DNA of 64,000 nt, from positions 66,092,001-66,156,000 of the forward strand of contig NC_091287.1 in NCBI RefSeq assembly GCF_032444005.1, given 5' to 3'. Shown in pieces: positions 1-64,000 of this stretch; position 1 is the first letter of the stretch, and each line of letters begins with the position of its first letter. A program made the translations under genes and the position numbers. The notes below the pieces were generated by a model, which did no database searches, had not been told where the DNA came from, and was given only the letters and a program-made list of their open reading frames with translations. The DNA comes from Ranitomeya imitator (Eukaryota).

Positions 1-776
1 CTCCCCCCCTTATACTTACCCGGCCTCCCGGTGTCCGTCCGGCCGTCTTCTCCCTGGGCGCCGCCATCTTGCAAAATGGCGGGCGCATGCGCAGTGCGCC
101 CGCCGAATCTGCCGGCCGGCAGATTCGTTTCAAAGTGCATTTTGATCACTGAGATATAACCTATCTCAGTGATCAAAATAAAAAAATAGTAAATGACACC
201 CCCCCCCCCCTTTGTCACCCCCATAGGTAGGGACAATAAAAAAATTAAGAATTTTTTTTTTTCCCACTAAGGTTAGAATAGGGGTAGGGTTAGGGGTAGG
301 GTTAGGGTTAGGGTATTTTCAGCCATTTTAACCCTAAAAAAACTTCCTAGAAAACACAGACTCTGCATAGAAAACTGCATAAAAAAAAGGATCAAAAAAC
401 GCACCAAAAAAGCACAAAAAAAGGACCAAAAAAAGGACCTGCGTTTTCTGCCAAGAGCTGCGGTTTCAGTCCTGAAAAAAAAAGGATGGAAATCAGGAAC
501 GTGTGAACATACTCTTAAAGCGGTTTTCCAGGCTTACGATATTTATTATGTATTTTAAGGATAAACCATCAATATCACGTTGGTATGGGGGGGGGGGGAA
601 CCCTCGGGAACCATCAATGACCAAACGATTTAAGCCCAGGTTGGATGTAACCAGTGAATAGAGCCGAAGTAGCACAGTTCTCTCCCACTGTGTAGTGGTT
701 ATCGCAGGATGAAGGGGCCCGGTGTCACACCCACCACAGATTGGATATTGAGGAGGATTGCTGTTCGATAACTTAA

Positions 777-1100
777 AAGAGTATTCTCATCTCCAAGATC
801 CTATCCCAATATTTAGTAGGTGAAATAATAACATAAGCAAATACCGCCAATAAGAAATGTAGTATAATTCTAATTATTCGCTATGTCGCTTACCCCCATG
901 TAGCCTGGGCATCCATGGTTACAGGCACTCATAGAACAGTTAGTGGTCATAACCATGGATACCTAAGCTACAGCAATACCCTGCACATGGGGTAAGTGAT
1001 ATAGTGAATCAGAAGAACTATATTACATTTCTAATTGGAGGCATTTTCTAAATATTATTATTATATATTGGGATAGGATCTTGGAGATGAGAATAGCCCT
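777..1100. mobile_element. TTAA-targeting palindromic MITE (second copy at 20803-21150)
   Basis: ATTCTCATCTCCAAGATCCTATCCCAATA / TATTGGGATAGGATCTTGGAGATGAGAAT arms; TTAA flanks. Confidence 0.75.
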
Positions 1101-3564
1101 TTAAGCTTGGAAAACCACTTCAGGCAAACTGTCTTCTTTGATGCATAGACTGCGAAGGGGGCTGGCACATAGCTACTGAAATCAAAGCACTTTTCTTCGT
1201 ACAAGTATAATACCAAATTGTAATTTTGCCATTTTAAACACATCTACGTTTTTTTTTGTTTTTTCATTTTGAACTGGACAATCCCTTTAAAGAAATGGGA
1301 ACAAAAATCATTTTAACAAGCGAGATCTGGTACATATTGGGCATCATAAAAAAAAACAGATGGGAAAGGACGGTGGACGTAATTAAATAAGGAAATTAAT
1401 ATTTAGATGAAGAAGAAAAAAAAACTCTTTCCAACCCTGAGCAGACAAGATAATGTGGCAAATGGCCTTTCCATTTTGAGAATATGCCTATTGAAGCAAA
1501 GGTAATGTATTAATCTAGAGGACAGATTTCTGCCCAGTGGCCTTAAGGAAGGATCTCTGTGGGGTTTCCTTTTGTCTGCAGCAAAATTTTCAGCAATAAT
1601 CATCGGTAATGGGACTTAGATTTGCCGAGGCGAGTGATTGATTATATTATTCTCCTTGAGATATAGGGTTCCAAGTCTTAGTAGATAAACTCTACACTCG
1701 ATTCTCCCAGCGTCGCTATCTCCCAATTTCTCCAGTTGTCCTATGGGGTTAAATATCTTTGGAAACATTCGGGTGATCAATCTAAAATGTGTGGAGAGCA
1801 GTGACATCCTGGAGAGGTGGGCACAATTAAATCACAATCCGTCTGCCAGGAGGGCTTTCCTACTCGCTGGCGCCTGTCACTCTCCCTTGCATTCAATTGG
1901 CCACTGATCTTTTCTTAAAACCACGCAGACCCCCAACTCGATGGCAGGTACAAAGTGCGGGGGGCATCTGTGCGCTTTTATGTTACAGATAAGTCTACAC
2001 AGAACCGATAAACGAAAATAGCATGGGAGACGTTCCACATATCGGGAAGAGGCAGCTCCGGATTGTATTATCTCATGACCCCCAGAGTAATAACATGCAG
2101 TACTCTGTGTCCAGATGGCGGATATCATTACAAAATAAGGGGGTATCCAATGGATGGGGGTCCTAATGTGAACAAGTAACAGCCTACACAATGATGCTCA
2201 GTTAAGGTTTTCATTCAGATCGTTCACGTGACCCTGAAATAAATGAGTGCGATGCCAATATATGGAATTTGTGTAAAAACTACATTACATTATAGCTTGT
2301 CATCATATAGCCATTCCTTATCCATCACACCCAACATACAGCTGCCATAACAGCCCATGGATGACCGATGCCAAGTACTACGATCTGACACCTATAAACT
2401 ACAGGTGCTTAATGCGAGCCTCATATATTGTGTCCATTAAAGCAGCTCTCTCACCAAAATGCGTATCCTCCGAATATATGGCAGTCGCCATATTATATAG
2501 CACTGTGCACTTACAACTGCTCATTTTGCTTTTCTACCCAGCTAATACTTCTCTTTTCCATTAGGTCAATGGCTTCACATGATTAAAAACTGACGAGCTG
2601 AATCCTTCTAAGCTCTACGTAGAAACAGGAGGTCAATTCTCCCAGTATGACTCATGATTCACTGCAAAAGTCTCTGTCAGGGGGAGGAGGAGCAGCTGGG
2701 TCAGGAGTTGGAAGAGGGGAATGATAAACGCAGGGACAAGAGACTTCCTGTTTCTACATAAAGCAGAAAAAAAAGAGAAGAATTAACTGGGTAGAATGGG
2801 AAAATGAGCTATTGTAAGTTCTCGGTGCTATATAATATCATGATTGCGATATATTAGGATAAAATCTTTGATGGGAAGTGTGCTTCTTTAATCAAGCTAT
2901 AATAGCCTACTGGTGATAAATTCCACTGCTGTCACCGGTCACAGCCTCTGTGGAAAGTATCTTGAGAGGCAATTTAAGGGGTTGTACCCATAAAAAAAAA
3001 AAGAAACTGGGTTTTACTCACTCCTCCCAAGGACCACCGCTGACTGTGCTGCAGTCTCCATTACTTGGTTGTAGCAGTGACAACGCTGCAGCCAATCACT
3101 GACCTCTATAGAGCTTAGTGGCTTGTGCGGTCTACATGTGCAGAGCCGCTGAAGCTCAGTGATCGTTACTTGGCTACAATGGTGACGTCATGTTGACATT
3201 TGCTGCAGCCAGCGACCGGGCTGTGGCGGAGACTCGTACTAGATCTGGGGAGGGCGAGTAATAACAGTTTTGCTTGTTTGTTTTTTTTTTTTTTTTTTTT
3301 TAACAATGGACAGAACATATCAGGAAACCTTTCCTGATAGGTGACAATCCTTTTGAAGCAATTTGATCACTGCATTCCAATTCCCTTGCCGATACCTCCC
3401 TGATCCTGTAATGACCTCTGGTTATCAGACGTGATGTGACACAGGTGGAATACTCCAGTAAGGGACCACACGCCTGGCTGCTTTTGGGATCCTAAATACA
3501 CAGGTAATACCATCTCATGGAATACGCTCAGCAAAGAGGAGTCAGGTGGCACATACTGTCACAT

Positions 3565-3685
3565 TGCCCTGCTGTACCGCCACACCGCCCTGCTATACCG
3601 TTACATTGCCCTGCTGTACCGCCACGCCGCCCTGCTGTACCGCCACGCCGCCCTGCTGTACCGCCACGCCGCCCTGCTGTACATA
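3565..3685. repeat. 21-bp tandem repeat (~5 units)
   Basis: CCCTGCTGTACCGCCACGCCG repeated. Confidence 0.85.
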
Positions 3686-4806
3686 TACAGGAAGGCAGCA
3701 CAATACATTATACGACACATAAGACTGGACAAAATAAGGTTCTGTATCGCACCCTTCTAGTTGTGCGCTTCCTGTGTAAGCATTAGCCCACTCATAAACC
3801 GTAGCATCATAGTATGGGAGCCACGAAGCACGTGTGCCAGCCAATGTCTTTCTTACAGCATGGCGGCTCAGTAATCTATGTAACCGTTACATTACAGGAT
3901 AAAGACACACAAACATTTCACATGTACACATCATATGACACGTCCCACTAAAGAGGGTAATAAACCAGCTACAAATCAGGCCAAGATTACCACCTTGATA
4001 GTATAAAACATGCACCAGATCTCTGTAACATCCAAAGCAACCGATGTATACTTTCCCTCCGGCCATAGCTCGGACCTGGGAAGACTGTACTCTTCGCTTC
4101 ATATGTGTTTAAGGGAAGACCAAGACTAGAGGTTGAATTACACTTGTATGTGTAAATGACTATAGATGATCATGGCTGTCAGAATGGACATGTCCATCTT
4201 GCTGCCTGTATATAGAGATCTAAATATTAGTGCACAAGAGAAGAGAGGTCCACTAGGGTGCTAAAGGGTTATTCCCGGAATCTAAAATGTATACCCCTTT
4301 CCAAAGTGTAGAATCTAGCTTACTGAACAGAGAGGAGGCCGATCATGTGCGCCTCTGCTTCTTCCCTGGCTCTCAGTGATGGAGAAAGCCAAGCATTTTT
4401 CTGTGCCAGTCCCATAGACAATGACTGGAGAGCAGGCCGAGCATGTGCACCTCTGCTGCATTCAGGATGGGGCTTCTCAGGACCCAGAGCCTGTCCTCGG
4501 GATCACTATGCAACTTTAAAATTTAACTTTTTACGACATAAGGTTTATTATTAATTAGAAAAAAAATCTCCCCCCACCCCAGTAAGCAACAAAAGCAATG
4601 TTCCCATGTCCACACACTCCATGAATATCCTCAGAAGGTCGAGCATGTTAGATTTCAGCATGCCTGGATCCTTTTGTGCTTGTGGCAGGTAAGCCAATGC
4701 AAGACAAGTGCCTCGGGGTGCAGCCAGCCGTATTCTTCCAACATTACCGAATACTAAATGAAACAAAATTATTCTGAATAAAAAGAACTAATTTTTTTGG
4801 ACTTAC

Positions 4807-5439
4807 CGGACCAGATAACTTAATAACACGGACTTTTGTGGCTAAATGCGCTTGCTCGCTGCTGCCGGACCTCTGCATGACAGTTCTCTTGGCCCCTACG
4901 AGTCTTTGTTCCTGCGTTTTCGCCTGAACGGAGGCGACTTTCATAATCGGTTGTTGCCCAAATGGGGCAGCGGACCCGGCGGGGCGCAGCGGCTGCACTT
5001 TTGCTGCCGGGCTCTCTCCTGCTACCCTATTTTGTACAATCTGCTTAACCACTTTCTTCTGCATGCCCTGCATTGGTGCACTGGCTCCCGCCGTCTGCAG
5101 CAGCGGGATTTTCTGCGGCGTCAGCACGGACAATGTCTCTGGCCTCTTTGATACCAGTCTATTTTTCACATTTGGCCGGGCCTGCTCGGTCACGTGAGTC
5201 ATGATTGGACTACTGTCATTTTCCACCTTTGCTGTGGGTTTATCGGCCTCTACTGGAGCCTGCGGCGCCGCGTTGGCCGTTTGCTGCTGCTGTGATAGCC
5301 TTTCAAGCAGCTCTTTTTTCCTGGCGCCTGCCTGCTGCTGCCGGCGTAGCTCCTTCTGCTTTAAAATCTCTTCTCTTAGGCGCTTCTGCTCTTCGATCTT
5401 TAGGCGGTATTTTCTAGTCTCTTCATCTTCGTCGGGAAA
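4807..5439 (-). CDS. RBM33: RBM33 exon, 633 nt, charged coiled-coil region
   Basis: ctttgcag|TTTCCC...GGTCCG|gtaagt; [33 protein letters not shown]...[10 protein letters not shown]. Confidence 0.96.
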
Positions 5440-8400
5440 CTGCAAAGAAAGAAGGAAAAAAAAAATCTCCATGAAATACAACAATCGCGGACGATTTCTT
5501 GCACTCCTGGTTGTGCCGGCGTCCTCTTTCGGCACACAATCGGGCAGCCATTGGCAGTTTAAGCACGCACAGAAATTGTGTGCCGCTCTATAAATACAGG
5601 ATGAAACAAGTATGGCGACACCCGAGCGGCCTTCTGTCAGATCGCTTTATCTCCTTCCCTCCTGACAAACTAACAAAGGTAGTGAGGTAAATGACCTGAA
5701 AAGGTTTCATTAGAACTATTGATTTTTTTCTTACAGAATTTTAAGGCATGATCTCCAACTCATTTGTCACACAATAATTGCTTGTAATGAACAGCACAAG
5801 TCGGGAGGCTGACCTTGAACTCGTGCACCCTTCTCCAGAATCAAAATCATGTCAATTGCAAAGCCGGAATATTAATGGTCTACAACAAAGACTTATTATT
5901 CTGCCTTCGTGGCTTCTGTGGATGGAAATAATAAGCATCAAATAACCTTTGCTCGGTCCGTGCACTCTAATAAGAAACCAAATGCACGGTCCTGGCTTGC
6001 AGCCTATTAGAGGACAAGTGGACAGGGCGGCTTACTATAGAATGGCGGATTCACCAAGGGACACAAGGTCCTTATGGAAAATCTCTAAGGAATAGCAGAT
6101 AAAGCATGGGCCTGGACTATGACAAGCAGAAGGTAATGGACAGTGCGGTAATTAAATATCCGACATGTCAGAAACAACAACCTGTCATTGTGAGAGCTCT
6201 AAATTAGGGCAGGTATGACAAGCCCTGTGCATTGCGTATGGTGCCTGCAAAAATGCACTGCAAAGGGTGACCCCGGTACGGACCACCGCAGGATAGACTG
6301 GCATGCCTCCGCTATCAATGGTCAGCTTACTCTGCGGATATTGTTTGCATTATGGTCTCAAAAGTCCATGCACAAAGCTGGTAATGTGAAAATCAGCGGA
6401 CTTCCTGCACTGTGCTATGTACTCGCTACGTGGGAAGGTTCGCCATCCAAGGGGGCGCTGTACCAGCCATTAAACTGCTTTAATTGCCTTTATTAGTCAT
6501 CACCTGTCAGCCAAGTTTTTCTTTTAGCAAGTTAAAAATAACATTTTTTTTAGAAATTGCATAAAAACTGCAAAAAAAATAATGCAAAACAGTAAAAGAG
6601 GACATCCATGATGCACGGGTCTCGTTCACACAGTGCACCAAGGTGCAGTTTATGATGATGATTTTTATTATAAAACTGCATCAAAATCGCTCTAAGGGGC
6701 TTCAACAACTTGTTGGTCTGGTGAAGTGTCACATGACACACCATCGTTATGTCACTTAGGAGATAAGTAACCATAGTTCTTATTTTTCCCTGATGCCCTG
6801 AACTGATTAAATAGGTGTTGTCTAGTAGGGGGATAAACCCTCGCTGTCTTGGAGACCGACAACCTCTGCTGTTTAGCTTGTAAACACTGCGCTGAAGCTA
6901 GCCGGAATTAGGAGGTAATACCGCACCCCAGTGATCCTGATCATGTTCAAAGCAGTGCTTTCAAGCTCAATAGAATAGAGCTTGTAAGCACTGGGCACGG
7001 TCTGCTTTCTAGCAGTGGTGGCCGTTCTCCAAGGCAACAAGCTGAAAGAAAAGTGTTCATATCTAAATCTCAAAATGTTAATAAAAAGTCAAATTGCAAC
7101 TATTTACAATGATTTAACACCAGAAAAAAAAGGCAGAGAGGCTTATCAGGGTGCAGCGAACCCGATTAAAGATGAAGAATTTATGGAGGATTTCTAAGTT
7201 CTCATTTTGTGTCGGTGAGCTCTTTTTTGATGTTTAGTGATAGGACTGGCAAACCAGGGAACCCTTGACGTGGGTTGCGAGCTTCCATATTATTTTTTAA
7301 TATCTTTTGTGCACTAATATACCAAACAGCCACCCCCTCCATGGATTGGTAGGTTGAGAGTGGCTGTTTCATCGGTATTGCTGCACCCATGTTGCTGCAC
7401 CCGTGTTGCTGTCAGGTTTAATTGTGTCCGTTGCACCCTTAGGCTGTGTGCACACGTTGCGTTTTTTCACTATAAAAACGCGATAAAAACGCATAAAAAA
7501 TGCATACATATGCATCCTCATTTAGAATGCATTCTGCAATTTTTGTGCACATGCAGCATATTCATAAATTTTTGCGTTTTTTTCGCATTTTCCTGCTATA
7601 TAATGCATTGGGAAAGCACCGGAAAAACGCGGTAAAAATGCAAAAAAAAACGCATGCGGTTTTGTTGCAGAAAATGTCCGGTTTTCTTCAGGAATTTTCT
7701 GCAAGAAATTCTTACGTGTGCACATACCCTTACAGTGCATTTGTTTGGAGGCCTGGGCAGGCAAGCATCTCTGCCTTTATTCTGGTGCTTTTTGAAAAAT
7801 ATTTGGAGGATTTCTAAGTCCTCTTTTTGTGTCAGCGAGCTATTTACAATCATTATCTGAAAATATCTATTTACGTGCATAACCCTTCAACTCTCATCCT
7901 CTCCCCACTATCACCTTTATTTTAGAGGCGTTTTTTGCACCGCTCAGGCTGGTTTCACATTTGCGTTTTTTGCCGCTGCGTTTTAGCGCAAAAACGCATG
8001 CGTTTTTTCCTATACTTAACATTAAAAACGCATGTGTTTTTTTGCATGCGTTTTGCCACCGCATGCGTCTTTTGTATGCATGCGTTGTGTTGCAGAAATG
8101 CAACATATAATTTTTAGCGGCGTTTTTTTGCCTTGGGTTAGGATCCCTTAGGGTTAGGGGTAGGGTTAGGATCCCTTAGGGTTAGGGGTAGGGTTAGGAT
8201 CCCTTAGGGTTAGGGGTAGGGTTAGGATCCCTTAGGGTTAGGATCCCTAGGGTTACTAGGGATCCTAACCCTAGCTATTTCTGTTTATAGTGGGTTTTCT
8301 TGTTGATTTTGATGATTGGCAGCTGTCACACACTTCTCATCATGTGTTTAAAAAACGCAAACGCATGAAAAAACGCATGTAAACGCGTCAAAACGCCGCG

Positions 8401-11400
8401 TTTGTAATAAAACATGCAAAAACGCATGCATCTAAAAAAAGCGGCGTTTTAGCGTGTTTACATGCGTTTTTTTCACCACATGCGTTTGCGTTTAAAACGC
8501 TGCGTTTTTAAACGCAAATGTGAAACCAGCCTAACAAGTGTTGTATGGAATTTAAATCACCCGCTGTTGCCTTGTGGATTAACCAGCAGGCGGCATTACA
8601 CAAAGACCAATATTAAAAAAAAAAGAAATAATAAGAGAAGCTCATCGTTTCCAGTGTACCAATGAGATCACTTATGTCCTTGTCAAACAAGCTCTGAAAG
8701 TATAGCAGCTGCAATATTATGGGCAGCACTACACAGCTTATCTGCACTACGCTTCTTGTTGTAGACTAATTGTACTTATTACCGTGGTAAAAAGTTAGTT
8801 GTTACAAATTCTCTGAATTCACTGCAAAAAGAGTGTCAGCCTTCGGCCCACTGTATTACATAATGGGTTTGCAGCAGCAAACTGTGTCAAGTGGATACCG
8901 CAACAGAGAGGGGCCAGAAGTTCGCAACGTCTGATTACACCAACCTCAGCATGTATTAGATCTGCTTAACCTTCCTTTTAGCAATCAAGGATTTCATCCC
9001 GAATCGTCTCAGCTGTTCTGTGTTGGCCACTCCTCTCAGGTATATATGCTCAGCTTTTCCACTAGGGAATTGCTGGTGATAGTTTACAACTTCCTAGTTT
9101 AGTGTTGAAGGAGTAGTCAGAATTCGTAGCAGTCGATAGGTGTAAAGGTACCTTCACACATAACGATATCGTTAACGATATCGTTGCTTTTTGTGACGTA
9201 GCAACGATATCGTTAAGGAAATCGTTATGTGTGACAGCGACCAACGATCAGGCCCCTGCTGGGAGATCGTTGGTCGCAGAGGAAAGTCCAGAACTTTATT
9301 TCGTCGCTGGACTTCCCGCTGACATCGCTGAGTCGGCGTGTGTGACGCCGATCCAGCGATGTCTTCACTGGTAACCAGGGTAAACATCGGGTTACTAAGC
9401 GCAGGGCCGCGCTTAGTAACCCGATGTTTACCCTGGTTACCAGCGTAAATGTTAAAAAAAACAAACACTACATACTTACCTTCAGCGGCCTTGCGCTTAG
9501 TAACCCGATGTTTACCCTGGTTAACAGGGACCTCGGGATCGTTGGTCGCTGGAGAGCTGTCTGTGTGACAGCTCTCCAGCGACCAAACAACGACGCTGCA
9601 GCGATCGACATCGTTGTCGGTATCGCTGCAGCGTCGCTTAGTGTGACGGTACCTTTACTTTACAGGAGATACCTGCGTGGATTTGGTATTGTGCTTATCT
9701 TAATCCTTTTCCAATTTGGTTTGTCCCTCCTACGGTTCCCTTGATTTCCACTCAGTTGTTTTGTGAGTGTATTACCCTATACACTCTTGTCCCCACACAT
9801 CCCTGGATTGTGGAGGAAACAAATGAAAATGCATATAGGAGCACAGCGAGGTACGAGACTCTGGAATCTCTACCTTTAGGGGTAATCTGGGGAACAAGGA
9901 TAGCCTAAGGTCCTAATAGCTATAGGGACTGGGAAGGAGCCCATTGCCCCGGTAAATTCTGCTGCAATATCATGACACTTCGTTTCAGCAGAAGCAGCTT
10001 ATCCCCTAAATAAAAACATAATATCTTCCTGCTTATGGAAAAGTTTCAATCCTGTCTGAAAATCGCTCCAGTCCAAATATTTTGTGGAACAGAAGAGACA
10101 TGCTCTCTTTTTAGGGCACATGCCTTTGGAGGAGATTTTACCTTCCTCTGGATCACTAGTTCTGAAGTTTACCCCCACTTAACCCAACCAACTGGACTCA
10201 TCTTACTTTCACCCTACTGACTAATATATATAACATTACTAACCTGCTCTTCAATCTTCGGTTCTTGCTTAACGAGGTTAGTCGTGCTCAGAGATTTTGC
10301 AGCTTGTGCAATGACGGGAGTTTCTGGCTTTGCTTGTGGTGTTGCGGTTCCAAGAGGTTTAACTTGTGCTGATCGTCTCCGGTTAATTTCTGCAGCCGAG
10401 TTGGAGGGCGCAATAGGCAACTCCCTTAAATTGCTATTCCTCTGATGCGCCGTTTGTGGGTTATGAATCTTTGTCATATTCTGACCTGGTGTATTCTGTG
10501 AAAGAAAAAAAAATTAAACATTAAATTCCTTCTGGAACAGAAAGAGCAATGACAAAGACTGTTTCTATTGCCATATTACCTGTCTGGGCTTTAGAGGCCC
10601 ATGTCGTTGCTGTCCTGGCATTCTATGGGTAGGAGTCTGGGGTGTCTGTGCTCTAAATGGAGGTGGCTGTTGGGTGGACATCGGCGGCTTTGGTGGCACC
10701 CCATGGTGGTGATGTTGATGTAGTGGCTGTATTGGAGGCTGCGCTTGGACCTATACAAAGGTGCGGTACAAGCATAGTCAGAACTCAGAAACCAGCTTCA
10801 AATGAACAACAAGAAACCACAAGAAAGTGGACAAAACATTTTTGAAAATGTGAAAAACCAAAGTGCTAGAAATTCCAGGGGTCTGACATTTTATTTTTTA
10901 AGTTTAGCAGTTGCATTGGGAGCTTGATTTTGTGGAACTCCCTAATAAATTAGACAGATCCACCTCTTTCCTCACAAAAAGGCCGAGCATCTAAGCCAGA
11001 TCGGCCCATTTGCTTCCTACAATTGAAAAACAGATTGTTAGGCTTTATTCACACATCAGTATTTTATGCCAAAACTAGGAGTGTCTCCAAAACTCAGGTC
11101 AGGTGTCAATCATAGTTTTTCTCTGACCAAACACAGATGTATGAATAAGCCTTTACGTGCCACGTTTTTTACCTGGAGGATAGTGATGGACAGGTCTGAT
11201 CGCATGCTCTGTCTGTGGATAAGAAGGTATAACGTGGCACAACATTTTTTTTTGCTGGTGCTCAAGTAGGGTCCCAGACCTTAATAAGTTGAATGAAGCC
11301 TTGGCACACAAGCGAATATTAAGTGAATTATTTTTAATGTTCATCCAAAACTCAGTACAACAATGTAAACGTTAGGACTAAGGGTGTATACCTCGTCCGA

Positions 11401-14400
11401 CGAGAGCAAGCATACACAAACACATACGGCAAACCGACCAAGGAAAAGACCAATTTTATAGCGCCCATTATACAGTCTATTTATCAGCCCCGGGATGCGA
11501 ACAGGTCCATACCTATTCTACCCATAGGATATGAGCAGTCGGTACACTGAGGAAGGTCAGAGTAATATGACCAAAATGTTTACATTGTTGTACTGAGTTT
11601 TGGATGAACAATAAGCCTGTGTGCACATGTTGCTGATTTTTGACGTTTTTTGTCCGCGTTTTATCGCGATAAAAACGCTATAAAACCACAAAAAAACAGC
11701 ATACAATATGCATCCCATCATTTAGAATGAATTCCGCATGTTTTGTGCACATGATGCGTTTTTTTTCCGCCAAAAAAAAACACATTGCGGTAAAAAAAAC
11801 GCAGCATGTTCATTAATTTTGCGGTTTTTTTTGCGGATTTCCCACTATAAAATGCATTGGGAAATGTCCGGAAAAAAAACGCATCAAAAACGCGCAAAAA
11901 ACTCATGCAGATTTCTTGCAAAAAATTTCAGGTTTTTCTCAGGAATTTTCTGCAAGAAATCCTGAACATCTGCACATAGCCTGACAATAATTCACTTAAA
12001 GGGAACCTGTCACCCCGAAAATCGCAGGTGAGGTAAGCCCACCGGCATCAGGGGCTTATCTGCAGCATTCTGTAATGCTGTAGATAAGCCCCCGATGTTA
12101 CCTGAAAGAGGAGAAAAAGACATTATATTATACTCACCCAGGGGCGGTCCCGCTGCTGGTCAGGTCAGATGGGCGTCTCCGGTCCGCTGCGGCGCCTCCT
12201 ATCTTCATTACAAGACGTCCTCTTCTGATCTTCAGCCATAGCTCCGGCGCAGGCGTACTTTGCTCTGCCCTGTTGAGGGCAGACAAAGAACTGCAGTGCG
12301 CAGGCGCCGGGCCTCTGACCTTTCCGGCGCCTGCGCACTGCAGTACTATCCTCTGCCCTCAAGAGGGCAGAGCAAAGTACGCCTGCGCCGGAGCCGTGGC
12401 TGAAGATCAGAAGAGGACGTCTTGTAATGAAGATGGGAGGCGCCGCAGCGGACCAGAGACGCCCATCTGACCTGACCAGCAGCGGGACCGCCCCTGGGTG
12501 AGTATAATCTAACGTCTTTTTCTCCTTTTTCAGGTAACATCGGGGGCTTATCTACAGCATCACAGAATGCTGCAGATAAGCCCCTGATGCTGGTGGGCTT
12601 ACCTCACCCGCGATTTTCGGGGTGACAGGTTCCCTTTAATATTTGCTTGTGTGCCAAGGCTTCAATCAACTGTCTGTGGATAAGGCTGCAGTGACAAGTG
12701 CAGGATGAGACTAATATGTGCATTACCAGGCAAATGTTTGGACACACCTGTTCATAAAATAGTTTTCCTTATTCTTATTGGCATGTGCACATTGTAGATT
12801 CAGAGTGAAGGCAGCAAACAGCAAAACCATAAAAGATCACATATGGAAACAGGGAGTAATGAAGCACATGTTGCACAAACCAGATTATCTATTAAACCTC
12901 AGATTTCCTCAGACGTCCCCTTTTACACGGACAACAGCTTTGCACCCTTCGGCCATTCTCCCTCAAGCAGCTCCACCATGTAGTTACCTGAAATGGCTTC
13001 AAATGGGCAGGAATGTCTCATCAAGAGATCATTTGTGGAACCAATGGCCTTCAGAAAGTGTTTGTGACCATCAGATGTGTTTTGCAGAGGCAGTGCTTAT
13101 ACACAGCTCCATATAGTGTGGAGCCATTTCCCAAATTTGCTCTAAACCAGAATATGGCAAGAAAAAAAGTCAACTAAGAAAAGTGACAGCCCATCAATAC
13201 TTAAAGACATGAAGGTCGGTCAAATCAGACATTTACTGAACTATGAAGGTATCTTCAAGTACAGCCATGAAAACCATCAATCGCCATGATGCAACTGGCG
13301 CTGATAAGGGTCGCCCTTGGAAAGGAAGTCCAAGAGGTAACGTCTGCTGCAGAGGATAAGCTCAGACTCAAACTGCAAACTGACAGCAAGTGATGCCCAA
13401 ACATCAAGTAGCAGACACATCTCAACATCAACTACGCAGAGGAGACTTCGAGGAGCCGACCTTTATGGTCAAATTGCTGTAAAGAAGACACTACTGAGGA
13501 CTGTAAATAAGAAGAGACATGTTTGGGAAAAGCAACACTAGTACTGGACATTAGATCAGTGGAAATCTGTACTGAGGTCGGAGGAGTCAAAGATTGAGAT
13601 TTTTGGGAACAACTGCCCGGTCAGGCCATTATGAGATGTAGAAAAGGTGAGTGGGTGTTTTTCACACAGTTGGTGCCCACCATGGAGCATAGAGACCGAG
13701 GTGGTGTTGGGGTGGTTTTATAGTGCTACTGTTGAATGATTTATTGCAAATTTAAAGGAATCCTTCAGTCTGAATCAACAATGTTTATATTCCAGTAAGA
13801 AAAAGGGAAACCCATTGTATAAACTGGTACAGAATATATTAGTGTCACAAAATCATGTCACCAACACATTAAAATAAAGTTAAAATAGCCAACCCCTTTA
13901 GGCCTCATTCAGACATCTGTGAGTCACGTAGGTGTTCTGCATTTGATCAGAGTCATGGATCAACATTACCAAAAGAAGTCTATGGGTACGAGAAAATCAC
14001 TGACTGCACGAGTAAACAATCCGTGTGCTGTCCCACGATTAACATTGTAATGGATAATGGAATTTATTTTTTACATCAGATAAAATCACTGGTGAAATCC
14101 TGATGGTAAAAACGGACACACTTATGCAAGAGAAAGATCATGGACATCTAAATCCGGCCTTACAGGGGCTGTACCCTTTCAGAAATCTTGTCTCTTGATG
14201 CAGAGTTCGTTGTAAACAAAAACAAAAAAAACCTTCAAAACTCAGTTTTCCTTTCCCTTCCAGGGTCCGGCACTGTGCTTCCAGCACTGACCTTGTCTCT
14301 GGTATTTGACTACAGCAATGACGGTACGTGCAGTCCATCATTGAGCTCAGCAGCACGGCTCGTGTAGATGGCATGACCGGCTGAGCTCAGCAATTGGTTG

Positions 14401-17400
14401 CCGTAATGCTGACATAATCGCCGTAGCCGAACAGACCAGGCAGGGCAGCTGGACCCCGGGAGAGGGTGAGGAAAAAACAAAAATGAAAAATTCACCAACT
14501 AGTGAAGATGTTACAGGAAGAGATATCTGAACGGGGGCAACTTCTAATGAATTATTATCATTTCAGTTTCAGGAAATTTCCCGGTCGATAATGAACACTA
14601 AATGCATGATGCAAGTATGTACAAACCTGGGGAATAAATGTTTGTCCTGGTGGAAATTGCTGCCTTGGTGGAGCAAAGGGTCTAATGTTGCCTGAAGGTT
14701 GGTTAAATGGAGGCATTCCCAATGGATTTGGAGCTGGTATGTTGATACGAACAGGACGCTCTCTAGAAAACCCTGGGGAGTTAAACCCTGGCTGAGGTCC
14801 AGGCTGAGGAAAGTTTGGTTGAAGACCAGATCCTGGTTGGTTAAATACTGCCTGTGGTCCAGGGTTTATCTGGTTGAAACCAGGCTGGTTAAGACCTGGT
14901 GGATTAAATGGTGGTTGAGCTCCAGTCTGATTAAATCCCGGCTGGTTGAAATTTGGCTGATTAAACCCTGGCTGGTTACCTGGAGGGTTAAACACAGGCT
15001 GAGGGCCAGGTGGATTAAATCCGGACTGAGGGCCTGGTGGATTAAAGCCGGACTGTGGACCAGGTTGGTTAAAGCCTGGCTGGTTGAAGCCTCCTTGAGG
15101 CCCAGGTGGGTTGAATCCTGGCTGTGAACCTGGCCCAGGTGGATTAAAGTTAGACTGGGGCTGACTGAATCGGGGTGGAGGGTTAAAACCCTGTCCAGGT
15201 GGATTGAATGGTGGAACATTTTGGTTAGGAACAGGGTGATTGGGATTCATAAGGGGTGGAGGAGGAACAGGAGGAGGATTTCTCTGATTGAACAAATGAT
15301 GGTTGGGAAACCGTGGCTCTGTGGGGAAACAAAAGGAGAGTTGTAAGTACAACAGAAATGTGAAAATCATGAGAAAAAAAGTTACATTCACATACAGAAA
15401 AGTTGGTCAAACCTGCCAATCATGGCAGGACTGGACAACGTTCTCAAGTGTATGGAGGTCTACTAAATATCCCCTGGCAGATATCAGGTGAAAGGAACCT
15501 ACTCTTTATGCCCAGGGGCTGTACTGACCCCTGACGAAGCCGACGCGAAACGCGCGTTGGGACTGTACTGTGTGATCGCGCTACATCTGCCACATGGGTA
15601 AGGAGTCGTACCTAGGAATTAAGCTTATATTTGAGGTAACTGGGCTATGAGAGACTTGAGATGTATAGACAAAGGAGATGTTGACTCTTTCCTGGGGGAA
15701 CTCTGGATCCCATGATATTCATTGTTATGCGCGGAGCACGTCATTTTAGATAGTGAGCAGGTGTTGGTGATAAAACAGGTCTGGTACCAAATGTTCCTTT
15801 GCTGAGCATGTTCAATATCTGTAGTGACTTCATGTAAGAAACAAATATATGTATATTAAATAAAATTGATTTTTACCTTTATAAAATCTGGGACTAGAAC
15901 TCCGTTTTTTCTGTATATGTGGTATCTTGTTAGTGGAGTGTCCTATGTTGACATTGTGGTCCCTATATATGGGGTTCCTCCACATGGAGATGAACTAATA
16001 TAGGAGGACTAGTGTTGTTCATTATGGGATTTAATTATCTGCTTATGATTGGTCAGCATCATACAAAGAGGAGTACACACCTTCCAGTGAACACTGTCTG
16101 AGAACAACCACTTGGACTCATTAGATGCCAATACTTTGATTGCTAATATGTAAGCAAAAGAAAAAAAACAATTTTCTATTATTGTGATATTAGCAATCAA
16201 ATATATATTGATTACACAGTGTTACATACTACATGGGCAGTGTTATGTACTACGTGGGCTGTGTTATATACTACGTGGGCTGTGCTATATACTGCGTGGC
16301 TGGGCAATATACTGCGTGGGCTGTGCTATATACTACTATACATATTCTAGAATACCCGTTAGAATCGGCCTACCATCTAGTGAGTGGCATGTACAGTAGA
16401 GTAGGACCCATGAGGGGGAGATCACCTTGCCGTGGTTGATGGGCACACATGAATTGGCCAATTTATGCGCTAAGAATCTCCATTTTAACTAAGTTTTATG
16501 AAAAAAAAATTATTGAAAAATTTTTTATGAAAAAATATTTTTGTGAAATGTATATTTGTCTGTGTTTTCACAAGGCCGATTCATGTACATGTGCTGCTGT
16601 GGTCTTTTTTATCTATCTATAGATAGATATAGATATATAGATATATAAAATTGTGAGCCTTCGCGGGCAGGGTCCTCTCTCCTCCTGTACCAGTTATGAC
16701 TTGTATAGTTTAAGATTATTGTACTTGTTTTTATTATGTATAACCCTCCTTACAAGTAAAGCGCCATGGTATAAATGGCGCTATAACAATAATAATATGA
16801 ATATATACATATATATATACACACATACATATACCGTATATATCCGCTCCGTCCAAAACTATGTCGGCATATGAACGCAGGTGACTCTGCATGTGTTTGA
16901 ACCATGCGGAATCACTGAATCCTACAAATTGAACTGTGATATTTATCTTGTGGAGACAGAGCGTCTCTGCAAGATAAATTAACATGCTGCGGTCTAGAAA
17001 GACGCGTCGCATGTGCGAATACACAGGGAAGCTGAAGGTGTCCCTGCATGCATAGTGGAGATGGAATTTCATAAAATCCCATCCACTATGCTGTAACATC
17101 TGGCCGCTGCGGCTATACGCAGTGTCCAACCTGCAGCGTATACGGGCTGTGGAAACATTCCCAAAAGAAACTATACTTACTGCCCAGAATTCACCCTTTG
17201 CTCAAGCTCTGCAGATCTCACAGTCTCTGCCAGACCAGAAGAGGTGACCTACGCGACGAGGCCACTGGTTGGCTGCAAAGTCAGGTGGATAATGGTTAGG
17301 AAAGTATTTGTTCCAGTTGGGCGGAGAGGCAGAGCTGGAGCGAAGGGCGGGGTTAAGCTTTAGATCAGTGTTCCCCCAAGTTCGGTCCTCAAGAGCCACC

Positions 17401-20400
17401 AACAGGTCATGTTTTCAGTATTTCTTTAGTATTGCAGAGGTGATAATTGCATCACCTGCACAGGCAATAATTCCATCACCTGTGCAATACTAAGGAAATC
17501 CTGAAAGCATGAATTGTTGGTGGCTCTTGAGGACCGGAGTTGGGGAACACTGCTTTAGATGGTAGAACACTTGGCCAAGATATAAATATTTTAATATTCT
17601 CACAAATTATATATTGAAGCACATTCTTGAATAATCTAAGAAGAAAGAAAATAATTTCTGAAATGGTTGACCTCCAATGAAGAACGGTTCTCGTTCAGGC
17701 TGTGGTGGTGGCGGTGGTGGAGGGGGTGGATTTCTCCATGGTTCCTGCAGCCTTGGCGGCTGATTGAAGTTGCCCGGCACAGGATTTGACGCAGGCTGAA
17801 AGTCCTGCATGCCCTTTTGAAACAAATAATAGCATTCATAAGGCTACAAGAACGTGCAGATGAAACAAGTAAAAAACTTGAAGTTAACAAAAAAAAATAC
17901 TTCTGGAACAAAAACATAAAAAGCAACTTCGGTCCAAGTCATCAACAAACGGCTAATTTAATAGAAAAAAAGTCTTAAGAAATCGACAAATTCCTCATTA
18001 AAGAAGGCTTTTGGCTTCATAATATGCCAACCATCCCACCACCTCAATAATAGGAGATAAGGTAGCCCTAATCCTTTTATAGAATTACATTCTATTTTTC
18101 TGGCTCTTTTATCCCCTTAAATATCCGTCTAGTTAAGAAATTAACATTCTCTCGCACACAATCACGACACAAATTATACTTTACATTTCCACATCTCTTG
18201 TTAATTACATGATGCTATCTGCAGTAATCTATTCAAGGCCTGCAGATAACTTGGCCTACCGGTGAAAAGAATGGAAACTTAGCATAAATTGCTTCGCACA
18301 CAGTTAATCTTAAAGAGAAAACCAGAAAAAAAAAGGAAATCTAACAGCTATTATGAGACTTATCAGCTTTACGGGAAGGGTCACTTCTACTTTCATAGGA
18401 CTAATTAAATGTGTTAAAGTCTTTGTAACTTAATGAATCTTTCAATAAATGACTTCCAACGTCTACAACATGTTTTCATTTATTAATTTTGCTCCGTATG
18501 CCGGTGTCCTATTAGAATTCTAATGATGGTTAAACAGGGTCAGACAGACAATTGAGAACGGGGCTTAGAGATTAATGACCAATATAGCCGGCTATGCAAA
18601 TTCAATTCTGTATTCCGAGAATTAAACACTTTTTAAAAGTATTTGCTCTTTAACTTTGTGTTAGCGATCCGTCTTCTGAGGGCCCTTATGGGATCTATTA
18701 GTGGGAAAAGCAAATGAGAACATAGGAATGGCATCTTCAATAGAAAATAGTACTGTGTGCTGACCTTGAAGGGACGGCCTCCTACCAATATTATAGCATA
18801 CCCTCTTTTTAACATTTTAGAACTTACAAGGGTTTGTCCATCACTGAAAGTGTCTACAGGATGGGGGATGATTCTGGTTCGGACCCCCACCGATCCTGAG
18901 AACAGAATGGAGCATGGTTTGGTCACGTGCGCTACCAATCTATTCTCTCTCTATGGCAGTGATCCCCAAGCGTTCTTACTTCGAGGGCCACATTTAGCTC
19001 CGAGAGACGGTTGTGAGACAAAGTCAAAGCCCCCAAATAGTGACATCCAGATCATGCCTCCCCCACAGTACTGACACACAGAACCCCCGATACCGGTATA
19101 ATAACAGCCAAAGGTCTCCTACACAAAACACAGCAAGGAAGTATATTTGCATTTATGGGTTTCCACCTTACCCCTCCTTTAGTATTCTCGAATTAATCAC
19201 CAACTTTATCGTCCTATGTCCAGCTGAGCACTTAGTTTATCTCTCCACACCTAAAGAAAGTATGAGCGCATACAAATCTGCTCTTATATGAGGGGCTACT
19301 TACAAAAGTCACCGTCTGGAGACCTTTTCTTAATAGCTGCTGGGTAAACTTATTGCTAATGCACCAAACTGGCAGAAAGCTGCGAGCCACATGTGCTCCC
19401 GAGGCACAGGTCGGAGATCCCAGCTTTATGGAACCGCTGGAAAAGCTGAACTCTGCCATCTTCGATATTCTAATAGAGAATGAATAGACCACTGGTGCCT
19501 ATCCACTGTTCTGATCCAATGAGACAAATAAGAAGCCCATTCTTGGGACTGGAGGGGGTCCCAGTAATCAGAAAGTTATTAATTATACACATTAGAAGAA
19601 TGTGGGTCAAACCTGCAAATTTCATTTATTTAGATGTCTATTTTGACTCTCACCCAAAAGCCAATCTCAAGGGGTGGGGGGGGGGGGGGGGGGGGAAGGG
19701 TCAGGCACGATGAGGTCTGCCATGGAGAACATATGTATGAGCGGTGGAGGGTGCATGTGTACGTGGGGCAGGAGGAGAAGCTGCTTGAATAAGAGCAATT
19801 TAAAGTGTAAGACTAACTTTAGGCTTGAAACAAATCATTTTTTATGACCCACAGTCATTTAGTTTTAGAGCAAGAGTATACAATTTATCTTAAAACTAAT
19901 CTACATTTAAAGGATATGGACATCTCTGGGGGCAATTATTATTCTTCTGCTAAGTGCATTAATTTTGGGCTAAAAATTTTTGCTGTTGGATTTCATTAAA
20001 AAAAAAAAAGAAGTAGCATAGTTTGCCTTCTATTTAGCCTGTGTGGCAATATTATTGGCTGCAGAATGCGTTAAATGGTGTATTCTCAAGTTATTATATT
20101 GCTTTAATCAGTTAAACAAGCATGAAAATGAGCAAGTTTGCAATGGACTTGCTTTTACGATCGGCTTAAAGGTAACCGGATTAGAAGTGTTTCTGCGCTC
20201 TCTGGAATGTTAAGTTATAGTAGATAACATTGCAGGTTTATTGTCAACGTGTTTCAGAGTCCACCGACTCCTTCCTCAGGACAACCATACAAAATAGGCT
20301 ATATACAAAAACTCGTCTCAGAACGGTTACCTTTATTCATGTTCTATGGAAGCTGCTGCATCTGGTCTTCAGGCTCTTTAAGTGTTATGTCTCACACAAC

Positions 20401-23400
20401 CTTACAAGGGGAGCGGTTTTAACTTTATTCATCAAACTTTTCACCTGGATAAGACCCTATTGCACTCTTGCATTTCTTTAGTTTTACCATCTGCTGTCAT
20501 TTCTCCTGCAAGTAGAGCTTTTATCTCTCAGTGTACAGCTGGTTTCCATGGAGCTTACCAACCAAGTGTGCACAGCCGTTATATTCCAGGAGTTAACCCC
20601 TAACATACCAGTTGGCTCTTTCCAGCCAATTAATTTCTATACAGCAGTTAGCTTCTCACCTCTCTCCTACTTCCAAACAAGCCACTGTGAAATCTTGCAA
20701 TATTATCAGCCGGCAGCACTGGCTTCTACCAGAGAAGTTCCCCTAATCACAGCTCAAACTGACTCAACCTTTGTGCTTGCTCAAATGCCCTGTTATCTTT
20801 AAAAGGGGTATTCCCATCTCCAAGGTCCTATCCCGATATGTAGTAGGTGTAATAATAATATTAGAAAATATCTCCAATTCGAAATCTAGTATAGTTTTTC
20901 TGATTAGCTATACCTTTTTCCTCATGTGCAGGCACTGCAGAACCATAGGCATCCATGGTTATGACCACTGATATAGTGACAGCTAGTTGCTAGTGGAAGT
21001 AACCATGGGTATTTAAAGGTCCTGCAATGCCTGCACATGAGGAAAGACAGCAAATCAGACAAACTAGGCTACATTTCTAACTAGAGATATTTGCAAATAT
21101 TATTACACCTATTACATATTGGGATAGGATCTTGGAGATGGAAATGCCTCTAAGTGTTAGTATAGAGATAGAAGTAGACTCCAGAACAAACTACTAACAT
21201 TCCTGATCCTTCACCCCACAAACACTTGAAATAGTAAGTCCGATGGAAATTACTGTATTTTCTGGCGTATAAGGGTACCGTCACACAGTGGCACTTTTGT
21301 CGCTACGACGGTACAATTCGTGACGTTCCAGCGATATCCATACGATATCGCTGTGTCTGACACGCAGCAGCGATCAGGGATCCTGCTGAGAATCGTACGT
21401 CGTAGCAGATCGTTTGGAACATTCTTTCGTCGCTGGATCTCCCGCTGTCATCGCTGGATCGGTGTGACACCGATCCAGCGATGCGTTCGCTTGTAACCAG
21501 GGTAAACATCAGGTTACTAAGCGCAGGGCCGCACTTAGTAACCCGATGTTTATCCTGGTTACCATCGTAAATGTAAAAAAAAAAAAAACACTACATACTT
21601 ACATTCCGGTGTCCGTCAGGTCCCTTGCCGTCTGCTTCCCGCACTCACTGACTGCCGGCCGTAAAGTGAAAGCAGAGCACAGCGCGCTGTGCTGTGCTTT
21701 CACTTTACGGCCGGCAGTCAGTCAGTGCGGGAAGCAGACGGCAAGGGACAGACACCGGAATGTAAGTATGTAGTGTTTGTTTTTTTTTTTGGTTTTTTTT
21801 TTTTTTTTAACGCTGGTAACCAGGGTAAACATCGGGTTACTAAGCGCGGCCCTGCGCTTAGTAACCCGATGTTTACCCTGGTTACCCGGGGACCTCGGCA
21901 TCGTTGGTCGCTGGAGAGCTGTCTGTGTGACAGCTCTCCAGCGACCACACAACGACTTACCAACGATCACGGCCAGGTCGTATCGCTGGTCGTGATCGTT
22001 GGTAAATCGTATAGTGTAACGGTACCCTCAGACTACTTTTTAACCCCTGAAAACTCTCTCAAAAGTCGGGTATCGTCTTATACGCCAGGTGTCGTCTTAT
22101 AGGGCAGGTGCGGAGTAATCTGCGGTCGCCGCATATTGTGGGGGGAGCGACCCCAATGACGAGGTGAGGGGGCACCTCACCGGGAAGGTGTAATTGAAGC
22201 AGAGGCAGAGAAGGAGATAATAGGATACAAGGGAGAGCCAGATTAGTTAAAGAGGAGTGTTTTTCTAGGCACAGCATCGCTCTCTCTCTCTTTTTTGCAT
22301 ACCCCTGGCATCCCAGACGCTGACAGTTTGCTTCACTGACACCTTCCTGGTGAGGCGCTCCCTCACCTCGTCATCGGGACCACTCCCCACCACTATATAC
22401 TTCGACCGCAGATTGCTCCGCACCCACCCTATAAGACGACACCCGGCATATAAGACAACCCCTGACTTTTGAGAAGATTTTATATTTTAACTGGAAAAGC
22501 TGGGGGTCGTCTTATATGCCCAGTCGTCTTATACGCCGGAAAATACGGTACTAGTTCTGTTGACATTTATCTACTGAGTATAGCCACCTTTCCACAAGGC
22601 TTACACTGTGATTACCTGGAACACAACACTGATAACATTGTGATATTCTGACTCTTCCTACAGATCTCATTAGGACATTAATCAATGCCTTAGAAAGCAT
22701 TTTTAGTGGAAAAGTGGCAGACACTCTTCTGTATTAAAGGTTTCCAAACCAGAAGCATAAAATAGCATGGTGAATGCAGCCTTATTCAGATGAGCCAACG
22801 GCTGAGGGGAATTCATTGATATGATTAAATGTGATGGTATGATAATGTATGGTAATTGTAATTAATCAGAGGCCCACCAGCAAGTGGAGGATGTGCAGCA
22901 TTATGTAAGCTGCATCCCGCCTGTACCAGCCTGAGCAGATCTGACAGCTGGACCCTTCTCTTGCTGCATCTGCTCAGCAGCACTTACACATCGGATGTGA
23001 CAAAATGCCCACTGCTACTCCTCCACTTCAGCAGCCATTAATATTAAGATTTACTACGTGTGTGGAAACAGGAGGTGTCCAAAAAACAATACTTCATGTG
23101 GAATCCAATAGACAGAACGAGCGGTATGTGATGTCCTTTATGACTGTGGACATAGCCAGGCTGGGACAGCATCATTTCCATGAAATGCCATGTAATCTTT
23201 GAGCAGGAAAGGTCAGCCCCTGCCACCTGATACCATGGCCCCTGTACAGTCCGTGGCAAGCCAGGGACACGGCAACTTCTGTATCCCAGAGGAAACAAGC
23301 TTACAGGACCAAAAGGAGCCCACAGGAATGAGACATAAGGTACCGTCACACTAGACGATATCGCTAGCGATCCGTGACGTTGCAGCGTCCTGGCTAGCGA

Positions 23401-26400
23401 TATCGTCCAGTGTGACAGGCAGCAGCGATCAGGCCCCTGCTGTGATATCGCTGGTCGGGGAAGAAAGTCCAGAACTTTGTTTCGTCGCTGGATCTCCCGC
23501 TGACATCGCTGAATCGGCGTGTGTGACGCCGATTCAGCGATGTCTTCGCTGGTAACCAGGGTAAACATCGGGTTACTAAGCGCAGGGCCGCTCTTAGTAA
23601 CCTGATGTTTACCCTGGTTACCATCGTTAAAGTAAAAAAAACAACCACTACATACTTACCTACCGCTGTCTGTCCCCAGCGCTCTGCTTCTCTGCACTCC
23701 TCCTGCACTGGCTGTGAGCACAGCGGCCGGAAAGCAGAGCGGTGACGTCACTGCTCTGCTTTCCGGCTGACCGGCGCTCACAGCCAGAGCAGAGAAGCAC
23801 AGCGCCGGGGACAGACAGCGGTAGGTAAGTATGTAGTGTTTGTTTTTTTTACTTTAACGATGGTAACCAGGGTAAACATCGGGTTACTAAGCGCGGCCCT
23901 GCACTTAGTAACCCGATGTTTACCCTGGTTACCGGCATCGTTGGTCGCTGGAGAGCGGTCTGTGTGACAGCTCTCCAGCGACGCTGCAGCGATCCGGATC
24001 GTTGTCGGTATCGCTGCAGCGTCGCTTAGTGTGACGGTACCTTAAGGTTGTCCCAACCCGCCAGTATCAGCAGGATCGGTCAACATTTTAAGAAATATAG
24101 AGGCGGCCGTACTCTTACCAACAGATGAGCTCCGGACAAAAAAGGACAGAACATCTGGAATGTCAGGGGCGGAGCTTTTATTTAGTGGTTTTATAGAGGC
24201 TTGTGGGACCTGCGCTCTCAGAGAAAATATGGACGTTCGACCGAGCCAAGTGTTCTGGGAGTCAGGAGACACCGCCATCAGCTGAACAAAAGGTTGACCG
24301 CAGTCTGATGTATACAGGGGTCTTAAGACACCAATTCATCAAAACTAGAGTTTTGTACACCAGTCTTGAAGATGGAGTTGCCCGTTAATCAATCTGTCAC
24401 CATTGTAAGAAATGTACTTTAGTCAGGAAATACAGTACTTGTGTCGTACCGTACACTTTTTTCGATAGATGAATTTAAATCAGCAGCTCTGACATCCGGC
24501 ACCCCACCACTCGGCTGTGTACAGTGCTGACATCCGGCACCCCACCCCTCAACTGTGCACAGCTCTGACATCCATAACCCCACCCCTCAGCTGTGTACAG
24601 CGCTGACATCCAGCACCCCACCCCTCAGCTGTGTACAGCGCTGACATCCAGCACCCCACCCCTCAGCTGTGTACAGCACTGACATCCGGCACCCCACCAC
24701 TAACCTGTGTGCAGCTCTGACATCCATAACCCCACCCCTCAGCTGTGTGCAGCTCTGACATCCAGCACCCCACCCCTCAGCTGTGTACAGCGCTGACATC
24801 CAGCACCCCACCCCTCAGCTGTGTACAGCGCTGACATCCAGCACCCCACCCCTCAGCTGTGTACAGCACTGACATCCGGCACCCCACCACTAACCTGTGT
24901 GCAGCTCTGACATCCGGCACCCCACCACTCGGCTGTGTACAGCTCTGACATCCGGCACCCCACCACTAACCTGTGTGCAGCTCTGACATCCGGCACCCCA
25001 CCACTCAACTGTGTACAGCTCTGACATCCAGCACCCCACCCCTCAGCTGTGTACAGCGCTGACATCCAGCACCCCACCCCTCAGCTGTGTACAGCGCTGA
25101 CATCCAGCACCCCACCCCTCAGCTGTGTACAGCGCTGACATCCAGCACCCCACCCCTCAGCTGTGTACAGCACTGACATCCGGCACCCCACCACTAACCT
25201 GTGTGCAGCGCTGACATCCGGCACCCCACCACTCGGCTGTGTACAGCTCTGACATCCAGCACCCCACCACTAACCTGTGTGCAGCTCTGACATCCGGCAC
25301 CCCACCACTAACCTGTGTGCAGCTCTGACATCCAGCACCCCACCACTCGGCTGTGTACAGCTCTGACATCCGGCACCCCACCACTAACCTGTGTGCAGCT
25401 CTGACATCCGGCACCCCACCACTAACCTGTGTACAGCTCTGACATCCGGCACCCCACCACTAACCTGTGTACAGCGCTGACATCCAGCACCCCACCACTA
25501 ACCTGTGTGCAGCTCTGACATCCAGCACTCCACCACTAACCTGTGTGCAGCTCTGACATCCGGCACCCCACCACTAACCTGTGTGCAGCTCTGACATCCG
25601 GCACCCCACCACTAACCTGTGTGCAGCTCTGACATCCGGCACCCCACCACTAACCTGTGTACAGCGCTGACATCCAGCACCCCACCACTCGGCTGTGTAC
25701 AGCTCTGACATCCGGCACCCCACCACTAACCTGTGTGCAGCTCTGACATCCGGCACCCCACCACTAACCTGTGTGCAGCTCTGACATCCGGCACCCCACC
25801 ACTAACCTGTGTGCAGCTCTGACATCCGGCACCCCACCACTCGGCTGTGTACAGCTCTGACATCCGGCACCCCACCACTAACCTGTGTGCAGCTCTGACA
25901 TCCGGCACCCCACCACTCAACTGTGTACAGCTCTGACATCCAGCACCCCACCCCTCAGCTGTGTACAGCGCTGACATCCAGCACCCCACCCCTCAGCTGT
26001 GTACAGCGCTGACATCCAGCACCCCACCCCTCAGCTGTGTACAGCGCTGACATCCAGCACCCCACCCCTCAGCTGTGTACAGCACTGACATCCGGCACCC
26101 CACCACTAACCTGTGTGCAGCGCTGACATCCGGCACCCCACCACTCGGCTGTGTACAGCTCTGACATCCAGCACCCCACCACTAACCTGTGTGCAGCTCT
26201 GACATCCGGCACCCCACCACTAACCTGTGTGCAGCTCTGACATCCGGCACCCCACCACTAACCTGTGTGCAGCTCTGACATCCAGCACCCCACCACTCGG
26301 CTGTGTACAGCTCTGACATCCGGCACCCCACCACTAACCTGTGTGCAGCTCTGACATCCGGCACCCCACCACTAACCTGTGTACAGCTCTGACATCCGGC

Positions 26401-29400
26401 ACCCCACCACTAACCTGTGTACAGCGCTGACATCCAGCACCCCACCACTAACCTGTGTACAGCTCTGACATCCAGCACTCCACCACTAACCTGTGTGCAG
26501 CTCTGACATCCGGCACCCCACCACTAACCTGTGTGCAGCTCTGACATCCGGCACCCCACCACTAACCTGTGTACAGCGCTGACATCCAGCACCCCACCAC
26601 TCGGCTGTGTACAGCTCTGACATCCGGCACCCCACCACTAACCTGTGTGCAGCTCTGACATCCGGCACCCCACCACTAACCTGTGTGCAGCTCTGACATC
26701 CGGCACCCCACCACTAACCTGTGTGCAGCTCTGACATCCGGCACCCCACCACTAACCTGTGTGCAGCTCTGACATCCGGCACCCCACCACTAACCTGTGT
26801 GCAGCTCTGACATCCGGCACCCCACCACTAACCTGTGTGCAGCTCTGACATCCGGCACCCCACCACTAACCTGTGTACAGCTCTGACATCCGGCACCCCA
26901 CCACTAACCTGTGTGCAGCTCTGACATCCGGCACCCCACCACTAACCTGTGTGCAGCTCTGACATCCAGCACCCCACCACTCGGCTGTGTACAGCTCTGA
27001 CATCCGGCACCCCACCACTAACCTGTGTGCAGCTCTGACATCCGGCACCCCACCACTCGGCTGTGTACAGCTCTGACATCCGGCACCCCACCACTAACCT
27101 GTGTGCAGCTCTGACATCCAGCACCCCACCACTCGGCTGTGTACAGCTCTGACATCTGGCACCCCACCACTAACCTGTGTGCAGCTCTGACATCCGGCAC
27201 CCCACCACTAACCTGTGTGCAGCTCTGACATCCGGCACCCCACCACTCAGCTGTGTGCAGCTCTGACATCCAGCACCCCACCACTAACCTGTGTGCAGCT
27301 CTGACATCCGGCACCCCACCACTAACCTGTGTGCAGCTCTGACATCCGGCACCCCACCACTCAGCTGTGTGCAGCTCTGACATCCAGCACCCCACCACTA
27401 ACCTGTGTACAGCTCTGACATCCAGCACCCCACCACTAACCTGTGTGCAGCTCTGACATCCGGCACCCCACCACTAACCTGTGTACAGCTCTGACATCCG
27501 GCACCCCACCACTAACCTGTGTGCAGCGCTGACATCCGGCACCCCACCACTCAGCTGTGTACAGCTCTGACATCCGGCACCCCACCACTAACCTGTGTAC
27601 AGCTCTGACATCCGGCACCCCACCACTAACTAACCTGTGTGCAGCTCTGACATCCGGCACCCCACCACTAACCTGTGTGCAGCGCTGACATCCGGCACCC
27701 CACCACTAACCTGTGTGCAGCGCTGACATCCGGCACCCCACCACTAACCTGTGTGCAGCTCTGACATCCGGCACCCCACCACTAACCTGTGTGCAGCTCT
27801 GACATCCGGCACCCCACCACTCAGCTGTGTACAGCTCTGACATCCAGCACCCCACCACTAACCTGTGTACAGCTCTGACATCCGGCACCCCACCACTAAC
27901 CTGTGTACAGCTCTGACATCCGGCACCCCACCACTAACCTGTGTGCAGCTCTGACATCCAGCACCCCACCACTCGGCTGTGTACAGCGCTGACATCCGGC
28001 ACCCCACCACTAACCTGTGTGCAGCTCTGACATCCGGCACCCCACCACTCAGCTGTGTGCAGCTCTGACATCCGGCACCCCACCACTCAGCTGTGTGCAG
28101 CTCTTTCATCCGGCACCCCACCACTCAGCTGTGTGCAGCTCTGACATCCGGCACCCCACCACTAACCTGTGTGCAGCTCTGACATCCGGCACCCCACCAC
28201 TAACCTGTGTACAGCTCTGACATCCGGCACCCCACCACTAACCTGTGTGCAGCTCTGACATCCGGCACCCCACCACTAACCTGTGTGCAGCTCTGACATC
28301 CAGCACCCCACCACTAACCTGTGTGCAGCTCTGACATCCGGCACCCCACCACTAACCTGTGTGCAGCTCTGACATCTGGCACCCCACCACTCAGCTGTGT
28401 GCAGCGCTGATATCCAGCACCCCACGACTTGGCTATGTGCAGCGCTGACATCCGGCACCCCACCACTCAGCTGTGTGTAGGATCCAAAGTTACCACTTGT
28501 ACACAATGTAGTCAGAAAAGCACAGCACCATATACTGTATATGGCCGGTCTCTGGTATTGCCACTCAGCATCTATTGAAGTGAATGGGAGCTGAGCTGCT
28601 GTGCCCAGGAATAGCTACTAGACAGTGTTCAGAGCTATGCTGTCCGGCTCCATATACATCCGACCACAGTCACAGTAGCTTGGTGAGTGTCTGGGAGTCA
28701 GAGCTCTGCACTAATCTAATATTGATAAGCTATAGAGAGGTAATCAATATAAGTCATGGACATACAGAATCTATGACTAGGGGAAATCAGAATTAACAGA
28801 CTTCAGGCTACTTGCCTAGTAGAAAACCGATATAACCGTTTGTAAACTGAAGCTGGCAATGATGTGAGCGCTCCCCACTGGCAGGTTTTGCTAAGGAAAA
28901 TTGAATGCTGACTACACACTGGCACTTTAGTTAGTATGCGATGTTTGCCCAAGGAAAAATGGTAATAATTCTGCCACTTTTACAGAAAATGTCGTATTTC
29001 CAAATGTGTCCATTACTGCCTGCTCTAGCACGTTACTCGTTTTAGAAGGCAGAAAAGCAAAGCAGCTTTGCCATTATCATTAGAAATCAGTCCAAGTTCA
29101 ACCTAGAAAGTCTCCAATGAATCGCTGAGGTCACCAAACGGCAGCAAATTATTCAGCACAAGCTGCCACATTTCACACATGATGAAGCCATTACATTATG
29201 CCAACAGGTAGGCACATTACTGCGGGCAGCAGGTATTGTTCCTTTGAAACTCAATTTTATCACATTACTGTAAATGAGCAAATTATATTTCCTAAGAAAG
29301 ATGAAATGCAAAACCACAAACAGATGTAAAAAATATAACAATTATACAAAGAGGAACATAGAGCAGGCACGGTCAAATATGAGGACGTGACAGGTACTCA

Positions 29401-32400
29401 CAGGAAACCTTGGTGGCCCCATTGGCAGACGAGGCTGGTTTGGGACAGGCAGAAGGGGAACTGTGGTGGGGAAAAAAATAATAAAAATCACCAATTTAAT
29501 TTTCAGTCTAATGGTCACTGGACGCTCACATTTTCTATGACCTAATTAAATTGGCTCTGAGGCTTAAGATAGATTGACGTTAATGAAACTGACCAGATCA
29601 TTTATTTCCTTCTTCACAAAAAGGTTAAAAAAAAAAAAAAAAAAGGAGGCAGCGACGGCAGGCATGGAGGAGGCAGCGACGGCAGGCACGGAGGAGGCAG
29701 CGACGGCAGGCACGGAGGAGGCAGGCACGGAGGAGGCAGCGACGGCAGGCAGGGAGGAGGCAGCGACGGCAGGCACGGAGGGGGCAGCGACGGCAGGCAC
29801 GGAGGGGGCAGCGACGGCAGGCACGGAGGGGGCAGCGACGGCAGGCACGGAGGGGGCAGCGACGGCAGGCACGGAGGAGGCAGCGACGGAAGGCACGGAG
29901 GAGGCAGCGACGGCAGGCACGGAGGAGGCAGCGACGGCAGGCCCGGAGGAGGCAGCGACGGCAGGCCCGGAGCAGGCAGCGACTGCAGGCACGGAGCAGG
30001 CAGCGACTGCAGGCACGGAGCAGGCAGCGACTGCAGGCACGGAGCAGGCAGCGACTGCAGGCACGGAGCAGGCAGCGACTGCAGGCACGGAGCAGGCAGC
30101 GACCGCAGGCACGGAGCAGGCAGCGACTGCAGGCACGGAGCAGGCAGCGACCGCAGGCACGGAGGAGGCAGCGACTGCAGGCATAGAGGAAGCAGTGACC
30201 GCAGGCATGGAGGAGGCACAAAGCCCGGACTGTAGACGCCCACTAGGTCACTCTATGCCAGATAGCAATCAGAGTGGATATATTATTGAAGGATTTTCCA
30301 AAGTATGTAGGGCAGCTAAGCTCATGTTAAGTGGTGAGGAGGGCTAAATGGTGGTGGCCATGGTATATTAAAGAAAAAATAAAACAACAACCTGGTGACA
30401 GGTGCCATTTAATAAAAGAAAATAATGAAAAACTCGCTAGTCCCCATTTCATCAGAGATGCTGAGTGTCTGACTCCACCAATCTAACATTCATGATGATC
30501 CCATAGGAATAAAAAGGTGAAAGGATATCAGGCACTGAGCAAGTGGACAAAATCTACAAGTTTATTTCAAGAACATAAATGTAGACAGGATAGCTCAGTC
30601 AGCAAAACTAAATGGTTGTGACCAGAGGGTCCTAATCATGGGAGGGTCTTAAATCATGGCTACTATGATTAAGACCCTCTGGTTGAAACGCGTGGATTTT
30701 GCTGCCTGAGCTGTTCTGTCTACAGTTAGGTTCCTGAAATAAACTTGGCGATTCTTGTCCACTTATGGAGTGCTACATAGCCTTTCACCGTTAATGTCTA
30801 CGAGGCTCATGGGCCCGTGCACCTGTATGAGGAAAGCACTGCAAGACTGGGGAGCTGGAATCGCTGCTCCCTACGATCTCAGAGGAATGGTTAGCAATTA
30901 CAAGAACAAAAAGACTAAACTGGAAACCTCTTTGGGGGCTACTGAAATTCTTTTCTAGACAACTTAGAGTTCAGCATTAGCACCCACCTGCACCCTCTCC
31001 TGCACAGCATGCCATTTATTTTCTCCGACATGGGAGTTATAAGCTATGTATCCACTAGAGGGCGCTTACTTGTACCATCTATGTGCTGCACTGACCTCTA
31101 CGATCAGTGCCAGAAAAGAGGACGGAGCTGCCGTCCAATGATCAGACTAATGGACTGCTGTAACTTGCTGACCCAAAGGAACGCAGACAAGTAAACATTG
31201 TTTTCCCAATAGTTGCGGTTTGCGCAGAACGGGGCCATGGACGCAGGTTGTGCCACCTCGCTCTAAATAGATATTGCTCTGACAACATGTAAAGTGCCCT
31301 CATAAATAGACCTTACAAATTTTCCATTAATGGGAGACATTTTAATTTTACCAAAAACTAAATTTTTGTATTTTATATGAACATAGTGACAATGCACATG
31401 CTCCAACCTATCCAGAACATAAGAGGCAATAGCATACAGCCAAAAGTAATCCGTACCTTGGACTGGGGCCACATTTCCCTTAAAATGTGGATTAATATGA
31501 ATATTTTTAGGCTGTTGGGGTGGTGTTGCCAAGAGAGAATTACTTCCCATCCTGGATTTTTCCAGGGGTGACTGCAGCCGTTCGGACGATTGATTCCTAG
31601 ATCGTGGCATTGGCAGAAGAGGCTGTATAGGCTGATGATGCTGGAACAGACTGCGGATCGGCTGCTGGGGGAAGCAGAACAGGAAAGTGAGCGGATGATC
31701 ACAAACACATTGACAAATGGACTTTTTTTGTTTTGTTTTTTACTTTAACCAACATTTTTTTCTGCAGGACAAGTTTTAGTTTTGACCATACAAATGCCAG
31801 GGGTGGTGAAAGTGAAAAAAATGCAATTCCACCATTGTTCTTTGAGTTTTGTTTTTATGAGATTCATTATATAGTACAAATGGCCTGTTAACAATTCTTC
31901 AGAGCAAAACGAATACGCCAATACCAGACTTGTAGGTTTTTCCTTTAATTTAAATTAGCCCCTTAAAGGGAACCTGTCACCCCCTCAGGCATTTGTAACT
32001 AAAAGAGCCACCTTGTGCAGCACTAATGCTGCATTCTGACAAGGTGGCTCTTTTAGTTATGCTCCCTGCACACGCTGAAATAAAAGCTTATAAAATGCGC
32101 CCCCTCATACCGTGAAATCGTCCCGGGAGCGCATTGTCCCCCCCTAATCAGACGCAGCACAGCCCTTACTCCAGGCCTGTGCGCGCCGGGCGCCGCCTCC
32201 TCTTGCTTCATTAGCGTTCCCGGCGCCATGCGCAGTTGCGCTGCCCTTCGTACTTACAGCGCAGGCGCCAGGGACGATAATGAAGCAAGAGGAGGCGGCG
32301 CCCGGCGCACACAGGCCTGGAGTGACGGCTGTGCTGCGTCTGATTAGGAAGGAAAGACCCGCCCTGGGACGATTTCACGGTATGAGGGGGCACATTTTAT

Positions 32401-35400
32401 AAGCGTTTATTTCACCGCCAGAGGGGTGTGACAGGTTCCCTTTAACACCCCACAACACATTTGTCTATCAAAGCAGGTGTAGGTGTCTGGAGTTGGCTCA
32501 GGAGCGGAGTTACTGGCCAAAATAAATAGCCAGTATCTGTGCCCAATATATTCACCATGGCTTTTAACCAAACACCGCTGACAGTGGCATTTAAAGGGAA
32601 TCTGTCAGCAGGTTTTTGATACCTCATCTGACAGGATCCTAATGTAAGCACAGAGAAGCTGAATCCAAGGATGTATCACTTAGATTGCTGGGTACAGTGG
32701 TCCTGACAGCTTTTAGATTTAGAATGAAGCAGAGCTAAGAAAGCTAACCCCGCCCACAACAGAGCTGACTCCGCCCACACCGGGGCTCTCTGTGTGCAAA
32801 GTCTATAGACAGTGAGGTGCTTTGTTGACTAGTCCGGCAATGTTACTCTCTTAATCTATGTTCAAATGTTTTTTTTTTTTTTAAGGTTTTTTAATACAAA
32901 GTTTCAGCTGTGTTTTACAGTACCAGCACAGTCTGGGGGGGGGGGGGGGGGACAATGCTAATGGATAATATACAGCATGAGAATATAGTGTGTAGGAATA
33001 GAGGATGCCCCCAAACATTAAACAGAATTTAGGAGAAGTGGTGTGAATCGCCTCTGACGCACTCAATCTCCCAATGCTTTAACTTCCTTCATTTCATATT
33101 ATGCCCCCTGATGGGTTCCGGGTTTCCAACACATGAGATGAGATCCTGATACACATAGACAATAATTGTGTTGCTATTTCTAACATCTACATGATTAAGA
33201 TTTTCATTTTGATAAGCTGTTCATTGTCCTAATGATCGGAAGAGTGCAGTGTTCTAAAGACTCAAAATATTTAGTATTAAGCATTAATATGTTGTAATAT
33301 GTTACTGATATATGCCATGTAATGAATGATGGAATATTTGTAATGGTATTCTGAATGGACACCTTAATATGCTGGTAACATAATCCGATGCATATCCTGT
33401 TATTGTATGCTATGCTCATTCTGAAGCATTTTTCAATAAAAAAAAAAAGTTTAGAAAAAAAAACCAAAACATCTGTGCAAGTTTGTTTTTCATATGTTGA
33501 GATAGTTTTATTACAGTTTGGGATTTTATTTTTTTTGCTTTTTGTTGTTGAAGGTAAATTAATGTTATATTTTGATAGTTCTGATTTTTACCGTCACGTC
33601 GATACCAAATATGCTTATTTCTTTATTTTTAACAGAAAGGGGTGAAACTTCAGCCAATTCATTTTTATATTTTTTTTTATAAGTAAGCTGTCATCAGGTT
33701 TTTGCTTTGTAATATGAAAGCACCAGAATGTAGAGGCAAAGACCCCGATTCCAGCGATGTGTCACTTACTAAACTGTGTTTTGATGGTTCAATACAATTC
33801 GTATTTTTATCAGCAGGCGATTGTCACAAGAAGAAAAACGGCCTTTGAGTCCAATCACTCCACCAGCACTAATTACCAGCATTCTATCACCATAGAGTGT
33901 ACACAGAGATGTGTTTGGGATTTTACAGGGCTCTGCATTCTGAGCTCTGCAGCAGAGAAATCTGTGACTATCACAACTGCTGCATCCAGTAAAATAAGCT
34001 AAGTAGTACATTGCTGTAATCCGGATCTCTGTCCCTACATCATGCTGCTATCAGATAGAATAGAAGAATCCAGGATATCTATAAACAGAAAGGTAGTGAG
34101 CAAACACCTAACAAATTAATTCAAGTCTCCAGGTCTAGATGAATTACACCCCAGAGTACTGAAGGAGATAGAATTTTTTTTTTGAACCACTCTCCATAAT
34201 CTTTGAAAATTCTTGGAGAACAGGAGAAGTCCCAGAAGACTGGAGAAGAGCAAATGGTGTTCCTATCTTCAAAAAGGGGACCCTGGGAACTATAGGCCGG
34301 TGAGTCTGACGTCTATACCAGGAAAGATCTTTGAACAAATTATTAAACAACATGAATGTAAGTACCTGGATAAGAATGAAGTGATTAAACAGAGTCAGCA
34401 TGGGTTTGTAACTAAAGTCATGTCAGACTTACTTAATTTCCTTCTATCACAGAATCACTGACTGGGTGGATCACGGAAATGCTGTAGATACAGTATAACT
34501 TCAGCAAAGCATTTGACAAAGTATCTCACATAATCCGTATTGAAAAAATGACTAAGTATGGAATGTAAAGGCAACTGTTAGATGGATTCACAACTGGTTT
34601 AGTGATCGAACCCAAAGGGTGGTTGTAAATGGCTGCACTTCCAGTTGGAAGAATGCTTCAAGTGGGGTACCACAGGGCTCTGTCCTGGGCCCTGTATTGT
34701 TCAACATTTTTATCAATGATTTAGATGAAGGAATTGAGTGTAAACTGATTAAATTTGCTGATGACACACAGCTAGGAGGGACATCTAATACTAGAGAAGA
34801 GAGAGAGAGAGAGGACTCAAAAAGATATAAATAAACTGGAGCAGTGGGCAGCAACTAAAAGAATGGTTTTTAACAGGGAAAAATGCTAAGTACTACATCT
34901 GTGCAATAAAAATGAAAAAAGTATATACAGAATGGGAGGCATAGGGCTAAGCAACAGCACATGTGGACCCAGGAGGCCCCTTCCAACACTACCATTCTAT
35001 GATTACATAGCAAAAACCTGCTGACAGATTCCTTTTAAAAAAAAAGACTGCTGCTTTTAAAGGTTTATTTAAATACAGTGAATCTCTTTACTATCGAACT
35101 ACTCAGCTATTTTACATGCAACAGAATGGGTTACACAATATTTATATGGCCACTGCATGCATAAGGCTTATGGCAAGACGGCGTCCTGCAGGAGATTCAT
35201 CTCCCCTTTAACAGTCCCATAATGGCCAGGATACGTGAAGAGAATTCATAAATATCAGTAAGGTTAACAGTTACCCCTTGGTTATGACGATCTCTCAGGT
35301 TTCGTCGGTCTACGTCATTTCTTTCTTCCATGCCACGGGACATGCCATGATTGCCCCCTCGTCTGCCACCTCTTCTTCCGCCGTAACGCCCTAATTTGCG

Positions 35401-38400
35401 CTGGCGTTCCATCTCTTCAAACTCCATGAGGGAAGCCTTGGCTTCTTCAGAGAGTTCTGTAATGTGCAAGCAACCATGGTTAGCAAGGGAGAAGCTGACA
35501 GATCACACAACCTTATTCTTATGCTTGGGATGGGATTCAAAAGGCAAAACATCCAAAACGCACTGTAGGAACACAACTAATGACTGCAAACAAAAACGTA
35601 TCTTTTCACAGACTTTCACGTTAATGGCATAGTCTTAGAACAGGCCATCAATATTAGATCGGTGTGGGGCTGACTCTGCATCCCGCTATTATTTACTAGG
35701 CTGTAGCTATGCCTGGCAGAGCAGTGCAGTACCATTTACTTCAATAGGACAGAGCTGCAAAAAGCTGCAGTACCTGCCACAGCCACAATGGAACGTATGG
35801 TGCTGTGAGGTAAGCAGTGAAGGGGCACAGCATTGGCCCTCCAGTCATTGGTGGGGGAAGGGCTGGCTCAGGTTTTCGTGGGGCCCTTTAGCACATACCA
35901 CAACTCATGATGCACAGATACACAAGAGAAATATAGATAGAGATATAGTATATAATGCTCCATACAGAATAATGGGCCCCATATAATGCTCCATACAGAA
36001 TAATGGACCCCATATAATGCTCCATACAGAATAATGGGCCCCATATAATGCTCCATACAGAATAATGGGCCCCATATAATGCTCCATACAGAATGGGCCC
36101 CATATAATGCTCCATACAGAATAATGGGCCCCATATAATGCTCCACACAGAATAATGGGCCCCATATAATGCTCCACACAGAATAATGGGCCCCATATAA
36201 TGCTTCATACAGAAAAATGGGCCCCATATATTGCTCCATACAGAATGGTCACCATATATTGCTCAACACGCGGAATGGTCCCTTTTTAATTGTTCCATAC
36301 AGAACAGGTCCCATATATTGCTCCACACAGTATGGGGCCTATGAATTGCTCCATACAGTATGGGGCCCATATATTGCACCATACAGTATGGGGCCCATAT
36401 ATTGCGCCATACAGTATGGGGCCCATATATTGCGCCATACAGTATGGGGCCCATATATTGCGCCATACAGTATGGGGCCCATATATTGCGCCATACAGTA
36501 TGGGGCCTATATATTGCGCCATATAGTATGGGCCCCATATATTAATGAAAAATTAAATACTCACCTCTCCTTGATGGCCGCAGGTCTTGACTCCTCAAGT
36601 GACGTGGCACTGAGCAAGGATGGGGCCTTAGTTAATATGGATAGGGGCTCCAGCAGACGACCGTAGTTTTGGTCCAAATGGGGTCAACACATTGGTTTGC
36701 ACTCAGATCAATGATATTCAAATAATGTTTCACTGAGGCATGCACGGTTTGCCTTGGATAATGGGATGGAACTTGCCCATTCATGTCTATTGGTCCATGG
36801 AAAATATTGTACCACACTGGAATGGTTATTTTATTTTTCTTAAATGATTTACAGCCGAGAAACTCAGATCCCATTCTGATCCAACTCGAGTGATCAGCAC
36901 AGTTGGACTGTATTTCTTGGATAGTGAATATACGGTCGTCTGCACATGCTCATTTGTAAAAAGAATAAGAACATGGCGAACCCCGTTACATTTACTTTAG
37001 GGTATATTCAAGTGGCAGAAATTTCCCTGTAAACATGTGCAATTCTGCAAGCAGGTGCATGGATTTCTGCAGATCCATTTGTGACAGATTTCTTTAACGA
37101 TCAGCCATGTAACTTCTTAAAAAGAAAATTGTGATATTTTGCATAAACCTACTGCTAAAATAAAAAGGTATAATGGGGACACAAAGGAAGATATGTGATC
37201 CTCCAGGAGATAACATCAGAGCCATCCACCACTCAATAATGGAGGTCATCATAAATACGAGAACTTTACATTGCAGGAAAGTGTTAATTAGAAATCCCAC
37301 ACATAACATGAGAGATTTGAACTTCACCCCCATTACCAACCCCCTTCTATCCCTGGTGCTCCCGCCTGCACCGGACTACCATTCACAGTTAATGCCGTGA
37401 ATCAGCAATTATTTTTCATCTGGCTCCAAGTGTCAAGATTAATTTCACCATCCCTAGTAATAAAATGGTTTCAAATGACATCTTTAATCAGCACATAAAA
37501 ATACTTCCCTCCAATAGAGACAAGCTGTCACAAAAGGTCACCAATATGTGACAGGATGGAAATTATGTTGGTTACTTCTACTGAAATGTTAATTCATCCT
37601 TTAAGTGTTTCTTTAGATTGCGCAACATTGAAAACTTAAGACTTCTATAATCATACTGGGTCATGAGAAATACATGTAAAAATAAGAAGAAACATCAGAC
37701 CTACAGATCTTTAACAACTGAACCCTTAGATAGGAACAAAAAACAAAAAAAGGAAATGCACAAGTGTATATATGCACAACGCAACATCTTTTTCAAGCAG
37801 AAACGGTCTAAAAAATGAACTTTCGCATTTCTATGCAAAAATGTCTTGCTAATCACATGTTCAGCCTTTTGAGTGTTCTTTACCTGCTTTTGGAATCGAT
37901 GGCCGCCAAGAGGTTATAAAGCAGTGACCTGTTAATTCATTTGTTTTCCACTTTAAACACTCTGTACTTTCCAATACAAATCAATGAAAGAACCCCCAAA
38001 ACACCCAGAAGACATGTAGGCGTCTTTTGTTGCAGTTTGCCACCATTTTCGCTTAAAAATAAATGCTAGCAGTTACTTCATTATTGAATTGAGTGAAAAA
38101 AGGAAAAAAAAAATAAAGACTAGAAAACGAGAGTAAAAAACAAAAATTATGGGAAAACCCTACAAAAAAAAAAAAAAAAAAGCTTTGTGGAGCATCATCT
38201 GCTGGAAAAACTCAGTGGGCTTGCCCCAACTTAAAAAAAGATGCCCTATGGATATAGCCTAAGAAGAAAGACTAAATTACTTACCAGTAATGGTATCTTT
38301 CCAGAACCCATGACAGCACCACCTGAGAGGGGGGATCTGCCCATCATAATATAAAGGTGCTGACATAAGTTCTGGAAAATCCCATTACTGGCGAGTTATT

Positions 38401-41400
38401 TAGTATTTTCCCCATCACCAGTGACAGCACCGCCTGAGAGATTTACAGAGCATTAAATCCACCTTAGGGAGGGACCACCACCTGTAGAACCCTTCTCCCA
38501 AAGTATAAATCAGTGTTGGGGGAATAAATCAAGCTTTGTGCTTATAGCATATAGGAGGAGAGGACCACGTTGCTGCCTTACATATCTGGTCGATAAACAC
38601 ATTTCACTCTATCTACTCAAGAGACTGCCATGGCCCGCGTCGAGTGAGCCTTCAGATTCCCTGGAGATAATCTTTATTATCATCTATAATAATCTTTATT
38701 TTTTATATAGCGCTAACATATTCCGCAGCGCTTTACAGTTTGCACACATTATCATCACTGTCTCCGTTGGGGCTCACAATCTAAATTCCCTATCAGTATG
38801 TCTTTGGAATGTGGGAGGAAATCGGAGTACCCGGAGGAAACCCACGCAAACACGGAGAGAACATACAAACTCTTTGCAGATCTTGTCCTTGGTGGGGTTT
38901 GAACCCGGGACTCCAGCGCTGCAAGGCTGCTGTGCTATCCACTGCGCCACCGTGCTGCCCGAGATGCCCCATCACTTGAGAAAGAGACTAAATTAATGGC
39001 CTACCTGAACCACCACCTAGCTAAGGTACTTCTTGAAGCTCAAATCCCTTTCCTAGAACCCTGGAAGGAGACAAATAACGGACTCTTCCTCCATGGCCCT
39101 GTGGCTCAAACATATTTTAAACAGACTTCTTCTACCTTCCAAGATGTGCAATTTTTCTTCCTTATAATTCTTGGGGTTAGTACACAAGGAAGGGAGGATG
39201 ACCACCTGACTTCTATGGAACCTAGTGGCAACTTTGGAAAGGTAAGCTGGGTCTGACTTTAAGGTAACCCTGTCATACAGGATTTGTATAAAGGGAATGC
39301 CAAGAGACAAGGCTTGAATGTCACCAACTCTTCTAGCAGATGTTAGGGTGACTAGAAGGACTGTTTTCAACATAAGGTTCTTGACTGATGCAGGACATAT
39401 CGGTTCAAAAGGGGAGTGCGTCAGTGCTTCTAGCACCAGGTTCAAATCCCAAGTTGGAAGTTTTGGAGTAACCACTGGTTTTGATCTGTCACATGATTTT
39501 ATGAATCCCTTTATCCACATACAGTGGGGCAAAAAAGTATTTAGTCAGTCAGCAATAGTGCAAGTTCCACCACTTAAAAAGATGAGAGGCGTCTGTAATT
39601 CACATCATAGGTAGACCTCAACTATGGGAGACAAACTGAGAAAAAAAAATCCAGAAAATCACATTGTCTGTTTTTTTAACATTTTATTTGCATATTATGG
39701 TGGAAAATAAGTATTTGGTCAGAAACAAAATTTCATCTCAATACTTTGTAATATATCCTTTGTTGGCAATGACAGAGGTCAAACGTTTTCTATAAGTCTT
39801 CACAAGGTTGCCACACACTGTTGTTGGTATGTTGGCCCATTCCTCCATGCAGATCTCCTCTAGAGCAGTGATGTTTTTGGCTTTTCGCTTGGCAACACGG
39901 ACTTTCAACTCCCTCCAAAGGTTTTCTATAGGGCTAAGATCTGGAGACTGGCTAGGCCACTCCAGGACCTTGAAACGCTTCTTACGAAGCCACTCCTTCG
40001 TTGCCCTGGCGGTGTGCTTTGGATCATTGTCATGTTGAAAGACCCAGCCACGTTTCATCTTCAATGCCCTTGCTGATGGAAGGAGGTTTGCACTCAAAAT
40101 CTCACGATACATGGCCCCATTCATTCTTTCATGTACCCGGATCAGTCGTCCTGGCCCCTTTGCAGAGAAACAGCCCCAAAGCATGATGTTTCCACCACCA
40201 TGCTTTACAGTAGGTATGGTGTTTGATGGATGCAACTCAGTATTCTTTTTCCTCCAAACACGACAAGTTGTGTTTCTACCAAACAGTTCCAGTTTGGTTT
40301 CATCAGACCATAGGACATTCTCCCAAAACTCCTCTGGATCATCCAAATGCTCTCTAGCAAACTTCAGATGGGCCTGGACATGTACTGGCTTAAGCAGTGG
40401 GACACGTCTGGCACTGCAGGATCTGAGTCCATGGTGGCGTAGTGTGTTACTTATGGTAGGCCTTGTTACATTGGTCCCAGCTCTCTGCAGTTCATTCACT
40501 AGGTCCCCCCGCGTGGTTCTGGGATTTTTGCTCACCGTTCTTGTGATCATTCTGACCCCACGGGGTGGGATTTTGCGTGGAGCCCCAGATCGAGGGAGAT
40601 TATCAGTGGTCTTGTATGTCTTCCATTTTCTAATTATTGCTCCCACTGTTGATTTCTTCACTCCAAGCTGGTTGGCTATTGCAGATTCAGTCTTCCCAGC
40701 CTGGTGCAGGGCTACAATTTTGTTTCTGGTGTCCTTTGACAGCTCTTTGGTCTTCACTATAGTGGAGTTTGGAGTCAGACTGTTTGAGGGTGTGCACAGG
40801 TGTCTTTTTATACTGATAACAAGTTTAAACAGGTGCCATTACTACAGGTAATGAGTGGAGGAAAGAGGAGACTCTTAAAGAAGAAGTTACAGGTCTGTGA
40901 GAGCCAGAAATCTTGATTGTTTGTTTCCGACCAAATACTTATTTTCCACCATAATATGCAAATAAAATGTTAAAAAAAACAGACAATGTGATTTTCTGGA
41001 TTTTTTTTTCTCAGTTTGTCTCCCATAGTTGAGGTCTACTTATGATGTAAATTACAGACGCCTCTCATCTTTTTAAGTGGTGGAACTTGCACTATTGCTG
41101 ACTGACTAAATACTTTTTTGCCCCACTGTATTACTTGCTAGGTCATAATTATGTAGAGCCCCCAAGGCAGATATCTGTACTTTGAGGCTCCTAATAGAGA
41201 ACCCCCTATTTAGTCCTTTCTAGGGAAATTCTATGATGGGTTCAATTAGAAATACAGACTTGTAGTTTTACACCTGAGCTGCTAAGGAACTTTTTCCATG
41301 TTCTACCGTAGATGTTAGTTGTTAATGGTTTTCTACTTTTTAGAAATGTGAAAATCCTATCATCTGAGAACCCTTACTACGCTAATCGTGACCTCTCAAA

Positions 41401-44400
41401 TTCCAAGCCATCAAGTGACACCCAGTTACCTGGGGGTGACAAACTGGACCTTGAACAAGAAGATCCAGGATCTATGGCAGTAACTAAGGATTGGAGACCT
41501 ACAACAACCTCATCCATGAGAACCACGGTATTTTGCGCCAGAACGTTGCTATTATAATTACTCTTGCTTGAAATTGTCTAGTGGGGGAAAAACTTAATCT
41601 AGTCTGAAGTGCCATTTGATTCGAAAGGCGTCTACCATATAAGGATGTTTTCTGAGATTTAGTGAGTAAAATTCTTTACTTTTCTGTTGCATTAGCTGGT
41701 CTGAGAGACCCCCATAATCCTACAATTTGCTGAAAAATAGCTGAATTCAGGCTATACTCTCCATGCCTCAACCGACTGCGGCTCAATAAATCTGTTTACC
41801 TATCATATGTAACGCTGTCAATGAAGAGATGTTTTTTCTGAAAGGTCTTCTTTGTTATTTTCATCAGCAAATTGGATCGTACTCCTCCTTGATGGTTGAT
41901 GTATGCCACTGTTATTCTGTTGTCTGATAGAATACGAACATGCCTGCCTTGTACCGATGAGAGTACGTTCTCCACAGCATATATTTCACTGCCTTTAGCT
42001 CTTTTAGATTTGAGGACCCTATCTTTTCCTCTCTTGTCCATCGACCTTGGACCATCCCATCGTCTGAATACACTCCCCAAACTTTTGGACTTGCATTATA
42101 ATACTCTGAACTGGATTTTCTCAAGGAACTCCTTTTGATATATTTTCTGAATTTAACCACCAACAGAAAGACATGACCAAGGAAAGGGTTACTCTTCCTT
42201 ACCCTTCCTCCTAGATGTTATTGCAGCGCCTTTTTGATTACTAAAACTTCCGACTGAAGTTTTTTGATGCGCAACTGAGGCCACAGGACTGCTGGAAAAC
42301 AAGGGGACAGACACCATAAATGACATGGCCTTCCTCAGGGTCATAGTGGCATTCTTTATCGCTTTTAGCCAGGGGTGTGGAACCGGGGCCGTGGAGTCGG
42401 TGTAAAATGTCCCAACTCAAAGTCCAAAAATATATAATAAATTGGTACAGTAGTTCAATACAGTATGTAATGTAAATTTTTTCCTAAGAATTTTGGAAAG
42501 TTATGAAATGTCCTATAAATGTCTGTTCTATTTCTGATTTAAGGATCTCTGCTTTTAGAGGAGATTAATCTGTACTGCACTTTATGTACATGCTCAGTAG
42601 TGAAGCAGTGCTGTGGAGTCAGATGTCAGGGACATTGAGGAGTCGGAGGTTTGGCTTACCGACTCCAAAGCCCTGCTTTTAGCACATGATCTGACACCTG
42701 TCCTATCTCTTCCTTTGGGAATTGACAATTTTCATTTATCAAATCTAACAGCAGGACTAAAAAGATGTTGACTCTAAAGGGAATCAATCTCTACTCCAAG
42801 TTCCGAAGGCAACCAAGATTCGTCAAGGTTGTTCTAACACATTCTAATCGTCCATCATGCCTTTAATCAAGCAATCATCTATGAATGTTCTGTTCCCATA
42901 AATGAACTGTCACTTCTGTTATCACTTTCGTAAAAATTTGTGGGGTCATTGATAAAACCGAAGGGAAGTGAACTGGAAATGCCCGATTAAGGCTACAGCC
43001 ACTCTTCAGAATTTCTGATCGTCTATGTGGATTGGAACGTGATAAAATGCATCCTAAAGGTCTAGAACAAACGTGTGAGCACATTAACAGTAGCTATATG
43101 ATGGAAAAGATTCCATTTTTAAAGACTAAGTTTTTAGGATCTTTTTAGCTTTTTCAGGTTGAGGATAGTAGTGAAAGCCATCTGTTTTGTTTTTTTTAGT
43201 CAAAAAAGAAGATACTAGAACCCCCTTCTCCTTTCTTCTCTACTGGATCTCAATGAGGATTGATTTTTTTTTTCCTTTAACCAGTTCCTGGACCTTCATT
43301 TCTAGAGCTAACTGTCCTCACAACCACCCCACCCCCTCCCCAAGACCCTTAAAGGGGCGTTACTACAAAGATCTGTAGGCGAACAACCAAGAACTCCTTT
43401 CTCAGGCCCAACTATCAATTTTAGAATCCATCTGCCAGACATTCTGGCCCAGGCAGGAAGGAAGAGGGAAAGCCTTCCCCCTACCTAAGGAATGGCATCA
43501 CCAGGAAAACTTTATTTGCCGAGGAAGGACCCCCGGGCATGAACCCTCTGTTTCTTCGACTGTCATCCTTTTCTCCTCATCTTCTCCTTCGAAAGAACCT
43601 CCTGTATGAAGGGACGGATCAATTAGGGAGACTTTTTCATAATCACCGGCTTTGTCTAGAATGTCATCAAATGTGGGTCCAGATACTCTCCTTAACATGG
43701 AATGGAACTTAATCTGGATTTTGATTGCACATCACCAGGACAGGTTATAATCCACAGGGTTCTTCGAGCTGCAGTCGAGAGAACTGCCGATCTAGCCGCC
43801 AATCTCGCATAAATCAGCCAGGAATGCCGCTGCTCCCTGCATAAACGGAATATCGGGCAAGATGTCTTCCTTTGCGGTCATATTCCTTAACTGACTTTGC
43901 AATTGCTCAAGCCAGACCATCATGGACCTGGCTGTAGATTTCTCCGCTACGGTTGGTTTTAGCCCTCCAGCTGATGTTTCTCAGGTATTTTTTAAGGTAG
44001 ACATTTGCATTTTTATCTAAGGGATCTTCATGTAATCCCATATCTTGAAATGGCAAGAAGGATTTTTTTATGACAGCCACCGCTACATCTACTTTTGGAG
44101 CTTTATCTCATAGGGCAGTTGCTCCTAGGGATATTTCCTCTTTAATGATGAGTGCAGCAAACACTTCCTCTCAGGTCTCTTCCATTATTTCCTAATAAGG
44201 GCCAGTACTTTTTCATTCACCGGAAAGGTTTTTTGTTCTTTTTTCTGCTCCAACCCTCCAAACATGATATCTTGTACTGATCAATGTGCTTTCGCCCATT
44301 TAATGCCCAGGGTGGCTCTATCTACCCTGATTTATTGATCCACATCTTCTACAGGGAAGCAAAGGTGACCTCCTTCACCCCTATCTGAGGAAGAGGAATC

Positions 44401-47400
44401 CGAGGATATACATTCGCCTTCTGATCTGTCTGATCTTTCAGAATCAGATGACAATATGGTTAGCTTCTTCCCCTTTTCACGTTTGTCACTTTATTGGAGG
44501 GCTAAGCACTTAATAGAATTTTCCACTTCTGATCGAATAGCTGCTCTAAACTCCATAGCAAACTTAGGAGTTTCTCCACATACGGTTTTGCCTATTCATG
44601 CTTGGCAGAGTATTTCTGCCATGATCTGGGAAATTCCTTTTAGCACTGTGCACACTCTTTATGCTTGTATTTAGCTATGCGTTTCTTAGGCATCCCTTAA
44701 CAAATAAGCAACGAGACAAGCAGATACCAAAGTGAACTTTCACAAAGATCACTCACCACAAAGCTGATTGTGAAGGTACCGGATTTAGAGGTAGAATAGG
44801 ATCATTTGAGTGATCTCCTCCGTAGGCTGTGCTGCACCTCTGCAACTGGACATACTGAACTCTGGAACTGTCTGTATGAACCCCACCGTTGCGTCGACCT
44901 GTAGTTGCTCCAGAACTGGTGAAGGCAGCCAGAATCACCACTCTTCCCGCAGGCTTAAACAGCATTTAAATGAGGGTCAAGCACAGACAGCACCTCCACC
45001 CAATGGCCGCCTCCTCCGGACCTCTCCCGGAAGTGCTTAAACCCTTCCGGGTCAAATCCCACTGGCAGGCTCACACTATGAAACGTCAAATCCCCCAATG
45101 GACCCATGCGACACTTCCAGTTCCCACACACTGGCACAGCAGACGTTACGCCCTCCTAGGTGACCAGGCAGGACCTGGGTATGAGACTTCTTTTCTTTGT
45201 TCCGCACGGCACGCATTGTGCATAGGTTCTCTGTTAAGGAAAAGGAAACCAACTGATGTGGAGGAAAGGTTCCTCCATTTTATTCTGTAGGTTTCCTGCC
45301 CTGGATGGAAGGATCCCCGCTCTCAGCTAGTGCCATCATGGGTAATAGGAGACAAAAAACATAAAAAAAAAACAACTGAACCCTGGTCCACTGGCTACAC
45401 CATTCCTCCGTGGCAGCCAGATCAGAGAACTGAACTTCCTACTACCTGCCAGCACCTACAGGGCCTCTTATTAATAATAGGGCCTGCGACATCACAATGT
45501 AGCCTCCTAATAAGAAGGACCAAGGACACTTGACCAGTGTCCTGCTAATCAAATTGCTCAACACTAATCCACATGTGTCAGTCATAAGGTCATGCAAAGA
45601 TTCAGTGTGAGGATTCTTCCATCTGAATACAAATACCCTAGCAAATGACACAGTATGATCTGATAAAACAGTAAACACTTGGACCTGGCCCTATTACACA
45701 TGCACAGATAGCTGGAACAATGAAGCAGGTGCTTCTTTGGTCACACTTCTTAAATGTCAACTTCAGCATAGGAACACAAAAACACATTACTGTAACAGTA
45801 AGCTTAAAAGAACACTAAAATGGGGTATTTGGGAAAAGTTACCTAAAGTCTCTGGAATGTTTCGCCTTTGTCTGCTGGTGTCAGAAAGACGAATTATCGT
45901 TCCTTCTTTACGTTCAGATTTGAAGCGTATGCGACCGCTCTCTTCTTCATCCTCATCTTCATCATCCTCATCAAGTACTTTAGTATGGGAGGGTAGCTCT
46001 TGGGATTCAGTGAGCATCTAACAAAAAGAAATCAAAAATCAATGACCAAGTTTACCGTCATACAGTGCTATGTGGGCAAACTACAAGAAAAACCCAGCCA
46101 AGCAACATAACCCGTCAGATACCTCTTCAGATTCATTCAGCAGCTCTTGTGTTTCCTGCTCCTGTACAGCTTCCACTGTATCGTCCACATATTGCTGCTG
46201 CTCTTCTTCACTCACTTTCTGCCTCTTGTACGATTGTGAGTATTCTTCATCCTTAAAAAGACAAAAAAAAGTACAACATTAAAAAGACATCGCACAGCAT
46301 GCATTGGCTTCTACTCATTGTGAAGTACAGTCATGGCCAAAAGTGTTGGCACACTTGAAATTGTTCCAGAAAATTATTGCAATATCACACATTTTGTTAT
46401 AAACGTTTACTTCCTGTGTGTGCTGGAACAAAACAAAAACCTGGAGAGAAAAAAAAGTCAATTTGGACATAATTTCACACAAAACTCCAAAAATGAGAAG
46501 GACAAAATTGTTGGCACCCTCAACTTAATATTTGGTTGCACACCCTTTGAAATAAATAACTGCAATCAATCACTTCCTATAACCATCAACAAGCTTCTTA
46601 CATCTCCCATCAGCAATTTTAAGATCTCTGCACAGATTTCAATGGGATTTAAATCCGGACTCATTGCTGTCATTTCGGAACTCTCCAGCACTTTGCTTCC
46701 ATCCATTTCTGGGTGCTTCTTGCTTGTGGAAGACTCACTTTGCACACAAAACTAGCTTTCTGACACTGGGTGCTATATCAAGACCCAAGATCCTTTGTCA
46801 ATCTTCAGATATCATGGTGCCTTGCCCACAGTCAAAGCACCCAGTGCCAGAGAAAACTAAATAACCCTAAAACATCTTTGAACCACCACCATATTTGACT
46901 GTAGGTACTGTGTTCTTTTCTTTGAAGGCCTCATTCCGTATTCAGTAAACAGTAGATGTGCTTTCTCAAAAAGCTCTATCTTGGTCTCATCTGTCTACAA
47001 GATGCTTTCCCAGAAGGATTTTGGCTTACGTACATTTTAATAAGCTCCAGTCTAGCTTCTTTAGGTCTCTGTGTCAGCAGTGGGGTACTCCTGAGTCTGC
47101 TACCACAGCGTTTAATTTGATTCAAATGTCTACGGATAGTTCACGCTGACACTGATGCACCCAGAGTCTGCAGGAGAGCTAGAATTTCTTTGGAACTTGA
47201 CTGGGGCTGCTTATCCACCATTCGTACTTTTCTGCGCTGCAACCTTTCAATTTTTTTTTGCCGTCCACATCAGGGAGATTAGCTACAGTGCCATGGGTTG
47301 TAAACTTTTTGATTATGTTGCTCATCATGGACAAATGAACATCAAGATATCTGGAGATTGACTTATAATAGGGCTGTGGAGTCTGTAAGCCAAACCTCTG

Positions 47401-50400
47401 ACTCCTCAATTTCCCTGACTTCTGACTCCATGACACTGATCCCTACTGAGCATGTACATAAGGCACAGCACAGATTCATCTCAACTAAAAACCTACATCC
47501 TTATATCAGGAATAGAACAGACATTTATAGGCTATTTCAGAAATTCCCAAATACTTTGGAAAAAATATTCAGCACATACTGCATCCAACTACTGTACAAA
47601 GACAGTCAACTTCTCCCTTTTCTGTCTGGTTTCAGGTGTGATTGTCATATTGCCCACATGGGTTACTTGCCACAGGTAAGTCTGAATGAGCATCACATGC
47701 ATGAAACAAAAGTTGTTCACTCACAATTTTGGAAAGGTGCCAAAAATTTTGTCTCAACTATTTTTGGAGTTTAGTGTGAAATTATGCTCAAAAACGTGGC
47801 GTGTTTTTTTTTCTTTTTGTAAAGGGAACCTGTCTGGACAGGTTTTTTTTAACCAATCTTTTTCATTGGTTGTATAGAAACCTAGAAATTATCTGATAAA
47901 TAGACCGGTAACTAAAACCGATCCCGGTAGAGGGGAACCAAGATAGGGTGTCCCTCAATGTAATCAACAGGAAACAGATTTAACGTGACATAAAACTGTC
48001 TTCTACTGCCACATAAAAGTGCTGTCTTATTCCTTACCTGCTGGTCCCCATCCATGGGCAGCCGAGAGCCATCAGGTAGGCAATGACCAGTGGCCTTCGC
48101 TTCCATAGGACGTACGACCATGGCAGCCATGAGATTTTCTCATTTTTCCTGGCACGTTCAGTTCTGTGCAGGATCCGATGAGACTGCTGAATGCACAGAT
48201 ACTGGAGGCTTGTGTGCCTGCACCCGTGAAAGCTGAAGACATGTTTGGCTAGAATTCAGCAGCTGACCAGCAGGGGTACTCAGGGCAAACGGGCAATGGG
48301 GTAAATCATAGGACTTCCAATAATGGTTTCCTTAGGGATAGCTGACATCCATTTTTTCATTACTCTTCAAATGAACAGCGGTCATAGCGAATACATACAG
48401 CTTATGGCATGATAGAAAATGTTACTATGACCCCCCATACACAATAAATATGTAAATGTGTGCAGATGAATGGCTGTTTATCATCATGGTAAAAAAGCAT
48501 CTCAGACCACATCGGAACTGTTGTACTTTTTTTTTAGCAGATGATAAAACCATTGCCTACGATTAGGTGAAAAAAATCTAACATGCCCAATCGAATTCTA
48601 AGTAACGCTAGTTGGTAGGCCATTAATTGAACATGTTTTCGTTATGTTCAGACTGCCGATGATAGTTTGTCACATCTGGCTGACTTTTCTCTGATATGAA
48701 TTGAGGCTTCAGGCTATTCCCATCATGTACATTGGCCAATGGCTGATCCAATAATGGAAACCATGATTGTCCGTGCTCGGCTATCGGCACACTGGAGGCT
48801 GGAAGGCAGTTGCTGCTTTAGGTAATGTTCACACGTTGTGTTTTTGATGCATTTTTTATGCAAATTTAAAAGTGAGAGGGAGCCGAGCTGCAATACCCGA
48901 GAATGGACACTACAAAGTGTATGGCGCTGTGGTGTCCTGGCTGCATACCCCGATAACTTCTGGCTGCCGTGGGACCTACAAACAACTAATCGGTGACTGA
49001 CCGTCTCCCACCAATTGGAGGTTTTATCACTTATCCTAAGGATATGTCATCAATAACCAAGTTGAAGATAATCCCTTTAAAAATGTTCCTTTCGTTGTAG
49101 ATTGACCCTCTTGCTTTGGCCTAAACTCCTCTGAAGAGTTATTTTAGAAGAAGGTCTTCTTTCCTTAAAAGTTTGAGCTCCATACTTTCCCTTCATCCTC
49201 ATAAAATTATATAATTCAACAACTATCCGGTGTTATTCTACATCACAAGAATTTTACTGTTCCTTCCGCCACAGCGAACACGGAAAGCCCAATAACAATA
49301 GCAAAGGACAAACTTACTACTGTGGGCTTGTAAGATTCACATATACATACCGTATATACTCGAGTATAAGCCGAGATTTTCAGCCCATTTTTTTAGGCTG
49401 AAAGCGCCCCTCTCGGCTTACACTCGAGTCATTGTCCCAGGAGGGTCGGCGGGGGAGGGGGAGCGGCGTCTGTGACATACTCACCTGCTCCTGGCGCGGT
49501 CCCTGCATCTCCGATGGTCTCGGGGCGCTGACAGCTTCTTGCGGCGTTGAGCGGTCACGTGGTACCTCTCATTACAGTAATGAATATGGACGCGACTCCA
49601 CTCCCATAGGGGTGGAGCCGCATATTCATTACTGTAATGAGCGGTACCAGTGACCGCTCAACGCTGGAAGAAGCTGCCGGCGCCCGGAGAAGACCATCAG
49701 AGAAGCTGCCAGGGACCGCGCCGGGAGCAGGAGAGTATAATGGGGAGGGTGAGCAGCATTGCACGATATTCACCTGTCCCCGTTCCACCGCCAGGCGCCG
49801 CTGTGTCTTCCACATCCTCTGCTGTGACGCTCAGGTCAGAGGGCGCGATGACGTGGGTAGTGCGCACCCTCTGCCTGAACGTCAGTGCAGAGGACGCGGA
49901 AGACGGAGCGGTGCCTGCCCGGCGGCGGAACGAGGACAGGTGAATATCGCAAGAGCCGGGGGCCTGAGCGACAAGAGGTGAGCATGTCATTTTTTTCTTT
50001 TAATCGCAGCAACAGCATATGGGGCAAATATCTCTATGGAGCATCTTATGGGGCCCTTATTAACCTTTATGCAGCACTGTATGGGGCAAATGTGTCTATG
50101 GAGCATCTCATGGGGCCATTATTAACCTTTGTGCAGCATTATATGGGGCATATTTTAACATGGAGCATCTTATGGAGCCCATCAAACTTTATGGAGCATT
50201 ATATGGGGCTCCTGATTCAATATGGATATTCAAAAACACTTAACCTACTGATATCTCAATTAATTTTACTTTTATTGGTATCTATTTTTTTTTATTTTTT
50301 TTTTAAATTTACAGGTAGCTGCTGCATTTCCCACCCTAGGCTTATATTCGAGTCATTAAGTTTTCCCAGTTTTTTTGTGGCAAAGTTAGGGGTCTCAGCT

Positions 50401-53400
50401 TATTCTCGGGTCGGCTTATACTCGAGTATATACGGTATAGTGTCTTCCCTATTTCCTTATATATGGAAATGAGGATTTTGTGCCATGATCTGTAGTTTTA
50501 TGATTAACAGGCATAACAAAAAAAAGCCATTGCCTGAAAAGAGTCATCCATACATCACTGAAGATTAACTCTTATTGTGAGCGGCCAAAGCACAAAGAAA
50601 GCATCTTCTTATAAATCTATTATCTCTGCGGGTAAACATGGATCTCCCATCTCTTCATTCAGCCTTGGACAGCTATTAGTTACAAAAATGACCGGCGAAA
50701 GCAATCAATCATCCCCTCAGAGTAAGCACCTTAAAGATGTCTTTAGGAAGTCAATAATCTTTTAGCTTTAGATGACTTTATCAGATCTTGCTCAAAAGCC
50801 TGGATAATAGCTTTTGCATTAAACAGTACGAACAATCGCGAGTGGACCACAGAACACAAAGCTGTTTTCATCCATGAGGATACGATCCTCAAGGTCATGA
50901 TTCTCTCCTGCCATCCGGAATAACAAAGGACCGATACCTGACGACAAACAAGCTGTCAACAGAAAGTTTGTCACCATCTAGATAAAGAAACTGGCAGCCG
51001 CTGATAATAGGTCTAATTTTCATCTCTTCCACTGAGAGAATAGATTTCAAATTGTCCTCGAGCCTAAATCGCATGAAAACCCTTGATCAACCAAGATACA
51101 AGACGACTTACTTGGAATTCGTCCAGAGGTTCATTGATCTCAAGGTCTAGCACCTCATCTGCGGCTTCTTCTTCCTCATATTCCACCTGGTCATCAGCTA
51201 GCTCGGCATAGTTCTCTTCATAGGTCTCCACCTGATCCTCAGGGGCCGCTTCCAGCTCCTGGGCTTCCTCATACACTTCTTCAGTCGCTTCTTCCTCGTA
51301 TTCTGCTGCAGACTCCTCATTTATGCTTTTAGAAAGGTCAAAGGATGAGAGGTCGCCAGTGGTCGCATTAAGACTGACGGTGACTGCTGGGGTACTAGAA
51401 TAAAAACAGTGAATCTTATTTAGTGATATATCCAGTTGTTCAATAAGGAGGGCCATAGATTTAAGAAATTTAGGGGCATTTGTATCTTAAGAAGTTATGA
51501 CATATGGGAGAACGCACAGTTTAGATGAGCAGCAGGACAACCCCGCTGGATCAAATGGCGATTGTTCGTAAACACACCGCCTTCTCCCCGGCAAGTAAGG
51601 AAGCCGGAAGAGCAAGGAGTTACCGATAAAAATACGCAAAACCATTTTACTGATCGCTGGGTGTCTAATCACCACATATCCTATAAATGTTAAGTATGCA
51701 GAGAGGAGATCCTAGTCTGCACTGTAGTACAGCTCCGCTCAAGTGTATGGGGCAAGCTAGCGTTCCCCGCACATCCGATGGCTGGGAGCGAGGTCACGGA
51801 CGAAAACAGAGAAAGGAACCTAGTGTTAAAGCAGCGCCGAGACCCATTTTTAGGATTGGTAGGGGTCCCAGAGGTCAGACCCTCTGTGACCATTAAATGA
51901 CGGCGCATTTTAGTAATATGTCGTCAAGATTAAACAAATCTGATTTTTTTTTTCCTTCAAATTGGCTAAGGAAAAATAAAAAAGTTATAATCACCACAGA
52001 TTTTTGACTTGTAATCCTAATTTATGCACTATGGACATAATGGAGGTGGGATGACCCAGTTTCCTCTGTGCAGCTCAGAAGCTTTATGTGCTCCCACATA
52101 GACCCCACTTTGTAAGACATCATTCATCACCCTACCCAATCATGGAGGGGAGCTGTGCAGCCAAATAGTCCTTTACATAGTCTTCTCTACCCCGTCTGCT
52201 GTCATCTATGTGAAGACCCAGGACAACACGCAGGAGCCTGGTGAGACCAGTATCTCACTGAATATTAAGCATGCAGACTGACACTTTACAGTGCATAGAA
52301 ATCAGACGAGGGCAAACAGATTAAAAAAATATAAATCAGATTGCACTGACTAATGTTATTCAAGGATTCTGTGCTGTTCTGCGATTTTTTTTCTTATTTC
52401 AATCTGGAGTCGCCGCGTATATCAGATGAGTCCCCAAATGAATGGTTGCAAAAAAAAAAAACAGTGCGCGACACATTTCAAGTACAGTTAATTCACAGCC
52501 CGAACTGTTAGGATAGATAGGAATATGTCAGTGAGATATATAATCAGTGCAGGTGTAGTTTTCGGCACATGCATTTAGTATATATATATATATACTTTTT
52601 TTTTTTTTTTAAATGGCGTGGGTTCCCCTTTACTTTAATAACCAGCTAAGGAAAAGCAGACAACAGCTGCGAGCTGGTCTTAATAGTCTGGGAAGGGGTC
52701 AATAACCATGGACCTTCCCAGTCTGTTAACATCAGCTCACAGTGGTCTGCTTAGCCATTAGTGGCTTTTAAAAAGGAGGTACCCAAAAAATAATGATGTG
52801 CAAAGCAGCAAAAACTAAGCAGACAGCTGCAGGCTAATATTAATAGGCTGGGAAAATCCATGGTTAATGTCCCCTTCCAGTCTAATAACACCAGCCTGCA
52901 GCCGCCCCAGAAATTACGCATCCATTAGATTCACCAATTCTGGAGTAATCAGTATCTCTCTCCTGCCTATCCGTCGGCCTGATACACAAAATAATATCTA
53001 GTAATCAACGGTTAGGGCCGATGGGCTAATGTGTGTAAGGGCGACAGCCGATGAAAGTCGAGATTAGATCGCGCATGTCCGATTTCACACTGCTGATTGC
53101 ATGCTCTTGGTGTTAAGCCGCCAATATTCAGTCAGCAGCTTTCACAAAGAACAGAGGAGCGCACGACTGAGCGAGCGTTACTGTGTATGGGAGAGTCAAC
53201 GAAGATGGCTATTGGTCAAACTATCATCAGAGAGCCATCTAGGTGTATGGCAAGCTTTAGACCAGGGGTCTCAAACTGCATTCCTCGAGGGCTGCAAACC
53301 ATACATGTTTTCAAGATTGTGTGTGTAGGTGATTAAATTATCACCTGTGCAGTACAAGGAAATCCTGAAAACATGACCTGTTTGAAGCCTTTGAGGAAAG

Positions 53401-56400
53401 CACTTTGAGACCTCTGCTTTAGACGGTGCCAGGCCACTGCCTATTTAAAGTGATTAGATACCCCCTTTTGTACAAGGACAGGGTAAAAGCAGCGACGAAA
53501 ACATGAACAATAATTTCAAGTTTGAAAACTTCACGTTTATGGCTTGTTTTGAGTTTAAGGCTACGTGCACACGTTGTGGATTGGGGTGCAGAATTTTCCG
53601 CACAAAATCAGCATCTCCTGGCAGAAACCGCAGGCGCAGATTTGCTGCAAATTTTGTGCGGTTTTGATGCGGATTTTCTGCGGTTTTTACCACTGCGGAT
53701 TTCTATAATGGAAGGGGTCAGAAACTCTGCAGATCCGCACAAAAGAAGTGGCATGCACTTCTTTTCAATCGGCAGCGGATTCAGTGCGGATTCTTCCACA
53801 CGATTAGCACAGCTTTTTTTTTTTCCCCCTGGTGATCTACATTGTACTGTAAATCACTGTGCGGAACTGCAGCGTTTCTGCGCGGAAAAATCCGCTGCAG
53901 ATCCGCACAAATTCCGCATCGTGTGCACATAGCCTTAGGCAGCAATGGCATTCGGATCATCACACATTGAGGCATCCTTAGAATATGAATACCCAATTTT
54001 TGCCAGTAAAAAGAAAAAAAAAATAGTTTACCTTTACACAGAAACAGAGAAACACAAGACAAAGAGGGAAAATATAGAGAATAAATGTACAGTTTCTACC
54101 TGTATTCGGTGATTTCCAGCTCCTCTTCATCACTTTGGAGAAGATCATCATTAAGTTCTTCATCTGACAGATCTAGAGAAGTCTGATGACCAAATAGATT
54201 GAGTGAGTCACAAATTCAGAAAGCAAATATATAGGCATTAAAAAAGGCAAAAATAGTTTACCTTCCTCCCAGGTAAGAAGTCCTCCTCAAGCAGATCATC
54301 TTCTAGTTCACTGAAAAGAACATAAAAAAAAGACCTGAAAATTAAGCCATAAAACTACAACATAACAGACATGATATGGAAGAATAGATTAGAATCACCA
54401 ATCAAAGCTTGACACCAAGGAAAGACGGCCAAATCTGTCATGTGTATGAGATTGATAGATACAATGTGTCTTAAGAAGCAAGGGTCCTTTACCATGAAGG
54501 TATCCGTTAAAAAAATAAATAACTTCTTAGTAATCTATATTTTTTCTTCCATGAGTGGAAGGTTGTTTGACAACAGAAGCAGTTACAACTGGCTGGTGTT
54601 TCTGATTTTTAACACTCTGATGACTTTGCCGTGTAGACAGGAACAGAGTCAGCAAAGACTTTTTTTTTTTTTTTTTTTTAAGTCTTTAAGTAGAGGACTG
54701 CTCCTTTAATAGTTTGATTGATCCATAAACAGCAGTTTTAAAGTCGAACTCATGTGTCTAGAATCATAGAATGTCAGAGTTGGAAGGGACCTCCAGGGTC
54801 ATCGTGTCCATCCCCTGCTCAATGCAGGATTCCATCTCAGACAGACGTCTGTCCAGCCTCTGTTTGAAGACTTCCATTGAAGGAGAACTCACCACCTCTT
54901 GTGGCGGCCTGTCTAGTCCGTAAGCATGTCTTCTCTCGCTCTCCATTAAGACCACCCATGTCTATAGACCTATCATTCTGTTTTTGAGAATCTTCAACAT
55001 TTACTTTAATGCCTTAACCCCTTCCGGACATGCGCCATACAAATACAGCTCTGTGGGAGGTGAAGTATATGTACGGTGCCACCATTTCCAGTCACCACGC
55101 GGTGACCGGGTTAAGATGGCTGCTGTCCCTGACAGCAGATCATCCCTGCAAGTCGCCACACGGGTATTAACCGCCCCCACATCGGCAATTGCTGCAAATG
55201 GCTGGTCAATTCTGACCAGCAAATCACTGCAATACGTCAATAAAGTTAAGAAAAAAAAAACTTCATGTGACATGCTGTGAGACACAGCACCAATCACAGA
55301 CGTCAGAATGGGTGGGGTGATCCGTGACGCTACTTCACAGCGATCACCGCCCTTCACGCCATCCTTGTCTTAGATTTGGCGTGCAGAGCGGTTGTATAGC
55401 CCCTCTGTGTACCAGATTCAAAGATTCATTGGTGGCCAGTGTGATCCCCCCTGGGTCCTGCTCTGCCGAGATCCTCCTGTGATCTGCCTGCTGTGCGACT
55501 CATCAGTGATCGCAGAGGCAACTCTTCCATCACTGTCCCAGTCCCTCCCCAATTGAATTTTTAGTGCACTTTTTTGTGCTTTTTTTGGTGTGGGGCGTCC
55601 TGCGCAGAGCATTTGTGCTCTTCCTGTGCCTGCAGTGCTCTGATCAGTATCGCTGTTGATCAGAGACTGTGTCACAAGACTTTTTTTTTTAGTGAGCGTA
55701 GCGGACGTCGCAGTGTAAGCGACGTCTGATTTATTTAAAAAAAATTTTTTTTAGAAAAAAATAATAGTTAGTACAGCGTAGTTTTAGAAGTAGCGTAGCC
55801 GGCGTCACAGTGTTAGTAACGACCATTCTTGAGTTAGAAAAAAAAAACGTACAGAGTAGTTTTATAGGTAGAGAGGTAGCGTGTTAGTAAAGCCGGTGTT
55901 CGTGACGGACGATCTTGTTTTAGAGAAAAAAAAACAAAAACGTATAGAGTAGTTTTATAGGTAGGGAGGCAGCGTTTTTTTTTTTGTATAAAAAATACTG
56001 CTATCGCTGGGTTATTTCTTCTAGTGCATTGGAGGGGCGTATTGTCACATTTTTGGCGACGTTCGTTTTTCTTTAGTAAAAAAAAAAAATTGTATCTTGG
56101 ATTGCAATCGGTACATGGGGGTGCAGATCTTTCAGATCAAGTCCTCAAACCATACAGTACTATGCACAAAGCCAAAGCATGGTACAAGAAATTGGCCGTG
56201 CCCATTCTACAGATGGCACCGTACAGTCCTTTCGTGCTGGTCGGATCTGCAGACAATACGGGGACCTTCCTTCAGTCTCAGGAGGAAGACATCAAGGCCC
56301 TAATGTTTGGCACTCAGGGAGGTGAGAGTACCAGAAATTCTGAAACAGATAGCGCCCGTATTGTCCCAGGTCAACATTTCCCAGGAGATATTCCCCAAAC

Positions 56401-58841
56401 AGTAATGATCACAAAAATGTTGCAGAGAGTGCTCCATGAGGGGAATCGGAAAGGACACAAGTTACCATTGTGAATCCTGCCCTGAGAAACCTGGCCTTTG
56501 CATTAAGGATTGACTCAAAGCATACCACTTGTCCACAAATTAATAAAATTTGTTTTTACCCGGTGGATACAACACACTTTTATAATCTGATGTACTCCGC
56601 ACAGCTTACACATACCGCCACATTACAAATTCATACACCAGTAAAGCCAAAAGCAATATAATAATTACTATAGAACAATGCCTCTAGATAAATTCCTTCA
56701 GGGGTTTAGTTTCCAAAATGGGGTCACTTGTGGGACATTTCCATTGTTTAGGCACATTTGCGTTTAATCCCTTTCTGACCTCGGACGGGATAGTACGTCC
56801 GAGGTCAGATCCCCTGCTTTGATGTTGGCTCCGGCGGTGAGCCCACATCAAAGCCAGGACATGTCAGCTGTTTTGAACATCTGACATGTGCGCGCAATAG
56901 CGGCGAGTGGAATCACGATCAACCTGCCGCTATTAACTAGTTAAATGCCGCTGTCAAACGCTGACAGCGGCATTTAACTACCGCTTCCGGCCGCGTGGCC
57001 GGATATGCGCTCATCGCCGACCCCGTCACACGATCGGGGGTCAGCGATGCGTCGGCATAGTAACCAAAGGTCTCCTTGAGACCTCTATGGTTGCCGATTC
57101 CGGCCTGCTGTGAGCGCCACCCTGTGGTCGGCGCTCATAGCAAGCCTGTAATTACGCTACATAGGAGCGATCGGCTCTGCTACATAGCAGCGATCATCAG
57201 ATCAGGCTATGCCAGCTTCTAGCCCCCCATGGAGGCTATTGAAGCATGGCAAAAGTTAAAAAAAAATGTTTAAAAAAATATGAAATAAATAAAAAAATAT
57301 AAAAGTTTAAAATCACCCCCCTTTCACCCCATTCAAAATAAAACAATAAAACTCAAATCAAATATACACATATTTGGTATCGCCGCATTCAGAATCGCCC
57401 GATGTATCAACAAAAAAAAGGATTAACCTGATCGCTAAATGGCGTAGCGAGAAAAAAAAAATCGAAACGCCAAAATTACTTTTTTTTGGTCGCCGCGACA
57501 TTGCATTAAATGCAATAACGGGCGATCAAAAGAACGTATCTGCACCATAATGGTATCACTAAAAAGGTCAGCTCAGCACGCAAAAAATAAGCCCTCACCC
57601 GACCACAGATCACGAAAAATGGAGACGCTACGGGTATCGGAATATGGCGCAATTTTTTTTTTTAGCAAAGTTTGGAATTTTTTTTCACCACTTAGATAAA
57701 AAATAACCTAGACATGTTTGGGGTCTATGAACTCGTAATGACCTGGAGAATCATAATGTCAGGTCAGTTTTAGCAGCTAGCAAAAAAGCAAAACAAAGAA
57801 CATGCATGGGATTGCACTTTTTTTTTTGCAATTTCACCGCACTTGGAATTTTTCTTCCCATTTTCTAGTACTCGTCATGGTAAAACCAATGATGTCGTTC
57901 AAAAGTACAACTTGTCCCCCAAAAAATAAGCCCTCACATGGCCATATTGACGGAAAAATAAAAAAAAGTTATGGCTCTGGGAAGGAGGTGAGCGAAAAAC
58001 GAACACGGAAAATCCCAAGGTCATGAGGGGGTTAAAAATAATGTCCCTGTGCTGAGATAATCTTATACATGTGCCCCTGCTGTGTACTGTGTAATGGCTG
58101 TGTCTGACCGTACAGGAACATGGTCTGATCATATCACATCCCCTGGGCAGGGGAGTAAGGAAAAGAGTGTACAGACAGGACAGCATGGGATTGCAGCAGA
58201 TTCTTTTTGTGAGGTAAAATATTTCCCTGCCTGATTTTAAACAATGGTTTATCTCATAAAGAAAAAAAATCAGCTGTGATCCCATGCTGTCCTGCCTGTA
58301 TAGTCTTTTGCTTCCTCCCCTGCCCAGGAGCTGTGGTATGATCAGACCATGTTTCTGCACGGGGAGACACAGCCATTACACAGTACACAACAGGGGCACA
58401 TGTATAAGATTATCTCAGCACAGGAACATTATTTTTTAAAACACATTCAATTGTGGAAATTATTATTTTTCCAAAATCTGTTGATTAAATGAACTTTTGG
58501 TTGTGGGAAAACCCATTTAAGCAACAAGTAAGTCATAATAATGAAAAATATGACATCTCTATTTGCCTACACAATTACACAAGAAAAGTCCCTTGAATTC
58601 CGTCTCCATGGTGGAATGCATTTCTGCTAGATTAGTCAAATCCTTCCTTACTTGCCGACACGGAGAGCTCATGTAACATCTTCATTATATAACCTATATT
58701 TTGCCTGCCAAACAGAATGCCATCATTGTATGATGGTTCATAACAGGGAGGAACATAAGTACCTGTCCCAGTCGTCATCCTTAGTTCTTCGTCTCCGAGA
58801 CCTTTCTGCGCCAGGCTTATCAAACTGATCAAAGTCATCGT
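4807..58841 (-). CDS. RBM33: RBM33 (RNA-binding protein 33), internal 14 coding exons; gene incomplete at both ends in this window
   Basis: Spliced exons 58763-58841, 54262-54310, 54100-54182, 51112-51394, 46123-46251, 45843-46017, 35275-35456, 31457-31664, 29402-29460, 17672-17813, 14627-15318, 10580-10750, 10244-10495, 4807-5439. All have AG/GT boundaries with matching phases (total 3137 nt = 2 + 1045 codons). Peptides [77 protein letters not shown] and [48 protein letters not shown] match my recollection of vertebrate RBM33. Confidence 0.96.
7442..7729. mobile_element. Harbinger-like MITE (GGCTRTGTGCACAC ends); relatives at 11615-11981 and 53559-53934
   Basis: TTA TSD on both sides here; internal TGCGTTTT/AAAACGCA micro-repeats in inverted arrangement. 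Confidence 0.75.
7947..8531. mobile_element. Palindromic MITE (GGCTGGTTTCACATTTGCG ends) with an internal telomere-like array
   Basis: Perfect TIR; centre 8134-8272 is (GGGTTAGGATCCCTTAGGGTTAGGGGTA)n; a similar element is truncated at 1-516. Confidence 0.75.
9146..9654. mobile_element. Fold-back MITE family A (NGGTACC ends), copy 1
   Basis: AGGTACC...GGTACCT ends; internal hairpin GGTAACCAGGGTAAACATCGGGTTACTAAGCGC-AGGGCC-GCGCTTAGTAACCCGATGTTTACCCTGGTTACC; TWA-like 3-bp flanks suggest PIF/Harbinger mobilisation (inference). Confidence 0.8.
10244..10495 (-). CDS. RBM33: RBM33 exon, 252 nt
   Basis: ctttcacag|AATACA...GAGCAG|gttagt; NTPGQNMTK...[14 protein letters not shown]...KQEPKIEEQ. Confidence 0.93.
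10580..10750 (-). CDS. RBM33: RBM33 exon, 171 nt
   Basis: tgtatag|GTCCAA...AGACAG|gtaata; [35 protein letters not shown]...PLKPRQ. Confidence 0.88.
12000..12635. mobile_element. TTAA-targeting fold-back MITE (AGGGAACCTGTCA ends; T2/Kolobok-like)
   Basis: TTAA at 11996-99 and 12636-39; the element is an almost perfect 636-bp palindrome. Confidence 0.88.
13140..13760 (+). mobile_element. Old Tc1 transposase remnant
   Basis: Broken frames resembling [40 protein letters not shown]. Confidence 0.75.
14627..15318 (-). CDS. RBM33: RBM33 exon, 692 nt, Pro/Gly/Gln/Asn/Phe low-complexity repeat
   Basis: ccccacag|AGCCAC...CCCCAG|gtttgt; (E)PRFPNHHLF...RERPVR...[19 protein letters not shown]. Confidence 0.92.
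15521..15568 (+). ncRNA. Minimal type-I hammerhead ribozyme motif (Penelope-like context)
   Basis: Stem I GTACTGACCC/GGGACTGTAC; core CTGACGA (15531-37); extra A; stem II GC-cgac-GC; GAAA (15547-50); palindromic stem III AACGCGCGTT; GUU cleavage triplet. Confidence 0.75.
16225..16381 (+). mobile_element. Possible Helitron-like 3' end with a 21-bp subterminal repeat
   Basis: (TATATACTACGTGGGCTGTGC)n followed by ATTCTAGAATACCCG...TTAGAAT...CCATCTAG-T (CTAG end). Confidence 0.5.
16652..16797 (+). mobile_element. L2-like LINE 3' end
   Basis: TGTGAGCC...GGGCAGGGTCCTCTCT...GTAAAGCGCCATGG-ATAAATGGCGCTATAAC(AAT)n tail; a related tail is at 59637-59693. Confidence 0.6.
17366..17552. mobile_element. 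hAT-type palindromic MITE, 187 bp
   Basis: TIR CAGTGTTCCCC(C)AA / TTGGGGAACACTG; perfect 8-bp TSD CTTTAGAT (17358-65, 17553-60). Confidence 0.88.
17672..17813 (-). CDS. RBM33: RBM33 exon, 142 nt
   Basis: tcaaaag|GGCATG...ATTGGAG|gtcaac; [47 protein letters not shown]. Confidence 0.9.
20240..20285 (-). ncRNA. Minimal type-I hammerhead ribozyme motif on the RBM33 transcript strand
   Basis: Minus strand TTGTC-CTGAGGA-A-GGAGTC-ggtg-GACTCT-GAAA-C-ac-GTT-GACAA: stem I 5-6 bp, stem II 6 bp, GUU triplet. Confidence 0.75.
21253..22548. mobile_element. Tigger-like MITE carrying a nested fold-back MITE (21273-22027)
   Basis: TA-CTGTATTTTCTGGCGTATAA...TTATACGCCGGAAAATACGG-TA; the left TIR is split by the nested insertion. 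Confidence 0.8.
21273..22027. mobile_element. Fold-back MITE family A, copy 2
   Basis: GGGTACC...GGTACCC; flanks TAA/TCA; same internal hairpins as copy 1. Confidence 0.8.
23338..24042. mobile_element. Fold-back MITE family A, copy 3
   Basis: Same termini and two internal hairpins. Confidence 0.8.
24488..28478. repeat. 38-bp minisatellite, ~105 units
   Basis: Consensus GCTCTGACATCC(G/A)GCACCCCACCACTAACCTGTGT(G/A)CA, contiguous units with no spacers. Confidence 0.97.
29402..29460 (-). CDS. RBM33: RBM33 exon, 59 nt
   Basis: ccaccacag|TTCCCC...TTTCCT|gtgagt; (V)[19 protein letters not shown]; its phase 1/0 bridges the flanking exons. Confidence 0.92.
29645..30218. repeat. 24-bp GC-rich minisatellite (~24 units) preceded by an A-run
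   Basis: Unit GGAG(G/C)AGGCAGCGAC(G/T)GCAGGCAC; A-run 29627-29644. Confidence 0.95.
31457..31664 (-). CDS. RBM33: RBM33 exon, 208 nt (or 205 nt through the tandem CAGCAG acceptor)
   Basis: cttcccccag|CAGCCG...CCAAG|gtacgg; [18 protein letters not shown]...[23 protein letters not shown]. Confidence 0.92.
31967..32441. mobile_element. TTAA-targeting MITE, same terminal family
   Basis: TTAA-AGGGAACCTGTCAC...GTGACAGGTTCCCT-TTAA; internal inverted repeats. Confidence 0.85.
34160..35003 (+). mobile_element. 5'-truncated, internally deleted CR1 LINE (RT remnant)
   Basis: [56 protein letters not shown] motifs in broken frames; CCTTCCAAC...ATTCTATGATT 3' tail. Confidence 0.92.
35275..35456 (-). CDS. 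RBM33: RBM33 exon, 182 nt
   Basis: ttacag|AACTCT...CAAGGG|gtaact; (E)[34 protein letters not shown]...RDRHNQG. Confidence 0.92.
35950..36541. repeat. Adjacent 31-bp and 28-bp minisatellites with a shared core
   Basis: ATGCTCCATACAGAATAATGGGCCCCATATA (35950-36245) grades into ATTGCGCCATACAGTATGGGGCCCATAT (36300-36541). Confidence 0.93.
38681..38960 (-). mobile_element. tRNA-derived SINE of V-SINE type
   Basis: Minus strand starts GGGCAGCACGGTGGCGCAGTGG (A box) and has GGTTCAAACCC (B box), a central GTTTGTATGTTCTCTCCGTGTTTGCGTGGGTTTCCTCCGGGTACTCCG V-domain-like core, and a 3' TGTAAAGCGCTGCGGAATATGTTAGCGCTATATAAAAAATAAAGATTATT tail. Confidence 0.85.
39522..41128 (-). mobile_element. Full-length Tc1/mariner (DD34E, IR/DR type) DNA transposon, 1607 bp
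   Basis: TA at 39520-21 and 41129-30. ~207-bp terminal inverted repeats starting CAGTGGGGCAAAAAAGTATTTAGTCAG, about 4 differences between arms, each with an inner copy of the AAAATAAGTATTTGGTC motif. Transposase ORF inside. Confidence 0.97.
39738..40757 (-). CDS. Tc1-family transposase ORF, 339 codons without stops; in-frame ATA-GTG where ATG is expected
   Basis: GAPRK linker, WSDETK (D1), FQHDNDPKH (D2), [11 protein letters not shown] (E) with 34 residues between D2 and E. Confidence 0.93.
42370..42675. mobile_element. hAT-type MITE (CAGGG...CCCTG, GGAGTCGG family) inserted in DIRS
   Basis: Perfect 8-bp target duplication CTTTTAGC at 42362-69 and 42676-83; related fragments at ~47369-47430 and 59224-59322. 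Confidence 0.8.
45843..46017 (-). CDS. RBM33: RBM33 exon, 175 nt
   Basis: ttag|ATGCTC...ACTTTAG|gtaact; ...[37 protein letters not shown]. Confidence 0.95.
46123..46251 (-). CDS. RBM33: RBM33 exon, 129 nt, phase 0/0 (candidate cassette exon)
   Basis: tttttaag|GATGAA...GAAGAG|gtatct; open frame [43 protein letters not shown]; a 105-nt intron separates it from the next exon. Confidence 0.8.
46328..47790 (-). mobile_element. Old Tc1 remnant, deleted, with an hAT MITE fragment inside
   Basis: TA-CAGTCATGGCCAAAAGTGTTGGCAC terminus. ORF 47179-47436 ([13 protein letters not shown]...[15 protein letters not shown]) resembles the Tc1 paired domain. Partial opposite TIR near 47730-47790. Confidence 0.7.
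49350..50435. mobile_element. Tc1/pogo(Tigger)-like MITE, 1086 bp
   Basis: TA TSD; TIR CCGTATATACTCGAGTATAAGCCGA perfect at both ends; internal palindromes and a short ATGGGGC/ATGGAGCAT minisatellite (50020-50220). Confidence 0.85.
51112..51394 (-). CDS. RBM33: RBM33 exon, 283 nt, acidic region
   Basis: ttctag|TACCCC...TTCCAA|gtaagt; [10 protein letters not shown]...[16 protein letters not shown] (within ORF 51064..51456). Confidence 0.95.
53263..53416. mobile_element. hAT-type MITE, 154 bp
   Basis: TIR CAGGGGTCTCAAA / TTTGAGACCTCTG; perfect 8-bp TSD CTTTAGAC (53255-62, 53417-24). Confidence 0.88.
54100..54182 (-). CDS. RBM33: RBM33 exon, 83 nt
   Basis: catcag|ACTTCT...TACAG|gtagaa; [27 protein letters not shown](S). 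Confidence 0.92.
54262..54310 (-). CDS. RBM33: RBM33 exon, 49 nt
   Basis: ttttcag|TGAACTAG...AGGAAG|gtaaac; (S)[16 protein letters not shown]. Confidence 0.93.
54768..54912 (-). mobile_element. CR1 LINE 3' end fragment
   Basis: Minus strand [20 protein letters not shown] followed by GGTCCCTTCCAACTCTGACATTCTATGATTCTA, typical of the CR1 terminus. Confidence 0.85.
55014..56762 (+). mobile_element. piggyBac-like transposon remnant with transposase C-terminus
   Basis: Begins TTAACCCC. Frameshifted [27 protein letters not shown], and the Cys-rich tail [37 protein letters not shown] (56415-56528). Confidence 0.8.
56764..58035. mobile_element. Non-autonomous piggyBac-like element
   Basis: TTAA-TCCCTTTCTGACC ... 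GGTCATGAGGGGG-TTAA termini; internal palindromes; no ORF. Confidence 0.7.
58036..58520. mobile_element. Palindromic MITE, left end truncated by the piggyBac-like element
   Basis: 58036-58120 and 58340-58440 are near-perfect inverted copies. Confidence 0.7.
58763..58841 (-). CDS. RBM33: RBM33 exon (probable exon 2), 79 nt
   Basis: tttgcag|ACGATGAC...GGGACAG|gtactt; encodes (D)[25 protein letters not shown](S). Confidence 0.95.
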
Positions 58842-60405
58842 CTGCAAAGAGAAAAATCTTGTTAAGACGACTATTAAGCGCATCATTCAGAAACACTTAG
58901 AGAACGTTACAAATGCATGAAATATTAACGGAAGATGCCGTCGGCTTTACACTACACAGCACATAACAGGAATAGGACCAGGCAAGCCAAATACACTGCT
59001 AGATATGAACTATTTTCAGTTTGGTCACTATATACCCCATCTACCTGGTGTATTAGGTGCTATTAGCCATACATGTAGCTATTCTGCTTTACACGCCGAA
59101 GGTGGGCTGCTAGAACGATGTTTGGGCTAGTTAAAACAAATCTGTCGCCAGGTTTCCCAATACATACCCTCTACATTATTTAAAACATTTTAGACTTGAT
59201 GGGGATGATGTAATTACTGCTAAACAGGGCTGTGGAGTCGGAGAGTCAGAGTCCATTTTGGTGGAGTCGGGAGTCATGGAAATTAAGGAGTCGGAGATTT
59301 GGCTTACCAACTCCACAGCCCTCACTTGCTATGAGCGCCCACCACCGGGCAGCACTCATAGCAATCTGGCAGTAACAACCATAGAGGACTGCAGGAGACC
59401 TCTGGTTGTCATGCCAACCCATTGGTGACCCGCAATTACGTGACGGGGGTCACCAATGGATGGATTTCCAGCGCGATTGCCTGAAGCGCTTGTTAAATGG
59501 GTTAATAGACGCGGGTGGATCGCGATTCCACCTGCAAATGTCCTGGGCGCATGTCAGCTGTTCAAAACAGCCCGATGTCGGAAAGGGGTTGAACATATTA
59601 GCTGAGGCAGTTGAACACATTTTTATTTGTTGCTTAAACTGTAAAGCGCTGCGGAATATGTTGGCGCTATATAAATAAAGATTATTATTATTTGTTGGGT
59701 GAAACAAAGTTGATTATATAGTCATTCATTGAGTATTAGGTGCTTCGCGGTGCTTCTCTGTTATACAAAACTCCAAAAAAAGTGTTGAAACATTTTTCTG
59801 GATTCAGTTACTCATCCACAGAGAATTACAAGAGATATTAAAAGATACAGATATTAGATTTGTCACAAGGAGAGCCCCAACCCTACGTTCTATATCGTCT
59901 GCAAGCCTTTTCAGTCAGTCAAACACACAAGTCCGGAACTTGGCTGACATTAAAACATGGATTTTTCAAATGTGGTAACTGTATATGATTGTTTTGCAAG
60001 TATGTACATAAATCCAAGACATTTCTTTCTTCAGCAACGGCAAAGTGTAACATATAGTTTCTTGATGCTCTTGAATGCTTCATCAAGCATTTTCTACTTG
60101 CACATGAATATATATGTATATACATAAGCATACACTTTTTTTCATTTTTTATCATTTTTATTTTTTTTTTTGTTTCTAACGCTTTTGTCTTTTTCTTATG
60201 CTTATAGATACCCTCTTTTGTTTGAGCTACAGAAGATACAATTTACTTCTACTTTTTACCTTTCTTTTTTCTTTTATATGTGTATTTTGTCTATTTTTAA
60301 GCCTTTGTTCACACAACTATGATGCTTTACAAATTGCATGCTGTTACGTGATGTGGGCAATGGGTTAATCTCTCTTCAGGTGTTTGCACTCTATTTATCA
60401 ACTTA

Positions 60406-61101
60406 AGATACCTTCACACTAAACGATATCGCTAGTGATCCGTGACGTTGCAGCGTCCTGGCTAGCGATATCGTTCTGTTTGATCTGGATCCTGCTGTGC
60501 CATCGTTGGTCGGCGCAGAAAGTCCAGAACTTTATTTTGTCGCTGGACTCCCGCAGACATCGCTGAATCGGCGTCTGTGACGTCGATTTAGCGATGTCTT
60601 CACTGGTAACTAGGGTAAACATCGGGTTACTAAGCGCAGGGCCGCGCTTAGTAACCCGATATTTACCCTGGTTACCAGTGAAAATGTAAAAAACAAACAA
60701 ACACTACATACTTACATTCCGATGTCTGTCCTCTCCGGCGCTGTGCTTCTCTGCACTGTGTAAGCGCCGGCCGGAAAGCACAGCGGTGACGTCACCGCTG
60801 TGCTCTGCTTTCCGGACGGCGCTTAGTGCAGAGAAGCAGAGCGCCGGAGAGGACACCGGAATGTAAGTATGTAGTGTTTGTTTTTTTTACGTTTACGCTG
60901 GTATCCAGGGTAAACATCGGGTTACTAAGTGCGGCCCTGCGCTTAGTAACCCGATGTTTACCCTGGTTACCAGGGGACTTCGGCATCGTTGGTCGCTGGA
61001 GAGCTGTGTGTGTGACAGCTCTCCAGCGACCACACAGCGACGCTGCAGTGATCGGGATCGTTGTCTAGATCGCTGCAGCGTCGCTTAATGTGACGGTACC
61101 T
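60406..61101. mobile_element. Fold-back MITE family A, copy 4
   Basis: TTA flanks on both sides; same hairpins. Confidence 0.8.
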
Positions 61102-61559
61102 TTACCCACCAACTGGAATGATACAGCCGTGTGGTTTGACAAACATTTATTCTCAGAACTGTGCTTGTTCACACTGTCTAAACAACCATGAACAAGGCTC
61201 ATAGGAGCTGAAACGCGTTGGTTGCATCCACTGTGACCAGAACCGCACTTACCATGTCTTTCTGGATGTGATTTATTTCTTCAATAAAATTGGACATTTT
61301 ACTTACCCTGCTTCCACGCTGGATTTTTCCTCTTTGATGGCCTCAGCCGGATCCCATGCTTTTCCGTGCGCTTCTCAGCAGGATTGTGGCTGCATCAATG
61401 CTGAGCTGACTCTCCTTTTCCCCTTCTCCACTTGTTTCCATTACATGATTTGTGACATTTAACTGTGGTATTAAACTCCAAAAAACTGCTTCACCTGCTG
61501 CACGTGACCATTTTTTTTTTTTTCATGAAAAGTAAACTTGGTTTCTAGAGACCAAGCAA

Positions 61560-62989
61560 TTCGAAAATACGTGCGGTAAGGGACGGGGAAGTAGAAGTAC
61601 TGATAATGGTGCAAGAAGACGCCAAGATGCGACAACACCTGTTGCTGTAGTGTACAAGCACGCCCATCCACGACACACAGGTTCCTGTCCCATTTTGCAG
61701 GGAGGCATGGTAGACCACTTCTGAAGCCAGGGCAGGGCGAACAGGTGGTGAAATGGAGAGCGGATAAGGCTTCCAGCAAGCTTGGCAGCACCACGCAGTC
61801 TTCCACACAGTCCAGTCTCACCAGCCAACAGTCTGGATCACATAATCGTCACCATGATGCTCATTCCGCCTACCACATTGAGTCCCAGGTTCTCACAATA
61901 GGACACTCCGAGGAGCTGTCTACAACATTTCTTGATTGTGGCCTCTCAACCAGCATGCTCCCAGAGTGACAGGAGGACATGCTGTTTAGTGATGCAGTCA
62001 CGGCCACAAAAAATGATGATGGGGAACAGCAAAATTTTTTTTGAGGAAGATGATGAGACACAGTTGTTGATAAGTCAGGTGGTTGTTAAGTTACCAAGTC
62101 AGGAGGACCAGGGTGCGGTGGTGGATGACAAAGTCAACTACCCAACCTGGGAATCTGACATGCAGAACGGAGGCCAGCAGCGCCAAGGGGGAGAAATCGG
62201 CCACGGGGCAGTGGGGTGACCAGAGGGAGAAGGCAGGCAACTGCTCCGTAGAGCACCAAACCTTCCTGAATTTAGGAGTTCCCCAGTCTGGGACGTTTTA
62301 AAGAGAGTTCTGAGAGAGAAAAAAAAAAAAAGGTCATCTGTAACCTGTGCCATGCCAAGATCAGCAGGGCCTGACCATTAAGAGCCTAACCACCACCAGC
62401 ATGATCAGGGCACAGAGTCAGGTGCTTAGATAACATGTGCCTGAACGCCTGGGTCCACGATCAGTGCCAGCGGGTGACCTCACTGCCTCTTAACCTGTGC
62501 TAGGTACTTCCCAATACCCTGTCCATGACAGTGGCGCAGATGCCTTCTGCCCTGCACATATCCTAGCACTTTCTGACGCACCATCATCAGGGACTTCCAA
62601 ATCTTTGTCCCAGCACAGTGTTCAGCTGTCCCTACCCCAGGCCTTGGAATGAAAGAAGGCGTTTGCAGCCAACTACCCACAGGCCCAAAGGCTAAACAGA
62701 CATTTCCATGTTGCTTGCCGTGGAAACGTTGCCGTTTAGGCTTGTTAACATGGAGAATTTCTGCTGACTAATGGCCCCAGCCATTCCTCGGTACCAAGAT
62801 GCCACTTTTTCTCCAAATGTGGCGTCCCCTCCTTTTACCAACATGTGTCCAGGAATATCATCGATGCCCTTATCAGCGCAGTTACTGGGATAGTCCACTT
62901 AACGACCAACAAGAGGACAAGCGTTTGCAGTCAGAGACGCTACCTTTCACACTGGGTGAACATTGTAGAGGATGGAGTGGAATCCCACC
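61560..62989 (+). pseudogene. hAT (BED-finger) transposase remnant, interrupted by an LTR
   Basis: SSPVW (62277-91), VICNLCHAKISR (62333-68) and SLTTTSMIR form a BED zinc finger; LPFRLV and VHLTT (62893-907) motifs follow; many frameshifts. Confidence 0.75.
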
Positions 62990-64000
62990 TGTTGTGAATT
63001 CTGTTGTCGGGCTCCCTCCTGTGGTCATGAATGGTACTTCGGCTGGTTCTGTCCATGAACTTTCTCTGGTGGCTGTGGGTGTTTCTGAGTTTCCTTCCAC
63101 AGGTGACGAGGTTAATTCGTTAGCTGGCTGCTCTATTTAACTCCACTTAGATCTTTGCTCCATGCCACCTGTCAATGTTCCAGTATTGGTCTAGTTCACT
63201 CCTGGATCGTTCTTGTGACCTGTCTTCCCAGCAGAAGCTAAGTGACTGCTTGTTTTTCTCTGGTTTGCTACTTTTCTGTCCAGCTTGCTATTTTGATTGT
63301 TCTTGCTTGCTGGAAGCTCTGGGACGCAGAGGGAGCGTCTCCGCACCGTGAGTCGGTGCGGAGGGTCTTTTTGCGCCCTCTGTGTGGTCTTTTTGTAGGT
63401 TTTTGTGCTGACCGCAAAGCTACCTTTCCTATCCTCAGTCTGTTCAGTAAGTCGGGCCTCACTTTGCTTAATCTATTTCATCTCTGTTTGTATTTTCATC
63501 TTTACTCACAGTCATATGTGGGGGGCTGCCTTTTCCTTTGGGGAATTTCTCTGAGGCAAGGTAGGCTTTATTTTTCTATCTTTAGGGCTAGCTAGTTCCT
63601 TAGGCTGTGCCGAGTTGCATAGGGAGCGTTAGGAGCAATCCACGGCTATTTCTAGTGTGGTTGATAGGATTAGGGATTGCGGTCAGCAGAGTTCCCACGT
63701 CCCAGAGCTCGTCCTATATTATCAGTAACTGTCAGGTCATTCCGTGTGCTCTTAACCACCAGGTCCATTATTGTCCTGACCACCAGGTCATAACAGTACA
63801 GGTGGCCCAAAGTACTAATGCATCTCAATAGAGAGATAAGAGAAGTTCTGAGACTATTTTTTCTTCTTTGCAGTGTGTTTTGTCTCTCTTTTCCCCTTTA
63901 CATCTGGGTGGTTCAGAACACAGGTGTAGACATGGACATTCAAGGTCTGTCCTCTTTGATGGATAATCTCACTATACGTGTACAAAACATTCAAGATTTT
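62990..64000 (+). mobile_element. Gypsy-like LTR retrotransposon 5' end: LTR 62990-63795, then leader and probable gag start
   Basis: TGTTGTGA...TCATAACA termini (7/8 inverted match, TG...CA). ORF from ATG at 63931 (MDIQGLSSLMDNLTIRVQNIQDF) runs off the window. The 3' LTR and TSD are not visible. Confidence 0.7.

What the first reader, a model, noticed from the sequence alone, without database searches (positions are those of the whole stretch)
20240..20285. Hammerhead ribozyme motif inside the RBM33 pre-mRNA (sense strand, intronic)
Seen: on the minus strand, which is the transcribed strand, the intron between exons 29402-29460 and 17672-17813 reads UUGUC CUGAGGA A GGAGUC ggug GACUCU GAAA C ac GUU^GACAA. 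The catalytic core positions are canonical, stem II is 6 bp, stem I closes across the cleavage site (predicted between 20246 and 20245), and AATAAA follows immediately. Established: Penelope-like retroelements and newt satellite 2 carry minimal type-I hammerheads whose short palindromic stem III needs dimerisation. Inference: this copy could cut RBM33 pre-mRNA co-transcriptionally. However, its 2-nt loop III and imperfect palindrome (AACACGUU versus AACGCGUU) predict weak monomer activity.
Basis: partly seen in the sequence, partly recalled or inferred. Interest (0 to 1): 0.72.

Follow-up and report, generated by a model that had tools for sequence, protein, structure and literature searches.

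The report
Lone Penelope-type hammerhead relic, RBM33 intron
A short RNA motif shaped like the self-cutting "hammerhead" carried by Penelope-type jumping genes does sit, in the sense direction, inside an intron of a poison frog's RBM33 gene, but it is a single, slightly off-consensus copy of a kind already known to litter frog genomes and most likely does nothing.

Summary
All core letters are canonical. Helix I has 5 bp and helix II has 6 bp.

RBM33 identity, strand and intron are confirmed. Three minus-strand exons align in order to residues 411-712 of Engystomops RBM33.

A motif this good is expected by chance about 1.6e-4 times per 64-kb window, or about 15 per 6 Gb. Its build matches the published minimal hammerhead of Penelope-like elements (PLEs): long helix II, short helix I, and an unpaired base between A9 and 10.1. 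It misses two family hallmarks. It has G10.1-U11.1 where G-C is expected, and a non-palindromic ACACGU helix III.

No Rfam hammerhead model scores it. There is no second copy, no tandem partner on the same strand, and no RT or GIY-YIG remnant nearby. Published single minimal hammerheads show no detectable cleavage.

Verdict: a solitary retroelement-derived hammerhead relic, probably inert. This is a known kind of low interest. The scan has already noted many PLE hammerheads elsewhere in this genome.

The parts
20240..20285 (-). Whole minimal type I hammerhead-shaped motif (helix I, core, helix II, GAAA, vestigial helix III, cut site)
   Evidence: Sequence read. It is the only strict descriptor hit in the window. 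Chance rate is 1.6e-4 per window.
20273..20279 (-). Core box C3-U4-G5-A6-G7-G8-A9 (CUGAGGA)
   Evidence: pattern hit.
20272..20272 (-). Unpaired A between A9 and G10.1, a hallmark of PLE minimal hammerheads
   Evidence: The feature is described in PMC4209133.
20256..20271 (-). Helix II: 6 bp (GGAGUC/GACUCU) with GGUG loop. The innermost pair, G10.1-U11.1, is a wobble.
   Evidence: The helix forms in the MFE and centroid folds of the 55-nt, 173-nt and 251-nt contexts.
20247..20255 (-). G12-A13-A14, then A15.1-C-A-C-G-U16.1: a vestigial, non-palindromic helix III
   Evidence: Forcing the A15.1-U16.1 pair costs about 7 kcal/mol in the nearest-neighbour model.
20245..20246 (-). Predicted cut site, after U17 (20246) and before G1.1 (20245)
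   Evidence: Follows from the core numbering applied. No RNA-end data could be obtained.
20237..20242 (-). AATAAA in the sense direction, overlapping the 3' arm of helix I
   Evidence: It is one of 6 sense AATAAA in the 11.6-kb intron, so it is unremarkable on its own.
20324..20335 (-). Upstream arm of a perfect 12-nt inverted repeat that brackets the motif
   Evidence: This 12-mer occurs only at these two places in the window.
20167..20178 (-). Downstream arm of the same inverted repeat, 67 nt past the cut site
   Evidence: The 173-nt unit closed by these arms folds at -47.4 kcal/mol, z = -3.1, but its limits were chosen after seeing the repeat.
17672..17813 (-). RBM33 exon downstream of the intron (aligns to Engystomops RBM33 residues 430-475)
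29402..29460 (-). RBM33 exon upstream of the intron (aligns to residues 411-429)

Best explanation
This is a solitary genomic copy of the minimal type I hammerhead motif that Penelope-like retroelements (PLEs) carry near the junction of their flanking repeat and ORF. A retroelement-derived insertion left it, in the sense direction, in the 11.6-kb RBM33 intron. It is transcribed passively as part of the pre-mRNA and removed with the intron. It is not expected to cut at a meaningful rate, for three reasons. Its helix III is a single A-U pair, so the class needs a second copy to build a double hammerhead, and no partner exists on this strand. Its helix III letters are not self-complementary. Its G10.1-C11.1 pair is a wobble. 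Shown: the motif, its position and strand, its rarity by chance, and the absence of a partner, tandem copy or coding remnant. Inferred: the retroelement origin (from architecture and from the known abundance of such motifs in frogs) and the inertness (from published assays on related motifs and from energy estimates).
For: - The motif and coordinates are verified.
- It is the only strict descriptor hit in the window. Chance expectation is 1.6e-4 per window.
- Published counts give about 9,000 minimal hammerheads in Xenopus tropicalis, roughly 0.4 per 64 kb, mostly as single motifs from truncated PLEs (PMC4209133).
- Architecture matches the published PLE family traits: helix II of 6-8 bp, helix I of 4-5 bp, an unpaired base between 9 and 10.1, and G at 10.1.
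- The scan's earlier notes report abundant PLE hammerheads in this same genome. These are leads only.
- Sense, intronic placement is confirmed.
- No same-strand partner exists.
- The double-hammerhead energy is unfavourable, and the intermolecular helix III pair probability is about 1e-5.
- Single minimal hammerheads were inactive in vitro, and dimers were only weakly active.
- The Anolis PLE hammerhead is protein-assisted and leaves no RNA-seq ends at its cut site.
Against: - No homologous copy of the flanks could be found. Membership of a repeat family is therefore not demonstrated.
- No RT or GIY-YIG remnant lies within 4 kb upstream.
- Two of the four published non-descriptor hallmarks are missed: G10.1-C11.1, and a palindromic 15.2-16.2 with loop 3.
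- No Rfam hammerhead model gives any score.
- The 169-nt stretch around the motif keeps 6 CpG (observed/expected 0.9, against 0.54 for the window). It does not look old and decayed, so the two deviations may be family traits and not private damage.
- Inertness is inferred, not measured.
Confidence: 0.75

Rival explanations
1. The motif belongs to a small non-autonomous element of about 169 nt (20167-20335), not to a truncated PLE. The element is bounded by a perfect 12-nt inverted repeat with TA at both outer ends. It could be MITE-like, or a retrozyme-like or SINE-like derivative that carries a PLE-type hammerhead.
For: - The perfect 12-nt inverted repeat brackets the motif and occurs nowhere else in the window. 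My rough chance estimate is about 0.02 for an 800-nt region.
- The bounded unit folds 3 standard deviations better than shuffles, with further imperfect pairing inside the arms.
- The hammerhead helices I and II persist inside that fold.
- No coding remnant is adjacent.
- The downstream arm lies about 70-80 nt past the cut site. That is near where PLE copies are expected to end in the Anolis element (reverse transcription starts 85-92 nt past the cut).
Against: - The unit limits were chosen after seeing the repeat, so the z-score is inflated.
- One inverted repeat at p of about 0.02 is weak.
- There is no second copy in 64 kb.
- Retrozymes are tandem, and their hammerheads have a 4-bp helix II with loop-loop contacts, unlike this motif.
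Confidence: 0.12
2. Chance match: an ordinary intronic sequence that happens to satisfy the hammerhead descriptor.
For: - About 15 motifs of this quality, and about 290 at the lax threshold, are expected by chance in a 6-Gb genome. The scan reads very many windows.
- No Rfam hit.
- No homologous copy found.
- The 55-nt fold is unremarkable (z = -1.3).
Against: - Retroelement-derived minimal hammerheads are at least 100 times more frequent per window in frogs than chance matches of this quality (0.4 against 1.6e-4).
- Features not required by my descriptor also match the family: the unpaired base at 9/10.1, G at 10.1, a helix III one transition away from a palindrome, and AATAAA directly after the motif.
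Confidence: 0.07
3. Active ribozyme. The motif cleaves RBM33 pre-mRNA, either on its own, as a dimer in trans, or when helped by PLE-encoded protein. Possibly this acts together with the adjacent AATAAA to give truncated transcripts.
For: - All catalytic core letters are intact, and helices I and II are predicted to form in every context folded.
- It is in the sense direction in the pre-mRNA.
- An Anolis PLE hammerhead cleaves when its own protein is present.
- Conserved sense intronic hammerheads are known in amniotes (cited).
Against: - There is no partner copy. Helix III is not self-complementary, and the dimer is energetically disfavoured.
- The 10.1-11.1 pair is a wobble.
- There are no loop-loop tertiary contacts, which natural hammerheads need at cellular Mg2+ (established knowledge: Khvorova 2003; De la Pena 2003).
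- Single minimal hammerheads are inactive in vitro.
- Retrozyme copies are under-represented in frog introns, which suggests that costly ones are removed.
- No RNA data could be obtained.
Confidence: 0.05

Closest known systems
Minimal hammerheads (min-HHR) of metazoan Penelope-like elements (Cervera & De la Pena 2014, PMC4209133)
   Same: - Type I topology.
- Helix II of 6 bp, in the family's long range.
- Helix I of 5 bp.
- An unpaired base between A9 and 10.1, and G at 10.1.
- A near-absent helix III.
- Occurs as a single dispersed motif, as most of the roughly 9,000 Xenopus tropicalis motifs do.
   Different: - U at 11.1 instead of C.
- Helix III and loop letters (ACACGU) are not palindromic.
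- No recognisable flanking repeat or RT-EN ORF nearby.
- Family membership by sequence homology could not be tested.
Poseidon PLE hammerhead of Anolis carolinensis (PAc; PMC11167929)
   Same: A PLE hammerhead made of helix I, helix II and loop II only, with weak intrinsic activity. A structured stem lies some 70-120 nt downstream of the cut site.
   Different: In PAc the ORF starts at helix II and continues for hundreds of codons. Here the only frame through the motif stops at the cut site (TGA at 20247-20245), and no ORF follows.
Canonical type I hammerheads of amphibian non-LTR retrozymes / newt satellite 2 (PMC7229834)
   Same: Type I topology. Helix III is reduced to 1-2 bp with a short loop. 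They depend on dimer formation and occur in amphibians.
   Different: Those sit in tandem repeats of 170-400 bp, have a 4-bp helix II and a 6-bp helix I, and have conserved loop 1-loop 2 contacts and a palindromic loop 3. This copy is not tandem and has the PLE-type build.
Conserved intronic hammerheads HH9/HH10 of amniotes (Rfam RF02275, RF02277)
   Same: Sense orientation inside an intron of a protein-coding gene.
   Different: There is no Rfam match, even at E up to 10 on 76 nt. The stable helix III and tertiary contacts are absent. Conservation could not be tested.

Membership tests
Hammerhead ribozyme (core definition, Hertel numbering) | C3-U4-G5-A6-N7-G8-A9 box | tested here: met
   CUGAGGA at 20279-20273.
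Hammerhead ribozyme (core definition, Hertel numbering) | G12-A13-A14, the A15.1-U16.1 pair, and a non-G base at position 17 | tested here: met
   GAAA at 20255-20252, U16.1 at 20247, U17 at 20246.
Hammerhead ribozyme (core definition, Hertel numbering) | Three helices around the core | tested here: inconclusive
   Helix I (5 bp) and helix II (6 bp) form in all folds. Helix III is one A-U pair on a tetraloop and is not predicted to form.
Hammerhead ribozyme (core definition, Hertel numbering) | Site-specific self-cleavage | not testable with these tools
   This needs transcription assays or RNA-end data.
Rfam hammerhead families (Hammerhead_1, _3, _II, HH9, HH10) | Score at or above the gathering threshold of a covariance model | tested here: not met
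   There were 0 hits at gathering on the window. No hammerhead hit appeared at E up to 10 on 701 nt or on 76 nt.
PLE minimal hammerhead (PMC4209133) | Long helix II (6-8 bp) and short helix I (4-5 bp) | tested here: met
   6 bp and 5 bp.
PLE minimal hammerhead (PMC4209133) | [quoted passage not shown] | tested here: met
   A at 20272.
PLE minimal hammerhead (PMC4209133) | Highly conserved G10.1-C11.1 pair | tested here: not met
   G20271 pairs with U20256, a wobble.
PLE minimal hammerhead (PMC4209133) | Palindromic 15.2-16.2 and loop 3, allowing a dimeric helix III | tested here: not met
   ACACGU gives two central mismatches in a homodimer. The double-hammerhead energy is -18.5 against -27.4 kcal/mol for two monomers.
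PLE minimal hammerhead (PMC4209133) | Lies in the flanking repeat of a PLE, or belongs to a multi-copy consensus family with covariation | tested here: inconclusive
   There is no RT or GIY-YIG remnant within 4 kb and no other copy in the window. The genome-wide test was impossible. The paper notes that most motifs are solitary.
Non-LTR retrozyme / newt satellite 2 | Tandem repeats of 170-400 bp, each with a hammerhead | tested here: not met
   No tandem or second copy.
Non-LTR retrozyme / newt satellite 2 | Canonical build: helix II of 4 bp, helix I of 6 bp, with interacting loops 1 and 2 | tested here: not met
   Helix II is 6 bp with an unpaired A, and helix I is open with no loop 1. Criteria are from PMC4209133 and PMC7229834.
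Conserved host intronic ribozyme (HH9/HH10-like) | Conservation in the orthologous intron of related species | not testable with these tools

The most novel reading that the evidence does not exclude
The copy is conditionally active. Like the protein-assisted Anolis PLE hammerhead, it cleaves only when PLE-encoded protein (or another chaperone) is present. Bursts of Penelope activity would then cut sense-oriented relic hammerheads inside host pre-mRNAs such as RBM33. The AATAAA at the cut site would help to release a truncated transcript. The 169-nt stem-closed unit around the motif would be the RNA that the protein recognises.
Probability: 0.04. Interest if true: 0.6.

Novelty: new member of a known kind. 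Interest (0 to 1): 0.12.

Why it matters
As it stands it matters little. Dispersed single minimal hammerheads from Penelope-like elements are documented by the thousand in amphibian genomes, many of them in introns, and single copies have not been shown to cut. The copy is useful only as one data point. It is a sense-oriented relic tolerated in an essential gene's intron, with an intact catalytic core but a disabled helix III. That is the pattern expected if active sense copies are selected against. If the motif did cleave, for example with help from PLE protein, it would link transposon activity to cleavage of host pre-mRNAs. That would be of real interest, but nothing here points that way.

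Tried and rejected
- **Rfam.** I searched at gathering on the whole window, and at E up to 10 on 701 nt and on 76 nt. There was no hammerhead hit. I read this as the models not covering minimal PLE motifs, not as proof against the motif.
- **Second copy in the window.** blastn with word size 9 on 19600-21000 found only unrelated MITE-like matches at 20800-20970. Local alignments to the two other hammerhead-like loci (15531+, 30621+) and between neighbouring segments were not significant, apart from a 14-nt direct repeat.
- **Other core-pattern hits.** The hit at 40272(-) lies inside an intact Tc1/Sleeping Beauty-type transposase ORF, so it is chance. The hit at 2590(+) has no helices. The hit at 62590(-) appears only under the relaxed descriptor.
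- **PLE coding remnants.** Minus-strand stop-to-stop pieces from 20286 to 24400, and the large ORFs of the window, gave no RT or GIY-YIG in Pfam.
- **ORF proxy for repeat copies.** A protein search with the spurious 83-aa ORF across the motif found nothing. This is uninformative.
- **Sequencing runs.** I obtained no copy number, no polymorphism and no RNA ends. After that I sent this stretch, by reference only, to the scan's own findings index (both blank) and to the protein search. I chose not to send it to any public DNA collection scan.
- **CpG-decay explanation.** I considered that U11.1 and the A in loop III are private CpG decay. The local unit is not CpG-poor, so this stays a guess.
- **Supplementary files.** The files of PMC4209133 that hold the Xenopus consensus families are not held as text.
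Full report
**Observation**

Reading the minus strand confirms the motif letter for letter. In order, the parts are:
- Helix I 5' arm UUGUC (20284-20280).
- Core box CUGAGGA (20279-20273).
- One unpaired A (20272).
- Helix II GGAGUC/GACUCU (20271-20266 and 20261-20256), closed by a GGUG loop.
- GAAA (20255-20252).
- C-AC-G (20251-20248).
- U16.1 (20247) and U17 (20246), with the predicted cut before G20245.
- Helix I 3' arm GACAA (20245-20241).
- AATAAA at 20242-20237, overlapping the end of that arm.

Three details temper the phrase "canonical":
- The innermost helix II pair is a G10.1-U11.1 wobble.
- There is an extra base between A9 and 10.1.
- A 2-nt hairpin loop cannot form. As a monomer, helix III is a lone A-U pair on a CACG tetraloop, and forcing that pair costs about 7 kcal/mol in the nearest-neighbour model.

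**Is it more than chance?**

I wrote a structural descriptor with these requirements:
- the core box;
- an optional single inserted base;
- helix II of at least 4 bp;
- GAAA;
- at least one helix III pair besides A15.1-U16.1, with a 2-8 nt loop;
- U followed by a non-G base;
- helix I of at least 4 bp.

It finds exactly one hit in the 64-kb window, and it is this one. It found none in 40 Mb of Markov-1 random sequence.

A planted-core simulation with 3 million samples gives these expectations:

| Threshold | Per 64-kb window | Per 6 Gb |
|---|---|---|
| Lax (helices I and II at least 4 bp) | 3e-3 | about 290 |
| As good as observed (I at least 5 bp, II at least 6 bp) | 1.6e-4 | about 15 |

A chance origin is therefore possible somewhere in a giant genome, but it is a poor bet for this locus. 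Cervera and De la Pena counted about 9,000 minimal hammerheads in Xenopus tropicalis, roughly 0.4 per 64 kb (PMC4209133). The scan's earlier notes on this same poison-frog genome report Penelope-type hammerheads again and again (leads only, not checked by me).

**Gene context**

- The 277-aa minus-strand ORF at 15391-14561 is 86% identical to residues 473-712 of a 1,277-aa protein. NCBI names that protein RNA-binding protein 33 of Engystomops pustulosus.
- The exons at 29458-29402 and 17813-17672 align to the immediately preceding residues, 411-429 and 430-475.
- Both exons have a pyrimidine tract with AG, and a GT donor, on the minus strand.

The motif therefore lies in the sense direction in a genuine 11.6-kb RBM33 intron.

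**What kind of hammerhead**

No Rfam model scores it. That holds at gathering thresholds on the window, at E up to 10 on 701 nt, and at E up to 10 on 76 nt. This agrees with the literature, where the minimal motifs of Penelope-like elements escaped canonical descriptors.

PMC4209133 lists the traits of metazoan PLE minimal hammerheads:
- a longer than usual helix II (7-8 bp in Schistosoma, 6 bp in Drosophila virilis);
- a short helix I (4-5 bp);
- an unpaired base at the 5' end of helix II, between positions 9 and 10.1;
- a highly conserved G10.1-C11.1 pair;
- palindromic 15.2-16.2 and loop 3.

This copy meets the first three and has G at 10.1. It fails the last two: it has U11.1, and ACACGU is one transition away from a palindrome.

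It does not have the build of the canonical type I ribozymes of amphibian retrozymes and newt satellite 2. Those have a 4-bp helix II, a 6-bp helix I, interacting loops, and tandem 170-400-bp units (PMC7229834). It is not tandem either.

**Surroundings**

- Nothing within 4 kb upstream on the same strand encodes RT or GIY-YIG.
- The frame through the motif stops at the cut site, and no ORF follows. This is unlike the Anolis Poseidon element, whose ORF starts at helix II.
- No other copy of 19600-21000 exists in the window, apart from unrelated MITE-like matches beyond 20800.
Their flanks are not detectably related.
- The only other same-strand core-pattern hit, at 40272, is coding sequence of a Tc1/Sleeping Beauty-type transposase.

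One unexpected feature remains. A perfect 12-nt inverted repeat (20324-20335 and 20167-20178) brackets the motif and occurs nowhere else in the window. The 173-nt unit that it closes folds at -47.4 kcal/mol, against -34.7 +/- 4.1 for shuffles (z = -3.1), and the hammerhead helices I and II are preserved inside it. I chose the limits after seeing the repeat, so this is suggestive only.

The repeat could mark a small non-autonomous element. It could also be the structured 3' region of a PLE copy. In the Anolis element, reverse transcription starts in a stem-loop 85-92 nt past the cut site, and here the downstream arm lies 67-78 nt past it.

**Will it cut?**

The evidence points to no.
- This class needs two copies to build an extended helix III. 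No partner lies on the minus strand of the intron or the window.
- A homodimer would have two central mismatches in helix III. Its double-hammerhead energy is -18.5 kcal/mol, against -27.4 for two separate monomers. The intermolecular helix III pairs have a probability of about 1e-5. The caveat is that nearest-neighbour models ignore core tertiary structure.
- A single Schistosoma minimal hammerhead showed no detectable cleavage. Dimers and trimers showed low cleavage, mostly at unphysiological Mg2+.
- Axolotl single motifs are also weak.
- The Anolis PLE hammerhead cleaved only with the element's protein present, and RNA-seq showed no ends at its cut site.
- From established knowledge, not tested here: hammerheads without loop-loop contacts are nearly inactive at cellular Mg2+, and changes at 10.1-11.1 lower the rate.

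The AATAAA is one of six sense copies in this intron. That would make it part of the element and not a host signal. I did not verify this.

**Are the two deviations private decay?**

Both could be CpG transitions (C11.1-G12 to U-G, and CG to CA in loop III). However, the 169-nt unit keeps 6 CpG (observed/expected 0.9, against 0.54 for the window). It does not look heavily decayed, so the deviations may equally be family traits. Only other copies can tell.

**What could not be done**

I did not send it to public DNA collections.
- Family membership by homology, the age of the insertion, conservation, expression and RNA ends all remain untested.

**Verdict**

- The best reading, at about 0.75, is a solitary retroelement-derived PLE-type minimal hammerhead relic that rides passively in the RBM33 intron.
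- A variant reading, at about 0.12, is that its carrier is a small stem-closed non-autonomous element.
- A chance match is about 0.07, and real cleavage of the pre-mRNA about 0.05.
- The kind is already described, and the scan has met it many times in this genome. Interest is low.

Noticed in passing
window 15527-15565 (+), antisense to RBM33, about 140 nt from the exon that ends at 15391: A second PLE-style hammerhead-like motif. It has CUGACGA, an unpaired A, a 2-bp helix II (GC/GC) on a CGAC loop, GAAAC, and a perfectly palindromic AACGCGCGUU. Helix I is CCC/GGG, extendable to about 10 bp with two mismatches. It appears only under the relaxed descriptor.
   Followed up: partly
It shares the 8-nt lead-in AUGGUUGU with the motif studied here, but the alignment is not significant.
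   Followed up: partly
window 20167-20178 and 20324-20335: A perfect 12-nt inverted repeat (TAAAGGTAACCG and its complement) with TA at both outer ends. It encloses a 169-nt unit that folds 3 sd better than shuffles. Its origin is unexplained.
   Followed up: partly
window 20327-20340 and 20419-20432: A 14-nt direct repeat (ATGAATAAAG-G/T-TAA on the minus strand), 92 nt apart. Only 3 of 1000 shuffles scored as high. The downstream copy overlaps the upstream arm of the inverted repeat.
   Followed up: no
window 24357-28500: A minisatellite of about 105 copies of a 38-nt, C-rich unit (GC up to 0.60, GC skew -0.4) inside the same RBM33 intron.
   Followed up: no
window 39741-40757 (-): An uninterrupted 339-aa Tc1/Sleeping Beauty-type transposase ORF (HTH_SB, HTH_Tnp_Tc3_2, DDE_3). 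It is possibly a young copy.
   Followed up: partly
window 20802-21151, 773-1102; also 21490-23940: MITE-like inverted-repeat elements. One is a roughly 350-bp palindromic unit with related copies near 773-1102. The other is a cluster of arms that are 90-95% complementary (for example 23548-23698 with 23786-23936), all in the same intron.
   Followed up: no
window 29564-30347: A tandem repeat, open in several frames on both strands (PAVAASS-like periodic units), just upstream of the RBM33 exon at 29460.
   Followed up: no
window 14771-15215 (-): The G/P-F-N-P repeat region of the RBM33 exon. The exon aligns to Engystomops RBM33 residues 473-712 at 86% identity, so most of the repeat tract is shared and not private to this frog.
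   Followed up: partly
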